From NCBI GenBank assembly GCA_945947575.1, contig CAMEYM010000018.1, positions 4,046 through 68,045 of the forward strand: DNA of 64,000 nt. The letters are read 5' to 3'. The position numbers and the translations under genes are program-made. Positions 1 to 64,000 of this stretch are shown here, piece after piece. Below the pieces are notes generated by a model. The model saw only the letters and a list, made by a program, of their open reading frames with translations. It searched no databases and was not told the origin of the DNA. How positions within the stretch are numbered: the stretch's first letter is position 1; every line of letters begins with the position of its first letter. Source of the stretch: Rhizobium sp. Q54 (GTDB taxonomy: Bacteria > Pseudomonadota > Alphaproteobacteria > UBA2966 > CAIVPW01).

Positions 1-422
1 GGAAGAACAGCACCTTCGCCAGCAGGAAGATTGAAACGCTGCTCGCGAGGACGAGGGACAACCTCAGTTCTTTTCCGGAACGAGATGTCCCAACTATCTC
101 CCGTCAAGAGATCGAGAGCCGATCGAAGGCTGTCAGCTGCCATGCCCCAGCGGTCCGGGTCGTGTACCGGCACGCTGACAGACAGAACTCGCGACCAACC
201 CATCGAAGGTCGCAGCTTTGAGCGGTCGCAGAACTCGACCGCGCCCGCAACGACCATTGCGTCGAACACGACGGGATCCCAATCGGCAACGCAGTAGCTT
301 TCCAAGTCGTGCGTGTTGAAGCTGATGTTGGTTTCGATAGTGCAAGGCAGGCGACCTGCCCGGGGAAAGTGACCAGCCTCGACCACGTCTACGTTCAGAC
401 TCGGCTGAGCGAACGCCTTCAT
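1..422 (-). CDS. QueC-like (QatC/7-cyano-7-deazaguanine synthase-like) protein, N-terminal 140 aa; runs off the window edge
   Basis: Manual translation from ATG 422: MKAFAQPSLNVDVVEAG...DAMVVAGAVEFCDRSKLRPSMGWSRVLSVSVPVHDPDRW...LRSALDLLTGDSWDISF...GEGAVLP. W-x-R...VPV-x-DP-x-x-W and LTGD-x-W match the N-terminal domain of QatC-type QueC proteins; the PP-loop (FSxGLDS) would start just beyond the edge. ATGA overlap with the upstream ORF. Confidence 0.7.
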   Translation of the reverse strand, partial: MKAFAQPSLNVDVVEAGHFPRAGRLPCTIETNISFNTHDLESYCVADWDPVVFDAMVVAGAVEFCDRSKLRPSMGWSRVLSVSVPVHDPDRWGMAADSLRSALDLLTGDSWDISFRKRTEVVPRPREQRFNLPAGEGAVL

Positions 423-982
423 AGGTCCACTCCATCGTCCACGTCCGACTTCTTCTCGACTCTGCGAAATGCGCGCCCCTCTCCTCGGACGATCGATCGC
501 GCAAGTTCCTTTAGCGGCGTCCTGGAAAAGGCGGACTCAATCTCCGAGCGCACGTTGGCGGCACGGTGTTGATTCGATTCGCGGAGGTAGTGCTCCTCAA
601 TATTCTTCGCTGCCCTAGCGCACACGTCAGTCAACAGGTCCTCGACGACGGCCGAAAGATCGACGTCTCTGCCCTCGTTCTGTTCGAGTTCGCAGCGCGT
701 TGCCTCGACGAACGACCGCTGGAGGACGGTCAGGCTTGCATCACGCTCAAGACCTTCCAAGCGCGCTAGTCGCTCGTCCCCGAGTAGGCCCTCAGGGCAC
801 CGGACCACCTTGACGAGCTTGGGCAGCAGCGCGCCACACCCCTCGCCTTCCCAATCGTCGAGCAGCGCCTTCGGAATGGCTGCAACGCATTCGTCCGAAG
901 AGTACGCGTCAACGTCCGCTCGCTCCGCCAAAACGCGCCAGCCCCGGCGCATACCAAGGCTTCTGTGGGGACCATCGCTCAT
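419..982 (-). CDS. Hypothetical helical protein, translationally coupled partner of the QueC-like gene (QatB-like position)
   Basis: 187-aa ORF MSDGPHRSLGMRRGW...; GGAGG RBS at 989-993 (minus); its TGA overlaps the ATG of the QueC-like gene. Confidence 0.75.
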   Translation of the reverse strand: MSDGPHRSLGMRRGWRVLAERADVDAYSSDECVAAIPKALLDDWEGEGCGALLPKLVKVVRCPEGLLGDERLARLEGLERDASLTVLQRSFVEATRCELEQNEGRDVDLSAVVEDLLTDVCARAAKNIEEHYLRESNQHRAANVRSEIESAFSRTPLKELARSIVRGEGRAFRRVEKKSDVDDGVDL

Positions 983-1001
983 AGGCGACCTCCATGTCAG
1001 G

Positions 1002-1031
1002 ATTATCTCTAGAAGTACATGACATTGTCAA
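1002..1031 (-). promoter_or_regulatory. Sigma70-like promoter (TTGACA-N18-GATAAT) overlapped by palindrome TGACA-T-TGTCA (1020-1030)
   Basis: Read directly; lies ~20 nt upstream of the ATG at 982. Confidence 0.55.
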
Positions 1032-1060
1032 TATACGAGGCCAGTAGGTACACATCGTAT

Positions 1061-1116
1061 TTGACTCGGTTCGTGTCGTGCGCTACCTTTCGTAGAAACC
1101 AAGGAGGAGGTTCGTG
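1061..1116 (+). promoter_or_regulatory. Divergent sigma70-like promoter (TTGACT-N17-TACCTT) + AGGAGGAGG RBS + GTG 1114
   Basis: Read directly; the downstream ORF has no credible coding body. Confidence 0.45.
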
Positions 1117-1355
1117 CCAAAATCAACTACCAGCAGCGCGGCGCCCAGACCCGCGGAAACCGCAGTTCGACCGCTTCCGGGCCGGTCCGCGCAGCCAGAA
1201 TCGCATTTCCCCGCCCCTCTCGGGGCGAGACAACGTTTTTCGCCCGTGTTTACGGTGCCTACGGTGGTCGCGGCCGGCCCTGGGGCGGCGCGCGCCGCGC
1301 TCTCTCAGCGCGCCGATGCGCTCCGTGACCATACATCGCCCATACTTATGGGCGT

Positions 1356-1841
1356 TCAGCTCGCAGGTGCGGACTGCTTCGGCGGAGTGGGTCCGGCGGG
1401 TTTCGCGGGTGCGGCGGCCGGCGGCGCCACGGGTGCGCTGGGCGGCGCGGCGGGCGCAGCAGGCGCCGCAGCAGCGGCTTCCTTGTCGCGGTTGGCGGCC
1501 GCCTTGCGCAGCTTGGCTGTGAGCGAGCGCAGCATGCTGCGCACGAACGGGTCGGAGCCTTCGAGGCGCTTCTGGAATTCGACAGGCGTCAGGACGACGC
1601 ACGTCGTCACCTCTTTGGCGATCGCGGTCGCCGAGCGCGGCTGCGCGTCGATCAGCGCCATCTCGCCGAACATGTCGCCGGCCTTCAGCTGGCCGAGCGG
1701 CACTTCCTTGCCGTCGCGCGTCGTCGAGACTTCGACGGCGCCGGATTGGATGAGGTACGCGCAACGGGGCAAGTCGCCCGCCTTGAAGATGGCTTGGCCG
1801 ATGGAGAACGTCTCGCGCCGCAGTATCTCGCTGGTGGCCAT
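1356..1841 (-). CDS. Cyclic-nucleotide-binding domain protein with Pro/Ala-rich tail
   Basis: IFKAGD...AYLIQSGAVEV...GDMFGEMALIDAQPRSATAIA cNMP motif; start ATG 1841 (MATSEILRRE). Confidence 0.85.
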   Translation of the reverse strand: MATSEILRRETFSIGQAIFKAGDLPRCAYLIQSGAVEVSTTRDGKEVPLGQLKAGDMFGEMALIDAQPRSATAIAKEVTTCVVLTPVEFQKRLEGSDPFVRSMLRSLTAKLRKAAANRDKEAAAAAPAAPAAPPSAPVAPPAAAPAKPAGPTPPKQSAPAS

Positions 1842-2061
1842 GACCGCACCCCAAGGCTCGCATGCGCCGGGCGCGCGCACTGTGGCGCACCGCACAATTC
1901 CACACAATGACCGCGCGGGCGTTCCCTGCGCTGGAACGCCACAAGTACGCGGATTTGCGCGGCGCAATACGCGGGCATGCGCGGCGGAATCCCCCCGCCG
2001 CCCGCGCAATCCCGCGTTATTTGCGCGGCCGTCAGGTGCGCGCGGGCAGTGGCACCTGGTC

Positions 2062-3435
2062 CTAGGTTGGCGCGCGCAGCGGCACGCGACGTTCGTAGAC
2101 GCCGACCGCCACGAACACCGCCGTGGCGACGAGCAGCGACAACAGGAAGGCGTAGTCCTCGTAGTACCGGCCGAACACGAAGCTGCCGGCAGCGCCCAGC
2201 AGCAGCGCGGCGAGCGCCGCGCGCGGTCCCCCGAAGCCGCCGAACAGCCCGACCACCACCGTCACGGCAATGCCGGCGGTGCCCCAGGACGACGCGTACG
2301 ACACCAGCTCGTAGACGCTGTCCGAGCCGGTGGCGATGACGTAGGCGGCGAAGCCGGCGCCCGCGACCGTGAAGCGGGTCGTCATCAGGCGCTGATCGTC
2401 GGATGCCCACTCCATGAGCGGATTGATGAAGGTGCGCGAGGCGAGCGCGGACACCGCGAGCAGCGTCGAGTCCACCGTGGACAGGATGGCCGAGACCAGC
2501 GCGCCGGCGAAGAACACGAACAGCACCGGCGGCAGCAGCTCCTGCGCCAGCAGCGGCAGGAAGGTGTCGTTGAACTCGAGCCCAAGATCGAGGTGCGAAG
2601 CGACCAGGGCGATCAGCGCCGGGATCAACCCGACCACCAGGTAGATGCCGGCCGCGACGAAGCAGGCGTTGCGCGCGATGGCCGGCGTCTTGGCGCCGAG
2701 GAAGCGCGAGATCGCTTCCTGCGCCACCAGCGAGCCGACGATGGGGATCGCCCACGAGTCGATGCGCGACAAGAATCCTTCGTCCGGATGGGAGAACCGC
2801 AGCTGCTCCGGCTCGATCGAGTCGAGCGCCGGCCCGATGCCGCCCATCGCGACGAACACGAACACCAGCAGGATGATCAGTCCGATGATGACGACCGATT
2901 CATGAAACAGGTCGTTGATGGCGTCGCCCAAGAGGCCGCCGAGCGCGGTGTAGAGGACCACGACGCCGAGCGAGACGAGCAGCGCCGTCTCGATCTCCAC
3001 CGGCGCGACCACGGTGATGACTTCGCCGAGGGCGAGCAGCTGCGCCGCCGCCCACATGATCGAGGTTGGGATCAGGATGAGCACCGCCAACAGCTCGACC
3101 AGCCGCCCATAGCGCTCGCGGAAGAAGTCGCCGAGGGTGATGTAGCCGGCCTCGCGCATCTTGTAGGCGATGAGGAAGGCCATGCCGACCAGGCAGATGG
3201 CGTAGCCGAACGGATCGGCGCGGCCGCCGGCCAGCCCCTCCTCGGCGATCGCCGCCGACGAGCCCATGATCGTCTCGGCGCCGAACCAGGTCGCGAACAG
3301 CGAGCCGGACACCAGCACGAGTCCGAGCGAGCGCCCCGCCACCAGGTAGTCGGTCTCGCCGCTGATGCGACGCGCCGCCCAGAGGCTGATGCCCAGCGAG
3401 ATCAGAAAGTACGCAGCAACCGCGACCCACAGCAT
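2062..3435 (-). CDS. Sodium:solute symporter family protein
   Basis: DYLVAGRSL, ATWFGAET, TLGDFFRERYG, SAILSTVDS motifs; many TM helices. Confidence 0.9.
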   Translation of the reverse strand: MLWVAVAAYFLISLGISLWAARRISGETDYLVAGRSLGLVLVSGSLFATWFGAETIMGSSAAIAEEGLAGGRADPFGYAICLVGMAFLIAYKMREAGYITLGDFFRERYGRLVELLAVLILIPTSIMWAAAQLLALGEVITVVAPVEIETALLVSLGVVVLYTALGGLLGDAINDLFHESVVIIGLIILLVFVFVAMGGIGPALDSIEPEQLRFSHPDEGFLSRIDSWAIPIVGSLVAQEAISRFLGAKTPAIARNACFVAAGIYLVVGLIPALIALVASHLDLGLEFNDTFLPLLAQELLPPVLFVFFAGALVSAILSTVDSTLLAVSALASRTFINPLMEWASDDQRLMTTRFTVAGAGFAAYVIATGSDSVYELVSYASSWGTAGIAVTVVVGLFGGFGGPRAALAALLLGAAGSFVFGRYYEDYAFLLSLLVATAVFVAVGVYERRVPLRAPT

Positions 3436-3605
3436 GGCCCACCCCCCGGTCCGCCCATCTGTACGCCGAGTCTGCGCACAAACTCGTTAGCGCGCAATGA
3501 AGGCGCGGACCCGGGGCGGCGCTGGCGAGGCACCGGCGGCGCGTTTATGATCCCGCCGCCGTCGCGCACCGCGCTGGCGTACTCGTTCCCGGACAAGTCG
3601 TCGTC

Positions 3606-4826
3606 ATGTTGAAGCGCATATTCATTGGTGTGTTGGGCGTCATCGCCGTCGTCCTCGTCGTCGGCCTGGCGGTCGCCTGGGTGCAGCGCGACCAGCTGGT
3701 GTTCTGGTGGTCGAGCCCGCGCATCAACTACGGCGAGCAGCGCACCATCATCCCGGTCTACCTGTTCGCCGAGCAGTGGGCCGCGCACCCCGACAAGCGC
3801 GACAACGCCGACCTGGTGCCGCCCGGCATGACCGACAACCAGGCGACCGCGCAGGTGGACGTCTTCTTCATCCACGGCTCGTCGTACTTCGGCTACCAGT
3901 GGAACGCCGAGGTGCGCGACGTCGCGGTGAACACGATCGTCGATGGCCCGCTGATGGCGCTCGACGCCTCCGTCTTCAACGGCTGCTGCCGCGTGTTCGC
4001 GCCGCGCTACCGCCAGGCGCATTTCGCCGCCATCGACCAGACCAGCGGCAACGGCCGCAACGCCCTCGAGCTCGCGTTCAACGACATCACGCGCGCCTGG
4101 GACAGCTACGTGATGGACAGCAACAAGGGCCGCCCCGTCATCATCGTCGGCCACGACCAGGGCGCGGTGCTCGCCCAGCGCCTGCTCGATCTCCGCATCG
4201 AACCGGGCACGCGCCTGTCCGAGCGCATGGTCGCCGCCTACTTGATCGGCGGCGGCATCGCCGAGCGCCGCTTCGGCGGCAGCTTCAAGAACATCAAGAT
4301 CTGCGAGACGGCGACCGATGCCCACTGCGTGGTGGCGTGGGAGACGTTCGTCGAAGGCACCGACCCCGTGGCGCATCCCAACGCCAAAGAGGCGTGGGAC
4401 AATCGCGCCTGGACGTTCCTCGACGAGGAACGCCGCCTGTGCACCAATCCGCTGACGTGGACGGTGAATTCGAAGGCCGACGCCTCCCTGCACCTCGGCG
4501 CGCTGCCGCTGGGCGCCGACATCTCGCTCGGCTTCGGCCGCATCATGGGCGCGCTGCCGACCTCGGACCCGTCGCGCTACAAGTCGCTGCCGGCGCTCAT
4601 CCCGAAGTACACGTCCGCCGAATGCATCGACGGCTTCCTGTACGTGCCGGAGCCCAAGGACGCCGCCTTCAAGACCGGCTGGCGCGGCGAGGGCAACCTG
4701 CACCTCTCCGACATCACCCTGTTCTACGGCAACCTGCGGCAGAACCTGATCGACCGCTCGGAAGCGTTCCTGAAGACCTTCGTGCCCGACTCGCTGCGCG
4801 CCATGCCCGGCGCGGGAGGACGCTAG
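3606..4826 (+). CDS. DUF3089-family alpha/beta-hydrolase-fold protein, membrane-anchored
   Basis: VDVFFIH, RVFAPRYRQA, GRPVIIVGHDQG, VAAYLIG, CTNPLTW, LHLSDITLFY. Confidence 0.8.
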   Translation: MLKRIFIGVLGVIAVVLVVGLAVAWVQRDQLVFWWSSPRINYGEQRTIIPVYLFAEQWAAHPDKRDNADLVPPGMTDNQATAQVDVFFIHGSSYFGYQWNAEVRDVAVNTIVDGPLMALDASVFNGCCRVFAPRYRQAHFAAIDQTSGNGRNALELAFNDITRAWDSYVMDSNKGRPVIIVGHDQGAVLAQRLLDLRIEPGTRLSERMVAAYLIGGGIAERRFGGSFKNIKICETATDAHCVVAWETFVEGTDPVAHPNAKEAWDNRAWTFLDEERRLCTNPLTWTVNSKADASLHLGALPLGADISLGFGRIMGALPTSDPSRYKSLPALIPKYTSAECIDGFLYVPEPKDAAFKTGWRGEGNLHLSDITLFYGNLRQNLIDRSEAFLKTFVPDSLRAMPGAGGR

Positions 4827-4828
4827 GC

Positions 4829-5329
4829 TCAGGGACCAAGAATCGGTTTGCCGTCCATCTGCCGCCACTCCCACGGCGTGGTGAAGCGGATGGTCGGCTG
4901 CCACAGGCCGAGGCCCTTGGCGCGGGCCTCTTCCTCGAGGGCGATGTACTTGTCGGACTGCGGCCGGAACGCCACCGCCCAGCCCTGGCGCACCAGGTCC
5001 GCGCCGATGTCGAGCTCGCCCAGCCGGCAGGTCATGTAGGCGATGCCGATGAAGTTCTTCTCGCCCGAGTCGGTGCAGTTGACCGGGCCGAGGTCGACCA
5101 GGGTCTCGAGGGCGCGCTTGGCATTGGTCGCGCAGCCAAAGCGCGTGCGTCCGGCCAGGCAGTCGTTGTCCTGGTCCGGGTCCGGCGCATCGATGCCGTA
5201 CAGGCTGATGCGCTGGTTGCCGATGGTGATCTGGTCCGACGTGATCGCCCGCGCCCGGCCGGTGACTTCTTGTGCCGCCACAGGTGCACTCAACGCGGCG
5301 CCCATCGCCGCGATCCACAACGCTCGCAT
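4829..5329 (-). CDS. Exported thermonuclease (SNase)-like protein, degenerate active site
   Basis: Signal peptide MRALWIAAMG; RISLYGIDAPD, LVRQGWAVA, EEEARAKGLGLW, PWEWR. Confidence 0.8.
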   Translation of the reverse strand: MRALWIAAMGAALSAPVAAQEVTGRARAITSDQITIGNQRISLYGIDAPDPDQDNDCLAGRTRFGCATNAKRALETLVDLGPVNCTDSGEKNFIGIAYMTCRLGELDIGADLVRQGWAVAFRPQSDKYIALEEEARAKGLGLWQPTIRFTTPWEWRQMDGKPILGP

Positions 5330-5361
5330 GCTTGTTCCTGAACTGAATTGCTGTTGGAGGA

Positions 5362-5502
5362 CTACTGCGTGCCGACCTTGAACACCGCGAGCGGCGCCAG
5401 CGCCTTGTTGATCTCCTGCAGCGTGCCGGTCAGCGCGCTGCGATCGGTGGAATTGCACGCGGCGATGGTCAGCACCGCCGCGACGAAGAGCAGAGTGCGC
5501 AC
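5362..5502 (-). CDS. Small putative lipoprotein (46 aa), absent from ORF track
   Basis: GTG 5502 abuts the upstream stop; VRTLLFVAAVLTIAA-C-NSTDRSALTGTLQEINKALAPLAVFKVGTQ*, with lipobox IAAC. Confidence 0.6.
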   Translation of the reverse strand: MRTLLFVAAVLTIAACNSTDRSALTGTLQEINKALAPLAVFKVGTQ

Positions 5503-6039
5503 CTACGGTCCGAGCAGCGGGCGGCCGTTCATCTCGCGCCACTCCCACGGCAGGGTGTAGCGGATGCCGTCCTGCCACATGCCCTTCTTCGCCGCCTTGG
5601 CCTGCGCCTCGGCCGCAACATACTTGTCCGACTGCTGGCGCAGGGCAAACGCCCACCCATCGCGCACCAGGTCTTCGGCAAGGTCGAGGTCGCCGCGCTT
5701 GCAGATCATGTACGGGAAATTGACATAGTTGCGCACGCCGGTGTCGGTGCAGGTCACCGGGCCGAGATCGACGAGGATCTCCAGCGCCCGCTTGGCGTTG
5801 GTGAAGCACCCATAGTACGCGCGCCCGGCAATGCACTCGCGGTCCTGGTCGGGGTCCGGCGCGTCGATGCCGAACAGCGAGATGCGCTGGGTGCCGATGA
5901 CGATCTGGTCGGCCTGCAAGGCGCGGGCGCGGCCGCTGATCGGCTCCATCAGAGGCGCCTGGGCCAAGGCTGCGGCCGGCAGGAGCACGGCGAGCACCGC
6001 CGCCGCCACAAGCCTCAACCCCGCCGCCCAACCGCGCAT
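5503..6039 (-). CDS. Exported thermonuclease (SNase)-like protein, paralogue of 4829-5329
   Basis: RISLFGIDAPDPDQ, LVRDGWAFA, EAQAKAAKKGMW, PWEWR; signal peptide. Confidence 0.8.
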   Translation of the reverse strand: MRGWAAGLRLVAAAVLAVLLPAAALAQAPLMEPISGRARALQADQIVIGTQRISLFGIDAPDPDQDRECIAGRAYYGCFTNAKRALEILVDLGPVTCTDTGVRNYVNFPYMICKRGDLDLAEDLVRDGWAFALRQQSDKYVAAEAQAKAAKKGMWQDGIRYTLPWEWREMNGRPLLGP

Positions 6040-6466
6040 CGCCGCAACTCCGCCCTTCGAGAGGCGCGGAGTATAGGGGCGGGGGCGCGGGGCGGCTAGG
6101 TTGCCGCCCTGCCCGCCCGCGCAGAAAAGGTGGTCACGATTCATGTAGGCGCACCCCGCTCACCCCGGCGCGAGACCAGCGGCTTGCCTGGCTTTCCCGG
6201 GATAGTGGCAGGGTTGCCGCCGCAACGTTCTGTTACCGGCCCAACCTTGCCGCGCTGGGCGGCGCCATGGCTCAATGCCACTAATTCCCGGACGGCGCCT
6301 GTGGTTTGGGTGCTGGCCGCCCCAAGTGCGTCAAACCGGAGCGCGCCTCCGGCGCGACGGAAACCGCCCCCCAGCGCGTTGTTGGTAGGCGAAATCGCTC
6401 GGAGCGAAGCCAGTCCCAGCCACGATCGCCGGCAACCCGTAGGTGGCCGTGGGTCAGCTAGCTCCG

Positions 6467-7030
6467 ATGAAGGCACTCCCGGCGGCGGAGTCCGACGACG
6501 CGCTGATGCAGCGCCTCAAGGGCGGCGATGGCGCCGCTTTCGGGGAACTGCTGGGCCGTCACGCGGGGGCCGTCGCGGGTTTCTCGTATCGGATGCTCGG
6601 AAATGCGGCTGAAGCGGATGACATTGCCCAGGAGACCTTCCTTCGCCTTTGGCGGGGCCGGGAAAAGTGGGAGCCGCGCGCCCAGGTCCGTACCTGGCTG
6701 CTGCGGGTCGCCCACAACCTGTGCATCGACCGTTTCCGCCGCCGCGAGGTCGTAACGAATGAGTTTCCGGAGGTGGCCGATGGGCGCCCCTCCCCGGCCG
6801 CCGAGCTGCAGAGCAAGCAGGTCGGCAGGATCGTACTAGAGGCGTTGGCAGCGCTCCCCGAGAGGCAGCGCTCCGCAATTGGACTGGTGTACTATGAGGG
6901 ACTTAGCAACGTCGAGGCAGCGGAGGTGCTGGGGGTCAGCATCGACGCACTCGAATCGTTGCTGTCTCGCGGCCGGCGAAGCCTTCGTCACAACCTTTCG
7001 CACCTGCATCCTCATCTCGGGGAGGAGTGA
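6467..7030 (+). CDS. ECF RNA polymerase sigma factor
   Basis: ADDIAQETFLRLW, TWLLRVAHNLCID, LPERQRSAI...EGLSNVEAAEVLG region 2/4 motifs. Confidence 0.92.
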   Translation: MKALPAAESDDALMQRLKGGDGAAFGELLGRHAGAVAGFSYRMLGNAAEADDIAQETFLRLWRGREKWEPRAQVRTWLLRVAHNLCIDRFRRREVVTNEFPEVADGRPSPAAELQSKQVGRIVLEALAALPERQRSAIGLVYYEGLSNVEAAEVLGVSIDALESLLSRGRRSLRHNLSHLHPHLGEE

Positions 7031-7530
7031 AGATGGCAGGCAATGACACTCATCCCCGTGGCTTCCGCCTTGGGGATGCAACGGTGAACGTCCGCGCCCA
7101 ACAGATCCTCGCCACCTATGGCGCGGCGCCGCAGCGCTGGCCGCTCGAAGAGCGCGGCACGGTGCTCGACGCGCTGATCCAGGATCCGTCCATCACCGGC
7201 GCGCATCGCCGCGAGGCGGCGCTCGATGAGGTTCTGGCCGAGGCGCCGCGTCACGCGCCGTCCGCTGCGCTGCTGACGCGCATCCGTGCCGGTGCGGTGC
7301 CTGCCGTGCGCCGGGGCTGGCGCGCGACGCTTGCGGTGCTGTTCAGCACGCCTTCGGTCGGCTTCCTGCGTCCGCTGTCGGCGCTCGCCGGCGCGATCGT
7401 GCTGGGCGTGATCGTCGGGGCCATTTGGGCGCCGGCGGATGACGCCAACGCGATGGCTGCGGAGTTCGTCAATTTGGCTTTCGGCCACGACTTCCAGGGC
7501 GAGCCGGCTTTCGGAAGCGGCCTCGAATGA
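7027..7530 (+). CDS. Probable membrane anti-sigma factor
   Basis: Overlaps sigma stop; YGAAPQRWP...LD motif and one TM helix. Confidence 0.6.
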   Translation: MKMAGNDTHPRGFRLGDATVNVRAQQILATYGAAPQRWPLEERGTVLDALIQDPSITGAHRREAALDEVLAEAPRHAPSAALLTRIRAGAVPAVRRGWRATLAVLFSTPSVGFLRPLSALAGAIVLGVIVGAIWAPADDANAMAAEFVNLAFGHDFQGEPAFGSGLE

Positions 7531-7979
7531 CCGCGACCCTGTCGCGCGGCTGGACCGCAGTGCTGGTCGCCTCGCTCGGCGCCAATCTGTTCGTCGCCGG
7601 ATTCGTCGTGGCGCGATCGGTGCGCGGCGATTCGGTCGAGACCCCGCAGGTCGCAGCGACAGCGGCACCGGCGGCGCCCGCTGCAGCAACGACCCCCGCG
7701 GTGCGCCGAGTCATCGAACAGAACAAGGCCTTGCGCCCCAGCCTGGTGGCGGTGCGACGGGCGAACGAGGCGGTTACCGCCGCTCTGTTGGCGGAGCCGT
7801 TCGATCCCCAACAGCTCGACGTGGCGCTTGAGCGTCTGCGCGGCATGACGCTGGCGAGCCAGGCGGCGCTGCACGGCACGATGTTGGATGCAATTGCGGC
7901 CATGACGCCGGAGCAGCGGCGTCAATTTGCCGAGGCTTCACGGCGTTCTCCTGCGGAACGCGTCTTCCTGGGGCGGTGA
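7527..7979 (+). CDS. Periplasmic heavy-metal-sensor/Spy-CpxP-like protein
   Basis: SLGANLFVAG anchor, EPFD, MTPEQRRQF (LTxxQ-type) motif. Confidence 0.7.
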   Translation: MTATLSRGWTAVLVASLGANLFVAGFVVARSVRGDSVETPQVAATAAPAAPAAATTPAVRRVIEQNKALRPSLVAVRRANEAVTAALLAEPFDPQQLDVALERLRGMTLASQAALHGTMLDAIAAMTPEQRRQFAEASRRSPAERVFLGR

Positions 7980-9973
7980 CTATGATGAACGAAGGAATTC
8001 GCCGGAGCCGCTGGCCCCGGCGCTTGATGCAAGGTGCCTTGGTCGTCGTCGTGGCGGGCGGCGCCGGCTACTACTTCCTGCGCTCCAGCGCCGAGGGCGG
8101 ACCGGTCGAGTACCGCTTCGGTACGGTTGAGCGCGGCACCATCACCAACGTCGTGTCCTCGACCGGCAAGGTCGTCGCCGTCGGCGAGGTCAAGATCTCC
8201 AGCCAGGTCGCCGGCCAGATCATCCAGGTGCTGGCCGACTACAACACCCCCGTGACGGCGGGCACAGTGTTGGCGCGCCTCGATCCCGAGGCATTCCTGT
8301 CAAAGGTCGCGCAGGCCGAAGCCGACCTCGCCATTTCGCGCGCCTCGCTCTTGTCGAACCGCGCTTCGGTCGAGCGCTCGCAGTCCGACCTCCGCAACGG
8401 CGACGCGTCGCTGCAATCGCTGCAGGCGCAGCTCGCCAACTCGCGCATTTCGCTCGAGGCGGCCGAGCGCGATTACAACCTGCAGCGCGAGCTCTTCGCC
8501 CGCAACGTCGTCGCCACCAAGGCGGTCGACGACGCCACCACCAAGTACGAGCAGGCCAAGACCAACTTCGACCAGATCACCGCCAACATCCAAGGCTCGC
8601 TCGCAACCCAGGAAGGCCGCAAGGCATCCTTGGCACAGTCGAACGCGTCGGTGACGACCGCCGAAGCCCAGGTGAAGCAGCGGGAGGCGCAGCTCGCCTC
8701 GGCGAAGATCGAGCTCGAGCGCACGGTCATCAAGGCGCCGGTCGATGGCACGGTCATCGACCGCACCGCCGAGGTCGGCCAGACGATCCAGAACAACTCG
8801 AACACCGCGCTGTTCACCGTCGCCCAAGATCTGCGCCAGATGCAGCTTGAGGTCAGCGTCGATGAAGCTGACATCGGCAAGATCGCGCAAGGCATGCTCA
8901 TCAAGTTCAACGTCGACGCGTTCCCCGGCCGCGAGTTCCAGGCGACCGTGCGTCAGGTGCGCCTTGCGCCTAAGACGGTGCAGAACGTCGTCACCTACAC
9001 GATCATCGCTTCGGCGCCGAACACCGACATGTCCCTGCTTCCAGGCATGACGGCGACGGCGCGCGTCATCATTGAGGAGCGCGCCAACGCGATGCGCATT
9101 CCGAATTCGGCGCTGCGCTATGCGCCCGCCGGGTACCAGGCACCGGCAGCGGCTGCACCCGCGACCGCCGCTGGCGGAGCGGCAGCGATCGCCCAGGCCG
9201 GACAGGCGCCTGGCGCTGGGGCCAACCGCGCGGCCCAGGCTGGCGGCGGCGGCCAGGCCGCCGCCCAGGCCGGTCAGGGCAACCGCAACGCGCAACCGGC
9301 GCCGACCGCGCAGACCGGTGGCGCGCCCCAAGGAGGTGCCGGTGGCAACGCGAAGAACGCCAACCAGGGCGGTGGCGCGGGCGGAGCCGCGGGCGCACTC
9401 GCGCAGTTGGGCCAGCTCGGCCTCAGCGAGGCCCAGACCCAACAGGTCACCCAGGCGATCGCCGCGGCGCGCACCCAGGCGCAGGCCGCTGGCGGCACAC
9501 AACAGGAAATCCAGCAGCGCCTGCAGCTGGCGCAGCGCCAGGCGATCCTGGCGGCGCTGACACCAGAACAGCGCACGCGCTTCGAGGCGATCGAGCGGCA
9601 ACAGGCTGCGGCGGGAGCTGGCGCGGGCCAAGGTGGCCAAGCCGTCGCCGCAACCACGGCGCCGGCCAACATCCCGGTTGCTACGGCTGCCGGCGCACGC
9701 AATGCGGCGAGTCGTGCTCGCGCCGCACGAGTGTTCGTCCTGGGACCTGAGGGCAAGCCAGTGGCGATCGACGTCATGATTGGGATCACCGACGGCGGCT
9801 TCACCGAGATGGTGCAGGGCGACGTGCAGCCCGGAACCAAAGTGATTACCGGCTCCAACGAGGTTGCGACAGCGGCCACAGCGAACACCAACAATCCTCT
9901 GGGTGGCCTTTTCGGCGTCGGCGTCGGCGGCGGTGGTGGCGGTGGCGCAGCTCCGCAGGTATTCCTCAAGTAA
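7976..9973 (+). CDS. MacA-like periplasmic adaptor subunit with long low-complexity insertion
   Basis: SSQVAGQI, IKAPVDGTVI, VDEADIG, VDAFPGREF, LLPGMTATARV, GITDG motifs. Confidence 0.88.
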   Translation: MTMMNEGIRRSRWPRRLMQGALVVVVAGGAGYYFLRSSAEGGPVEYRFGTVERGTITNVVSSTGKVVAVGEVKISSQVAGQIIQVLADYNTPVTAGTVLARLDPEAFLSKVAQAEADLAISRASLLSNRASVERSQSDLRNGDASLQSLQAQLANSRISLEAAERDYNLQRELFARNVVATKAVDDATTKYEQAKTNFDQITANIQGSLATQEGRKASLAQSNASVTTAEAQVKQREAQLASAKIELERTVIKAPVDGTVIDRTAEVGQTIQNNSNTALFTVAQDLRQMQLEVSVDEADIGKIAQGMLIKFNVDAFPGREFQATVRQVRLAPKTVQNVVTYTIIASAPNTDMSLLPGMTATARVIIEERANAMRIPNSALRYAPAGYQAPAAAAPATAAGGAAAIAQAGQAPGAGANRAAQAGGGGQAAAQAGQGNRNAQPAPTAQTGGAPQGGAGGNAKNANQGGGAGGAAGALAQLGQLGLSEAQTQQVTQAIAAARTQAQAAGGTQQEIQQRLQLAQRQAILAALTPEQRTRFEAIERQQAAAGAGAGQGGQAVAATTAPANIPVATAAGARNAASRARAARVFVLGPEGKPVAIDVMIGITDGGFTEMVQGDVQPGTKVITGSNEVATAATANTNNPLGGLFGVGVGGGGGGGAAPQVFLK

Positions 9974-9999
9974 TCCGACTCGAACCCGAGGCAGCGCAG

Positions 10000-10749
10000 T
10001 TGGCGACGTCCGTCGTACAGACCGTCGATCTCCGCAAGGAGTATCGGATGGGAACCAACGTGGTGAACGCGCTGGCTGGCGTTTCGGTGCGCATCGAGCC
10101 CGGCGAGTTCGTCGCCGTCATGGGGCCCTCGGGCTCCGGCAAGACGACGTTCATGAATCTGCTGGGCTGTCTCGATCGGCCTTCCGCGGGGAAGTACCTG
10201 TTCGAGGGGCATGAAGTCTCGGCGTACGACCACACCGAGCTCGCGCGCCTGCGCAATCAGAAGATCGGCTTCGTGTTCCAGAACTTCAACTTGCTGCCGC
10301 GCATCACGGCGCTCGACAACGTCGCGTTGCCGCTCGCTTACGGCAAGTTCGCGCGCGGCGAGCGCCGCCAGCGCGCCGAGGTGGCGTTGAGGGAAGTCGG
10401 CCTCGGCGACCGCATGGACCACCGGCCGGTGCAGTTGTCCGGCGGCCAGCAGCAGCGCGTCGCCATCGCCCGCGCCATCGTCGGCTCACCGTCGCTGATC
10501 CTGGCCGATGAGCCGACGGGCGCGTTGGACACCAAGACCGGCGTCGAGATCATGGGCATCCTGCAATCGCTCAACGACCGTGGCATCACCATCGTGCTGG
10601 TGACTCACGAGCCGGACATCGCCGAGCACGCAAGCCGCGTGCTCAGCTTCCGCGACGGCCGCATGATTCGCGACGAAAAGGGCGTTGGCCGCCGCGCCGG
10701 CGCCCCCCCAGCCTCACAACCGCACCTGGTGGCCGTAGCAGGCCATTGA
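10000..10749 (+). CDS. MacB/LolD-type ABC ATP-binding protein
   Basis: [37 protein letters not shown]. Confidence 0.95.
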
Positions 10750-10762
10750 GGAGTTCAACGAG

Positions 10763-11992
10763 ATGACCCCCGCCGACCTGCTCTTCTCCGCGCTGCAATC
10801 CCTGCGCTCCAACACCATGCGCAGCGTGCTGACGGCCCTCGGCATCATCATCGGTGTCGGCGCGGTGATCACCATCGTCGCCATCGGCGCCGGCGCCCAG
10901 GCCAACATCGAGAAGGTCATCGAGCAGATCGGTTCCAACATGCTGACCATCTCTCCCGGTCAGGCGCGCGACGGCGGCGCCCAGCAGGGCGCGGCCAGCC
11001 GCCCAACCCTGACCGCCGAGGACGCCGACGCCCTGAAGACGGTGCCCGGCGTCTCGGCCGTGGCGCCCGAAGTCCGCGGACCGGTGCAGGTCATCCTGGG
11101 CAACCAGAACTGGCGCACCAACGTCGTCGGCATCACCGAGGACTTCTTCACGGTGCGCAACTGGAAGCTCAACAAGGGCCGCAACTTCGAGGACTGGGAG
11201 ATCGACGCCGGCGAGAAGATCGTCATCCTCGGCTCGACCGTCGCCGAGAAGGTGTTCCCGGGCTCGGACCCCATCAATCAGATCATCCGCATCGACCGAG
11301 TGCCGTTCACCGTCATCGGCGTCACGGCCGCCAAGGGTCAATCGAGCTTCGGCCAAAACCAGGACGACATCATCTTCGTGCCGCTGAAAACAGCGCAACA
11401 GCGCATTCTCGGCGGCCGCCTGATCAAGCCCGACTCGGTGCAGCAGATCGCCGTGCTGGCGCGCACCGCCAAGGAAGTGGACGTGGTCGAGCGCGACCTC
11501 GCCGAGCTTCTGCGCGATCGCCACGCGATCGTCCCGGGCCGCGCTGACGACTTCCAGATCCGCAACACGTCGGAAATCTTCCAGGCTCGGGCCGGCGCCA
11601 CCGAGGTCATGACCCTGTTGCTCACCGCCATCGCGTCGGTGTCGCTGCTGGTCGGTGGCATCGGCATCATGAACATCATGCTGGTGTCGGTGACCGAGCG
11701 CACTCGTGAGATCGGCGTGCGCATGGCGATCGGCGCCAGCCGCACCGACGTCATGATGCAGTTCCTTATCGAGGCGCTGGCGCTGTCCATGATCGGCGGC
11801 ATCATCGGCATCATCCTCGGCATGATTTGCTCCCAGCTCACGGCCCACTTCGCCGGATGGCCGCTGCGCATCGAGATGACGTCGATCCTGCTGGCGGTGG
11901 GCTTCTCCGCCGCGGTCGGCATCTTCTTCGGCTACTATCCGGCCCGAAAGGCGGCACGACTGGACCCGATCGAGGCCCTGCGCTACGCCTAA
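10763..11992 (+). CDS. MacB-type ABC permease (FtsX domain)
   Basis: RSVLTALGIIIGV, VGGIGIMNIMLVSVTERTREIG, YYPARKAARLDPIEALRY. Confidence 0.93.
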   Translation: MTPADLLFSALQSLRSNTMRSVLTALGIIIGVGAVITIVAIGAGAQANIEKVIEQIGSNMLTISPGQARDGGAQQGAASRPTLTAEDADALKTVPGVSAVAPEVRGPVQVILGNQNWRTNVVGITEDFFTVRNWKLNKGRNFEDWEIDAGEKIVILGSTVAEKVFPGSDPINQIIRIDRVPFTVIGVTAAKGQSSFGQNQDDIIFVPLKTAQQRILGGRLIKPDSVQQIAVLARTAKEVDVVERDLAELLRDRHAIVPGRADDFQIRNTSEIFQARAGATEVMTLLLTAIASVSLLVGGIGIMNIMLVSVTERTREIGVRMAIGASRTDVMMQFLIEALALSMIGGIIGIILGMICSQLTAHFAGWPLRIEMTSILLAVGFSAAVGIFFGYYPARKAARLDPIEALRYA

Positions 11993-12090
11993 GCCCTTGC
12001 GCCGCAAGGTGCGAACCATCAGTTGCTAGGCACGCGCTGTTCGCCCGGAGTCCTTCTGGGCACGTGTGTGCGACGCCCAGGAGGCTTTCG

Positions 12091-13431
12091 ATGCGTACAG
12101 GGGGAAGTTTCGTTCTCGCGCTGGTGTTCCCGCTGGCGGTGGCAGCGCCGGCTGCCGGACAGACCCTGACCGACGCGCTCGCGCAGGCGTATCTCACCAA
12201 CCCGGGCCTCGCGGCGCAGCGCGCCAGCATGCGCGCCACCGATGAGCAGGTGGCACAAGCCAACTCGCAGAAGCGGCCGTCCCTATCGCTGAGCACGGGC
12301 ATCACGACGTCGTACACGTCGAACGGCACCGCCGCGCAATCGACCAACTCCCCCGCGCTGACGTTGAGCGTCAGCCAACCGCTCTACCGTGGCGGCCGGA
12401 TCGAGGCGGGCATCGATCAGGCGGAAGCGGCCGTGCTGGGTGCGCGCGCGCGCCTGCGTACGACGGAACAGACCATTCTTGCGTCGGTGGTCGAGTCCTA
12501 CATGGGCGTGCTGCGCGACCAGGCGGTGCTGCAGCTGAATACGAACTCGGAGCAGGTGTTCCAGGGCGAGCTCGCCGCGGCGCGCAACCGCTTCCAGCTA
12601 GGCGCCGCGACTTCGACGGATGTCGCCACCGCCGAGTCGCGCCTCTCCAATGCGTCTGCCGCGCGCATCCAGGCGGAAGGCGCCTTCCGCACCAGCCTGT
12701 CCAACTTCGAGCGCATCGTTGGCGTCGCGCCGTCCAACATGGCCACGCCAGATTCGCTGCTGGTGCTGCCGAACTCGCTTGAGGAAGCGATCGCGATTGC
12801 CCTCAACGAAAGCCCGACCGTGCTGACCGCTTTCTATTCGGAAGAGGCCGCCCAAGCGAGCTTGCGCTCCGCCAACGGCGCGCGCCTGCCCACGGTATCC
12901 CTCTCCGCCAGCACGTCGCGGCGTTCCCCCGATTGGCCGGACTTGACGCCGCCGACCTTCGCGAGCTCGATCGGCGTCAGCGTCTCGGTGCCGCTCTACC
13001 AGTCCGGCGGCGAGTTCTCGTCTATTCGCTCGGCCATGGAGAACCTCACGGCGTCACGTCTGAGCCTCGAGGACGCGCGCCGCACTGCCCGCCAGGCGGT
13101 GACCCAGTCGTGGCAGGGTCTCGCCACGGCGCGGGCGCAGATTCTTGCGCGCGGCGACCAGGTGCGCGCGTCGGAGAGTGCGCTGCGCGGCTTCCGCCAG
13201 GAATACGAAGTGGGGGCACGCACACTGCTCGAGGTGCTGAATGCCGAGCAGGACCTGCTCAACGCCCGCGTGTCGCTGGTCACCTCGCGCCGCGACGAGG
13301 TCGTCGCCAGCTACGGCCTGCTCTCGGCGATGGGGCGCCTGACCGCCCAGACCCTGGGCCTGCCGGTTCCGGTCTACGATCCGACCGCGAACTACAATCG
13401 CGTCGATAACAAGTGGTGGGGGCTGAACTAG
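12091..13431 (+). CDS. TolC-family outer membrane channel
   Basis: AQAYLTNP, QPLYRGG, VGARTLLEVLNAEQ, YDPTANY. Confidence 0.9.
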   Translation: MRTGGSFVLALVFPLAVAAPAAGQTLTDALAQAYLTNPGLAAQRASMRATDEQVAQANSQKRPSLSLSTGITTSYTSNGTAAQSTNSPALTLSVSQPLYRGGRIEAGIDQAEAAVLGARARLRTTEQTILASVVESYMGVLRDQAVLQLNTNSEQVFQGELAAARNRFQLGAATSTDVATAESRLSNASAARIQAEGAFRTSLSNFERIVGVAPSNMATPDSLLVLPNSLEEAIAIALNESPTVLTAFYSEEAAQASLRSANGARLPTVSLSASTSRRSPDWPDLTPPTFASSIGVSVSVPLYQSGGEFSSIRSAMENLTASRLSLEDARRTARQAVTQSWQGLATARAQILARGDQVRASESALRGFRQEYEVGARTLLEVLNAEQDLLNARVSLVTSRRDEVVASYGLLSAMGRLTAQTLGLPVPVYDPTANYNRVDNKWWGLN

Positions 13432-13547
13432 CCCTCACCCACCTCCCGGCTTGCCACGGCCCTGCTTCCGTCCTCGAATAGAGCGGCGGGAGGGGGCCCG
13501 CGGCCGGTCCGGCATGCGCTCCACCCCGTTGATGAGGGAGGGAGATC

Positions 13548-13793
13548 ATGAACTGGCGTTTTTCCATCCTTGCGGCAGCGCTCCTGTCGCTCCTGGCAGG
13601 CGTCGCGTCTGCCGCTGAAGTAAAGGGCGTCATCAAGGCGCTCGACCCGGGTCAGCGGACCGTCACCGTCAACAGCCTGCGCTTCTCGTTCCCGCCGGGC
13701 GTGAACATGGCGGGACTCGCCGTCGGTCAGACCGTGACCATCACGTTCGAGGACGCGAACGGCACCAACTACGTCTCGAAGGTCGCGAAGTAG
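13548..13793 (+). CDS. Small exported OB-fold-like protein (DUF1344/CusF-like)
   Basis: Signal peptide + AEVKGVIKALD...LAVGQTVTITF; GGAG RBS. Confidence 0.6.
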   Translation: MNWRFSILAAALLSLLAGVASAAEVKGVIKALDPGQRTVTVNSLRFSFPPGVNMAGLAVGQTVTITFEDANGTNYVSKVAK

Positions 13794-13803
13794 CGCGCGT
13801 GTG

Positions 13804-13833
13804 GTTGGGGGAAGGCAGCGGCCCTCCCCCAAC
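13804..13833. terminator. Hairpin between convergent genes
   Basis: GTTGGGGGA...TCCCCCAAC inverted repeat. Confidence 0.5.
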
Positions 13834-14270
13834 TACCGGCGCTTCGGGCGTTTGGGGGTCTTCGCTGCGGCCGGCTTCTTCTCCGCGACGGCGGACAACG
13901 CCTTCGCTGCTGCCTTGCCCTTCTTGGGCGGCAGCGCGGCGGCGTAGGCGAGCGAGCGCTGCACCCACGGCTTCGCCCTGTCCGGATCATCCAGCCAGTC
14001 GGCGGGCAGCAGCACGTACTCGCGCATCGGCCGGCCGGCCATGGGCTCGAATGGACCGGCGCCATCCTCTGCGAGGAGTTCCTCTCGATCGGTTGCCACG
14101 AGCCGCACCAGCACGCGACTGCCGAACACGCCCATGAACATCGTGCCGTTCACGAATGCGGCGATGTGGCCAAACATGGGCTTGGTGACGACGTTCGGGG
14201 CCTCAGGCACCAGATCGCGGAAGAAGGCCATCGCGGCTGGATCGGCTTTGGGGAAGGAAGACTTCGCCAT
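13833..14270 (-). CDS. TfoX/Sxy N-terminal domain protein
   Basis: KPMFG...FVNGTMF, FEPMAGRPMREYV, W...SLAYAAALPPK. Confidence 0.8.
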   Translation of the reverse strand: MAKSSFPKADPAAMAFFRDLVPEAPNVVTKPMFGHIAAFVNGTMFMGVFGSRVLVRLVATDREELLAEDGAGPFEPMAGRPMREYVLLPADWLDDPDRAKPWVQRSLAYAAALPPKKGKAAAKALSAVAEKKPAAAKTPKRPKRR

Positions 14271-14362
14271 CCGACGAGCGTAGCACGGGCGCCCTACCCG
14301 AGCGCCCCCGGCCTCCCCATATCTGGATGCACGGGCCCATCCCAGGCCCTGGGGGAGCAAGC

Positions 14363-15007
14363 ATGCGGCCAGACTCAATTCGACGCAGCACCGGGCGCGT
14401 GGCGATCGTCAGCGATGACCCGTTGGCACGCGAGTCCCTTGCGGCGACCCTGCGCCACCGCGCCGACGTCGCCGCCATGCTCGGCGCCGGCGCGGGCGTT
14501 GCCGACACGCTCGCGCAGATCGCGGCGGACGTGGTGATCTGGGATCTTGGTCCTGCACCGCAACCCGATCTGGCTGGCCTGCGCGCCGCGGTAGACGCGG
14601 GGCACACCGTCGTCGCCCTGATCGCCGAGGAGCGCCAGGGCGCGGAGGCTCTCGCCGCGGGCGCCGCCGGCGTGCATCTGCGCGACGGCGCGCGCGAGCG
14701 CCTGCCGCTGATGCTGGCTGCCGCCGCGGAGGGGTTGATCGTTCTCGACGACGCCCTCAAGGCGCGTCTGGTCGGCTCGCGCCGCATGGCGCTCGATGGC
14801 TTGCCGCTCGAACCGCTGACGGCGCGCGAGCGCGAGGTGATGTCCCTGCTCGCCGAGGGCCGCTCGAACCGCGACATCGCGCTGGCCCTCGGCATCGCCG
14901 AGCGCACGGCCAAGTTCCACGTCAACGCCATCCTCGAAAAACTCGACGCGGAGGGGCGTACGGAGGCGGTGGTGCGCGCCGCGCGCCTCGGACTGGTCGT
15001 CCTCTAG
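14363..15007 (+). CDS. LuxR/NarL-family response regulator
   Basis: LTAREREVMSLLAEGRSNRDIA...TAKFHVNAILEKL; REC-like N-terminus. Confidence 0.88.
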   Translation: MRPDSIRRSTGRVAIVSDDPLARESLAATLRHRADVAAMLGAGAGVADTLAQIAADVVIWDLGPAPQPDLAGLRAAVDAGHTVVALIAEERQGAEALAAGAAGVHLRDGARERLPLMLAAAAEGLIVLDDALKARLVGSRRMALDGLPLEPLTAREREVMSLLAEGRSNRDIALALGIAERTAKFHVNAILEKLDAEGRTEAVVRAARLGLVVL

Positions 15008-15076
15008 TACCTGTCCGGTTTGCCGATAGGCGGTTGCCCTGCCGCCCTCCTACCTTCTGCACAGCAGGAGGTAGTC

Positions 15077-15958
15077 ATGTCCGACGCCGTCACTCTTTCG
15101 AACGCCCTCGCCGCCGTGGTGGATGCCGTGGCGCCGGCCGTGGTGCGCATCGCCGGCGAGTCCCATCGCGGGACGGGCCTCGCCTGGGGCGACGACTTGG
15201 TCATCGCTGCGTCAGACGCGGTCGATGAGGAGGACGCGCTGCAAGTGGTCGGTGCCGACGGCCGCGAGACGGCCGCCGAGATCGCCGGCCGCGACACAGC
15301 CCTCGGCATTGCGGTACTGCGTGCGCCCGGTTTGGGCCGCAAGCGTCCGGCCACCGCCGATGTCGCCGCGCTGCGTGTCGGACACCTCGTGGTCGCCGTC
15401 GCGCGCCCCGGCAAGTCGGCGCGCGCCACCTTCGGCATGATCGGCACGCTCGGCGACGCGTGGCGCACGCGTAGCGGCGCGCGCATCGATCGCTACATCG
15501 ACACAAGCCTGGTGCTGCCCGGGGAGTTCGGGGGCGCCGTCATCGTCGATGCCGCGGCGCGCCTGATCGGCCTGGGCGTGCCCGGCGGGTGCCGCGAGCG
15601 CGGCGTCATCGTGCCCGCGGCAACGCTGGAGCGGGCGGTCGGCGCCATTCTCTCGGGCAGGTCGGAGCGGCGCGGCTACCTCGGTGTCGCGACCTACCCG
15701 GCGCGGCTGCCGCGCGGCGCCGGTCAGGACCGTGGCTTGCTGGTGGTCGATGTCGAGGACGACAGCCCCGCCACACGCGCCGGGCTGACCCTCGGCGACG
15801 TCATTCTGACGATGGGCGGCGCGCCCATCGAGCAGCTCAGCGACCTCTTCGGCGCCCTCGCCGACGCGGGCGCCGGCGGCGCGGTGAGCGCGCACGTCTT
15901 GCGGGCGGGAAAGCCATTGGACCTTTCGATCACCGTGGGCACTCGCCCGCGGGACTGA
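15077..15958 (+). CDS. S1C/HtrA-like trypsin + PDZ protein, catalytic triad degenerate
   Basis: GRD...IAVLR, LRVGHLVVAV, PGEFGG, RGYLGV, DSPATRAGL..GDVI. Confidence 0.8.
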   Translation: MSDAVTLSNALAAVVDAVAPAVVRIAGESHRGTGLAWGDDLVIAASDAVDEEDALQVVGADGRETAAEIAGRDTALGIAVLRAPGLGRKRPATADVAALRVGHLVVAVARPGKSARATFGMIGTLGDAWRTRSGARIDRYIDTSLVLPGEFGGAVIVDAAARLIGLGVPGGCRERGVIVPAATLERAVGAILSGRSERRGYLGVATYPARLPRGAGQDRGLLVVDVEDDSPATRAGLTLGDVILTMGGAPIEQLSDLFGALADAGAGGAVSAHVLRAGKPLDLSITVGTRPRD

Positions 15959-15962
15959 TCCC

Positions 15963-16260
15963 ATGGGCCTCCTGCGCCAGTTGTCGGACGAGCTCGGAGC
16001 TCTGGCAGCGCGTGCGGCGCCCATGCGCCGCAACTCCGTGGCGCGCCGGCACCGCTTCTGCGTTCCATCATCGACCTCGGCCACAACATGGGGCTCGTCG
16101 TGTACGCCGAGGCGTCGAGGCCAAAGACACCCACCAGGCCTTCTGGGCCTCGGCTGCGACCTCGCCCAGGGGTTCTATTACGGCCGCCCAATGCGGGCCC
16201 AGACACCTCCGGGCGCCTGGCTGCAGACGATCAACGAGCGGCCTACGGCGGCCCTCGAAA
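15963..16260 (+). pseudogene. Chimeric remnant: 5' end of a second S1C protease joined to a frameshifted EAL-domain C-terminus
   Basis: MGLLRQLSDELGALAARAAP, then RSIIDLGHNMGLVVYAE and LGCDLAQGFYYGRPM in different frames. Confidence 0.65.
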
Positions 16261-16484
16261 GCCGCAGAAAACTGCGCCTCTCCGGTGGTGTATCGCAGGG
16301 GTGGGGTGCGGCGACGGACTACCTTGCAATCTGTAGCGGGCAAGGTACAAGAAACCGTGCGCGAGCCATGGTTTCCGCACACGGGGGCGGCCGCTTCGGG
16401 TTGTGCCGCGTTAACCCGGCACAAGCCGAAGCGAGGGCCTTGGTTCCGACAAACGGCGCCAAGGACGATAGGAGAGGGAAACAG

Positions 16485-16943
16485 ATGATTGATCGTAAGT
16501 ACGTCGGCGCTGTGGTCGCGGTGGCTGCCGTGGCGGGCGCCGGCATGATGGCGTTCACCACGAAGAACGTGTCGGCCGCCGAGGCGCACCGCACTGCAAT
16601 CAGCACTCCGGTCGTCGAGGGCATGCAGGTCGCGCAAGACGCCGCCGCTGGGGCGACGGCTTTCGTCCGCTGCCGCGTCTGCCACACGGTGGAGCGCGGT
16701 GAACCGAACCGCGTCGGTCCGAACCTGTTCGGCGTCTTCGGGCGCAAGGCCGGTGAGGTCGCCGGATTCAACTACTCCGCCCCGATGAAGAGCTCGAACA
16801 TCACCTGGACCGAGGAGAATCTTGAGCGCTACATCAAGGATCCGGCCGGTGTCGTTCCCGGAAACAAGATGCAGCTCGCGAAGGGCGCCATCAACGACAA
16901 GGGCGCAGATGACATCGTCGCGTTCCTGAAGACGAAGATGTAA
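16485..16943 (+). CDS. Cytochrome c2 (class I c-type cytochrome)
   Basis: CRVCH heme motif, GPNLFGVFGRKAG, PGNKM axial Met; N-terminal signal/anchor. Confidence 0.92.
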   Translation: MIDRKYVGAVVAVAAVAGAGMMAFTTKNVSAAEAHRTAISTPVVEGMQVAQDAAAGATAFVRCRVCHTVERGEPNRVGPNLFGVFGRKAGEVAGFNYSAPMKSSNITWTEENLERYIKDPAGVVPGNKMQLAKGAINDKGADDIVAFLKTKM

Positions 16944-16970
16944 TCCGCGCAGCCACGGCTGCGAAGCTTC

Positions 16971-17005
16971 GAGCCCGCCGGGAGACCCCGGCGGGCTCTT
17001 CGTTT
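16971..17005 (+). terminator. Rho-independent terminator
   Basis: GAGCCCGCCGGG-AGAC-CCCGGCGGGCTC followed by TTCGTTT. Confidence 0.75.
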
Positions 17006-17043
17006 ATGCGGATCCGGCGATTGTCACAGCGCAAGCGGCGCGC

Positions 17044-18474
17044 CTAGGGCGCCACCTCACGCACGAACGCACGCACCGCCGCGTTGAAGGCGGCAGGCTC
17101 CTCGACGAACGGATTGTGGCCGGTGTTCGCAAACACCTGCAGGCGGGCACCCGGAATGCCCGCGGCGATGATGCGTGCCTGGCGCGCGGTCGTGATCAGG
17201 TCGTTCTCCCCGACCACCACCAAGGTCGGCGTGCGAATCTCCGGCAGCCGGGGACGCGTGTCGAAGCTGCGGAACTCGCGCGTCGCGATGAGCTGGCGCC
17301 AAGCCTCGGCGGACAGGATGACGCGATCCATGAAGGCGTCGGCCGTGGCCTGATCGGGCGGATCGAAGTACAGAGCAAAGACGCGACGGATGCGCTCGTC
17401 GTTGGACAGGCCGGGCACCACGCGGCGTTGCTCCGGCGTGCCGAAGCGTTGAATGTTCTGGTTCGCCTCGGCGTTGTACTCGTAGCTCGGCGCGGTATCG
17501 ACCAGGATCAGCGCCGCCAGACGGCCGGGGTACGCCAACGCGTACAGCTGGGCGACGAAGCCGCCATACGAATGGCCGAGCAGGACGATGCGATCGAAGC
17601 CGAGTTGCTGGCGCAGGCGATCGATCGCCGCCACCGCCCCCGGCACCGAATAGGGAACGCTCGGCGGCAGGCGTTCGGACAGGCCTTGCCCAGGCTGGTC
17701 GATATAGACCACGCGGAAGTCGTCCTCGAGCGACTCGAGGTAGGGGCGGAAGTAGTTGCTCTCCATGCCCGGTCCGCCGTGCAAGACGAACATCGGCAGG
17801 CCGGAACCGCGCTCGACGATGTGGATGCCGAGCCCGTCGACCGCAACGAAGCGGCCGACCTCGTCGTCCCGGCGCTGCCAAATGCTGGTGAGACGCTTGG
17901 TCCACTCGCCTTCGATCGCGAGCACCAGCGGATCGGCCGGGTCGTCATGGATCCACAGGGCGGCGCCGCTGTCCGAACGGACGACCAATGCCGGCAACTC
18001 CGCGGGTGAGCCGTCGATGCCGATCGGAAAGCGCGCGCGGCGCTCCAGGGCGAACGTGCGCGCCTGCACTTGGCGGCCAGGACTGTCGTTGAAGGGGAGG
18101 ATGGTCCGCGCCCCGGAAGCCAGCGCCTCGTACGCGGCGCGGCTCAGCCAAAGAGCAGTCGCGTCCCCGCGCGGTCCCCACTCCGCGTCCTGGTAACACT
18201 CACAGTGAGTTGTGGCGCGCTCCAGGGTGACTGCGGCAATGGTGCGCACACCGTCGGCCGCGACGGGCGACGTCGTGAACCACTCGAATTGGAGATCGGG
18301 CACCACCTTGAGCACCGTCGCGACGAAGCGATGGGCCGCGGCGCCGGCGCTGACGTCGTAGGTGAGCTTGGTGCCCAGGCGTCGCGCCCCGCCTTCGTGC
18401 AGGGGCGCGGCAGCGGCAACGCCGGCGGCAAGCCAGAGGAGAAGCGCCGCCAGGTGGCGCACAGCCACGCTCAT
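17044..18474 (-). CDS. Exported alpha/beta hydrolase (proline iminopeptidase-like) with unknown N-terminal domain
   Basis: HGGPG, GHSYGG, GEND, GHNPFVEEP; ~200-aa extra N-terminal region after a signal peptide. Confidence 0.82.
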   Translation of the reverse strand: MSVAVRHLAALLLWLAAGVAAAAPLHEGGARRLGTKLTYDVSAGAAAHRFVATVLKVVPDLQFEWFTTSPVAADGVRTIAAVTLERATTHCECYQDAEWGPRGDATALWLSRAAYEALASGARTILPFNDSPGRQVQARTFALERRARFPIGIDGSPAELPALVVRSDSGAALWIHDDPADPLVLAIEGEWTKRLTSIWQRRDDEVGRFVAVDGLGIHIVERGSGLPMFVLHGGPGMESNYFRPYLESLEDDFRVVYIDQPGQGLSERLPPSVPYSVPGAVAAIDRLRQQLGFDRIVLLGHSYGGFVAQLYALAYPGRLAALILVDTAPSYEYNAEANQNIQRFGTPEQRRVVPGLSNDERIRRVFALYFDPPDQATADAFMDRVILSAEAWRQLIATREFRSFDTRPRLPEIRTPTLVVVGENDLITTARQARIIAAGIPGARLQVFANTGHNPFVEEPAAFNAAVRAFVREVAP

Positions 18475-19350
18475 CCGGGAAGAGCCGCGATCCCCGCGAG
18501 AAGGGCCTGAACCAGATCCTCGGCCTCACCGTTGGCGCGCGGATAGTTGCGCGCGAATGCTTCGGCCCCGGCGCCATCGTGGAACTGTGGCGAGCCGAAC
18601 AGCCCAAGACCGAGCAGCCGGTTGGCCTCGCGCAGCGGGTCGGGTTCCTGGGCGAGTGCGTCGCGCGCGTACCCGCGCCCGTACGCCGCGCCTTCCGCGT
18701 CGCCCAAGGCCTGCTTGGCACGCGCGGCACCGGTCTGCGCGACGGCATCCCCCAGGGCGCTGTCCAACCGGCCGAGCGGATCGAAGGCGCGGCGAAAGTC
18801 CTCAAGCGCCTCGGCGGGCCGAGTCAGCAGATGCAGCCAGCCGCGCTGGATGTGCGCCATCGCCTCGCCGCGGTCATCGCGGTTGACGCGAAACAACTCG
18901 GCGGCTCCCGCGAATGCGTCGGCCGCCTCGGCTTCGTCGCCGCGCGCGGCCAAGGCTGCAGCGAGGCCGACCAGCGCCGGGCCCGCAGCACCGGGATCGG
19001 TTGCGGCGAACGCCGCGACCGCGCGCTCATAGGCGGCCTTCGCCGCGGTTGCATCGCCGCCCAGCCGGTCAGCGTCGGCCGCGCCCAGGATCGCCTCGGC
19101 CCGCAGCGCGCGTCGCGTCGGTCGGCTGCGCCGGGTTCGCTTCGATGCCCGCGGGCGCTGCCGGGGCGGCCTGCTCGACGACAACGCTGCTGTCCCCGGT
19201 GCGCTGACCAACCAGAAGAGCCGTCAGGAGCAGGAAGGCAGCCGCTCCGGCTCCTCCGACCAGAATGCGCGAGCGGTCGCGCAGGGCGAGCCCACCGACG
19301 ACAGCGACCAGAAGGGCGGCGAGCGCGCCCCAGGTGAGAGGAGCGAACAT
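18471..19350 (-). CDS. Membrane-anchored TPR-like protein, frameshifted near 19105-19115
   Basis: 19069-19350 gives two TM helices; the 18471-19211 frame gives Ala-rich TPR-like helices; the frames join in a (CG)n run. Confidence 0.55.
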
Positions 19351-19896
19351 CTAAGGCTCGCCGCCGCGCATGACGGTGGCGGCGAACTCCCAAGGCGCAA
19401 TGAACCGCCCGCGAAAGAGGCCGACCCTGGCGGCCTCCGCCACGGCTTCCGCGGCGAGGTACCTGTCGGTCTGATCGACCAACGCGAGAGCGTGACCGGC
19501 ACGCACCAACTCCTCGGCAACGTCGCGACCGTCACTGGTGAGGCAGATGCCGTAGAGGAACGTCCGCCGGGTGCGCTCGGTGTCGCGCTGGACGGTGCAG
19601 GTCACCGGCCCTTGGGCCGTGATGATCTGCAACTCGCGGAGCGCGATGCTCTGACAGTCGTAGGGTTGGTTGTTGGCGAAGAAGCACGGCTGCGCGAGCT
19701 CCGGGCCGTCGGCCCCCCACAGGCGCAGGTAGACGCCATCGACAACGAGCTTGTCGCTATCGGTCACTCGGGCGGCCCCGCGGACGACTTCACCGGTCTG
19801 CACAGGGCGAGTCGCTTGCGCGCCCGCCACCCCCGCAACGAACAGGAGGGTGGCAACCGCTACGAGCTGAATCGCCCTGCCGGATCGAACCCACAT
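19351..19896 (-). CDS. Exported thermonuclease (SNase)-like protein
   Basis: VTDSDKL, LRLWGADGPE, LVRAGHALA, EAARVGLF, PWEF. Confidence 0.78.
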   Translation of the reverse strand: MWVRSGRAIQLVAVATLLFVAGVAGAQATRPVQTGEVVRGAARVTDSDKLVVDGVYLRLWGADGPELAQPCFFANNQPYDCQSIALRELQIITAQGPVTCTVQRDTERTRRTFLYGICLTSDGRDVAEELVRAGHALALVDQTDRYLAAEAVAEAARVGLFRGRFIAPWEFAATVMRGGEP

Positions 19897-19983
19897 AGGA
19901 CGAGTATAGGTGCGACGCGGGCCCCGTGAAACGCATGCGGCGCGCCTTCCGGCGCGCCGCATGCGTCGTTCGAAGCGAGAGGA

Positions 19984-21153
19984 CTAGCGGCCGCCAGCCC
20001 CGCCCGGCAGCGGAATGGGCGGAGCCCCCGGCACCATGGCGCCCGGCGGGGTCAAGCGACCACCCAGGCCAGGAATCGGGGGAAGGCCGATGGTGCCCGG
20101 AGCGCCGGGAGTCGGCGTCGTCACCTTGTTCTCGGTCAGCTCGGCGACCGGACGGTTGAACGCCGGGGCCTTGAAGCCCGGCATCTGGAACAGCCAGCCG
20201 TCGGTGGCGGCAGAAATCTGGCGAGCGCGCTCGGCGCCGGCGGCGTTGGGAGCCGCAGTGGCCTTGAAGCGCGCCCAGGTCTTGCCTTGGATCTCCGCGA
20301 CTTCGGCCGACAGGGTCATGCCGTCGAAGGTGGTGAAGATGAGCTCGCGCGGATTGTTCGGGAACTGCAGCATGGACGCGGGGCGCAGGTCTTCGAACTG
20401 CAGGGACACGACGGACGATGCCACCTGCTTCACGGCGCTGTCGGCCGCCTGGATCTTCTCGTCGCGCGGCACGAGCTGGTAGCGCGAGACGCCCGACTGG
20501 TCGGTTTCCTTCTCGGTGTTGAGAACGAGCTGGCCGTTCTCCTTGATCTGCAGCGTCTTGATGTCGGGGCCGGGCACGTGAACGATCTGGCGCTCCATCC
20601 AGTCCACGGCGGACGGCGGCAACGCGACGGTGCCGCGCACCAGCCAGGCGCGCGCATCGCCCGGCACGCGCACGTACATGCCGCCGAGCGGGTCGAAGGT
20701 CATGGTGCCGCTGGTGCGGCCGAGCACGACAGAGGCAAGCACAGTGCCATCCGCCGCTTCGACGATCAGCTCACGCGAACGCGCGAGCTCGGCGGTGACG
20801 TCTTCGACCGCCAAGCTCGCATAGCGAGCGGGCGTATCGGTCTTCGGCTCGAGCTTGCGTAGCGCCGCCACTGCGGCGATGACGCTGCGGATGTTACTGG
20901 TGGCAACCGGGTAGCCGTACCGGTCCGTGAAGCGCCAAGCACCGTCCTTGAATTCGATTACCGCCGACTCCATGGCAGTGCGATAGGTGATCTTGGCGGC
21001 ATCGTTGGCGCGCTCGACGAGGCGCGGGAACATGGGCTCGTCGTAGAGCTGTACGTCGGCACCGACGCGGCTCTGCACGAGGGTAGCGCCGCCGGCAGCG
21101 ACGACGGCGACCGCCGTCAATCCGGCGAGGATCAGGAAACTACGCGGGTTCAT
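19984..21153 (-). CDS. DUF4340-domain protein
   Basis: N-terminal anchor, YGYPVA, EPKT, YVRVPGDARAWLV; typical position after a GldG-like gene. Confidence 0.7.
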   Translation of the reverse strand: MNPRSFLILAGLTAVAVVAAGGATLVQSRVGADVQLYDEPMFPRLVERANDAAKITYRTAMESAVIEFKDGAWRFTDRYGYPVATSNIRSVIAAVAALRKLEPKTDTPARYASLAVEDVTAELARSRELIVEAADGTVLASVVLGRTSGTMTFDPLGGMYVRVPGDARAWLVRGTVALPPSAVDWMERQIVHVPGPDIKTLQIKENGQLVLNTEKETDQSGVSRYQLVPRDEKIQAADSAVKQVASSVVSLQFEDLRPASMLQFPNNPRELIFTTFDGMTLSAEVAEIQGKTWARFKATAAPNAAGAERARQISAATDGWLFQMPGFKAPAFNRPVAELTENKVTTPTPGAPGTIGLPPIPGLGGRLTPPGAMVPGAPPIPLPGGAGGR

Positions 21154-23072
21154 GCTGTCTTGCCTCCGGCGCTGGCGCGGCCACGGCGCAGCTTGGCGCG
21201 CCGCCAGCTTGCCGCGACCATTCCGAAGGCCACGACAAGGATCGGCACCAGCGCAATGTTGGCGAACTGGAGTCGGGTTTCGAGCGCGTCGATGTCGGCG
21301 TTGAGTGCCGCCCGCACGTCGCGCAGCTGCTGACGCAAGGTCAGCATCTTCTGGTTGAACTCGATGATGCGGCGCTGCTCGTCCTGGCTCAGCAGCTCGA
21401 ACGCCACCTCGTCCCGGTTCAGCGCCTGCATCTGCGCGAGTTGACCCTGGGTCTGGGCGAGTTCCGCCTCCAGTCGCTGCTCCGTAGCAAAGTACTTGGA
21501 GCGCGCGTTGTCCTCGATGCGCTCGACCGTCGTGAACGGGCGGTGCGAAAGGCCGCGGCCGCGCAGGCCGATGAGCGCGCCGCCACCGGCAAGGTTCTCA
21601 ACCGCGTTGACCACGAAGTCGCCGTTGCTCGAAACCGGTTGGCCGGCCTGATTGACGACGTGCGGGTCCGTCAGCATGTCGACGTCGGCGACGACGATCA
21701 CGTTGATGTTGCCCTCGTTGATCTGCGGCGGCTCCGGCGGCTTCGGCGCGTTGGGGTTCTGCTGCGCATCCTGGTCCTCGTTCTGCTTGGGGGGACCATC
21801 GGAGAAGGCGGTGCGGGCACGGCCGGTAATGCGAACGGCGAGGTTCTGCCGCACGCCCGACGGCTCGAAGGTCTCGAGCAGACGGCTCGGATCGTCGCGG
21901 CGACGGATGGTCGTCACGTCGATGAGCATCGAGTCGCGGCTCGTCTGAATGAGCGGCGTGACCCGGACTCCGTCGATTCCCGTCTCCTGGATGGCGCCGC
22001 CCGACGTGATGCGCATGATCTTCAGCTGGGCTGTGACCGCGTCCTCGGTGTTCATGTTCTCCGGCCGGACCTGCAGCCATGGCACGTAGTCGACCACGAC
22101 GCGGGTCGGACCACCGAAACCAGAAACGCGCAGCGCCATGCTGCGGTCGGCGGCGACCTTGTTGGTCGCCATCTGGATGCCCCAGCGCTCGAACAGGTCG
22201 GACAGCTCCGAGGTCGGGAACAGGTAGTTCAAGCGGTTCTGCGGATCCGTCGGCGACGCCTCTGCGAACGGATCGACGAACACGATCACCGGTCCACCGA
22301 GCATCGCGTACTGCTCGATGGCGTAGCGCGTGCGGGGCGTCAGGCCGGCGGGATGGATCACCATCAGCACGTCCGCGTTCGGCGGAATGACGTTGGCGTT
22401 GTACTTGAGCGGGCGCACGTCGTAGCTCGCCTGCATCTGCCGGATGACCGCATAGGCGGGCGTCTGGTTCTGCTCCTGCCCCATCGCGCCGATGCCGTCG
22501 ATGACACCGATGACCGGCTTGGCGGGGCGCGCCAGGTTGGCGACCATGCGCGTCAGGTCGTACTCGAGGAACTGCTCGCGTACCGGGTCGAGGAATGAGA
22601 TGACCTGCACGTCGTCGACGGAGTTGGTGCCGACGAGGCCGAAGTAGCCCTGCTCGCCCGCTTGGGTCAGGTTGAACGAGCGCAGCTGGAACTGCAGCGC
22701 GCGGTCTTCCGCCGGAGAGAATGGGATCGGATCGATGATTTCGAAGCGCACGCGGCCGCGGGACAGCTCCTGGTAGGTGCGCAGCAACTCGTTGACGCGA
22801 TCCGAATAGACGTTGAGCCCCGGCGCACTTTCGAGCAGCGCCGTCGACTGGAACAGACGCAGGGTCACGGCCTCGTCGAGGTCGCGCAGGACGTTCGTTG
22901 TCGACTGGGTCAGCGTGAAGAGCTTGGCCTGGGTGAGGTCGGAACGCGCCGAACCAAACGTCAGAGCAGAAAACACGTTCACGGCCAGGAACAGGATGAT
23001 GGCGAGCACGATAGCGATGCTAGCGAGGACCGACCGCTCGATCTTGCTCACTCGTTCGAGGAGACCGTTCAT
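21150..23072 (-). CDS. GldG-like ABC-associated auxiliary protein
   Basis: RSDLTQAKLFTL, IDPIPFSPAED, FLEYDLTR, FVDP, VVADVDML, C-terminal coiled coil + TM. Confidence 0.82.
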   Translation of the reverse strand: MNGLLERVSKIERSVLASIAIVLAIILFLAVNVFSALTFGSARSDLTQAKLFTLTQSTTNVLRDLDEAVTLRLFQSTALLESAPGLNVYSDRVNELLRTYQELSRGRVRFEIIDPIPFSPAEDRALQFQLRSFNLTQAGEQGYFGLVGTNSVDDVQVISFLDPVREQFLEYDLTRMVANLARPAKPVIGVIDGIGAMGQEQNQTPAYAVIRQMQASYDVRPLKYNANVIPPNADVLMVIHPAGLTPRTRYAIEQYAMLGGPVIVFVDPFAEASPTDPQNRLNYLFPTSELSDLFERWGIQMATNKVAADRSMALRVSGFGGPTRVVVDYVPWLQVRPENMNTEDAVTAQLKIMRITSGGAIQETGIDGVRVTPLIQTSRDSMLIDVTTIRRRDDPSRLLETFEPSGVRQNLAVRITGRARTAFSDGPPKQNEDQDAQQNPNAPKPPEPPQINEGNINVIVVADVDMLTDPHVVNQAGQPVSSNGDFVVNAVENLAGGGALIGLRGRGLSHRPFTTVERIEDNARSKYFATEQRLEAELAQTQGQLAQMQALNRDEVAFELLSQDEQRRIIEFNQKMLTLRQQLRDVRAALNADIDALETRLQFANIALVPILVVAFGMVAASWRRAKLRRGRASAGGKTA

Positions 23073-23074
23073 CG

Positions 23075-23809
23075 CTAGCTCGCCTTCTTGAGTTCGACGA
23101 TCTGCGCGTTGATGAACAGGCAGACCGCCATCATCGACAGAAAGAACACGATGGCGGGGAGCGGCAGCACCCCGTCCGCGATCGTCTGGAAGTGGGTGAG
23201 GAACGACAGCGACGACACCATGTCGAGGACATAGGCGGGCGCCCAGCTGCGGAACATGCCGAGCACGAGGTCGAGGCCGCTCATCAGGAACAAAAAGCTC
23301 GCCGCCGAGCCGATGACGAAAGCGATGACCTGGTTGCGGGTCAGCGCCGACAGGCACGACGCGAGCGCCAGCAAAGCGCCGGCCATCAGCAGGCTGCCGA
23401 CGTAGCTGGCGAAGATCACGCCGTTATCCGGGTCGCCGAGGTAGTTGACCGAAATCCAGATCGGGAAGGTCAACGCGAGGGCGAAGCCGGTGAACATCCA
23501 CGCGGCGAGGAACTTGCCGACGACCGCCTCGCCGGTAGTGACCGGCAAGGTCATCAGCAGTTCGATGGTGCCGGTCTTGCGCTCCTCGGCCCACAGACGC
23601 ATGCCGACGGCCGGAATGAGCACCAGGAACAGCCACGGGTGGAAGCTGAAGAACGACTGCAGGTCCGCCTGGCGGCGGCCGAAGAAGTCGCCCATGAAGA
23701 AGGTCACCGCACCGGCGCCCGCGAGGAAGGTGACGATGAAGACGTAGGCGAGCGGCGTCGAGAAGTACGCGGCCAGCTCGCGCTTGGTGATGATCCAGAT
23801 GTTTCTCAC
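23075..23809 (-). CDS. GldF-like ABC-2 permease
   Basis: KRELAAYFSTPLAY, MRLWAEERKTGTIELLMTLP, GKFLA. Confidence 0.88.
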   Translation of the reverse strand: MRNIWIITKRELAAYFSTPLAYVFIVTFLAGAGAVTFFMGDFFGRRQADLQSFFSFHPWLFLVLIPAVGMRLWAEERKTGTIELLMTLPVTTGEAVVGKFLAAWMFTGFALALTFPIWISVNYLGDPDNGVIFASYVGSLLMAGALLALASCLSALTRNQVIAFVIGSAASFLFLMSGLDLVLGMFRSWAPAYVLDMVSSLSFLTHFQTIADGVLPLPAIVFFLSMMAVCLFINAQIVELKKAS

Positions 23810-24768
23810 CGCAACACCGCCTGTTCGTGACCGACGGTAAGCTGACGGAAGACCTCGTCGAGCTTGCCGACCTCGGTGTGAATCTCGTCGACCTCGATGC
23901 TGTTCTGGCGGATGGCCATGCCGACTTCGTCGGCGATGAACTTGCCCCCGCGCGGCACAACCGACAGCGAGACGCGGCCGTTGTGCGGCGTGCCCGACTC
24001 GACGGCAACGACGTTGTTCAGCCCGCGCAGCAGCTTGACCGCCTTGGCCGCCGCATCGGCGCGAACCTGGAGCACTACCGAATTGTGCATGCGCGAGCGG
24101 GCATGCAGCTCCGCCGGCGTACCGTTCGATACGACGCGACCGCGATCGATGATGACGGCGCGGTCGCACACCGCGTCGACCTCTTCGAGAATATGAGTCG
24201 AGATGATGATGGCCTTGTTCTTGCCGAGCTCGCGGATGAGCTCGCGCACATGGTGCTTCTGGTTGGGGTCGAGACCGTCGGTCGGCTCGTCGAGGATGAG
24301 CACGTCTGGGTCGTGCAAGATCGCCTGCGCGAAACCGACGCGGCGCTTGAAGCCCTTCGAGAGCGTCTCGACGCGCTGATAGAGTACCTGTTGCAGGCCC
24401 ATGCGCTCGATCGAGTACATGATGCGTTGCTTGGCCTTCGAGCCCGCGAGCTGCCGGATCTCGGCGATAAATTCGAGCAACGACATCACCGTCATGTCGC
24501 CGTAGAGCGGCGCGCCCTCCGGCAAGAAGCCGATGCGCTTCTTCACCTCGACCGGCTCTTTCTGGATGTCATGGCCGAGCACGCGCGCCGTGCCAGCGGT
24601 CGGCGGCAGATAACCAGTGATGACGCGCATGGTCGTCGACTTGCCGGCGCCGTTCGGCCCCAGGAAGCCCATGACAACGCCGCGCGGCACGCTGAAAGTC
24701 ACATCGTCGACGGCGACGATCGACCCAAAGCGCTTGCTCAAGGATTGGACTTCGATGAGATCGGACAT
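23806..24768 (-). CDS. GldA-like ABC ATP-binding protein
   Basis: GPNGAGKST, LSKGFKRRVG, ILDEPTDGLDPNQ, STHIL. Confidence 0.92.
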   Translation of the reverse strand: MSDLIEVQSLSKRFGSIVAVDDVTFSVPRGVVMGFLGPNGAGKSTTMRVITGYLPPTAGTARVLGHDIQKEPVEVKKRIGFLPEGAPLYGDMTVMSLLEFIAEIRQLAGSKAKQRIMYSIERMGLQQVLYQRVETLSKGFKRRVGFAQAILHDPDVLILDEPTDGLDPNQKHHVRELIRELGKNKAIIISTHILEEVDAVCDRAVIIDRGRVVSNGTPAELHARSRMHNSVVLQVRADAAAKAVKLLRGLNNVVAVESGTPHNGRVSLSVVPRGGKFIADEVGMAIRQNSIEVDEIHTEVGKLDEVFRQLTVGHEQAVLR

Positions 24769-25047
24769 GGAACCTGTCTGAGTGTGGCCTGGACCGGCCG
24801 GCGTCTCCCCCGCCGCTCGGGCGGCGTGCGTTGCCGCCCGTTACCGGCGGTACGTCACTCCGCGTCGCAGCTTTGCGGCGCCGTTCACCGTCCAAGACCT
24901 CCCCGTACTCGGCGGGTGTCATAGTCGGAATAGCGGCCTCAATCAAGGTTTACGGGCCAAATCGGCCTGGCGGAAGCGCAACAGATGGTTGCCTGGCATG
25001 GGCTTGGCGCCGCCGCGCAGGGCGCGCAAGTGGCGCGGCGCCAAAGG

Positions 25048-25078
25048 AAAAGGGCCGCCTGTCGCCCGGCGGCCCTTT
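25048..25078 (-). terminator. Rho-independent terminator of cold-shock gene
   Basis: AAAGGGCCGCC...GGCGGCCCTTT inverted repeat. Confidence 0.7.
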
Positions 25079-25097
25079 GGGTCACATCCGCGTGGCT

Positions 25098-25307
25098 CTA
25101 GTTGGCTACGGAGAGGTTCTCCGCGGAAACCCGACCGTCGCGGCCGGATTTGACCTCGAAGTTCACTCGCTGGCCCTCGTTCAATCCGGGAAGATTGGCC
25201 TGTTCGATGGCGGACACGTGGACGAAGACGTCCTTGTCGCCGCCATCGGGCGCGATGAACCCGTATCCCTTAACCTTGTTGAACCACTTAACGATGCCGG
25301 TCTGCAC
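25098..25307 (-). CDS. Cold-shock protein (CspA family)
   Basis: [23 protein letters not shown]; GTG start with GGAG RBS. Confidence 0.95.
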
Positions 25308-25724
25308 GATCGCGTCTCCTTGGAGATATCGTTGCGGCCGAACCCCACGTCCGACGGCACTCTCAACCAACCCGCGGATGACTTGGCTCGGTCGACGACC
25401 AGGCAGGCACCGCAGTTTCGAGTAGCCCGGAAAGTCTAGGCGGCGGCCGCACACCAGCAAGCGCGCGGCAGGGTTAGAGCGCCTTCGCGCGCAGCGGCAG
25501 CGACATACCTTCCTCGGGCGGAAACGGGGCAATGCCTCCCGTTCAAGCTATGCACATCGCGCTATAGTGCGCGTCGAAAGTGCAACGCCGCAGCCGTTGC
25601 GTTCACAGCGCCATGATCGGGTGTGCCCGAAACGCACACGCGCAAACCCAAGCGAACCGCCGCGCTGGCGCTTCGCGGGCCTCTCCCTTCCGTGCTCGCG
25701 GTGCGTGTACCCCGAGCGGGATAG

Positions 25725-26165
25725 CTAGCGAGTGACCTGCGCAACCAGCGCGGTTAGGCGCTGGTTAGCGAGCGGCACGTTGAGATCGACCTGCTTCACC
25801 GCATTCAAGTTCGACGTGTCGTTGCCGACAACGATGATCCCGACCATTCCTAGGCTGCGATGTGACGTGCACTCGTAGACATAGATGCCCGGCACGGTGA
25901 ACTCGAGGATGTAGTCCTCGTTGCGCCTGCTGTTGAAAGCCGCGGCGGCGGCCGGGATGCCGCCGCGCACCGAGGTCACCTGATGGTTGCGATCGCTCGC
26001 GGTGAACTTCACGAAGTCGCCGACGCCGATACGCACAATGCCGGGCTCGAACACGAACGTGCCGCCCTGCCCGGCATTGAGCTGCTTCACTTCGACCATG
26101 GCCGCCGAAGCAACGCCTGCCCCGAACGACACGCCCAACGCGGTGAGTAGTGCAGCGACGCGCAT
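25725..26165 (-). CDS. Pseudoazurin/plastocyanin-like type 1 copper protein
   Basis: Signal peptide, FEPG, His (NHQV), YECTSHRSLGM (Cys/His/Met ligands). Confidence 0.85.
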   Translation of the reverse strand: MRVAALLTALGVSFGAGVASAAMVEVKQLNAGQGGTFVFEPGIVRIGVGDFVKFTASDRNHQVTSVRGGIPAAAAAFNSRRNEDYILEFTVPGIYVYECTSHRSLGMVGIIVVGNDTSNLNAVKQVDLNVPLANQRLTALVAQVTR

Positions 26166-26166
26166 G

Positions 26167-26473
26167 TCACATCGCTCCTGCGGCCGGGGCCGGCTCGCGC
26201 ATCTCACCAACCACGTAGGCAAAGTCGTAGCCGGCAGCACCCAGCGGACCGTGGCACTCGAAGCAACCCTGCAGGTTGCCAGAGCGCGGCGCGCCGTCCG
26301 CCGCGAAGGTCGCGTACTCCCAATTACCGTTGCGCCATTCCGGCGGATACTCCCCGCCCCAACCGGCGCGCTTCTCCATGATGTTGATGCCGTTGACGAC
26401 GTCGCGCACCAGGCGGCCCTTGGCGTCTATCGATGGCGACCTTGTTGGCCCAGATGACGGCAACCATCGACAT
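26167..26473 (-). pseudogene. Cytochrome P460-family remnant
   Basis: IMEKRAGWG, RNGNWEYATF and CFECH in one frame; RBS+ATG 26473 (MSMVAVIWANKVAID) out of frame; no signal peptide. Confidence 0.65.
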
Positions 26474-26689
26474 GTCGCTTGCTCCCCTCCGTTGCGCTCA
26501 TCCGCCGCGCGCGACCGCCCGCTTGGCAGCCATCGGCACGACCCTAGGCCGAATCGGGAGAACACAACAACCAATGGCGGCAATCGGGTGCGCCAACGCC
26601 TGTCACGCGCGCGTGAGCAAGAGGTCCGAAAACGCAGAACGCTGCCCCCAGGGATTCCGGGGACAGCGTTCCACCGCGAGCGACGAAGT

Positions 26690-26766
26690 TGGTAGCGGGA
26701 GAGGGACTTGAACCCCCGACCTAAGGATTATGATTCCTCCGCTCTAACCAGCTGAGCTACCCCGCC
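26690..26766 (-). tRNA. tRNA-CAT, non-initiator (probably elongator Met)
   Basis: GGCGGGGTAGCTCAGCTGGTTAGAGC...TCATAA...GGTTCAAGTCC...CCA; 77 nt. Confidence 0.92.
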
Positions 26767-26827
26767 AACAACCGCGTCGTTCGAGTACCGAAAGAGCGCG
26801 GGATATAAGGACGCGCGCCCGAGTCCG

Positions 26828-27952
26828 TCAAGCAGAGGCCGCCAGCCCGTTCGGCACTGCCGCCAACTCCGCCTGTTTCTCGATCCAACCACCGCCCACA
26901 ACGCGCCCGCCGTGGAATGCAACGCAGGCCTGTCCGGGCGCCACCCCCAGCTCGGCCACGTCAAGCTCGACCCGCACGCGGCCGTCCGGCAAGGGGTGCA
27001 GCGTGGCGCCCGCCGGTGGCCGCATCGAGCGGACCTTCACGGCAGCGCGCAGCGCCCGGACCGGCGGCGCCGACAACCAGTTGAATTCGCGCACGGCGAA
27101 GCTCGATACCGCCAATGCGGAGCGTGGACCGACGACGACGCGGCGCGTGTCCGCCTCGAGACGAAGGACGTGAAGCGGCGCCCCGCCCCCGAGCCCGAGT
27201 CCATGACGCTGGCCGACCGTGAAATGCACGACTCCCTTGTGGCGTCCGAGGACGCGACCGTCGACATGGACGATCTCGCCGGCCTGTTCCGCATCGGGAC
27301 GCAGCTTGCGCACGACGGCGGCGTAGTCGCCGGAGGGGACGAAACAGATGTCCTGGCTGTCGGCCTTCGCGGCGACGGGCAAGGCGAACCGGCGCGCGTG
27401 CGCGCGCGTCTCGCTCTTGACCATGCCGCCGATCGGGAAGCGCAGGAAGGCGAGTTGCGCGGGTGTCGTCGCAAAGAGGAAGTAGCTCTGGTCGCGGCTG
27501 GGATCCGCGGCGGCGTGCAACTCCGGACCGTGCGGTCCCTCGATGCGCTGCACGTAGTGGCCTGTGGCGAGGAAATCCGCGTTCAGATCACGCGCGACCT
27601 CCATCAGATCGCGGAACTTGATGCGCTGGTTGCAGCGCACGCACGGCACCGGCGTTTCCCCCGCCTCGTAGGTCGCGGCGAAGTCGTCGATTACTGCGGC
27701 ACGGAAACGCTGCTCGTAGTCGAGAACGTAGTGCGGGATGCCGAGCGCAGCAGCGACCCGGCGCGCGTCGGCGATATCGCGGCCCGCGCAGCAGGTGCCG
27801 GACCGTCCCGTTGCCACGCCATGGTCGTAGAGCTGCAAGGTAACACCGACGACGTCGTAGCCCTGCTCCTGCAGCAGAGCAGCGGCGACAGACGAGTCGA
27901 CGCCGCCCGACATGGCGACAACGGCACGGCGGCGCGGCGCGGCACTCAGCAT
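26828..27952 (-). CDS. mnmA: tRNA 2-thiouridine synthase MnmA
   Basis: [45 protein letters not shown]. Confidence 0.95.
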
Positions 27953-29073
27953 GGCGGCGAATATAGGCGGGATGCCCTGCAGCGCAACCGAACGGGGAGG
28001 ATGAAAGACCCTCGGCTGCTGCGAATCAGTCGCAACAGGCGCAGCGCGAGGCCCCGCCGCGCTAAACCTTGCCGAGGTACTTGAACCAGTCGGCGGTGGC
28101 GCCGGCGATCTTCTCTGGGGTCCAGACCGGAGCATCGCGCCAGTACTCGATGTGTTCGAGCCGGCCAGCGTGCCGCGGAGCGGCGCAGGCCGTTGTACGT
28201 CATGCGGCTGGCCCAGTGCTGGGTGCTGGGCTCGGTCGTGGCGTCGACGACGGCGCGCCCGTCCGGCGCGACGATGCGCACGCGGGTGCGGTCGCCCTTG
28301 GCCATGCCGAACACCTCGACCCAGAACACCATCGCCGGCGCGTCGGCCGCGAGGGTCGGTTCCTGTTGCTGACCGGCCATGATCTGGGCGCTTTCCGGCG
28401 GCGCGCTGGCGAAACCGGCGTTGAGCACGCCGGTCGCCCGATAGCCGAGTTGCGCGAGCGCCTCGGCGCTCCACAACGGCCGCCGCTCGGCGCCGCACAG
28501 GGCGGGCGCCGCGATGCCGACGAATGGATCCACGTTCCGTTCCTGATACCGAAACGCGACATGGACGTGCGGAAACTCGGCATGGCCCGACATTCCGACC
28601 AGGCCGATGACCTCGCCGGCCGCCACCGTCTGGCCGCCGCGAACCTGCACGCTGCCCTGACGCAAGTGGCAGTACTGCGTAACCCATCCGCCGCCATGGT
28701 CGAGGACGACACCATTGCCGCACTCGGTCCCCGCGACCGTTTCCACGCCGATTTCGCGAACATTGACGTCACGCACGCCATCACGGCGACCGACAACGGT
28801 GCCGGCAGCGGCCGCTAGCACGGGGACACCGCGCGCCACGAAGGTCATGTTGGGGACGCGAATGTCGGTGCCGTCGTGGCCGTTGTAGGCGAGATCGCCG
28901 CACGTGTAGTCGGCGACGCCGGGGCCGGGGTCATGGTCGATGTAGTTCTGCACCGTGCAGACGATGCCCATCTCGCACGCTACCGGTAGACCGAAGACGG
29001 GCTGCGCCGAGGCCGGGCGCACCGCGACAGCGACCAGGAGAACGAACGCGAACGCCAGCACGCCCCGAAGCAT
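27946..29073 (-). CDS. M23 peptidase family protein, true C-terminus apparently replaced after ~28165
   Basis: [28 protein letters not shown]; sequence turns non-protein-like after RWPA. Confidence 0.8.
28062..28160 (-). pseudogene. Orphan C-terminal fragment of an NAD-dependent epimerase/SDR
   Basis: [32 protein letters not shown] read in an alternative frame. Confidence 0.55.
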
Positions 29074-29121
29074 GACGCGTATCTTAGCGGCCGGTTCGGG
29101 CGAAAAGGTGGCCTTTGCGGG

Positions 29122-29547
29122 TCAGCCGCGCTCGCCCTGCTTGATGCGGTTCTGGGTGAGGGCGATCTCATCCAGCTCCAGGCGCTCGACGCGCGCGACG
29201 TCCGCGTTCTTGCGCGCCTGGTTGCGCTCCTCGGCCAGCTCGTACTTGCGCATCTCGCGCCACGCGGCGTTGACCGCGTCGCGCGCCACGTCGATGCGCT
29301 TGTCCACGTCCGCGAGGGTGCGCTTCAGCGTCTCGCGCCGCTGGATCACCGCCTTGGCGTATCCCGCATAGGTCCAGGCGCCCTCGACGCCGCTCTTCGC
29401 GGACAGCTGCTCGCGCACCACTTCGGATTCGAGCTCGTTCTGCTGACGCACCAAGTCGGTGCGCAGTCCTTGTAGTGCGGCAAGGGCGCGGCGCTTCTCT
29501 TCGAGCGTCCACTTGTTGAGGCGAATCAGGGACACCAGGCTCTTCAT
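29122..29547 (-). CDS. fliJ: Flagellar export protein FliJ
   Basis: LIRLNKWTLEEKRR...LDEIA coiled coil, directly after fliI. Confidence 0.8.
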   Translation of the reverse strand: MKSLVSLIRLNKWTLEEKRRALAALQGLRTDLVRQQNELESEVVREQLSAKSGVEGAWTYAGYAKAVIQRRETLKRTLADVDKRIDVARDAVNAAWREMRKYELAEERNQARKNADVARVERLELDEIALTQNRIKQGERG

Positions 29548-29581
29548 GCCGGCGTCCCCGAAACGGTTTGGTCAACGCGCA

Positions 29582-30916
29582 TCATTTCTTTGCTGCGGCA
29601 ACTTTCGGTGTGCCGACGATCTTGGCGAGGGTCGCGTAGCCCGCCGCCAGCTCGGAACGCTCCGTCTTGCCCTGCCCCAGGAAACGCTCGAGGCCGTCGC
29701 GATGCTTGATCGCTTCGTCGATGGCCGCGTCCGATCCGGCACGGTACGCACCGAGGCGAATCATGTCGGCCATCTCCTCGTACGTCGATACGAGGGTACG
29801 TGCGCGCGACACCAAGTCGTTCTCTTCCTTGGTGTTGCAGTCGGGCATCGAGCGCGAAACGCTGCGCAGGATGTTGATCGGGGGATAGCGGCCGCGCTCG
29901 GCGATCGAGCGGTCCAGGACGATGTGGCCGTCCAGAATGCCGCGCACCGCGTCGGCAACCGGTTCGTTGTGGTCGTCGCCCTCGACGAGGACGGTGAAGA
30001 GGCCCGTGATGGTGCCGGCGCCGATACCAGTGCCCGCGCGCTCCAGGAGGCGCGGCAACTCGGCGAACACGGTCGGCGTGTAGCCTTTGCTGGCCGGCGG
30101 CTCGCCGCCCGACAGACCGATCTCGCGTTGGGCCATAGCAAAGCGTGTGATCGAATCGATCATGCACAGCACGTCCTTGCCTTGGTCGCGAAAATGCTCG
30201 GCAACGGCGAGCGTCATGTACGCGGCCTGACGGCGCATGAGCGCCGACTCATCGCCGGTCGCGACGATGATGATGCTGCGCTTGAGGCCTTCCGGCCCCA
30301 AGTAGTCCTCGATGAACTCTTTCACCTCGCGGCCGCGCTCGCCGACCAGGCCGATGACGTTGACGTCGCTGGTCGCGTACTTGGCCATCATCGACAGCAG
30401 CACCGACTTGCCGATGCCGGAGCCGGCAAAGATGCCCATGCGCTGACCGAGGCAGACGGTGGTGAACGTGTTGATGGAGCGCACGCCGAGATCGATCTTG
30501 CCGCCGAGACGGCGGCGACGCGCCGCGATCGGCGCGGATGCGCGCAGCTGCATGCCCTGCGGGCCCTGCGGCAGCGGCGGGCCACCGTCGATCGGCTCAC
30601 CGAGCGCATTGACGACGCGGCCGAGCCACGTCGCGTGCGGATACACGACGGCGTCGTGATCCGCGACGATGGTCTTGGCGCCAAGCCCGATGCCGTCGAG
30701 CGAGCCGAACGGCATCACCAGCGCGCGGCCGTCCTTGAAGCCGACGACCTCGCCGGCGATCTGCGCACCGCGCCGCCCGGCCATGCTGACGCGGGTGCCG
30801 ATGCTGACCGCACTGAACAAGCCACCGACAGCAACGAGCAGACCTTGAATGCCGGCAACCCGGCCAAAGGTGCGGTGGTCGGGCAGGCGATCGACTTCGG
30901 CAATGAGGCTATCCAC
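29582..30916 (-). CDS. fliI: Flagellar export ATPase FliI
   Basis: GIFAGSGIGKS, GERGREV, DSITRFAMAQRE, VEGDDHNEP, GAYRAGSD. Confidence 0.93.
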   Translation of the reverse strand: MDSLIAEVDRLPDHRTFGRVAGIQGLLVAVGGLFSAVSIGTRVSMAGRRGAQIAGEVVGFKDGRALVMPFGSLDGIGLGAKTIVADHDAVVYPHATWLGRVVNALGEPIDGGPPLPQGPQGMQLRASAPIAARRRRLGGKIDLGVRSINTFTTVCLGQRMGIFAGSGIGKSVLLSMMAKYATSDVNVIGLVGERGREVKEFIEDYLGPEGLKRSIIIVATGDESALMRRQAAYMTLAVAEHFRDQGKDVLCMIDSITRFAMAQREIGLSGGEPPASKGYTPTVFAELPRLLERAGTGIGAGTITGLFTVLVEGDDHNEPVADAVRGILDGHIVLDRSIAERGRYPPINILRSVSRSMPDCNTKEENDLVSRARTLVSTYEEMADMIRLGAYRAGSDAAIDEAIKHRDGLERFLGQGKTERSELAAGYATLAKIVGTPKVAAAKK

Positions 30917-30988
30917 GGCGGCCTCCGGTCCTTGCACAGCGGCGGAGAACCGCCGTTTTTGAGACACCGTCAGAGTGCCCGATTACGC

Positions 30989-31117
30989 TTAACGGACGGT
31001 AAAGGATCGGCCGTTAAGGTCTGGCCTACCTACAAGGATTACCTCTTTGGAGGGAAAAGGTACCACCGTGGTGCAACCGAGATATCCCTATGGTATGGTG
31101 CCATTAACGATGATTAA
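30989..31117. promoter_or_regulatory. Putative CtrA-binding half-site pairs
   Basis: TTAA-N7-TAAA at 30989-31003 and TTAA-N6-TTAA at 31104-31117 in the AT-rich fliI/ctrA intergenic region. Confidence 0.5.
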
Positions 31118-31176
31118 TGGCCCGCCCCCGGGGGAACGTTCTGGTTGGGGCGCGGTTCGCAACGGAGGGGATGCCG

Positions 31177-31878
31177 ATGCGCGTTCTGCTGGTTGAAGAC
31201 GATCCGGTAACCGCCCGCAGCGTCGAGAAGATGCTGACCGGCGAAGGGTTCAACGTCTACACGACCGACCTGGGCGAGGAAGGCCTCGACCTCGGCAAGC
31301 TGTACGACTACGACATCATCGTTCTCGACCTGAACCTCCCCGACATGCACGGGTATGAGGTTCTCAAGCGCCTGCGCAACTCGAAGGTGCGCACGCCGAT
31401 CCTGATCCTCTCCGGCGACTCGGAGCCCGACGACAAGGTCAAAGGCCTGGTCTTCGGCGCTGACGACTACCTCACCAAGCCGTTCAACAAGGCCGAACTG
31501 GTCGCGCGCCTGCACGCCATCGTGCGCCGCTCCAAGGGCCACGCCGAGTCGGTCATCAACATCGGCAAGCTGTCCGTCAACCTGGATGCCCACACCGTGG
31601 CGTCCGCTGGCATTCCGGTGCACCTGACGGGCAAGGAATACAGCGTTCTCGAGCTCCTCGCCCTGCGCAAGGGCACCACGCTGACCAAGGAGATGTTCCT
31701 CAATCATCTCTACGGCGGCATGGACGAGCCGGAGCTCAAGATCATCGACGTGTTCGTCTGCAAGCTGCGCAAGAAGCTCGCGGCGGCCACCGGCGGCGAC
31801 CACTACATCGAGACGGTGTGGGGCCGCGGCTACGTCCTGCGCGACCCGTCCAATCAATCCGCCATCCACGCGGCTTGA
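31177..31878 (+). CDS. ctrA: Cell-cycle master regulator CtrA
   Basis: [52 protein letters not shown]; C-terminal AA. Confidence 0.97.
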
Positions 31879-32107
31879 CCATGAATCGCCGACCACGTCC
31901 GTTCGCGGAGCGCGCGGCGGCTCGTACTCGCTTGGCTGAGCGCGCACGCAAGCGCAGCGGTCCCCGCGTCGTCCGCCTCGATCAGGCGGGCCTGTCGCGG
32001 CACGGCGGCGCCGGAGAGCGCGGTCTTCTCCACTTCGGCGAGCGCAGCCCGCTGCTGCGCGAGGATCCCGAGTCGCCGCTGCTACCGCGGCACTAGGACG
32101 CTGTTTC

Positions 32108-32824
32108 GTGGCTACCCGCGGGCTCGTTCAAGCCGTCAAGGACCTCACTGAGGTTGTGCGACTGTCCGGCGCACCGATCAAAGATCCTTTCCGCTACGAG
32201 GTTCATCTGCCTGGGAGCCACAACCCCGACTTGCCGGAGGGTTCCCGAGCCGTATACGCCTTCCTGTGCGGAGATACTTCGCTGAAGGTCGGGAAGGTGG
32301 GCCTTCGGAGTGCCGCCCGGTTCGAGTACCAGCATTACCAAGGTGGGGCCCAAAGCACCTTGCACGCGTCCCTCACGACCGAAGTGATGGCCCTCAGACT
32401 CTCGGCACGCGGCGTTCAGATTGATCGGGTACTCACGGAAGAGGGAGAGGCAGTCTACCGGGCACCCCACGCCGAGGTGCGGCCGACGGTTCCCAATCTG
32501 GATCGCACTAGCCCCGAGAAGGATCGTCCGAACCTCGACCGCTCACTCATATCGGTCAGCGCAGCCGCCATCAAGCACGTCCACGACCGAGTATTCGCCG
32601 AAAGTCCCTTTGAGCCGCACGATCTTGCGCGACTTGATGAGCGCTTTGGGATTGGCGACCGCCGGGCCGCACCAGTCCAAACTGTGGAGCAGTGGATTCG
32701 CGGTCGAACTGAGCGGATCGACATATTCGTACCGGCGGCGCTAGGTCCGGCAATGGCCTCGCTCGTCGAGGCATTTTTGCACGCGCGCTGGAGCCCAAGA
32801 TACGAGGGCCGAACGCGAATCTAG
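32108..32824 (+). CDS. Hypothetical protein, GIY-YIG-like motifs
   Basis: AVYAF...LKVGK...ARF...LVEAFLHARWSPRYE; less GC3-biased than neighbours. Confidence 0.55.
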   Translation: MATRGLVQAVKDLTEVVRLSGAPIKDPFRYEVHLPGSHNPDLPEGSRAVYAFLCGDTSLKVGKVGLRSAARFEYQHYQGGAQSTLHASLTTEVMALRLSARGVQIDRVLTEEGEAVYRAPHAEVRPTVPNLDRTSPEKDRPNLDRSLISVSAAAIKHVHDRVFAESPFEPHDLARLDERFGIGDRRAAPVQTVEQWIRGRTERIDIFVPAALGPAMASLVEAFLHARWSPRYEGRTRI

Positions 32825-32864
32825 CGTGCTGCCCCCGCGCCTCACTGCAGCGGGGTGATAGGTG

Positions 32865-33493
32865 CTAACCGGGCGGCAACGCCGCCGTCAGCACCACCCG
32901 ATCGGAGGTGGCCGCGGTGACGATGGCGCTACCGAGCGAGCGCGCCAGGGCGCCCGCGTAATACGGCTGCACCAAGCGTGCGTTGAGCGCTGCGGCATCG
33001 CCGGACAGCGCCACCTTCCTTTCCTCGGCGAGAGTCGCCCCCTGCCCGCCGCGGTCACCTCGACCCGGCGATCCTCCAGCGCGACCGAGACGGTACCGCC
33101 GCGCGGCAGCGCCTCGGCGCAGATCATCACGAGACTCAGCGTCAGCTTGACGACAGGTTGCGGCGCGTCCGCGGCCGTGCCGCGGGGCCAATCGACCTTC
33201 ACCTTGCGTCCCTCGAAGAAGGCGGTCACCTTCGCGCGCGCCTCGTCGAGCGGCTGGCGCGAGCCGAGCCCCCCGGCGGCGCCGAACGCCAGGCGGAAGA
33301 ACTCCAGGCGGCGCAAGGTCTCGCGCGCGCTGAACTCCAGAAGGTCGAGGGCACCGGCATCAACGCCGCCCTTGCCGCTCTCCTCGCGCAACATCTCGAT
33401 GCCGTTGCCGACCGCGCCGGCGGAAGCCGCGAGGTCGTGCATCAGGCGAGAGACGAGCAGCGATGCGAGAACGAGTTCGTCGGAGGACATCAA
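32865..33493 (-). CDS. chpT: Histidine phosphotransferase ChpT, frameshifted in a G5 run (~33038-33042)
   Basis: SRLMHDL...GNGIE, LEFFRLAFG, ALPRGG in one frame; VQPYYAGALA in the next; one extra G restores the frame. Confidence 0.8.
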
Positions 33494-33909
33494 CCCGACG
33501 AGCGCTTGCGCGGTGCGGCCAGGAGTTCGCCGAGCGAGGCGACCTCCCCCTCCACCACCGAGCGCACCTTCGCTTCGATCGTGTGGTAGCGCGCCAGGGC
33601 CGTCTCGCCGAGTTCGGTGAGACGCGCGCCGCCACCGCCTTTGCCACCGGTCGTCGTCTCGACCAGCGGCTCGCGGAACAGGTGGTTGACCTCGTCGATG
33701 AGGACCCAGGCGCGCCGGTAGGACATGTTGGCCGCCCGCGCCGCGGCCGAGATCGATCCGGTGCGGCCGACGGCCTCCAGAAGCTTCACCTTGCCCGGAC
33801 CCAGCGGATACGAGGAGCCAAAAAGGATACGCACCTGGGGCGCCTCGACCACTTTGGGCCGGGGCGGCCGGTTGGCCTTGGTGGCAACTTTGCCGGGGGC
33901 TGAAGCCAT
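33490..33909 (-). CDS. ModE-family winged-HTH regulator (N-terminal domain only)
   Basis: LGPGKVKLLEAV..TGSISAAARAANMSYRRAW, GGKGGGGARLT; divergent from moaA. Confidence 0.88.
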   Translation of the reverse strand: MASAPGKVATKANRPPRPKVVEAPQVRILFGSSYPLGPGKVKLLEAVGRTGSISAAARAANMSYRRAWVLIDEVNHLFREPLVETTTGGKGGGGARLTELGETALARYHTIEAKVRSVVEGEVASLGELLAAPRKRSSG

Positions 33910-34019
33910 CGTGATTGTGGGATCGGACGCTTTGCTTATATTCTGCGGATCATAACGGCCCTGCCCCCTCGGTGCGATACTTGGGTGCGACAGGGTTAGC
34001 CACGTCCCGGGAGGACGCA

Positions 34020-35060
34020 TTGGACGGTTGCGAAACCATCGTCGCTGATAAGAGCACCTCCAGCAAGCTGGTCGATCCGTTCGGCCGCACGGTCAGATAC
34101 CTGCGCGTGTCGGTGACCGACCGCTGCGACTTCCGCTGCCAGTACTGCATGGCGGAAGAGATGACGTTCCTGCCCAAGTCGGAGGTCCTCTCGCTCGAGG
34201 AGATCGATCGCGTCTGTGCGGCCTTCGTGCGCAAGGGCGTCGAGAAGATTCGCCTGACGGGCGGCGAGCCGCTGGTGCGCAAGGACATCATGGTCCTGGT
34301 CAACCGCCTGGCGCGGCACCTGAAGACCGGCGCGCTCAACGAACTGACGGTCACCACCAACGGCAGCCAGCTCACCAAGCTGGCGCCCCAACTGGCCGCC
34401 GCGGGCATCAGGCGCATCAACGTCTCGGTCGACTCGCTCAAGGCCGACAAGTTCCGCGAGATCACGCGGCGTGGCGACCTCGACGTCGTGCTCGCCGGCA
34501 TCCGCGCCGCGCGCGACGCCGGCATGCAGGTCAAGATCAACGCCGTGGCGCTGAAGGGCGTCAACGACGACGAGTACGACGACATGATCCGCTGGTGCGC
34601 CGAGACGCAGACGGACATGACGCTGATCGAGACCATGCCGATGGGCGAGGTCGATCACGACCGCACCGACCACTACCTGCCGCTCAGCCTGGTGCGTGCG
34701 CGCCTCGCCGAGAAATGGACGCTGGAAGACCTCGACTACAACTCCGGCGGCCCGGCGCGTTACGTGCGCGTCAAGGAGACCGGCCGCAAGATCGGCTTCA
34801 TCACGCCGCTCAGCCACAACTTCTGCGAGTCGTGCAACCGCGTGCGCCTGACGTGTACCGGCACGCTGTACATGTGCCTCGGCCAGAACGATGCCGCCGA
34901 CCTGCGCTTCCCGATGCGCGTCGAGAAGGACTCGGACGAGTTGCTCGACGCCGCGATCGACGAAGCAATCGGCCGCAAGCCGAAGGGCCACGACTTCATC
35001 ATCGACCGCCGCCACAAGGGCCCGGCCGTCTCCCGCCACATGAGCGTCACCGGCGGCTAA
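34020..35060 (+). CDS. moaA: GTP 3',8-cyclase MoaA
   Basis: [35 protein letters not shown]-terminus; start uncertain. Confidence 0.96.
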
Positions 35061-35066
35061 GGCCGC

Positions 35067-35894
35067 CTAACGCTTGTCGTCGAACGGATTGAAGTGCTTC
35101 CGGTTCGGATCGATCCGGAACGGATTGCCGCGTTCTTCCCTGCGGTCCGGGGCGCGGTCGTCCCAACGCGTGTTCTCGTAGCCGGGCGGCACCGATAGGT
35201 GCGGGCCGCGGAAGTTGAGGACCGGCACGCCACGTTTCTTGAACACGAACACCAGCACCATGCCGGCGAGGAAGCCGCCGATGTGCGCCCAGTACGCGGT
35301 GCCACCGCCCTCGGTGGGCGTGGTGCCACCGGCGAATAGCTGCAGAACGAACCACAGGCCCAGCACGATCCACGCCGGGATTCGCATCGGATGCAAGATG
35401 ATACCGAGCGGGATGATGACCAGCACCTTGGCGTTGGGGTGCAGCAAGATGTAGGCGCCGAGCACTCCGCCGATCGCGCCGGACGCACCGATCATCGGTA
35501 TTTCGGAGGACGGGTCCTGGAAGGCCTGCGCCAGGGCAGCAGCGACGCCGCACGCCACGTAGAAGACGATGTAGCGGGTGTGGCCCATCGAGTCTTCGAC
35601 GTTGTTCCCGAAGATCCACAGGTACAGCATGTTGCCGGCGAGGTGCATGAAGCCGCCGTGCATGAACATCGAGGTGAGGATCGTCATCCACGGCGCCACG
35701 ACCGCGAGGTCGGGCGGTAGATCCGCCTCGCCGAACAGGACCGCGGGGACCAGGCCGTAGGAGTAGAAGATCTCCTCGCCCGCCGCGCCGGTATTGGTCA
35801 GCTGCCAGAGGAAGACCAGAACACAGGCAACGATGATGCCGACCGTGACGCGGGGTGCGGTGGCGGATGGCTGGTCGTCGTGGAGGGGGATCAT
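35067..35894 (-). CDS. Rhomboid intramembrane serine protease
   Basis: [28 protein letters not shown]. Confidence 0.92.
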
Positions 35895-36015
35895 GGGCGC
35901 CTCGTCCGCCACCTCTAGCGCGCTGGCAGGGCCAGCACCAGCGTTCCGACGCCCTAGAGGCGCGGGGTATACTGCGGGCGTTTCCAGCCGATCCTACTCT
36001 CGCAGGCGCATCCCA

Positions 36016-36885
36016 TTGGCGAAACCGAAGGCACCTAAGCGTGGGCCCAGCGCGCCGCGCCGCGGCACGACAGCGCGGCGGGGCGCGACTACCGGCCGGA
36101 CGCGGACCGAAGTGGCGTTCGTCGCCGACGCGACCAAGGCGGCGCGCGATGCGCGGCGGGCGTGCATCAAGCTGTATGGCGACGCGCCCATCGAAAGGGC
36201 CGGCATCGTCGTTGCGCTGGGTGGCGACGGCTTCATGCTGCACACCCTCCACCACACGATGGATGGCGTACCGGTGTACGGCATGAACGTCGGCACCGTC
36301 GGATTCCTGATGAACGCGTACCGGCCCGAGGGCCTGCTCGAGCGGCTGGGGCGCGCCAAGGAAGTCCGCCTGCACCCGTTGCGCATGGTCGCCAAGACCC
36401 GCTCCGGGCGCCGCATCACCGAGATCGCCATCAACGAGGTGTCGCTGCTGCGGGCCTCCGGTCAGATGGCGAAGCTTGCCGTCTCCATCGACGGCGTGGT
36501 GCGCATGCCGGTGCTGGCGTGCGACGGGGCGCTCGCGTCGACCACGGCGGGATCGACTGCCTACAACCTGTCGGCGCACGGGCCGATTCTGCCGCTGGGG
36601 TCGCGCCTATTGGCGCTGACGCCGATCAGCGCGCACCGCCCGCGGCATTGGCGCGGCGCGATCCTCCCGGCTGACGCCAAGATCCGGTTTGAGACGCTGG
36701 AGGCGGACAAGCGACCCGTGAACGCCAGCGCCGACCACCGCGAGGTGCAGGACGTCGCCTGGGTGGAGGTTGCGGAGGCCAAGGACCGCTCGATGTCCTT
36801 GCTTTTCGACCCCGAGCACCACCTCGAGGAGCGCATCCTACGCGAGCAGTTCGCGGCCTTCGTAGGCGGCGGCGAGCCGGCCTAG
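36016..36885 (+). CDS. nadK: NAD kinase
   Basis: [26 protein letters not shown]; start uncertain. Confidence 0.92.
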
Positions 36886-36993
36886 CAGCCGCCCGCGTTC
36901 CTCAGCCGTCCATACGGGATCGGCCGCATTGCGGGCCTTGTCAGGCGTACCTAGGTTACATGGGTACCCAACAAGACAGAGGAACGGTGGCCG

Positions 36994-37548
36994 ATGAAGA
37001 TCCCCCTCCAGATCACCTTCCGCGATTTCGACTCGTCCCCTGCCGTTGACGCGCGCGTGCGCGAGGAAGTGGACAAGTTGGAGCGCTTTCACCCGAGCAT
37101 CATTTCGTGCCGTGTCGTGCTGGAGCGGCCACACCGGCAGCACAACAAGGGCAACGTCTTCCACACGGCGATCTACGTCACGTTGCCGGGCAACGACGTC
37201 GAAGTGAACCGCGGCGAGCGGCCAGAGTACGCAGATATCTACATTTCGATCCGCGACGCCTTCGATGACGTGCGCCGGCGCCTCGACGATCAGCGCGACC
37301 TGCAGCGCCACGCGGTGAAACGCCATGACGCGCCGCCGCACGGCGCGGTCGAACGGCTATTCCCCGACCACGGCTTCATCCGCACCGCCGACGGCCGCGA
37401 TGTCTACTTCCACCGCAACGCGGTGTTGAACGACGCGTTCGAGCACCTCGAAGTAGGGGCCGCGGTGCGCTTTGCCGAGGAGATGGGTGACAAGGGGCCG
37501 CAGGCGTCAACCGTCGCCACGATCGGCAAGCATCACATCGTCGGCTAG
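36994..37548 (+). CDS. HPF/RaiA ribosome-associated domain fused to a cold-shock domain
   Basis: LQITFR...KLERFHPSIISCRV, IRDAFD, then HGFI...VYFHRNAV...GPQAS. Confidence 0.88.
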   Translation: MKIPLQITFRDFDSSPAVDARVREEVDKLERFHPSIISCRVVLERPHRQHNKGNVFHTAIYVTLPGNDVEVNRGERPEYADIYISIRDAFDDVRRRLDDQRDLQRHAVKRHDAPPHGAVERLFPDHGFIRTADGRDVYFHRNAVLNDAFEHLEVGAAVRFAEEMGDKGPQASTVATIGKHHIVG

Positions 37549-37557
37549 GGCCGCAGC

Positions 37558-38238
37558 TTACGGGTGGTAGCCCGGCACCACGAAGCCTGAGAGCACCCGC
37601 TCCAGCGCGATGCGATCTTCCATGCCGCGCAGGAGCACGAGGCGGACGGCCCGGTCGAGCTGAATGGGATCGAGGGCGGTGCCCATCCGCCGCGCCTCGA
37701 GGACGGTGCCGGTGAGCGCGCCGACGAAACCGGCCGTGAGTTCCTTTACCGGCAGGTCCGTGCGGAACGTGCTCCGCAGCCAGCCGAACTGGATGATGCC
37801 CTCGATGGTCCGGTACAGGTGGCTGAACAGGCGGCTGGTGCGCGCCGCGATGCGCCCCTCATTGCCCGCGTATTCGGTGCCCATGAGCACCAACAGAGCC
37901 ATGCGGTTGGAACGGCCGTGCTGGGCGCGGGTCAGTGTCTCAATGAAGGCACCGAGCTTCGCTTCCGCGGTCGAGGGCGCCTTCGACACCTCGGAAATCA
38001 TCGCCTCGATGACGTCCTGCTCGATGTCGTCGAGCACCTTCAGCGTCACGCCTTCGATGTCTTCGGCGTACTTGCGCACGGTGTCTTCGTGCAGTCCCGA
38101 TGCGCGCACAACGTCGGCATATGTCGTCGCCTTGACGCCCTGCCGCAACATAAGGGTCAGCGACGCGCTCAACATACGGTCGAGCTCGGGCGGATTCTGG
38201 CGTTGCGGTGCGCGTGGCGCAGCTAGGGCGGGGGGCAC
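37558..38238 (-). CDS. TetR/AcrR-like regulator (divergent HTH)
   Basis: LRQGVKATTYADVVRASG N-terminal HTH-like region; helical C-domain. Confidence 0.6.
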   Translation of the reverse strand: MPPALAAPRAPQRQNPPELDRMLSASLTLMLRQGVKATTYADVVRASGLHEDTVRKYAEDIEGVTLKVLDDIEQDVIEAMISEVSKAPSTAEAKLGAFIETLTRAQHGRSNRMALLVLMGTEYAGNEGRIAARTSRLFSHLYRTIEGIIQFGWLRSTFRTDLPVKELTAGFVGALTGTVLEARRMGTALDPIQLDRAVRLVLLRGMEDRIALERVLSGFVVPGYHP

Positions 38239-38434
38239 GTTGCCGCGACTGTACGAACGGCGCAGGGGTTAAGTCAAAGGCCCCTCGGGTCCGGTTGTAT
38301 CAGGCATGTATCCGCGTGTGACAACAGCAGCGCGGTGCATCGCTGCAGCGTTGCCTGTGCACGCGCCGCCGCGCAACCGGCGGCTGCAATGGTCGCCCGT
38401 CACAATGTTCGACCGACTAGCAGCTCGGCTCGCC

Positions 38435-38887
38435 CTAGACTGGTAGCAGGTGGCCATGGTGATCCCGGTAAGTCGCGCACGGCAACCTTGGCGAGGTCCT
38501 TGTTGAGCTCGCCTGCGACCATCTTGCGCAACTCCGGCGTCATTGCGTCGCGGAGGTCGCCAAGCAACTGCGGCGGCGCCACCAGGTAGACACGCTGGAA
38601 GGCGTTGTGGCGGCGGGCATCGTCGAGGGTGCGCACGATCTCGCGCGCGAAGCGATACTTGCGGTTGCGAGCCGGGTCGGTTGACGGATCGAGCGCGTGG
38701 CGAAACGGCCCGTGGCTGTCGCGCGTGCTGCCCGGCCGGTCCGAGTCGATCTCGCGGCTCGCCAACACCTTCTGGGACATCTCGCGCTCGAGATTGAGGC
38801 CGTGGCTCGGTCCATCGTTGACCAGCACACGCGCCTGACCGGCATCGGTGACGACAACCAGCTGATGATTGGACGCATCTCGGACAC
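38435..38887 (-). pseudogene. Host-attachment (AtsE/baeRF12-like) protein with two 1-nt frameshifts
   Basis: Corrected reading SWVVVTDAGQARVL...DRPG...FAREIV...LVAPPQLLGDLR...ELNKDL...LPDHHGHLLPV*. Confidence 0.7.
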
Positions 38888-38953
38888 CGTTGTTGTGAGA
38901 CGTCCATCAAATCTAGGGAGCGCAGCGCGAGCCTCAAGCCGCGCAAGAGGTAG

Positions 38954-39203
38954 TCAAGGCGCGTCCTTGCGGCGCGACGGGAATTTCGGAGCGGCCTTGG
39001 CTTCGGCAGCGCGCGGCCGCCACGCCATGTTCATGTAGCCCTCACCGGCCGCTAGCTCCGCCAGCATCGGGTCGATGCGCCTCTGCGGTGTCGCGGCGCG
39101 CGCGGCGCGCCGAAGCCGATGTAGTCGTTGCGCTGATAGGCGGGGCGCGCGCGATATGCGCCGACGAGCTTGCGTTGCTTGAGCACGCGCGCCGTGTCTG
39201 CAT
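38954..39203 (-). pseudogene. YdeI/OmpD-associated (OmdA) family protein, frameshifted
   Basis: AYRARPAYQRNDYIG and RRIDPMLAELAAGEGYMNMAW lie in different frames; GGAGG RBS before ATG 39203. Confidence 0.65.
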
Positions 39204-39340
39204 AAAGCGTCCTCCGTCAGCCTACGGCTTGGGCACCCGTTAACTTGTGCGCGGGGTTTGAGCAATTCCCCCGCACGCGCGAATCGCGTGCGAACTCGAA
39301 TTTCCATGAGATTGCAACGAGTTGTGGGCGCCCTCCGGAC

Positions 39341-39355
39341 CGGCACGGTCTTTGT
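39341..39355 (+). promoter_or_regulatory. Sigma54-like promoter (CGGCAC-N5-TTGT)
   Basis: -24/-12 spacing, near-consensus, upstream of the first porin. Confidence 0.45.
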
Positions 39356-39449
39356 ACTGGGTGGTCGCGGTTGCCGGCGGCGCGGCCGCGGCGAAACGGA
39401 GAGGGAATGTTCCATGAATCGTGGTGGAGAAGGAATCAACGACACTCGG

Positions 39450-40160
39450 ATGGCGGCGCGGGCGTCGGCGCGCAAGGGCTGGCTGATGTCGGCAGCCGCC
39501 GCCGCGGGACTGCTGCTCGCGGGCGCGGCGCAGGCGCAGGCCATTTCGGTCAACGTCAGCGCCGTCACCGATTATGTGGTGCGCGGCATCAGCCAGACCA
39601 ACGAGGGCGGAGCGCTGCAAGGCGGTATCGACCTCGGGATGGGCCCCGGCTACTTCGGCATCTGGGCGTCCACCGTGGACTTCGGGAACGGCACGGACAC
39701 CGAGGTCGATGTCTACGGCGGCATCAAGCCGTCATGGATGGGCATCACCTTCGACATCGGTGCTATAGCGTACCGGTACTTCGGCCAGCCCGACGACGCC
39801 AACCTCGGCTACTACGAAATCAAGGGCGCGGCGTCCTACGCGTTCGATTTCGCCGCGATTGGCACAGCGATCTACTGGTCGCCGAACTTCGGCGGCGCCG
39901 GCTCCATCGAGGCCACCTACTACGAGATCAACGCCGCGGTCCCCGTGCCGGTGGTCGCGAACCTGTCCCTGACCGGCGCCTACGGGCGCCAGACGATGCA
40001 GGGGACGGGTGACTACAACACCTGGAACGTCGGTCTCAACTGGGCCCCGATCAGCTGGCTGTCGCTCGATGGCCGCTACTGGGATACCGACGAGCACGGA
40101 CTCGGCACCAACTACGAGGAGCGCGCAGTAGGCGGCATCAAGGCGACGTTCGCGTTCTAG
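39450..40160 (+). CDS. TorF/TIGR02001 (Gcw_chp) putative porin
   Basis: TDYVVRGISQT, ALQGGID, GIWAS, EVDVYGG; terminal Phe. Confidence 0.85.
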   Translation: MAARASARKGWLMSAAAAAGLLLAGAAQAQAISVNVSAVTDYVVRGISQTNEGGALQGGIDLGMGPGYFGIWASTVDFGNGTDTEVDVYGGIKPSWMGITFDIGAIAYRYFGQPDDANLGYYEIKGAASYAFDFAAIGTAIYWSPNFGGAGSIEATYYEINAAVPVPVVANLSLTGAYGRQTMQGTGDYNTWNVGLNWAPISWLSLDGRYWDTDEHGLGTNYEERAVGGIKATFAF

Positions 40161-40309
40161 TCGTCGTATGGGCAGTAGCAGCCGGCCCTCGCTGAGCTGC
40201 CGCCGGCCGGGGTAGGGGCGTCTCCCCTTGTCTACGGCTGGCGGCAACTCGGCCTTTTCCGCAGGTTTTGGGCCGAGGTGAAGGCGGCAATTGCTAGTCG
40301 CGCACGAAT

Positions 40310-40324
40310 TGGCCACACTGTTGC
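40310..40324 (+). promoter_or_regulatory. Sigma54 promoter TGGC-N7-TTGC
   Basis: TGGCCACACTGTTGC, GG-N10-GC. Confidence 0.6.
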
Positions 40325-40427
40325 CTGATTGCGACTTTGCAACGGCTAGTGGTGAGTCCGGCCGGGCAGCAGCAGTCGCGCAGCGATCGGGCGAGACCGA
40401 TTGCCACTGTAGGCAAAGGCAACCGAG

Positions 40428-41111
40428 ATGAAATTGCGTGCGTTCCTTGTCGCCGCCGCCATGGGCCTGGGCCTGTTTGCGGGCTCCGCCTCGGCGCAGA
40501 TTGTGCTGAACGTCGGCGCGACCACCGACTACGTCTTCCGCGGCGTAAGCCAGACCAACGGGGGCGCAGCCATCCAGGGCGGCGCCGATATTGCCATTGG
40601 CAAGGGCTACTTCGGCGTGTGGGCCTCCAATGTCGACTTCAACACCACGGCGGACGCTGAACTCGACATGTACGTCGGCTACAAGCCGACGTTCATGGGC
40701 CACACGTTCGACATCGGCTTCATCAACTACACCTACATGGGCGGCGGCGGCGGCGACCTCGCGTTCTACGAGTTCAAGCTCGCCACGTCGATGCCGGTTG
40801 GCCCCGCCACGCTCGGTGCGGCGCTGTTCTACACCCCGGATTTCCCGGGTACCGGCCCGCATGACGCCCTGTACGGCGAGATCAACTTTGCGATGCCGGT
40901 TCTGCGCGACTTCACCGTCGGCGGTGCATTTGGCAAGCAGTGGGTGCAGGACAAGGCCGGCGAGTACGGCACTTGGAACGCCGGCGTCACCTGGACGCCG
41001 GTTTCCTGGATGTCCCTCGACGCCCGCTACCACGACACGGACGAGCACGGCCTCGGCACGACCTACGAAGCGCGCGCCACCGCGTCAGTGAAGTTCACTT
41101 ACACGTTCTAG
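40428..41111 (+). CDS. TorF/TIGR02001 putative porin, second paralogue
   Basis: TDYVFRGVSQT, AIQGGAD, GVWASNV, ELDMYVG; terminal Phe. Confidence 0.88.
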   Translation: MKLRAFLVAAAMGLGLFAGSASAQIVLNVGATTDYVFRGVSQTNGGAAIQGGADIAIGKGYFGVWASNVDFNTTADAELDMYVGYKPTFMGHTFDIGFINYTYMGGGGGDLAFYEFKLATSMPVGPATLGAALFYTPDFPGTGPHDALYGEINFAMPVLRDFTVGGAFGKQWVQDKAGEYGTWNAGVTWTPVSWMSLDARYHDTDEHGLGTTYEARATASVKFTYTF

Positions 41112-41141
41112 CTTGGCGGCGCGCAAGCGCCGCGCACGAAA

Positions 41142-41174
41142 TCGCCTGCCCGGGGGAAACCCCGCGGCAGGCGA
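41142..41174. terminator. Hairpin between porin and tRNA-Leu
   Basis: TCGCCTGCC...GGCAGGCGA inverted repeat. Confidence 0.55.
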
Positions 41175-41194
41175 ATTCATTTCAGGCCCAACCC

Positions 41195-41280
41195 TGGTGC
41201 CCGCTGCTGGACTCGAACCAGCACGGCCCGAAGGCCAAGGGCTTTTAAGGCCCTTGCGTCTACCATTCCGCCAAGCGGGC
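41195..41280 (-). tRNA. tRNA-Leu(TAA)
   Basis: GCCCGCTTGGCGGAATGGTAGACGC-AAGGGC-CTTAAAA-GCCCTT, long variable arm, GGTTCGAGTCC, CCA. Confidence 0.93.
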
Positions 41281-41342
41281 GAGCGCGCCGACCATAGCAT
41301 TGGCGAGGGTTGGCGCGCGGCCCCGCCGCGCCAAAGAGACGA

Positions 41343-41909
41343 TCAGCCGGCGTGGGGTCCGCGTTGTGCGGCCGCACGTGCGAAGGCGAGGTCCGGCCAG
41401 GCGAACGCGAATTCCTGGATGGCGCGTCCGCCCATCCGGATGGTGCGCGTCGCCACCTTCTCCGCACCGAGGCGCTCGTAGAACGCGCGGGCGGGGTTGC
41501 CCGCCAGCACCCAGACGACGAGGCCGTTGAAGCCGAGCTCGTGCAAACGGTCGGCCGCAGCAGACATCAGCTTGGTGCCGAACCCGCGACGCTGGTAGCC
41601 ATCGAGCAGGTAGAGCGTGTAGACCTCGGCGCGCCGCAGGGTACCGCCCGTGCGCTCCGAGCCTGCCGAAATGAATCCGACGATGCGGCTGTCCTGATCC
41701 TCGATGACCCGCGTCACCGTCTGACTGCGCTGCGAGCAAAGCGCCGTCCACCAGAACAGCGTCTCGCGCACTTCGCTCATGCCGTTCAGGATCGCGTCGG
41801 GAAGGAGCCCGCCATAGGTCGAGCGCCAGCTGCTGACGTAGACGCGCGCGATTGCGCTCGCATCGACGGGCGAAGCCTTGCGCACGCGAAACTCGACGTT
41901 TGACGCCAT
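41343..41909 (-). CDS. GNAT N-acetyltransferase
   Basis: IARVYVSSWRSTY, YQRRGFGTKL, WVLAGNPARAFYERLG. Confidence 0.88.
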   Translation of the reverse strand: MASNVEFRVRKASPVDASAIARVYVSSWRSTYGGLLPDAILNGMSEVRETLFWWTALCSQRSQTVTRVIEDQDSRIVGFISAGSERTGGTLRRAEVYTLYLLDGYQRRGFGTKLMSAAADRLHELGFNGLVVWVLAGNPARAFYERLGAEKVATRTIRMGGRAIQEFAFAWPDLAFARAAAQRGPHAG

Positions 41910-42102
41910 ACCGCTCGGCACACCGGCCCGTAACAAGTCACGATGCCCTCCCACAAGGGCAGGCGCAGTCTAGCGCGGCGCCGGGGGCGGTTCTATCGGA
42001 CCGGTGCTAGCCTTCGTTCGGGCCACGCCTACTCCCGTTGGAGTAGGGAGGGCCGCCGCCAGCGCTTGAACGGAGCCACCGGCGGGCTACCTTGTCCGGC
42101 GA

Positions 42103-42825
42103 ATGCTGTTCCCGAGCCCTCTGGCGCGCGGCCGCCTGCTGCGTCGCTACAAGCGGTTTCTCGCCGACGTTCTGTTGGAGTCCGAGCCGTGGGCGGGGCG
42201 CACCGTGACCGCGCATTGTCCCAATCCCGGCGCCATGCTCGGCCTGACCGAGAGCAACGCCGAAGTCTGGCTGTCGCGCTCCGACGATCCCAAGCGGTCG
42301 CTGCCGTGGACCTGGGAGCTGATCCAGGTTGGCGAACATCCCACAGCGGGCCTGGTGGGCATCAACGCCGCTCGCCCGAATCGGATTGCCGAGGAGGCGA
42401 TCGCCGCCGCCGCCGTACCTGAGCTCGCCGGCTACGACCGGATTCGCCGCGAGGTGCGCTACGGCGAACGCAGCCGTGTCGATCTCGTGCTCGAGCGCGG
42501 CGAAGAGCGCTGCTTCGTCGAGATCAAGAACGTGCACCTGATGCGCGAGCCGGGCGTGGCAGAGTTCCCGGATTCCGTCACGGCACGGGGCGCGCGCCAC
42601 CTGCGCGAACTCGCCGCCGTGGCCGCCGATGGCGTCCGGGCGGTGGTGCTGTTCGTCGCCCAACGGGAGGACGCACGGCGCTTCGCGGTGGCCGGGGACA
42701 TCGACCCGACGTTCCACGCCGCGGCCCAGGCCGCGCGGGCCGCGGGGGTGGAGATGCTCTGCTACGGCTGCGCTCTCTCGCCTCAGCAAATTGTGCTAGA
42801 CAGGGCCATGCCGGTGGCGGTTTAG
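42103..42825 (+). CDS. sfsA: DNA/RNA nuclease SfsA
   Basis: RRYKRFLADV, HCPNPGAM, FVEIKNV, FPDSVTARG. Confidence 0.95.
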   Translation: MLFPSPLARGRLLRRYKRFLADVLLESEPWAGRTVTAHCPNPGAMLGLTESNAEVWLSRSDDPKRSLPWTWELIQVGEHPTAGLVGINAARPNRIAEEAIAAAAVPELAGYDRIRREVRYGERSRVDLVLERGEERCFVEIKNVHLMREPGVAEFPDSVTARGARHLRELAAVAADGVRAVVLFVAQREDARRFAVAGDIDPTFHAAAQAARAAGVEMLCYGCALSPQQIVLDRAMPVAV

Positions 42826-42843
42826 GGCGGCCCAGGAGACCCA

Positions 42844-43686
42844 ATGAATCGGACATCGGCGGCGCTCAACGACACGCCGACCTTCCAGTCGCCGCGCTAC
42901 CCCTCGCCCATTCGCGTGCACGGCGCCGAGGCGTTCGCCGCCATGCGCAAGGCCGGACGCCTGGTCGCCGAGACCCTCGACTACATCACGCCGTTCGTGA
43001 AGCCCGGCGTCTCCACCGACCGTCTCGACGCGCTCTGCTACGACTTCATTGTCGCGCACGATGCGATCCCGGCGCCGCTCAACTACCGCGGCTTCCCCAA
43101 GTCGATCTGCACGTCCGTGAATCACGTCGTGTGTCACGGCATCCCCAGCGACAGGCTGCTGAAGGATGGCGACATCCTCAACATCGACGTCACCGTCATC
43201 GTCGATGGCTGGCATGGCGACTCGAGCCGCATGTACTTCGTGGGTGACGTCGGCCGCAAGGCGGCGCGCCTGTGCGAGGTCACCTACGAGACGATGATGC
43301 TCGGCATCGGCGTCGTCCGTCCGGGCGCCACGACCGGCGACATCGGCCATGCCATCCAGTCCTTCGCCGAGCACCACCGCTACTCGGTGGTGCGCGACTT
43401 CTGCGGCCACGGCATCGGCAAGGTCTTTCACGAGCCGCCGAACATTGTCCACTACGGCGACCCCGGCACGGGCGTGAAGCTGGTGCCCGGCATGATCTTC
43501 ACGATCGAGCCGATGATCAACCTCGGCAAGTGGGAAGTGCGCATGCTCCCCGACGGCTGGACCGCGGTGACGCGTGACCGCTCTCTGTCGGCCCAGTTCG
43601 AGCACTGCATTGGCGTGACGAGCGACGGCCACGAGATCTTCACGACGTCGCCGCAGGGCCTGGACCGCCCGCCCTACCCCACCTAG
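42844..43686 (+). CDS. map: Type I methionine aminopeptidase
   Basis: VVCHGIP, NIDVT, HGDSSR, HGIG..FHEPP, TIEPM, QFEH. Confidence 0.95.
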   Translation: MNRTSAALNDTPTFQSPRYPSPIRVHGAEAFAAMRKAGRLVAETLDYITPFVKPGVSTDRLDALCYDFIVAHDAIPAPLNYRGFPKSICTSVNHVVCHGIPSDRLLKDGDILNIDVTVIVDGWHGDSSRMYFVGDVGRKAARLCEVTYETMMLGIGVVRPGATTGDIGHAIQSFAEHHRYSVVRDFCGHGIGKVFHEPPNIVHYGDPGTGVKLVPGMIFTIEPMINLGKWEVRMLPDGWTAVTRDRSLSAQFEHCIGVTSDGHEIFTTSPQGLDRPPYPT

Positions 43687-43703
43687 AGGCGGCGCGGCGG
43701 ACG

Positions 43704-44516
43704 ATGTCCGAATACGCGACAGCACCACGCATTCGGCGCGCGGCGGCTCCCGCTACGGTCGGCGACTTCACCGGCATGCGCGTCGCAGGTCGCCTCGCGG
43801 CCGACACCCTCGACCACATTGCCCGGTTCGTGCGGCCCGGCGTCAGCACGAACGATCTTGATGCCGAGTGCCATGCCTTCATCGTGGCGCGCGGCGGCAT
43901 CCCCGCACCGCTCCACTACTGTGGGTTCCCGAAGTCCATCTGCACGTCGGTCAACCATGTGATCTGCCATGGCATCCCCGGCGACAAGGTGCTGCACGAG
44001 GGGGACATCATGAACATCGACGTCACGGTGATCGTCGATGGCTGGCACGGCGATACGAGCCGCATGTATTTCGCCGGCGACGTCGGCCGCAAGGCAGCAC
44101 GCCTGTGTGACGTAACCTACGAGGCGATGATGCGCGGCATCGGGGCCGTGCGTCCCGGGGCGACCACGGGCGACATCGGTCATGCCATCCAGGCCTACGC
44201 CGAGGCCGAGCGCACCTCCGTGGTGCGCGAGTTCTGCGGACACGGCATCGGACTCATCTTCCAGGGCCCGGAGATCCTGCACTACGGCGAGGCCGGCGAA
44301 GGCGCGGTCCTGGCCGAAGGCATGTGCTTCACCATCGAGCCCATGCTCAACGCCGGCAAGGCGGGCATTCGCATGCTTGCCGACGGCTGGACCGCGGTGA
44401 CGCGCGACCGCTCGTTGTCAGCGCAATTCGAGCACACCATCGGCGTGACCGCGGACGGGTACGAGATCTTCACCCGCTCGGCGAGCGGCCGCGACCGCCC
44501 GCCCTATGCCGACTAA
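43704..44516 (+). CDS. map: Second type I methionine aminopeptidase (tandem paralogue)
   Basis: Same metal-ligand motifs, but [10 protein letters not shown] replaces FHEPP. Confidence 0.9.
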
Positions 44517-45204
44517 GAAGACCGAAGCAGCCGAGGCGGCCCCGCACTACCTCGGCCACCGGCAGCGGCTCAAGGCGCGCTTCTACGAGGCGCCCGCGTC
44601 TTTCCAGGACTACGAGCTTCTCGAATTGCTGCTCACGTTCGCCATCCCCCGCAAGGACACCAAGAAGCTCGCCAAAGACCTGCTACGCGAGTTCAGCACG
44701 TTCGGCGACGTGCTGGGCGCCGACCCCGCGCGCCTTGAGGCGCTTGAATTGTCTCCGAACGCCGTCGCCCTGCTGAAGACAGCCTATGCGGCGGCGGCAC
44801 GGGTCGCGCGCCCGGAGGCACGCAAGCGCAGCGCGCTCTCGTCGATGGATGCGGTCATCGAGTACTGCACGGCGGCCATGGCCCATGAGTCCGTCGAGCA
44901 GTTCCGCGTGCTATTCCTCGACCGCAAGAACGCCCTCATCAAGGACGAAGCGCAGCAGAAGGGCACCGTTGACCACACCCCGGTCTACCCGCGCGAAGTG
45001 GTCAAGCGCGCCCTCGAGCTGTCGGCGTCGGCGGTAATCATCGTGCACAACCATCCGAGCGGCGACCCCACCCCTTCCGCCGCCGATATCGACATGACCC
45101 GCCAGGTCCAGGACGCCTGCCAGAAGCTTGGCCTTGTGCTGCACGACCATGTCGTGATCGGGCGCGGCAAGCATGCCAGCTTTCGCGCCCTTGGCCTCTT
45201 GTAG
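44506..45204 (+). CDS. radC: RadC/JAB-domain protein
   Basis: [31 protein letters not shown]. Confidence 0.93.
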
Positions 45205-45213
45205 GAGCCCTTC

Positions 45214-45873
45214 GTGAATCAGGACGAACTGAAGGCGATGGTGGCACGCGCCGCCCTCGAGCACGTCAAGGCGGGAAGCATCGTCGGCGTCGGCACGGGC
45301 TCGACGGTGAACCTGTTCATCGACGCCCTCGCCACCATCAAGGACCGCATCCAGGGCGCCGTCTCCAGCTCGGTGAAGAGCACGGAGCGCATGCGCGGCC
45401 ATGGCATCCGCGTGTTCGAGGCAAGCGAGGTCGAGCGCATTCCGGCCTACATCGACGGCGCCGACGAGATCGACCATCGCGGCAACATGATCAAGGGCGG
45501 CGGCGCGGCGCTCACCCGCGAGAAGATCGTCGCGGACCTCGCCGAGCGCTTCGTCTGCATCGCCGATGCCTCCAAGCTCGTGGAGGTGCTGGGCAAGTTC
45601 CCGCTGCCTGTCGAGGTCATCCCGATGGCGTCGGCCCAGATCGTGCGGCGCTTCAAGGCAATCGGCGGCGACGCGCAGGTGCGCGCCAACGTCGTCACCG
45701 ACAACGGCAATCAGCTGCTCGATGTGCGCGGCCTCGCGATCAAGGACCCGCCGGGCATGGAGATCGAGGTGAGCATGTGGCCGGGCGTCGTCGAGGTCGG
45801 CATATTTGCCAAGCACCGCGCCAGCGTCTGCCTGCTCGGGACGCCCACCGGCGTCAAACGGATGGACTTCTAG
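45214..45873 (+). CDS. rpiA: Ribose-5-phosphate isomerase A
   Basis: [29 protein letters not shown]. Confidence 0.95.
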
Positions 45874-46274
45874 CGCTCGCAGGTACCCCAGCTGACCGCA
45901 AGGGGCTCGCGGGTAAGGCCTTGCGGGGGTGCCTCGTCCGTTACCAAGCCGGCAAGGCGGCTCATGGCGAATTGTCCGCTGGCGCGCTGCATGACGAACA
46001 GACGGAGGCCGTCGCTACAGGTCCATACTTCGCCGTCGCCGCCGCAGCGGAAGCTGAACGAGCGGCCGCCCTCGAGGGTGAGCGCCATGGTCGGCAGGTC
46101 GACGAACAGGCTGAAGCGCGCGCCGACGAAGCGCACCCGCTCGGGCTGCCCGGCCTCCAAATGGAAGCCCACCGAGTCGCGCTCTTCGCAGAAGAAGAGG
46201 TCGGCAGCACTTGCGACCTCAGGCTGGACCATGAGAAACACAGTGGCGCAACGCCACAAGATGCCGGCGCGCAT
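45870..46274 (-). CDS. Hypothetical exported Cys-containing protein
   Basis: Signal-like N-terminus (..[11 protein letters not shown]), ends WGTCER; fills the rpiA-purB gap. Confidence 0.45.
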
Positions 46275-46340
46275 GCGGATGTTTCCTCCCCGTAGGTGCC
46301 CCAGGCGGCCCGTGAACATAGCACCCCCAAGGACGACCGG

Positions 46341-47678
46341 ATGATCCCGCGCTACAGCCGCCCGGAAATGACTGCCATTTGGGAGCCGGAGACGCGTTTC
46401 CGCATCTGGCTCGAGATCGAAACCCTGGCGGCGGAAGCCATGGCCAACCTCGGCCAGGTGCCGAGCTCGGTGCCGAAGGCCCTGCGCGCCAAGGGCAACT
46501 TCGATATTGCCCGCATCGATGAGATCGAGCGCGAGGTGAAGCACGACGTCATCGCCTTCCTGACCTCGGTCGCCGAGTTCGTGGGACCCGAGGCGCGCTT
46601 CGTGCACCAGGGCATGACGTCATCCGACGTCCTCGACACCTGCTTTGCGGTACAGCTGACGCGCGCCAGCGACATCCTCCTCGCCGACCTCGACGGCCTG
46701 CTGGAAGTCCTGAAGCGGAGGGCGATCGAGCACAAGGACACCGTCACCATCGGGCGCAGCCACGGCATCCATGCCGAGCCGACCACCTTCGGCCTCAAGC
46801 TTGCCTATGCGTATGCCGAGTTCCAGCGCGCCAAGACGCGACTGCAGACGGCGCGCGCGGAGGTCGCCACCTGCATGATCTCGGGCGCGGTCGGCACGTT
46901 CGCGAACGTCGATCCAGCGGTCGAGGAGTACGTCGCCGCGAAGCTTGGCCTGCAGCCGGAGCCCGTCTCCACCCAGGTCATTCCGCGCGACCGCCACGCC
47001 ATGTTCTTCGCAACGCTCGGCGTGATCGCGAGTTCCATCGAGCGCATCGCCATCGAAGTGCGCCACCTGCAGCGCTCGGAAGTGCGCGAGGCGGAGGAGT
47101 TCTTCTCCAAGGGCCAGAAGGGCTCGTCGGCCATGCCGCACAAGCGCAACCCCGTGCTGACCGAGAACCTCGTCGGTCTGGCGCGCGTGGTGCGGGCCGC
47201 CGCGATCCCGGCGATGGAGAACGTTGCGCTATGGCACGAGCGCGACATCTCGCACTCTGCCGCGGAGCGCATCATCGCGCCCGACACCACCGTGGCGCTC
47301 GACTTCGCGCTGGTTCGCCTGACCCAGGTGATGGACAAGCTCGTCGTCTATCCCAAGCGGATGCGCACCAACCTCGAGCAGAACGGCGGCATCGTGTTCT
47401 CCGGAACCGTGCTGCTCGCCCTGACCGAATCAGGCATGTCGCGCGAGGACGCCTACAGGGTCGTGCAGCGCAACGCGATGCACGCGTGGGACACCGACAC
47501 GAGCTTCCGCCACTGGATCGAGAAGGATCCGCAGGTGCAGAGGGCGCTGTCGAAGAAGAAGCTCGACGCCGCGTTCGACCCGTCGCGCCACACGCGGCAC
47601 GTCGACACGATCTTCCAACGCGTGTTCGGAAATGCAGGCGGCCCAAGCAAGGCGCGCCGCCCGAAGCGCAAGAAGTAG
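46341..47678 (+). CDS. purB: Adenylosuccinate lyase
   Basis: MIPRYSR, GRSHG, GSSAMPHKRNP. Confidence 0.97.
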   Translation: MIPRYSRPEMTAIWEPETRFRIWLEIETLAAEAMANLGQVPSSVPKALRAKGNFDIARIDEIEREVKHDVIAFLTSVAEFVGPEARFVHQGMTSSDVLDTCFAVQLTRASDILLADLDGLLEVLKRRAIEHKDTVTIGRSHGIHAEPTTFGLKLAYAYAEFQRAKTRLQTARAEVATCMISGAVGTFANVDPAVEEYVAAKLGLQPEPVSTQVIPRDRHAMFFATLGVIASSIERIAIEVRHLQRSEVREAEEFFSKGQKGSSAMPHKRNPVLTENLVGLARVVRAAAIPAMENVALWHERDISHSAAERIIAPDTTVALDFALVRLTQVMDKLVVYPKRMRTNLEQNGGIVFSGTVLLALTESGMSREDAYRVVQRNAMHAWDTDTSFRHWIEKDPQVQRALSKKKLDAAFDPSRHTRHVDTIFQRVFGNAGGPSKARRPKRKK

Positions 47679-47683
47679 CGGCG

Positions 47684-48001
47684 CTACTCCTTCATCAGCT
47701 GTTCGCGTGCTTCCGCCAACAGCTCTTCCATGCGCTTGCGCAGGCGGTGATCGGAGACATCGACCTTCTTCGCCTTGAGGTCGGCCATCACCTTGCGGAA
47801 CACGTCCTCGTCGCCCGACTCCTCGAAGTCCGACTCGATGACCGTCTTGGCGTAGGCCGTGGCGGCGTCGCCCTTCAGGCCCATCTGCTCGGCGGCCCAT
47901 AGGCCGAGGAGCTTGTTGCGGCGCGCACCGACCTTGAACTGAAGCTCTTTGTCGCGGGCGTATTTGTCTTCGAATGCCTTCTTGCGATCGTCCATCGCCA
48001 T
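47684..48001 (-). CDS. DUF1476 / F1Fo-ATPase zeta inhibitor subunit
   Basis: DDRKKAFEDKY...FK..ARRNKLLGLWAA...DFEE.GDEDV. Confidence 0.88.
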   Translation of the reverse strand: MAMDDRKKAFEDKYARDKELQFKVGARRNKLLGLWAAEQMGLKGDAATAYAKTVIESDFEESGDEDVFRKVMADLKAKKVDVSDHRLRKRMEELLAEAREQLMKE

Positions 48002-48244
48002 GGAGCGGCTCCCTGTTGGTGCGGGCGGCGGGAGGCAGAGGGATAGCCTTGCGGGCCGCCCAAATCAATCGCCAAGGCGCCGCAGCGAACCCCGTACGAC
48101 CTGGCCGGATTGCCAGGATTTCCGCCCCTTTCGGCGCGTTGTGGCCCCCTGGCGATTGAGATATGGTCCCCACTCCCAGCCGCCAGGCCGACCCCGACGA
48201 GCCGCTCCAGAAGCGGGGCGCAGAGCCGTTCCTTCAGGACAGGT

Positions 48245-49012
48245 ATGACGCGACGCAAACAGATCTACGAAGGCAAGGCCAAGGTGCTGTTCGAGGGCCC
48301 CGAGCCCGGCACGCTCGTCCAGTACTTCAAGGATGATGCGAGCGCGAACAACAACCAGAAGAAGGGCACCATCACCGGAAAGGGCGTGCTCAACAACCGC
48401 ATCTCCGAGTACTTGATGACCAAGCTCGGCGAGATCGGCGTGCCGACGCACTTCGTGCGCCGCCTGAACATGCGCGAGCAGTTGATCCGCGAGGTCGAGA
48501 TCATTCCCCTCGAGATCATCGTGCGCAACGTCGCCGCCGGTTCGATTTCCAAGCGCCTCGGCATTCCCGAGGGCACCACTCTGCCGCGCTCGATCGTCGA
48601 GTTCTGCTACAAGGCCGACGAGCTTGGCGACCCGTTCGTCTCGGAAGAGCACATCACCGCGTTCGGCTGGGCGACGCCGCAAGAGCTTGACGAGATCATG
48701 TCGCTCTCGCTGCGCATCAACGACTTCCTGTGCGGACTGTTCCTCGGCGTCGGCATCCGGCTGATCGACTTCAAGCTCGAGTTCGGGCGCTACTACAACC
48801 AGAACGACGAGATGAGTATCATCCTCGCGGACGAGATCAGCCCCGACTCGTGCCGCCTGTGGGACGTGCGCACCAACGACAAGATGGACAAGGATCGCTT
48901 CCGCAAGGACCTCGGCGGCGTCGCCGAGGCCTACCAGGAGGTGGCCCAGCGCCTCGGCATCCTGCCCGAGAGCGGTCCGCGCGACATGCCCGGCCCCAAG
49001 GTGATGCAATAG
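48245..49012 (+). CDS. purC: SAICAR synthetase
   Basis: [32 protein letters not shown]. Confidence 0.97.
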
Positions 49013-49029
49013 CCGCGACGGAGACGTTC

Positions 49030-49272
49030 TTGAAGGCAAGAGTTCACGTGACGCTCAAGCAGGGCGTCCTCGATCCGCAGGGCAAGGCGATCGCCAATGC
49101 CCTCCACGCGCTCGGCTTCGACAGCGTCGAGGGCGTCCGCCAGGGCAAGTTCCTCGAGCTCGACCTGAAGGACACCGACAAGGCGAGCGTGGAGAAGAAC
49201 GTGAAGAGCATGTGCGAGCGCCTGCTCGCCAACACGGTCATCGAGGACTACGCGTTCGAAGTCCTGAAGTAG
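49030..49272 (+). CDS. purS: FGAM synthase subunit PurS
   Basis: VLDPQG, VRQGK, LLANTVIEDY. Confidence 0.95.
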   Translation: MKARVHVTLKQGVLDPQGKAIANALHALGFDSVEGVRQGKFLELDLKDTDKASVEKNVKSMCERLLANTVIEDYAFEVLK

Positions 49273-49290
49273 CCTTGGCGAAGTCCTGAC

Positions 49291-52220
<2,930 letters not shown>

Positions 52221-52236
52221 GGTTTGGGGGCAACCC

Positions 52237-52470
52237 ATGGCGATGAAGGCCGACGAAATCGAGCGCCTGATCAAGGAGGCGTTCCCCGACGCGGTCGTGA
52301 AGATCGACGACCTGCGCGGCGACGGCGACCACTATGCCGCGCGCGTGATCTCGAAGGCCTTCGTGGGCGTGCCGCGGGTGCGGCAGCACCAAATGGTATA
52401 CTCGGCCCTCAAGGGCCGCATGGGCGGCGAGTTGCACGCACTGGCGCTGCAGACCGAAACGCCCAAGTAG
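52237..52470 (+). CDS. BolA-family protein
   Basis: [19 protein letters not shown]. Confidence 0.92.
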
Positions 52471-52481
52471 GAGGAGAACCG

Positions 52482-52832
52482 ATGAGCGAGACCACAGCCG
52501 GCAATCCGGTCCACGACCGCATTCGCCAGGAGATCAAGGACAACTCCGTCGTCCTGTTCATGAAGGGCACGCCCGCCTTCCCGATGTGCGGGTTCTCCGC
52601 CGCGGTGGTGCAGGTGCTCAACAACATGGGCGTGCAGTACAAGGGCATCGACGTCCTCACCGATCCCGGCCTGCGCCAGGGCATCAAGGAATTCTCGGAC
52701 TGGCCGACGATCCCGCAGCTCTACGTGAAGGGCGAGTTCATCGGCGGCTGCGACATCGTCCGCGAGATGCAGACGTCGGGCGAGCTCAAGACCTTGTTCG
52801 CCGACAAGGGCGTGGCGACCAAAGCCGCGTAG
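52482..52832 (+). CDS. grxD: Monothiol glutaredoxin Grx4
   Basis: [22 protein letters not shown]. Confidence 0.95.
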
Positions 52833-52854
52833 CGCGCCAAACACGCTGCGAACG

Positions 52855-52880
52855 AAGGGCGCCCATCGGGCGCCCTTTTC
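52855..52880 (+). terminator. Rho-independent terminator
   Basis: AAGGGCGCCC-ATC-GGGCGCCCTT followed by TT. Confidence 0.75.
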
Positions 52881-52884
52881 GTTT

Positions 52885-54123
52885 CTATTCGGCCGGTTGC
52901 GGCGCGCGCTGCTTCGCGATGAGGAACAGCACGGCCCACGACGCAAAGATGCACACGCCGCCCAGCACGAAGGGCGTGTGGATGTCGAGCACCGCTGCGC
53001 CAACTCCGCCGATCGCGGGCGCCAGAGCGGCACCTAGGGCCATGAGGGAGCCGTTGATGCCGAGCGCGACGCCTTGGCGCTGCGGCGACACCGCGCGGCT
53101 GATGAGCGCGGGCATGTTGGCCATGGTCAGTCCCTGCGGGATGGAGGTGAAGGGGATCAGCGCGATCACCAGCCACCACGTCGGCATGAACGAGAACACC
53201 ACCATGCTGGCCGCGACGGTCAACATGGAGACGCGCAGGATCGCACGCTCCGAGAATCGCGTCGTCAGGACCCGCAGGACGACCAGTTGTGCGAAGGTGA
53301 CGCACAGGCCGACGGCCGCGAACGCCATGCCGACTTGCGCGGCATTGAAGCCGAGCTCGTTCACCAGGAACACGCCGTAGAACGGCGGCAGGAAGCCGAA
53401 CCCCAAGAGGTAGAGGAACGACGCGGCGTAGAGCGTGCGCGTGTCGGCGTCGCGCACGGCGGCGGCGATGTTGCGGGCGCCCTTCCACACCGTGAAGGCC
53501 GTCCGCGCCAGTGCGGCGCGCGTGTTGGTCTCGGGCAGGAACAGCGCAACGAACAGGACATTGAGCGTGCCCAGCGCACCGGCCACCCAGAACGGCATGG
53601 CGGGATCGTCGGTAAACCCGGCGATCCAACCGGACAGCAGCGGCCCCAGGATGAACCCGATGCCGAACGCTGCACCGATCAGACCGAAGTTCTTGGCGCG
53701 GTCCTTCGGCGCCGTGACATCGGCGATGGTCGCCTGGGCAATGGCGGCGTTGCCGGCGGCGATGCCGGCGATCGCCCGTGCGAAGAACAGAAGTGCGAGC
53801 GACTCGATCTCGACGCCGACACCGAAAAGGACCTGCGATGCGGCCAGGACGCCGACACCCACGATCAGCAGGCGCTTGCGTCCGAAGCGATCGGACAGCT
53901 CACCGGCGATGGGTGCGGCGATGAACTGCGTCACGCCCCACAGCGCCATCAGCACCCCCGCCATCAGGAACTGCATGCTCTGCGAGTAGCCGTCGAGCAG
54001 GAACCCCGGCGAGGACGGGTCGGTGAACAGGATCGGGATGATCGGGATCACCATGCCGAACCCGATCATGTCGAGCAGCAGGGTGGCGAACAGCACCGGC
54101 AGAACGCGTGGTTGCGGATTCAT
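52885..54123 (-). CDS. MFS transporter (TetA/DHA1-like)
   Basis: [15 protein letters not shown]...RAKNFG, GFILGP, LPET. Confidence 0.9.
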
Positions 54124-54143
54124 CGGCCTCGGAACTCCAAACG

Positions 54144-54173
54144 AAAAGAGCCGCGGGGGCGACCCGCGGCTCT
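54144..54173 (-). terminator. rpsD terminator
   Basis: AGAGCCGCGGG...CCCGCGGCTCT with T-tail on the minus strand. Confidence 0.7.
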
Positions 54174-54198
54174 GTATCTCAACCTTGGTGCGGCGCGA

Positions 54199-54816
54199 CT
54201 AGCGTGAGTAGAACTCGACGACCAGGTGCGGCTGCATCTGCACGGGGTACGGAACCTCGGCGAACGCCGGGATGCGCAGGAAGGTGCCCTTCAGGTTGGC
54301 TTGATCGACCTGGAGGAAGTCCGGCACTTCGCGCTCGCCCGACTGGGCGGCTTCGAGCACGTTGGCGTTCTCGCGCATCTTCGGGGCGACCTCGATCACG
54401 TCACCCGGCTTCAGCATGTAGCCGCCGACGTTGACGCGCTTGCCGTTGACGCGGATGTGGCCGTGGTTGATGAGCTGGCGCGTCGCGAACACGGTCGGCG
54501 CGAACTTCATGCGGTAGACGACCGTCGACAAGCGGCGCTCCAACAGCCCGATCAGGTACTCGGACGTGTCGCCCGGCAGGCGGATCGCCTCGCGGTACAA
54601 GTTGCGGAACTGGCGCTCGCCAATCTCGCCATAGTAGGCCTTGAGCTTCTGCTTGGCGGCGAGCTGGTTGCCGTAGTCCGACAAGCGGCGGCGGCGCGCC
54701 TGGCCGTGCTGGCCCGGGCGGTAGTCGCGGCGGTTGATGGCGCTCTTCGGCCGGCCCCACAGGTTAACGCCCAGGGCGCGATTGATCTTGTACTTGGACG
54801 TGGCGCGTTTGGTCAT
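54199..54816 (-). CDS. rpsD: 30S ribosomal protein S4
   Basis: [34 protein letters not shown]. Confidence 0.97.
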
Positions 54817-55036
54817 GTGGTCCTTGGCTGGCGGCGGCCGGGGTCGCGGCCCTTTTCGGGCCGTGGCCTTGGCCACAATAGGTGCTTAAGCGCCCGGAAG
54901 ACCGTGGCCCTCGGGGCGCGGGTACTTAGCCCAGGGGGCCGCGCCTTGTCAAACCAAGGCTGGGTCCCGAAGCCCGCAAGCGGGCCCTTTCGAATTGGCC
55001 CACAGCGCAGGGCGGCCAGGCGTGCTTAGGTGGGAC

Positions 55037-55408
55037 ATGGTCACCTCCAGCGCGACCCTCGGCCTGCTCCGCGAGGCGATCCGCGCCCGCCGCCACGTGC
55101 GGTTCATGGCCAATGGCAACGAGCGCGAGTTCTCGCCCCACGTCCTGGGCACCAAGGATGGCTCCTGGCGGGTTTTCGGCTGGCAGTCCGCCGGAGGTTC
55201 GGGGACCAAGCTGAAGGCAGGGGGCGACTGGCGCTGCTTCGCGCTGGAGAAGGTCACCGCCCTGCGGCTGTCCGAGGACCCCTGGTCGATCGGCGACCCC
55301 ACCGGGGAGTATGGGCTGAGCTGCATCAGCCTGATCGACACCGCCGCCGACCTCGAATACGCCGCCAAGTCCCTGCAACGCACCAAGCGCAGGCCGCACC
55401 AGACCTAG
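55037..55408 (+). CDS. Stand-alone WYL-like domain protein
   Basis: AIRARRHVRF..NG.ER...PHVLG...WQ..GGS...WRCF..EKV..L pattern. Confidence 0.65.
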   Translation: MVTSSATLGLLREAIRARRHVRFMANGNEREFSPHVLGTKDGSWRVFGWQSAGGSGTKLKAGGDWRCFALEKVTALRLSEDPWSIGDPTGEYGLSCISLIDTAADLEYAAKSLQRTKRRPHQT

Positions 55409-56187
55409 GTCCGCTTGCGCTTCGGGCTGCCCTCGGCGAGGGCCTTGATGATGCCGCGCAGGGTGCGCACGTCCTGCTCGCTGAGGCCGGCACGCTGGAA
55501 CATGTTGCGGATGTTGCGCGTCATGCGCTTTGCCTTCTCGCTCGGCCAGAAGAATCCGGCCGCATCGAGTTCGCTTTCGAGGTGCAGGAACATATCCATC
55601 ACCTCCTTGCTCGAGGCCTTGCCGGAGTGACGGCCGCGGCGGCGCACGGGCCCCCGGCTGCCCGGCTGGTCGCCGAGGCAGAACCACTCGTAGCCGATCA
55701 GCAGCACCGCATGGGCGAGGTTGAGCGAAGCGAAGCCCGGATTGGCCGGGATGACGATGACCGCGTCCGAGATGGCGAGGTCATCGTTGTGCAGACCGGT
55801 GCGCTCAGGCCCGAACAGCACGCCGGCTGCTTCGCCCTTGGCGACGTGCTCGCGCAGGCGCTTGGCGCCCTCCTCCGCGGTGAGCACGGTCTTCGCCATG
55901 TCTCGCGGCCGCGCCGAAGCGGCGTAGATGAACTGCAGGTCAGCGATGGCGTCGGCGGTGCTTGCGTAGACTCGCGCGCGTTCGGTGACCGCCTCGGCGC
56001 CCGAGCTCGACGCGATCGCCTTCTCGTTGGGCCACCCTTGGCGTGGCTCGACGAGGCGCAGGTCGGACAGGCCGAAGTTCAGCATGGCGCGCGCGGCGCT
56101 GCCGATGTTCTCGCCGAGCTGCGGCTTCACCAGGACGAACGCCGGTCCGCCGAGCATGAGCGCTTGGGTGCGATCGGTACCGGCCAT
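55405..56187 (-). CDS. trmJ: SpoU/TrmJ-family RNA methyltransferase
   Basis: ENIGSAARAMLNFG, LFGPERTGL, SLNLAHAV, TLRGII. Confidence 0.88.
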   Translation of the reverse strand: MAGTDRTQALMLGGPAFVLVKPQLGENIGSAARAMLNFGLSDLRLVEPRQGWPNEKAIASSSGAEAVTERARVYASTADAIADLQFIYAASARPRDMAKTVLTAEEGAKRLREHVAKGEAAGVLFGPERTGLHNDDLAISDAVIVIPANPGFASLNLAHAVLLIGYEWFCLGDQPGSRGPVRRRGRHSGKASSKEVMDMFLHLESELDAAGFFWPSEKAKRMTRNIRNMFQRAGLSEQDVRTLRGIIKALAEGSPKRKRT

Positions 56188-56189
56188 GG

Positions 56190-57071
56190 CTAGGCCACTT
56201 GGGCCCGCGCGGCGCGGGGCCACGCGTAGAGGGCGAGCGCCACCCAGATGCAGCCGAAGGTCACCATGTCCGCTGTTGCAAACGTCTCGCCGAAATAGGT
56301 CACGGCCAGGATGAATTGAATCGAGGGCGACAGGAACTGCAGGATGCCGATGGTCGCAAGCCGCAAGCGCCGCGACGCCGCAGTGAACCATACCAGCGGC
56401 AACGCGGTGGTGATGCCGGCGAGCACCAGGGCAAGGCTGAGGCCGGCGTTGTCCGGCCCGAACACTCCCGCCGCGCCAGCGTACCAAAGGTAGGCCAGCG
56501 CGAACGGAGCGAGCCATAGCACCTCGATGGTCAGCCCTTCGAGCGACGACGGCTGCGCGATCTTGCGCAAGTAGGAGTACAGGGCGAACGAGCTTGCCAG
56601 CCACAGGGCGATCCATGGCCACTGGCCGAAGGCCACGGCATGGTTGACGACGCCGACCATGGCGAGGCCGACCGCCACCGATTGCGGCCAGCTCAGACGC
56701 TCGCGCAGCAGCGCGATGCCGAGGAGCACCGAGAACAGGGGGCTGATGAAATAGCCGAGGCTCGACTGCAGCACCTGTCCGCGGTTGACCGCGAAGATGA
56801 ACCCAAGCCAGTTGGAAGCGATCAGCAACGCGGTGACCGCCAACAACAGCAGGGCCCTGCGGTCGGCCAGGTGCACCCGCAATAGCTGCGCCCGGTCCTT
56901 GATCCAGCACAGGACCAGCACGATGGCGAGCGACCACAGGGTACGATGGGCGATCACCTCGCCCGGCGGGACGGGCCGAAGTGTGTCATAGAGCAGCGGG
57001 ATGAAGCCCCACACCGCGATGGCGGCGAGCGCATAGGCGACGCCGGCGCGCGCCGAAGACGTCTCGCTCAC
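56190..57071 (-). CDS. rarD: EamA-family permease RarD
   Basis: AHRTLWS, SLGYFISPL, GILQFLSPSIQF. Confidence 0.9.
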   Translation of the reverse strand: MSETSSARAGVAYALAAIAVWGFIPLLYDTLRPVPPGEVIAHRTLWSLAIVLVLCWIKDRAQLLRVHLADRRALLLLAVTALLIASNWLGFIFAVNRGQVLQSSLGYFISPLFSVLLGIALLRERLSWPQSVAVGLAMVGVVNHAVAFGQWPWIALWLASSFALYSYLRKIAQPSSLEGLTIEVLWLAPFALAYLWYAGAAGVFGPDNAGLSLALVLAGITTALPLVWFTAASRRLRLATIGILQFLSPSIQFILAVTYFGETFATADMVTFGCIWVALALYAWPRAARAQVA

Positions 57072-57075
57072 GGGG

Positions 57076-57678
57076 TCAGCGACGGAACTGCTTTTCGAGC
57101 ATGTCGACCACGTTCTCGGCATCGCCGAGATCGCAGTCCGGGGCGCGCTCGGCGCCCACTTCGGACTCCATGCGGCGCAGCATGGGTTCCGTCTCGCGCA
57201 CCGCCATGATGGCGGGATTGAGGAACGTAGTGGCGGCGAACGACAGTCCGTTGTGCGGCGCCAGCATGCGCAGGCCGCCGCGCGCCTCCTCGTAGCTCGC
57301 GTAGAAGCTGATGATGCGCAACACGTAGGACGATGGCAACACGCCGACCTTGTCGACCAGGCGCTCGAACAGCACGGGCGCCGGCGGCATGTTCTCCGCG
57401 ATGAACTCCTCGCCGAGGTCGGCGTGGCGCATGGCCTTGTCGGCGACCAGACGCGCCACCACGGCGACCTTCTCGCGCAGCACGACGATCTCGCCGTAGA
57501 GCGCCGCCAGGATGGCGCGCGTCTCGTTGAGGCGGCGCTCGGCCTCGCGCCGGCGCGTGGCGCGCGCGTTGAGGTTGAGCGAGATCACCAGCAGGAGGAA
57601 GCCGGTGAGGATGGCGATGCCTTCCTGCCAATCCTTCAGGATTGCGAAGAACGCGTCGAACGACGAGAGCGCAGGCAC
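57076..57678 (-). CDS. Hypothetical single-TM protein
   Basis: High GC3 ORF, N-terminal TM followed by a coiled coil, in operon with cimA/rarD. Confidence 0.7.
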   Translation of the reverse strand: MPALSSFDAFFAILKDWQEGIAILTGFLLLVISLNLNARATRRREAERRLNETRAILAALYGEIVVLREKVAVVARLVADKAMRHADLGEEFIAENMPPAPVLFERLVDKVGVLPSSYVLRIISFYASYEEARGGLRMLAPHNGLSFAATTFLNPAIMAVRETEPMLRRMESEVGAERAPDCDLGDAENVVDMLEKQFRR

Positions 57679-57681
57679 GGC

Positions 57682-59301
57682 CTACTCAGCCGCCTTGATC
57701 ACCGCGGCGGGCGCGCCGGAGCGGTAGAGCTTGTAGACGATCGAGTCGAACAGCGCCTGGAACGACGCGTCGATGATGTTGGCGGAGACGCCGACGGTGC
57801 CCCAGCGGTGGCCCTTGGCGTCGCGGCTTTCGATCATGACGCGCGTCACGGCGCCGGTGCCCTGGGTGAGGATGCGCACCTTGAAGTCGACGAGTTCGAG
57901 GTCGGCGAGGTAGGCCGAGTACTTGCCGAGCTCCTGACGCAGCGCGTGGTCGAGGGCGTTGACCGGGCCGTTGCCCTCGCCCACCGACAACAGCGTCTCG
58001 CCGTCGACTACGCTCTTCACCATGGCGTCCGAGGTCGTCACCAGGTCGCCGCGCTGGTTGTAGCGGCGCTCGACGATGACCCGGAAGCTCGCGACATGGA
58101 AATACTCTGGGATACGGCCCAGCGCGCGCAGCGCCATGAGCTCGAAGCTCGCCGGCGCGTCGTCGTAAGAGTAGCCCTGGTGCTCGCGCTCCTTCATGTC
58201 GGTGATGAGACTGGTGAGGCGCGGGTCGTCCGAGGCAACGTCGATGCCGACCTCTTTCAGCCGCAGCACCACGTTCGCCTTGCCAGCCTGATCCGAAACC
58301 AGCACATGGCGCCGGTTGCCGATCGTCTCGGGCGGCACGTGCTCGTAGGTGCGCGGATCCTTGGCAACCGCCGAGCCGTGCAGGCCGCCCTTGTGCGCGA
58401 AGGCGGCAGCGCCGACGTACGGCGCATGGATGTTGGGCGCGCGGTTCAGGCGTTCATCGAGCAGGCGCGACACATGGGTCAGATGCTCCAGGCCGCCGGC
58501 GGTGATGCCGGTCTCGAACTTGTCGGAAAAGCCCTTCTTGAGCAGCAGCGTTGGGATGATCGACACCAGGTTTGCGTTGCCGCAGCGCTCGCCGATGCCG
58601 TTGAGGGTGCCCTGGACTTGGCGCACGCCGGCACGCACCGCCGCGAGGCTGTTGGCGACGGCGTTGTCGGTGTCGTTCTGCGCGTGGACGCCGAGCCGGT
58701 CGCCCGGAATGTGCTTGGCCACTTCCGCCACGATGCGCTCGACCTCGTGCGGCAGGGTGCCGCCGTTGGTGTCGCACAGCACGATCCAGCGCGCGCCCGC
58801 GTCGAGGGCGGCGCGCGCGCAGTCGAGGGTGAACTTCGGATTGGCCTTGTAGCCGTCGAAGAAGTGCTCGGCGTCGAGCATTGCTTCGCGGCCGCGCGCG
58901 ACGGCGGCGGCGATGCTTTCGCCGATGAGCTTGACCGCCTCGTCCAAGGTCGTGCCGAGGGCGAGCTCGATCTGCCAGTCCCAAGTCTTGCCTACGAGAC
59001 AGGCGGCGGGCACGTCCGCGTCGAGAACGGCCTTGAGACCGGGGTCGTTGGATGTGCTACGGCCTGGGCGCCGCGTCATGCCGAACGCGGTCATCTTGGC
59101 GCGCTTCAGCTTGGGCGGCGCCGCGAAGAACGCCGTGTCGGTCGGATTGGCACCCGGCCAGCCGCCCTCGACATAGTCGATGCCGATGCCATCGAGCGCT
59201 TCGGCAATGGCGCGCTTGTCCTCGACCGTGAACGCGACGCCCTGGCTCTGGGCGCCGTCGCGCAGGGTCGTGTCGAACAGGTAGAGGCGTTCGCGCTTCA
59301 C
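57682..59301 (-). CDS. cimA: Citramalate synthase
   Basis: DTTLRDGAQ, EGGWPGANP, AEHFFDG, GERCGN, HKGGLH, GPVNALD. Confidence 0.92.
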   Translation of the reverse strand: MKRERLYLFDTTLRDGAQSQGVAFTVEDKRAIAEALDGIGIDYVEGGWPGANPTDTAFFAAPPKLKRAKMTAFGMTRRPGRSTSNDPGLKAVLDADVPAACLVGKTWDWQIELALGTTLDEAVKLIGESIAAAVARGREAMLDAEHFFDGYKANPKFTLDCARAALDAGARWIVLCDTNGGTLPHEVERIVAEVAKHIPGDRLGVHAQNDTDNAVANSLAAVRAGVRQVQGTLNGIGERCGNANLVSIIPTLLLKKGFSDKFETGITAGGLEHLTHVSRLLDERLNRAPNIHAPYVGAAAFAHKGGLHGSAVAKDPRTYEHVPPETIGNRRHVLVSDQAGKANVVLRLKEVGIDVASDDPRLTSLITDMKEREHQGYSYDDAPASFELMALRALGRIPEYFHVASFRVIVERRYNQRGDLVTTSDAMVKSVVDGETLLSVGEGNGPVNALDHALRQELGKYSAYLADLELVDFKVRILTQGTGAVTRVMIESRDAKGHRWGTVGVSANIIDASFQALFDSIVYKLYRSGAPAAVIKAAE

Positions 59302-60635
59302 GCGCGCCTCCACATAGTTCCCTTTGCCGAGTCCTCGAGCACGATCTTTCTGGCTTCCAGTACCGCGCGGATGCGATCCGCCTCGGCAAAATTGCGAGCC
59401 TTCTTGGCCGCGGTGCGCTGGGCGATGAGCGCGTCGATGTCGGCATCTCCGGCCCCTGCGGGCCCACGAAACCACGCCTCGGCGCCTTTGGCGAGGACCC
59501 CCATGACGCCCGCCGACGCCTTGAGTGCCGCCCGGGCGCCCACGTCGCCCGCCAGGCCCCGGTCGGCCAGGCCGTGCAGGCGCGCGATCGCCTGGGGCGT
59601 GTTGAGGTCGTCGTCGAGGGCGGCGAGGAACTCGGAGTCCGGTTGGCCCGCCGCGGCATCGCCGGCAGCGCGATACCACCGGTCGAGCGCCTTCTTGGAT
59701 TGCTCGATGACCTCGTCGGTCCAGTCGAGCCCCTGGCGATAGTGCGCCGATAGCAGCGTGAGGCGGATCGTCTCGCCGTCATGGGCCTTGAGCAGGTCGT
59801 TGGCGAGGACGATGTTGCCGACCGACTTCGCCATCTTCTCGCCGCGCACGGTGATGAAGCCGTTGTGCACCCAATACTGCGCCAGCGGCGCGCCGTCGTG
59901 CGCGCACCGGCTCTGGGCGATCTCGTTCTCGTGGTGCGGGAAGATCAGGTCCTGGCCGCCGCCGTGGATGTCGAACGTGCGGCCGAGATACTTCTCCGCC
60001 ATCGCCGAGCATTCGATGTGCCAGCCCGGGCGGCCGCGGCCCCAGGGGCTGGTCCAACCCGGCTGCTCCGGCGTCGAGGGCTTCCACAGCACGAAGTCTG
60101 CCGGGTCGCGCTTGTACGACGCGACCTCGACGCGCGCCCCGGCGATCATGCCATCGCGGTCCTGGCGCGACAGCGCGCCGTAGTTCGGATCCGACGGCAC
60201 ATGGAACAACACGGTGCCCTCGGAATCGTAGGCGTGGCCGTTGGCAACCAGCGTCTCGATCATCGCGATCATTTCGCCGATGTGCTGGGTGGCGCGCGGC
60301 TGCATGGTCGGCGGCAGCACGCCGAGCGCGGTCATGTGCTCCTGGTACGCAGCCGCAGTGCGCGCGGTGAGATTGTCGATCGACTCGCCATTGCGCTTGG
60401 CGGCATCGATGATCTTGTCATCGACGTCGGTGATGTTGCGCACGTAAGTGACGCGCGGGTAGTGCTGTTTCAGGACGCGGAACAGCAGGTCGAACACCAC
60501 CGCCATGCGCGCGTTGCCTATGTGGGCGAAGTCCCACACCGTCGGGCCGCACGCGTACATGCCGACCGCGCCCGGCTGCATGGGCCGGAACGGCTCTTTC
60601 TGATGGCTCAGGGTGTTGTAGAGAACGAGCGCCAC
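59298..60635 (-). CDS. cysS: Cysteine--tRNA ligase
   Basis: CGPTV, HIGN, GRPGWHIEC, FPHHENE, KMAKS. Confidence 0.97.
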   Translation of the reverse strand: MALVLYNTLSHQKEPFRPMQPGAVGMYACGPTVWDFAHIGNARMAVVFDLLFRVLKQHYPRVTYVRNITDVDDKIIDAAKRNGESIDNLTARTAAAYQEHMTALGVLPPTMQPRATQHIGEMIAMIETLVANGHAYDSEGTVLFHVPSDPNYGALSRQDRDGMIAGARVEVASYKRDPADFVLWKPSTPEQPGWTSPWGRGRPGWHIECSAMAEKYLGRTFDIHGGGQDLIFPHHENEIAQSRCAHDGAPLAQYWVHNGFITVRGEKMAKSVGNIVLANDLLKAHDGETIRLTLLSAHYRQGLDWTDEVIEQSKKALDRWYRAAGDAAAGQPDSEFLAALDDDLNTPQAIARLHGLADRGLAGDVGARAALKASAGVMGVLAKGAEAWFRGPAGAGDADIDALIAQRTAAKKARNFAEADRIRAVLEARKIVLEDSAKGTMWRRA

Positions 60636-60636
60636 G

Positions 60637-61980
60637 TCACGTCCCTCGGCTCAGCCGGGCGAGCGCACGGGTGCGCCCGATCAAGGGCAAGAGCATCTTC
60701 ATTTCCGGGCCCGTGTCGCGCCCCGTCAACGCCACCCGCAGCGGGTGGAACAGCGCGCGGCCCTTGGTTCCGGTAGCACCGGCAACCGCGCCGGTCCAGG
60801 CCGACCAGGTGGCGTCGGTCCACGGCTCGGGCGGCAGCAGCGTGGCGGCCTTGGCGACGAAGGCCGGGTCCTCGATCGGGCCTGGCAGATCCGGCTCGGT
60901 CACCACCTGGGCCCACTCGCGCGCGCCGGCAAGAGTCGTGAGATTGCCGCGCACGGCCAGCCAGAACGCCTCCGGATGCGGGACTCCCAGTTCTTCGATA
61001 TATGCGCGCACAGCGGCGTAGGGCAGCTGGTGCAAAACCTTGGCGTTGAGGGCCCGCAGCTCATCCGGGTCGAAGTGCGCCGGCGCGCGGCCGAAGCGGG
61101 TCAGGTCGAAGCCGGCGATCAGGTCCGTCAAGCTCGCGCGCGGCTCGACTGGGTCGGCGCTGCCGAGGCGCGCCAGCAGGCTGGCGATCGCCAGCGGCTC
61201 GATGCCTTCGTCGCGCAAGTCCTCTAGGCCCAGGGCGCCGAGTCGCTTGGACAGCTTCTCGCCTTCCTTGCCGACCAGCAGCGCGAAGTGCGCGAAGATC
61301 GGTGGCGCCGCGCCGAGAGCGCGAAACAACTGGATCTGCGGCACCGTGTTCATCAGGTGCTCGTCGCCACGGATGACGTGAGTGATGCCGAAGTCCACGT
61401 CGTCCACCACGGAGGTGAAGACGTAGAGCGGCGTGCCGTCCTCGCGCACTAGGACCGGGTCGCTGAGGGTGGACGCCTGGATCGACATGTCGCCGTGGAT
61501 GATGTCGCGCCACGCGACATCCTCGGCATCCAGCCGGAAGCGCCAATGGGGCTTGCGGCCTTCCGCCGCCAACGCGGCGCGCTGGGCATCGCTGAGGCGC
61601 AGAGCGGCGCGGTCGTAGACAGGCGGACGTCCGGCGTTGAGTTGCGCCTTGCGCTTGAGCGAGAGCTCCTCCGGAGTCTCGTAGGCCGCATAGACGCGGC
61701 CGACGGCCCTGAGCGCCTCCAGCACCTCAGCGTAGCGCGCGAGACGTTCGGATTGGCGGGCGCGCCGGTCCCAGGCGAGACCCAGCCAGCGCAGGTCGAT
61801 CTCGATACCGGCGACGAACTCCTCGCGCGAGCGCTCGGCGTCGGTGTCGTCGTGGCGCAGCAGGAAGGTGCCGCCGTGGTGGCGGGCGAACAACCAGTTG
61901 AGCACCGCGGGGCGCGCGTTGCCCATGTGCAGGCGCCCCGTCGGCGACGGCGCGAAGCGAACGGCGACGGGCGCTTTCAC
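60637..61980 (-). CDS. gltX: Glutamate--tRNA ligase
   Basis: [23 protein letters not shown]. Confidence 0.93.
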
Positions 61981-63653
61981 GGCTGCTTCTTCAACAGGGC
62001 CGTTCCCTCGCGGAACCGGTTGGTGATGGGATAGCGGCGGTCGCGTCCGAAGGCGCGGCGCGTCACACGCACGCCGGGCGCACCCTGGCGGCGCTTGTGC
62101 TCGCCGCCGTAGAGGAGGCCCTCGACCTTGATGACGGTGGCGAGGTCGTGACCGCGCGCGACGACGGTGGCGACGGGCAGCTCGTCCTCGATCAGCGCGC
62201 GCAGGATGTCGTCGAGCACGTCGTAGGGCGGCAGCGAGTCGCTGTCCTTCTGGCCGGGCTTCAACTCCGCCGTCGGCGCCTTGGTCAGCATGTTGTCCGG
62301 GATGACCTGGCCCTTGGGACCGAGCCCGCCCTCGGGCACGTTGGTATTGCGCCAGCGGCACAGGCGGTAGACGTCGGTCTTGTAGACGTCTTTGAGCACG
62401 GAGAATCCACCCGCCATGTCGCCGTAGATGGTCGCATAGCCGACCGCGAGCTCGGACTTGTTGCCGGTGGTGAGCAGCAGCGTGCCGAACTTGTTCGATA
62501 GCGCCATCAAGGCAACCGCCCGCGCGCGCGCCTGGATGTTCTCCTCGGTGACGTCGGCCGGGCGGCCGCCGAAGACGCCCTTCAGCATCTGGTTGAATGC
62601 GTCGACCGCCGGGTGAATCGGAATGGTCGCGAGGTTCGCGCCGAGCAGCGCGGCGCACGCCTCGGCGTCGTTGAAGCTCTCGTCGGACGTGAACGCGGAC
62701 GGCAGCAGAACGCCGTGCACGGCGTCGCCGCCGAGCGCGTCCGCGGCGATGGCGCCGGTGAGGCCGGAGTCGACGCCACCCGAGAAGCCGAGCACGACCC
62801 CCTGGAAGCCGTTCTTGCCGGCGTAGTCGCGCAAGCCGGCGACCAGCGCGTGGTAAAGCGGCGCGGGCTCGCCGGCGTGCGCAGCAACCGCGCCGGGCGC
62901 GCACGTCCAGGCGCCGCCCTGCTTCGTCCACTTCGTCACGACCTGTTCCGGCCGGAAAGCGGCGGCGCGCACGGCGACCTTGCCGTCGGCGTTGAGGACG
63001 AACGAGTCGCCGTCGAAGACGAGCTCGTCCTGGCCGCCGGCCTGGTTGACGTAGAGGAGCGGCAGGCCCGTCTCGTTGACGCGCTTGGTGGCCGCGGCCA
63101 ACCTGTCGGCCTGCTGGCGCGTGTCGAACGGCGAGGCGTTCATGGCGATCAGCAGCTCGGCGCCGGCCGCCTTGAGGGCCGCGGCGACGGGCGGGGTCCA
63201 CATGTCCTCGCACACCAGGAGGCCGAGCTTGGTGCCCTTGAACAGCAGCGGCGCAGGCACGGGGCCCGCCGCGAACACCCGCTTCTCGTCGAACACCGTG
63301 TAGTTGGGCAGGTCGTGCTTGTACTGCAGGGCCGCGATCTTGCCGTCCTGCAGCAGCAGGGCGGCGTTGTAGAGGCGGCCGTCGTCGTCCTTCCACGGCG
63401 CGCCGACCAGCAAGGCGGGGCCACCCACCGTGAGCTGCGCCAGGCGTTCGCTGCGCTCGCGCACCGCCCGCTGGAAGGCCGGCCGCATGACGAGGTCCTC
63501 GGGCGGATAGCCGGCGACGCACAGTTCGGGCGCGACGACGAGGTCGGCGCCCGCCGCCGCGCGCAACGCGGCGCGCAGCAGATCGACGTTGCGGTCGAGA
63601 TCGCCGACCGTCGGATTCAGCTGCGCCAGGACGATGGAGAGTGCGTCGGCCAT
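61977..63653 (-). CDS. nadE: Glutamine-dependent NAD+ synthetase
   Basis: Nitrilase domain E/K/C (PEL, KHDLPNY, CED) plus SGGVDS, TGNKSE, YGD. Confidence 0.96.
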
Positions 63654-63736
63654 CGCAGTCGAGGTCTAGGTTGCCGGTGTGGAGGATATCCCGCGAGCCA
63701 AGCGCGCGGGCAACAGGTCGCTTGGGACGGATCGCC

Positions 63737-64000
<264 letters not shown>

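Follow-up and report, generated by a model that had tools for sequence, protein, structure and literature searches.

A four-gene operon in Rhizobium sp. Q54 that couples a QatBC-like pair to Rosmer-like and PIN-like genes: a candidate anti-phage cassette

The window, by which we mean the whole 64,000-nt stretch of DNA that was analysed, corresponds to positions 4046-68045 of contig CAMEYM010000018.1 (C18) of Rhizobium sp. Q54, and its left edge cuts through an operon encoding, in order, a 187-aa protein (for which we use the label A187), a QatC-like enzyme, an HTH-M78-UPF0175 protein (gene 3), and a PIN-like protein (gene 4). The four genes share a strand and overlap or abut, with the following features:

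Window 1020..1031, minus strand: -35 box TTGACA (1031-1026) inside the palindrome TGACA-N-TGTCA (1030-1020), a putative operator
Window 1002..1007, minus strand: -10 box GATAAT, from the sigma-70-like site search
Window 994..999, minus strand: TGACAT, putative promoter-proximal half-site of the operator, flanked by the -10 box and the Shine-Dalgarno sequence
Window 989..993, minus strand: Shine-Dalgarno sequence GGAGG, 6 nt 5' of the ATG at 982-980
Window 419..982, minus strand: A187 gene, from the ORF listing, encoding the all-helical partner protein with the start MSDGPHRSL
Window 419..422, minus strand: ATGA overlap of four shared bases, the A187 stop TGA and the enzyme start ATG (translational coupling)
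C18 3118-4467, minus strand: gene for the QatC-like PP-loop enzyme, 449 aa, whose first 140 codons are window 1..422, the remainder lying left of base 1
C18 1921-3117, minus strand: gene 3, 3' of the enzyme gene and outside the window, with HTH, M78 and UPF0175 matches
C18 1334-1900, minus strand: gene 4, 3' of gene 3 and outside the window, encoding a PIN-like putative toxin

An initial annotation based on the window letters had described a two-gene unit at this edge; the pair stood, but the operon has four genes, two of them beyond base 1. The minus-strand ORF that it read from the ATG at 422 to the edge is found in the ORF listing as an open-ended frame (3..422, minus strand, 140 aa), and the QatC-type N-terminal signature is there (W76-S-R78, VPVHDPDRW, and LTGDSWDISF). 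The proposed ATGA coupling to the MSDGPHRSL protein is likewise seen in the shared bases 419-422, and the 4-base overlap is repeated in most of 81 related loci. As had also been observed, the cassette is more AT-rich than the backbone (GC 0.56-0.63 versus 0.66-0.70 in the 4-kb blocks of the window). Genes upstream encode a cNMP-binding protein, an SSF symporter, and a DUF3089 protein, in line with the claim that an upstream qatA is absent, and a 16S rRNA lies downstream; among the flanking genes checked, neither qatA nor qatD adjoins the cassette. The island borders showed no tRNA, and the candidate direct repeats flanking it were unconvincing (matches of 14-28 nt at 69%-93% identity); terminator-like sites were at chance level (4 found versus 4.2 expected). 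The stretch is present in two metatranscriptome runs of one study, including one 2,855-nt RNA contig (C18 2283-5137). Because RNA covers all 30 bins, non-coding DNA included, and the 2,855-nt contig extends past the point where the promoter is predicted, the signal may reflect DNA carry-over or read-through, and we draw no inference on expression from these data.

The promoter and ribosome-binding site attributed to the pair were recovered as TTGACA-18-GATAAT (1031..1002, minus strand; 11 of 12 matches) and GGAGG (993-989), with an SD-like motif at 110 of 132 related loci. This is the sole sigma-70-like site in 4.5 kb, and given that 0.9 sites are expected by chance, the argument for a promoter is one of position, not of count. 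The palindrome TGACA-N-TGTCA is more distinctive, occurring once in the 64-kb window (0.03 expected) and recurring at 119 of 130 loci; TGACA is also found within -30..-1 at 120 of 130 loci, and lies 31 bp from the palindrome at 90 of 109. The conserved promoter and operator are placed only before gene 1. We consider TGACA-N-TGTCA / TGACAT to be a putative operator to which the HTH protein of the cassette itself would bind.

The PP-loop and C-terminal Cys motif that the initial annotation had predicted beyond the window edge are both found in the 449-aa protein (S143-D-G-M-D-S148; C305 and C321-G-I-C324-A-A-C327-LLRR). Among 43 sequences, G145, S148, and the four cysteines (C305, C321, C324, and C327) are invariant, and conservation of S143 and D147 is at least 90%. 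The protein is a genuine, if divergent, QatC relative: it matches the PADLOC QatC model (5.7e-30), aligns with canonical QatC over 358 columns in hhalign (probability 99.8, E 1.1e-29), and resembles QatC 9y01_B in Foldseek (E 1.3e-15, TM 0.67/0.70), with homology spanning the N-terminal extension, the core, and the C-terminal extension, but scores 113.5 bits against the NCBIfam QatC equivalog NF041925, under its 280-bit cut-off. The clearest divergence is in the substrate pocket, where an invariant D249-x-R251 replaces the invariant T-x-T of QatC (canonical LSTRTtHP against aYeDYRnHP in the enzyme) and where the Y-x-D nucleobase-binding pair of Cap9/QueC is absent at the aligned positions; going by these alignments, the pocket appears unlike either type. 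Separately, the idea was considered that the QueC/Cap9 nucleobase pair is retained as Y247-x-D249, two positions away; the residues aligned with the QatC Thr sites are D249 and R251, not Y and D.

It is extremely unlikely that the enzyme is a QueC paralogue with a housekeeping or metabolic role. RefSeq gives such genes, including those on plasmids, the product name '7-cyano-7-deazaguanine synthase', and there is a Pfam QueC (PF06508) match, yet this match is barely above threshold (22.2 bits versus a 22-bit cut-off) and limited to model positions 134-206, and the enzyme has the QatC-type extensions at both termini and a context of defence and mobile genes. The host genome (95.67% complete) has no PTPS/QueD and no QueC besides the cassette enzyme, though a TGT is present, its sole copy being on another contig. 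The distinction drawn in the initial annotation from both canonical qatABCD and housekeeping queC thus holds, with QatC-type extensions present and qatA and qatD lacking. Its suggestion of a deazaguanine tag did not fare as well: since the pocket differs from those of QatC and Cap9/QueC, and since QueC and QueD are both absent in this host and in 13 of 50 other carriers, there is no support for a deazaguanine being attached.

A187 is a new protein family. It had no family match in Pfam, PADLOC, NCBIfam, or PDB sequence searches; a PDB profile search returned designed helical repeats only, and Foldseek nothing from the PDB at E <= 0.001. The fold model (pLDDT 87.6) is all-helical with disordered tails, and its best match in a wide VIA fold search was to designed proteins over 53 residues (Z 7.7), while Atlas look-alikes did not exceed a score of 0.82 or a TM of 0.42. 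Conserved parts are the N-terminal M-S-D-G-P-H-R-S-L..W15, an EEHYLRE motif, and a C-terminal DDGV-x-L tail. Among the 153 loci whose contig includes the start, the N-terminus reads SDGPH in 132, SDGP[YF] in 19, and TDGPH and STGPH in one each, and G4-P5 is kept in all 153, so that M-S-D-G-P-[HYF] is nearly invariant and begins with Ser rather than Gly, as the initial annotation had pointed out. As predicted from the sequence, this N-terminal Ser in place of the Gly needed by QatB and CdnD weighs against the Qat-type reading that we favour below. So does the lack of detectable QatB identity: hhalign of A187 against seven QatB sequences gave a probability of 3.4, the PADLOC QatB profile has no match in this genome, and a second look with VIA at QatB 9y02_A, although the longest alignment listed (144 residues), gave a low Z of 4.9 and an rmsd of 5.2.

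A187 is nonetheless predicted to bind the enzyme. The complex model scored 0.88 against 0.00 for the best control, a mark that 58 of 80 solved complexes attained and that 2 of 110 mismatched pairs attained as well, though solved QatBC structures may have helped this score; the runs agreed on at least 77% of contacts with a partner pLDDT of at least 77. In the model, A187 residues 6-12 and the EEHYLRE helix contact the 241-247 loop, the 372-407 C-terminal helices, and the W-x-R region of the enzyme, an interface that mirrors the one published for QatBC, as described in PMC13279940. Residues 1-5 of A187 lie outside the confident contacts, which counts against the preferred reading. Of the role given to A187 in the initial annotation, that of partner is borne out by this model and by strict co-conservation with the enzyme (at all 81 genome loci, and at all 78 metagenome loci with upstream room); it would also be the tagging substrate in the reading favoured below.

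Gene 3 encodes what, from its domain matches, is an XRE-HTH and M78 (ImmA/IrrE) peptidase with a UPF0175-like tail, similar to RmrA. Pfam places M78 and HTH in 33 of 33 members and UPF0175 in 22 of 33 (best E 2.9e-6), the residues H218, E219, and H222 of the HEXXH motif (H218-E-x-x-H222) are invariant, and PADLOC matches are to RmrA (1.7e-29), capP (2.8e-15), and capH (3.3e-4). Gene 4 encodes a PIN-like putative toxin resembling COG2405/DUF3368 proteins, in which D3, E36, D87, and E89 are invariant and D106 and D128 kept in at least 90%. PADLOC assigned it to PDC-S70 (1.5e-6) and its Atlas look-alikes are DUF3368/PIN clusters (score 0.96, TM 0.94), the DUF3368 label coming from the Atlas clusters only, with none given by hmmscan; the Pfam PIN match is weak (5 of 39 members, best E 1.4e-4) and counts against the preferred reading. 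UPF0175 has been reported as found only alongside COG2405/DUF3368 PIN proteins (PMC5499597), PIN toxins partnered by Xre-COG2856 fusions have been described (PMC2701414), and RosmerTA defence is reported to involve ImmA-type RmrA antitoxins (PMC10440598).

These features allow a reading in two layers, in which the HTH-M78 protein, like CapH/CapP, would be a transcription switch responsive to stress or phage, whose cleavage would allow expression of the operon, and the QatBC-like pair and the PIN toxin would be parallel effectors with no signal from a tagged partner to the peptidase. The conserved operator overlaps the -35 box and the region of transcript initiation, which agrees with this, as do the capP and capH matches and the reports that QatBC alone is enough against some phages and that QatD is a parallel unit (PMC13279940; PMC13434339). 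However, the UPF0175-like tail with its PIN partner suggests direct toxin control beyond transcription (PMC5499597), and two layers leave unexplained why the enzyme clade is never seen without the toxin-antitoxin (TA) half. We consider such an arrangement possible but rather unlikely.

The order A187, QatC-like enzyme, HTH-M78, and PIN is found at 77 of 81 genome loci, the other four being cut by contig ends, and no further gene is conserved beyond these four in the 81 loci. In the reverse test, starting from the enzyme at 80 metagenome loci and counting only those whose contig has room for the gene in question, A187 is present at 78 of 78, HTH-M78 at 71 of 71, and PIN at 58 of 58. It is very unlikely that the halves are independent systems, a minimal QatBC-like pair beside a Rosmer-type TA, that simply move as neighbours. 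Each half does resemble a system described as stand-alone (PMC13279940; PMC10440598), but the genes overlap or abut on one strand behind one conserved promoter and operator, and neither half is missing at any locus with room in either search direction.

The cassette is widespread, with carriers in at least eight phyla by record titles; A187 relatives form 894 clusters at 50% identity (E <= 0.001). A survey of 185,579 species genomes gave 234 matches, and metagenomes gave at least 535 more. By hand tally, 57 of 81 annotated nearest neighbours are defence or TA genes (43) or mobile-element genes (14), counts that include close relatives and are not independent. Mobile neighbours include integrases, relaxases, and transposases, and the full-length enzyme is carried by 26 plasmid records, conjugative and others, where copies were found beside AbiE and AbiJ. 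A single-sequence tblastn with A187 recovered only 13 plasmid records; an MSDGPH gene is present in all three further enzyme plasmids inspected, in one as a shortened 112-aa frame, and the gap between 13 and 26 is thus one of search sensitivity. This distribution bears on whether the operon could mainly serve plasmids and integrative elements as a module for addiction or regulation, in which a Rosmer-like TA and an accessory pair of modifying proteins would act in element maintenance or induction rather than in phage defence. The plasmid records, the adjoining mobile genes, the low-GC island in this genome, and the description of ImmA/ImmR as an element switch (PMC10440598, PMC2701414) all fit such a role, which we nevertheless judge unlikely: the flanks are variable and point to no single element type, defence or TA genes make up 43 of the 81 annotated neighbours, enzyme relatives are absent from IMG/VR contigs and from 50,697 phage records, and both parent systems, Qat and Rosmer, are shown defence systems.

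Compared with the published QatBC structures (PDB 9y01/9y02, 9vlk, 9zee), the cassette shares, as far as these are described in PMC13279940, PMC13376578, and PMC13639016, a QueC-family PP-loop enzyme with both extensions and a Zn-Cys4 site; the motifs W-x-R, D-x-W-x-x-x-F, R-x-R-x-x-F, HP, and P-x4-TK; a small helical partner encoded directly upstream, translationally coupled, with a disordered and highly conserved N-terminal tail; and a predicted interface via the active-site loop and C-terminal helices of the enzyme. Unlike QatABCD, it lacks QatA (KAP NTPase) and QatD (TatD) and always has two other genes attached to the pair, its enzyme is below the equivalog cut-off and has D-x-R instead of T-x-T, and its partner begins M-S-D-G-P rather than M-G-T-S and has no detected QatB homology, which supports the earlier proposal that this may be a distinct system. 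In RosmerTA (RmrT/RmrA) and Xre-COG2856 systems, the shared elements are the RmrA-like HTH and M78 protein with intact HEXXH and, as for COG2405/DUF3368 PIN with UPF0175, a UPF0175-like tail followed directly downstream by a PIN-like gene. However, Rosmer is a two-gene unit, whereas the TA pair here is the 3' half of a four-gene operon under one operator, is never found without the QatBC-like pair, and has HTH, peptidase, and UPF0175 fused in a single chain. The Cap9-CdnD pair of type IV CBASS is described as a QueC-family enzyme that modifies, by deazaguanylation, the N-terminal tail of its partner (10.1101/2025.04.06.647259), and by analogy the enzyme here may act on such a tail as well; CapH/CapP is similarly an HTH and metallopeptidase switch attached to a defence operon; but the cassette has no CD-NTase and no Cap10 (TGT-like), and its enzyme is QatC-sized in contrast to the minimal Cap9. 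We found no description of the cassette in the papers searched, among them PMC13329287, PMC13279940, PMC13376578, PMC13639016, PMC13434339, and 10.1101/2025.04.06.647259; the 'Cluster 2' neighbourhoods in Table S2 of PMC13329287 may list such neighbours, and of that cluster only about 34% are reported to sit with qatA/qatD.

On balance, and with slightly better than even confidence, we favour the reading that the operon is a Qat-type anti-phage cassette, in which a QatBC-like tagging pair is wired to a Rosmer-type protease-antitoxin and a PIN toxin, because of the conserved cassette, the QatC homology, the complex model, the RmrA and PIN matches, the operator, and the defence and mobile context. 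A187 and the enzyme would form a QatB-QatC-like complex, in which the enzyme, with ATP, would activate a carboxylate and join it to the N-terminal tail of A187, the acceptor being Ser2 once Met has been removed, or Gly4 should the tail be trimmed. The XRE HTH of gene 3 would bind TGACA-N-TGTCA / TGACAT and keep the operon repressed, and its UPF0175-like tail would restrain the gene 4 product, presumably a PIN-like nuclease toxin. During infection, the state of the A187-enzyme pair would fire the M78 peptidase, which would then remove repressor and antitoxin and free the nuclease.

A more specific, speculative version, to which we give little credence, would make the tagging an infection sensor with new chemistry: the D-x-R pocket would bind an acyl donor missing in uninfected cells, for example a phage-made 7-deazaguanine precursor, which would be joined to the Ser-Asp-Gly-Pro tail, and the tagged partner would fire the M78 peptidase, which would destroy the repressor and antitoxin parts of its own chain and so release the PIN nuclease. 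It fits in that neither this host nor roughly a quarter of the tested carriers can make the 7-deazaguanine precursor. If true, no earlier Qat-type system would have had a complete path from signal to effector, or a non-glycine N-terminal acceptor.

What QatC attaches to QatB in QatABCD, and how phage is stopped, are named as open questions in the literature. The cassette keeps the QatBC-like core and appears to replace the accessory genes with a repressor, peptidase, antitoxin domain, and PIN toxin of better-understood logic, so toxicity, cleavage, and derepression could be used as simple read-outs of tagging. A widespread cassette of this kind would give a poorly understood protein-tagging immunity a visible switch and killing part, and would widen its rules to a conserved Ser-first tail as putative acceptor, a third pocket type (D-x-R), and persistence in hosts without the deazaguanine pathway. 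Current RefSeq annotation misnames the cassette enzyme as a queuosine-synthesis gene.

The minus-strand ORF cut by the left edge of the window proved to belong to a four-gene cassette. Its N-terminal part, starting MKAFAQ and carrying W76-S-R78, VPVHDPDRW and LTGDSWDISF, was present in the window ORF listing together with the 187-aa ORF starting MSDGPHRSL (hereafter A187), and one ATGA is common to the A187 stop and the enzyme start; the signatures, the second ORF and the overlap are as initially annotated. Reading beyond the window edge on the same contig (CAMEYM010000018.1, positions 1-7000, or L002; L002 positions convert to window positions by subtracting 4045) gave the following layout:

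1031..1002, minus strand: promoter TTGACA-18-GATAAT, an 11/12 match to sigma-70
6 nt before the A187 ATG, minus strand: Shine-Dalgarno sequence GGAGG
419..982, minus strand: A187 gene, 187-aa ORF
3..422, minus strand: part of the enzyme ORF inside the window, 140 codons, open at the window edge
L002 3118-4467, minus strand: complete enzyme gene, 449 aa
L002 1921-3117, same strand as the enzyme gene: gene 3, 398 aa, abutting the enzyme gene
L002 1334-1900, same strand: gene 4, 188 aa, after a 20-nt gap
L002 1-389, minus strand: 5' end of a 16S rRNA gene (Rfam SSU_rRNA_bacteria, 389.3 bits, model positions 1-416); the contig ends inside the gene

The A187 gene is indeed first, with no qatA upstream, but the operon has four genes and not the two originally described. 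It has its own promoter and ribosome-binding site, as had been claimed, and because one sigma-70-like site was found in 4.5 kb versus 0.9 expected by chance, the argument for the promoter is its position and not the count. The cassette is also AT-richer than the backbone (GC 0.56-0.63 versus 0.66-0.70 in the window's 4-kb blocks) and, since only ~940 bp of ORF-free DNA separates the PIN-like gene 4 from the 16S rRNA gene, it lies directly beside an rRNA operon of this 2.49-Mb, 40-contig genome. Genes upstream of the promoter are ordinary (cNMP-binding, SSF symporter, DUF3089). The 406-aa DUF3089/alpha-beta-hydrolase ORF (3606-4826, plus strand) is overlapped by long alternative ORFs on both strands, which is typical of high-GC DNA and unrelated to the cassette.

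The four genes form one operon and always occur together. A pattern scan with the A187 alignment, covering 185,579 species with a single genome each, returned 234 relatives, the best 80 of which were fetched and joined by our own locus. The order A187, QatC-like, HTH-M78 and PIN on one strand was found in 77 of these 81 loci, the remaining four (L026, L035, L042, L079) being cut by contig ends; L047, from a genome flagged unpublished, adds a single locus to the tally and alters no conclusion. By record titles, these best 80 of 234 span Alpha-, Beta- and Gammaproteobacteria, Acidobacteriota, Chloroflexota, Verrucomicrobiota, Planctomycetota, Binatia, Desulfobacterota and Bdellovibrionota. In metagenomes, the enzyme alignment retrieved at least 535 relatives, and among the best 80, wherever the contig left room, A187 lay upstream (78/78), HTH-M78 downstream (71/71) and PIN beyond (58/58), so that the proposed co-conservation of the partner with a QueC-family enzyme is borne out. 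The same four genes recur on plasmids, but none turned up in 50,697 phage records or in viral contigs of IMG/VR. RefSeq names the plasmid genes hypothetical protein, '7-cyano-7-deazaguanine synthase', 'XRE family transcriptional regulator' and hypothetical protein; the second name is given to the QatC-like gene on NZ_CP044329.1, NZ_CP049219.1 and NZ_CP090091.1, the call in one record being limited to the C-terminal 237 codons, and the pattern suggests systematic mis-annotation.

Judged by its sequence, the enzyme is a QatC relative, though not an ordinary one. The full ORF matched QatC in PADLOC (5.7e-30), in NCBIfam (1.1e-32, 113.5 bits, below the equivalog cut-off of 280) and among solved chains (9vlk_A, 6e-17; 9zee_B, 1.7e-16), and met Pfam QueC (PF06508) at 22.2 bits over model positions 134-206 only. 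Aligned with hhalign, 43 members of its clade and seven canonical QatC drawn from genomes with MGTS-type QatB matched with probability 99.8 (E 1.1e-29, 358 columns) across the N-terminal extension, core and C-terminal extension of QatC. Likewise, an AlphaFold model (pLDDT 89.7) matched QatC 9y01_B (E 1.3e-15, TM 0.67/0.70, 472 columns), the match to QueC and Cap9 structures being confined to the core. The PP-loop and C-terminal Cys zinc motif expected past the window edge were both found (S143-x-G145-x-D147-S148; C305/C321/C324/C327); G145, S148 and the four cysteines are invariant among the 43 sequences, and at least 90% of them retain S143 and D147, identifying a QatC-type ATP-pyrophosphatase with an intact PP-loop and Zn site. 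In QatC, two invariant Thr are reported to replace the Tyr/Asp that hold deazaguanine in QueC and Cap9 (PMC13279940; PMC13639016). The alignment places invariant D249 and R251 of the clade at these positions (aYeDYRnHP aligned to LSTRTtHP), and this D-x-R is, on that alignment, a third pocket type. Some copies are probably decaying: L021, L057 and L059 carry the QatC-like gene as two ORFs, and on a Sinorhizobium fredii plasmid (L179) the A187 frame is down to 112 aa.

A187 had no sequence match in Pfam, PADLOC, NCBIfam or the PDB. Its relatives numbered 42 in a word-indexed search and 894 50%-identity clusters in a profile search at E <= 0.001 (683 reaching 1e-10 and 317 reaching 1e-30); nearly all are 185-191 aa long, with overall identity of ~35%. 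Invariant or nearly so are M1-S-D-G-P-H6, L9, W15, EEHYLRE and a C-terminal DDGV-x-L. The most conserved part is the free N-terminal tail: for the 153 of 161 loci with the start on the contig, it reads SDGPH in 132, SDGP[YF] in 19, and TDGPH and STGPH in one each. Roughly a dozen of the top 150 relatives (e.g., P0128, P0133, P0134, P0136) are annotated with 176-185 aa, starting at profile position 11 (the conserved Met11), where gene callers probably mis-called the second Met and hid the conserved tail. Papers on QatB likewise report mis-called starts that hide its tail. The A187 model (pLDDT 87.6) has an all-helical fold of nine helices, with disorder at residues 1-12 and 174-187. Sequence and model comparisons detect no QatB in A187: hhalign gave a probability of 3.4, a Foldseek search returned no match, and in the VIA second look QatB 9y02_A gave the longest alignment listed (144 residues) but with Z 4.9 and rmsd 5.2. 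The QatB HMM had no match in this genome, whereas eight of 401 genomes from the phylum yielded QatB.

Co-folding of the enzyme with A187 scored 0.88 versus 0.00 for the best control, a pass that may partly reflect likeness because QatBC complexes are already solved; the same mark was attained by 58 of the 80 solved complexes and by two of the 110 mismatched pairs. Contact agreement between runs was at least 77%, and partner pLDDT at least 77. The predicted interface comprises, on the enzyme, the 241-247 loop immediately preceding the D-x-R site, C-terminal helices 372-407 and the W-x-R region, and on A187, residues 6-12 and helices around EEHYLRE, the same arrangement as that published for QatBC (PMC13279940). 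Co-conservation and predicted binding favor the suggested role of A187 as partner, and it would also be the substrate. Residues 1-5 lie outside the confident contacts.

Gene 3 encodes XRE HTH and Peptidase_M78 domains in 33/33 members, with invariant H218-E-x-x-H222 and a C-terminal UPF0175 match in 22/33 (best E 2.9e-6); its best PADLOC match was RmrA (1.7e-29), capP and capH being weaker. Gene 4 keeps D3, E36, D87-G-E89, D106 and D128, matches PADLOC PDC-S70 (1.5e-6) and meets Pfam PIN in only 5/39 members; Atlas look-alikes in clusters labelled PIN/DUF3368 (score 0.96, TM 0.94) are a lead rather than a test. UPF0175 is reported only beside COG2405/DUF3368 PIN proteins (PMC5499597), Xre-COG2856 fusions are described with PIN and RelE toxins as partners (PMC2701414), and the antitoxins of RosmerTA defence are given as ImmA-type RmrA, also met with PIN-like domains (PMC10440598).

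Sequences over the 100 nt preceding the A187 start are unrelated among phyla apart from the consensus TTGACAtTGTcag...tttttt..tata.ttCTGACAT.ggag. A palindrome TGACA-N-TGTCA occurs in 119 of 130 loci, without the central base on some plasmids, and 120 of 130 have a proximal TGACA no more than 30 nt from the A187 start, the two being 31 bp apart in 90 of 109. In the window, the palindrome occurs once (1020-1030; 0.03 expected), overlapping the -35 box, with the TGACAT half-site located between the -10 box and the Shine-Dalgarno sequence. Autoregulation by the cassette's own HTH at this putative operator is the simplest reading.

Methionine before serine is removed, PP-loop enzymes adenylate a carboxylate that an amine then attacks, and HTH repressors are cleaved by ImmA/CapP-type peptidases. 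The enzyme may acylate the A187 N-terminus, with Ser2, or Gly4 after trimming, as candidate acceptor; acylation, or its loss, would fire the gene 3 peptidase, whereupon the operon would be derepressed and the PIN toxin freed, stopping the cell before phage completes. By analogy, the cassette most likely works like QatBC combined with a Rosmer-type toxin-antitoxin, as a member of neither as defined. QatABCD has QatA, QatD and a QatB-family partner, whereas the cassette lacks all three; QatC has a T-x-T pocket in place of D-x-R; and RosmerTA has two genes rather than four. The early suggestion of a distinct system is supported insofar as this is most likely a Qat-type variant, and the locus is neither canonical qatABCD (no QatA/QatD) nor housekeeping queC (partial Pfam QueC match, QatC-type extensions). 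We found no description of the cassette in the papers searched and read. One survey reports only ~34% of its 'QatC cluster' with qatA/qatD (PMC13329287), and another counts 98.1% of clusters as canonical (PMC13434339).

The host genome (95.67% complete) has TGT (502 bits) and no QueD or canonical QueC, its PF06508 matches being only the enzyme and two other PP-loop proteins at ~20-22 bits; its queuine or preQ is probably salvaged, not synthesized. Across 50 other carrier genomes (L003-L052, of the loci L003-L082), a PTPS/QueD match was present in 32 and absent from 18, of which five had canonical QueC (E <= 8.4e-52) and 13 had weak partial matches (<=32.5 bits); all six QueD-positive genomes added as a check carry canonical QueC. 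These genomes come with no completeness values, though by title several are closed chromosomes. About a quarter of carriers and the host thus seem unable to make 7-carboxy-7-deazaguanine, which argues against its being a donor that the host must supply.

Nearest-neighbor ORFs were scanned in 146 of 152 cases (the four longest and two others left out), and 81 matched a Pfam family at E <= 1e-5. In our own tally, 43 of these were defence or toxin-antitoxin types (Fic 11; UvrD-type helicases 7; AbiEi 6; AAA_13/15/21-OLD 4; restriction-modification 4; HipA 2; Mrr 2; Abi_C, AbiJ, Piwi, SIR2, PIN7, NYN and Xre-MbcA 1 each) and 14 were mobile-element genes (five integrases, three transposases, three resolvases, two relaxases and ArdC), several loci being close kin and the counts not independent. 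A divergent DUF4172+Fic gene lies just upstream of the cassette in L008, L012, L013, L016, L033, L057, L059, L070 and others (Fic in 11/146 neighbors), and may be part of an island shared in Hyphomicrobiales or a further associated gene. On a Methylocystis rosea plasmid (L176), the cassette shares its island with genes for a ThiF-family adenylyltransferase and a DUF6527 protein (1-1011), AbiEii/AbiEi and AbiJ lying in between.
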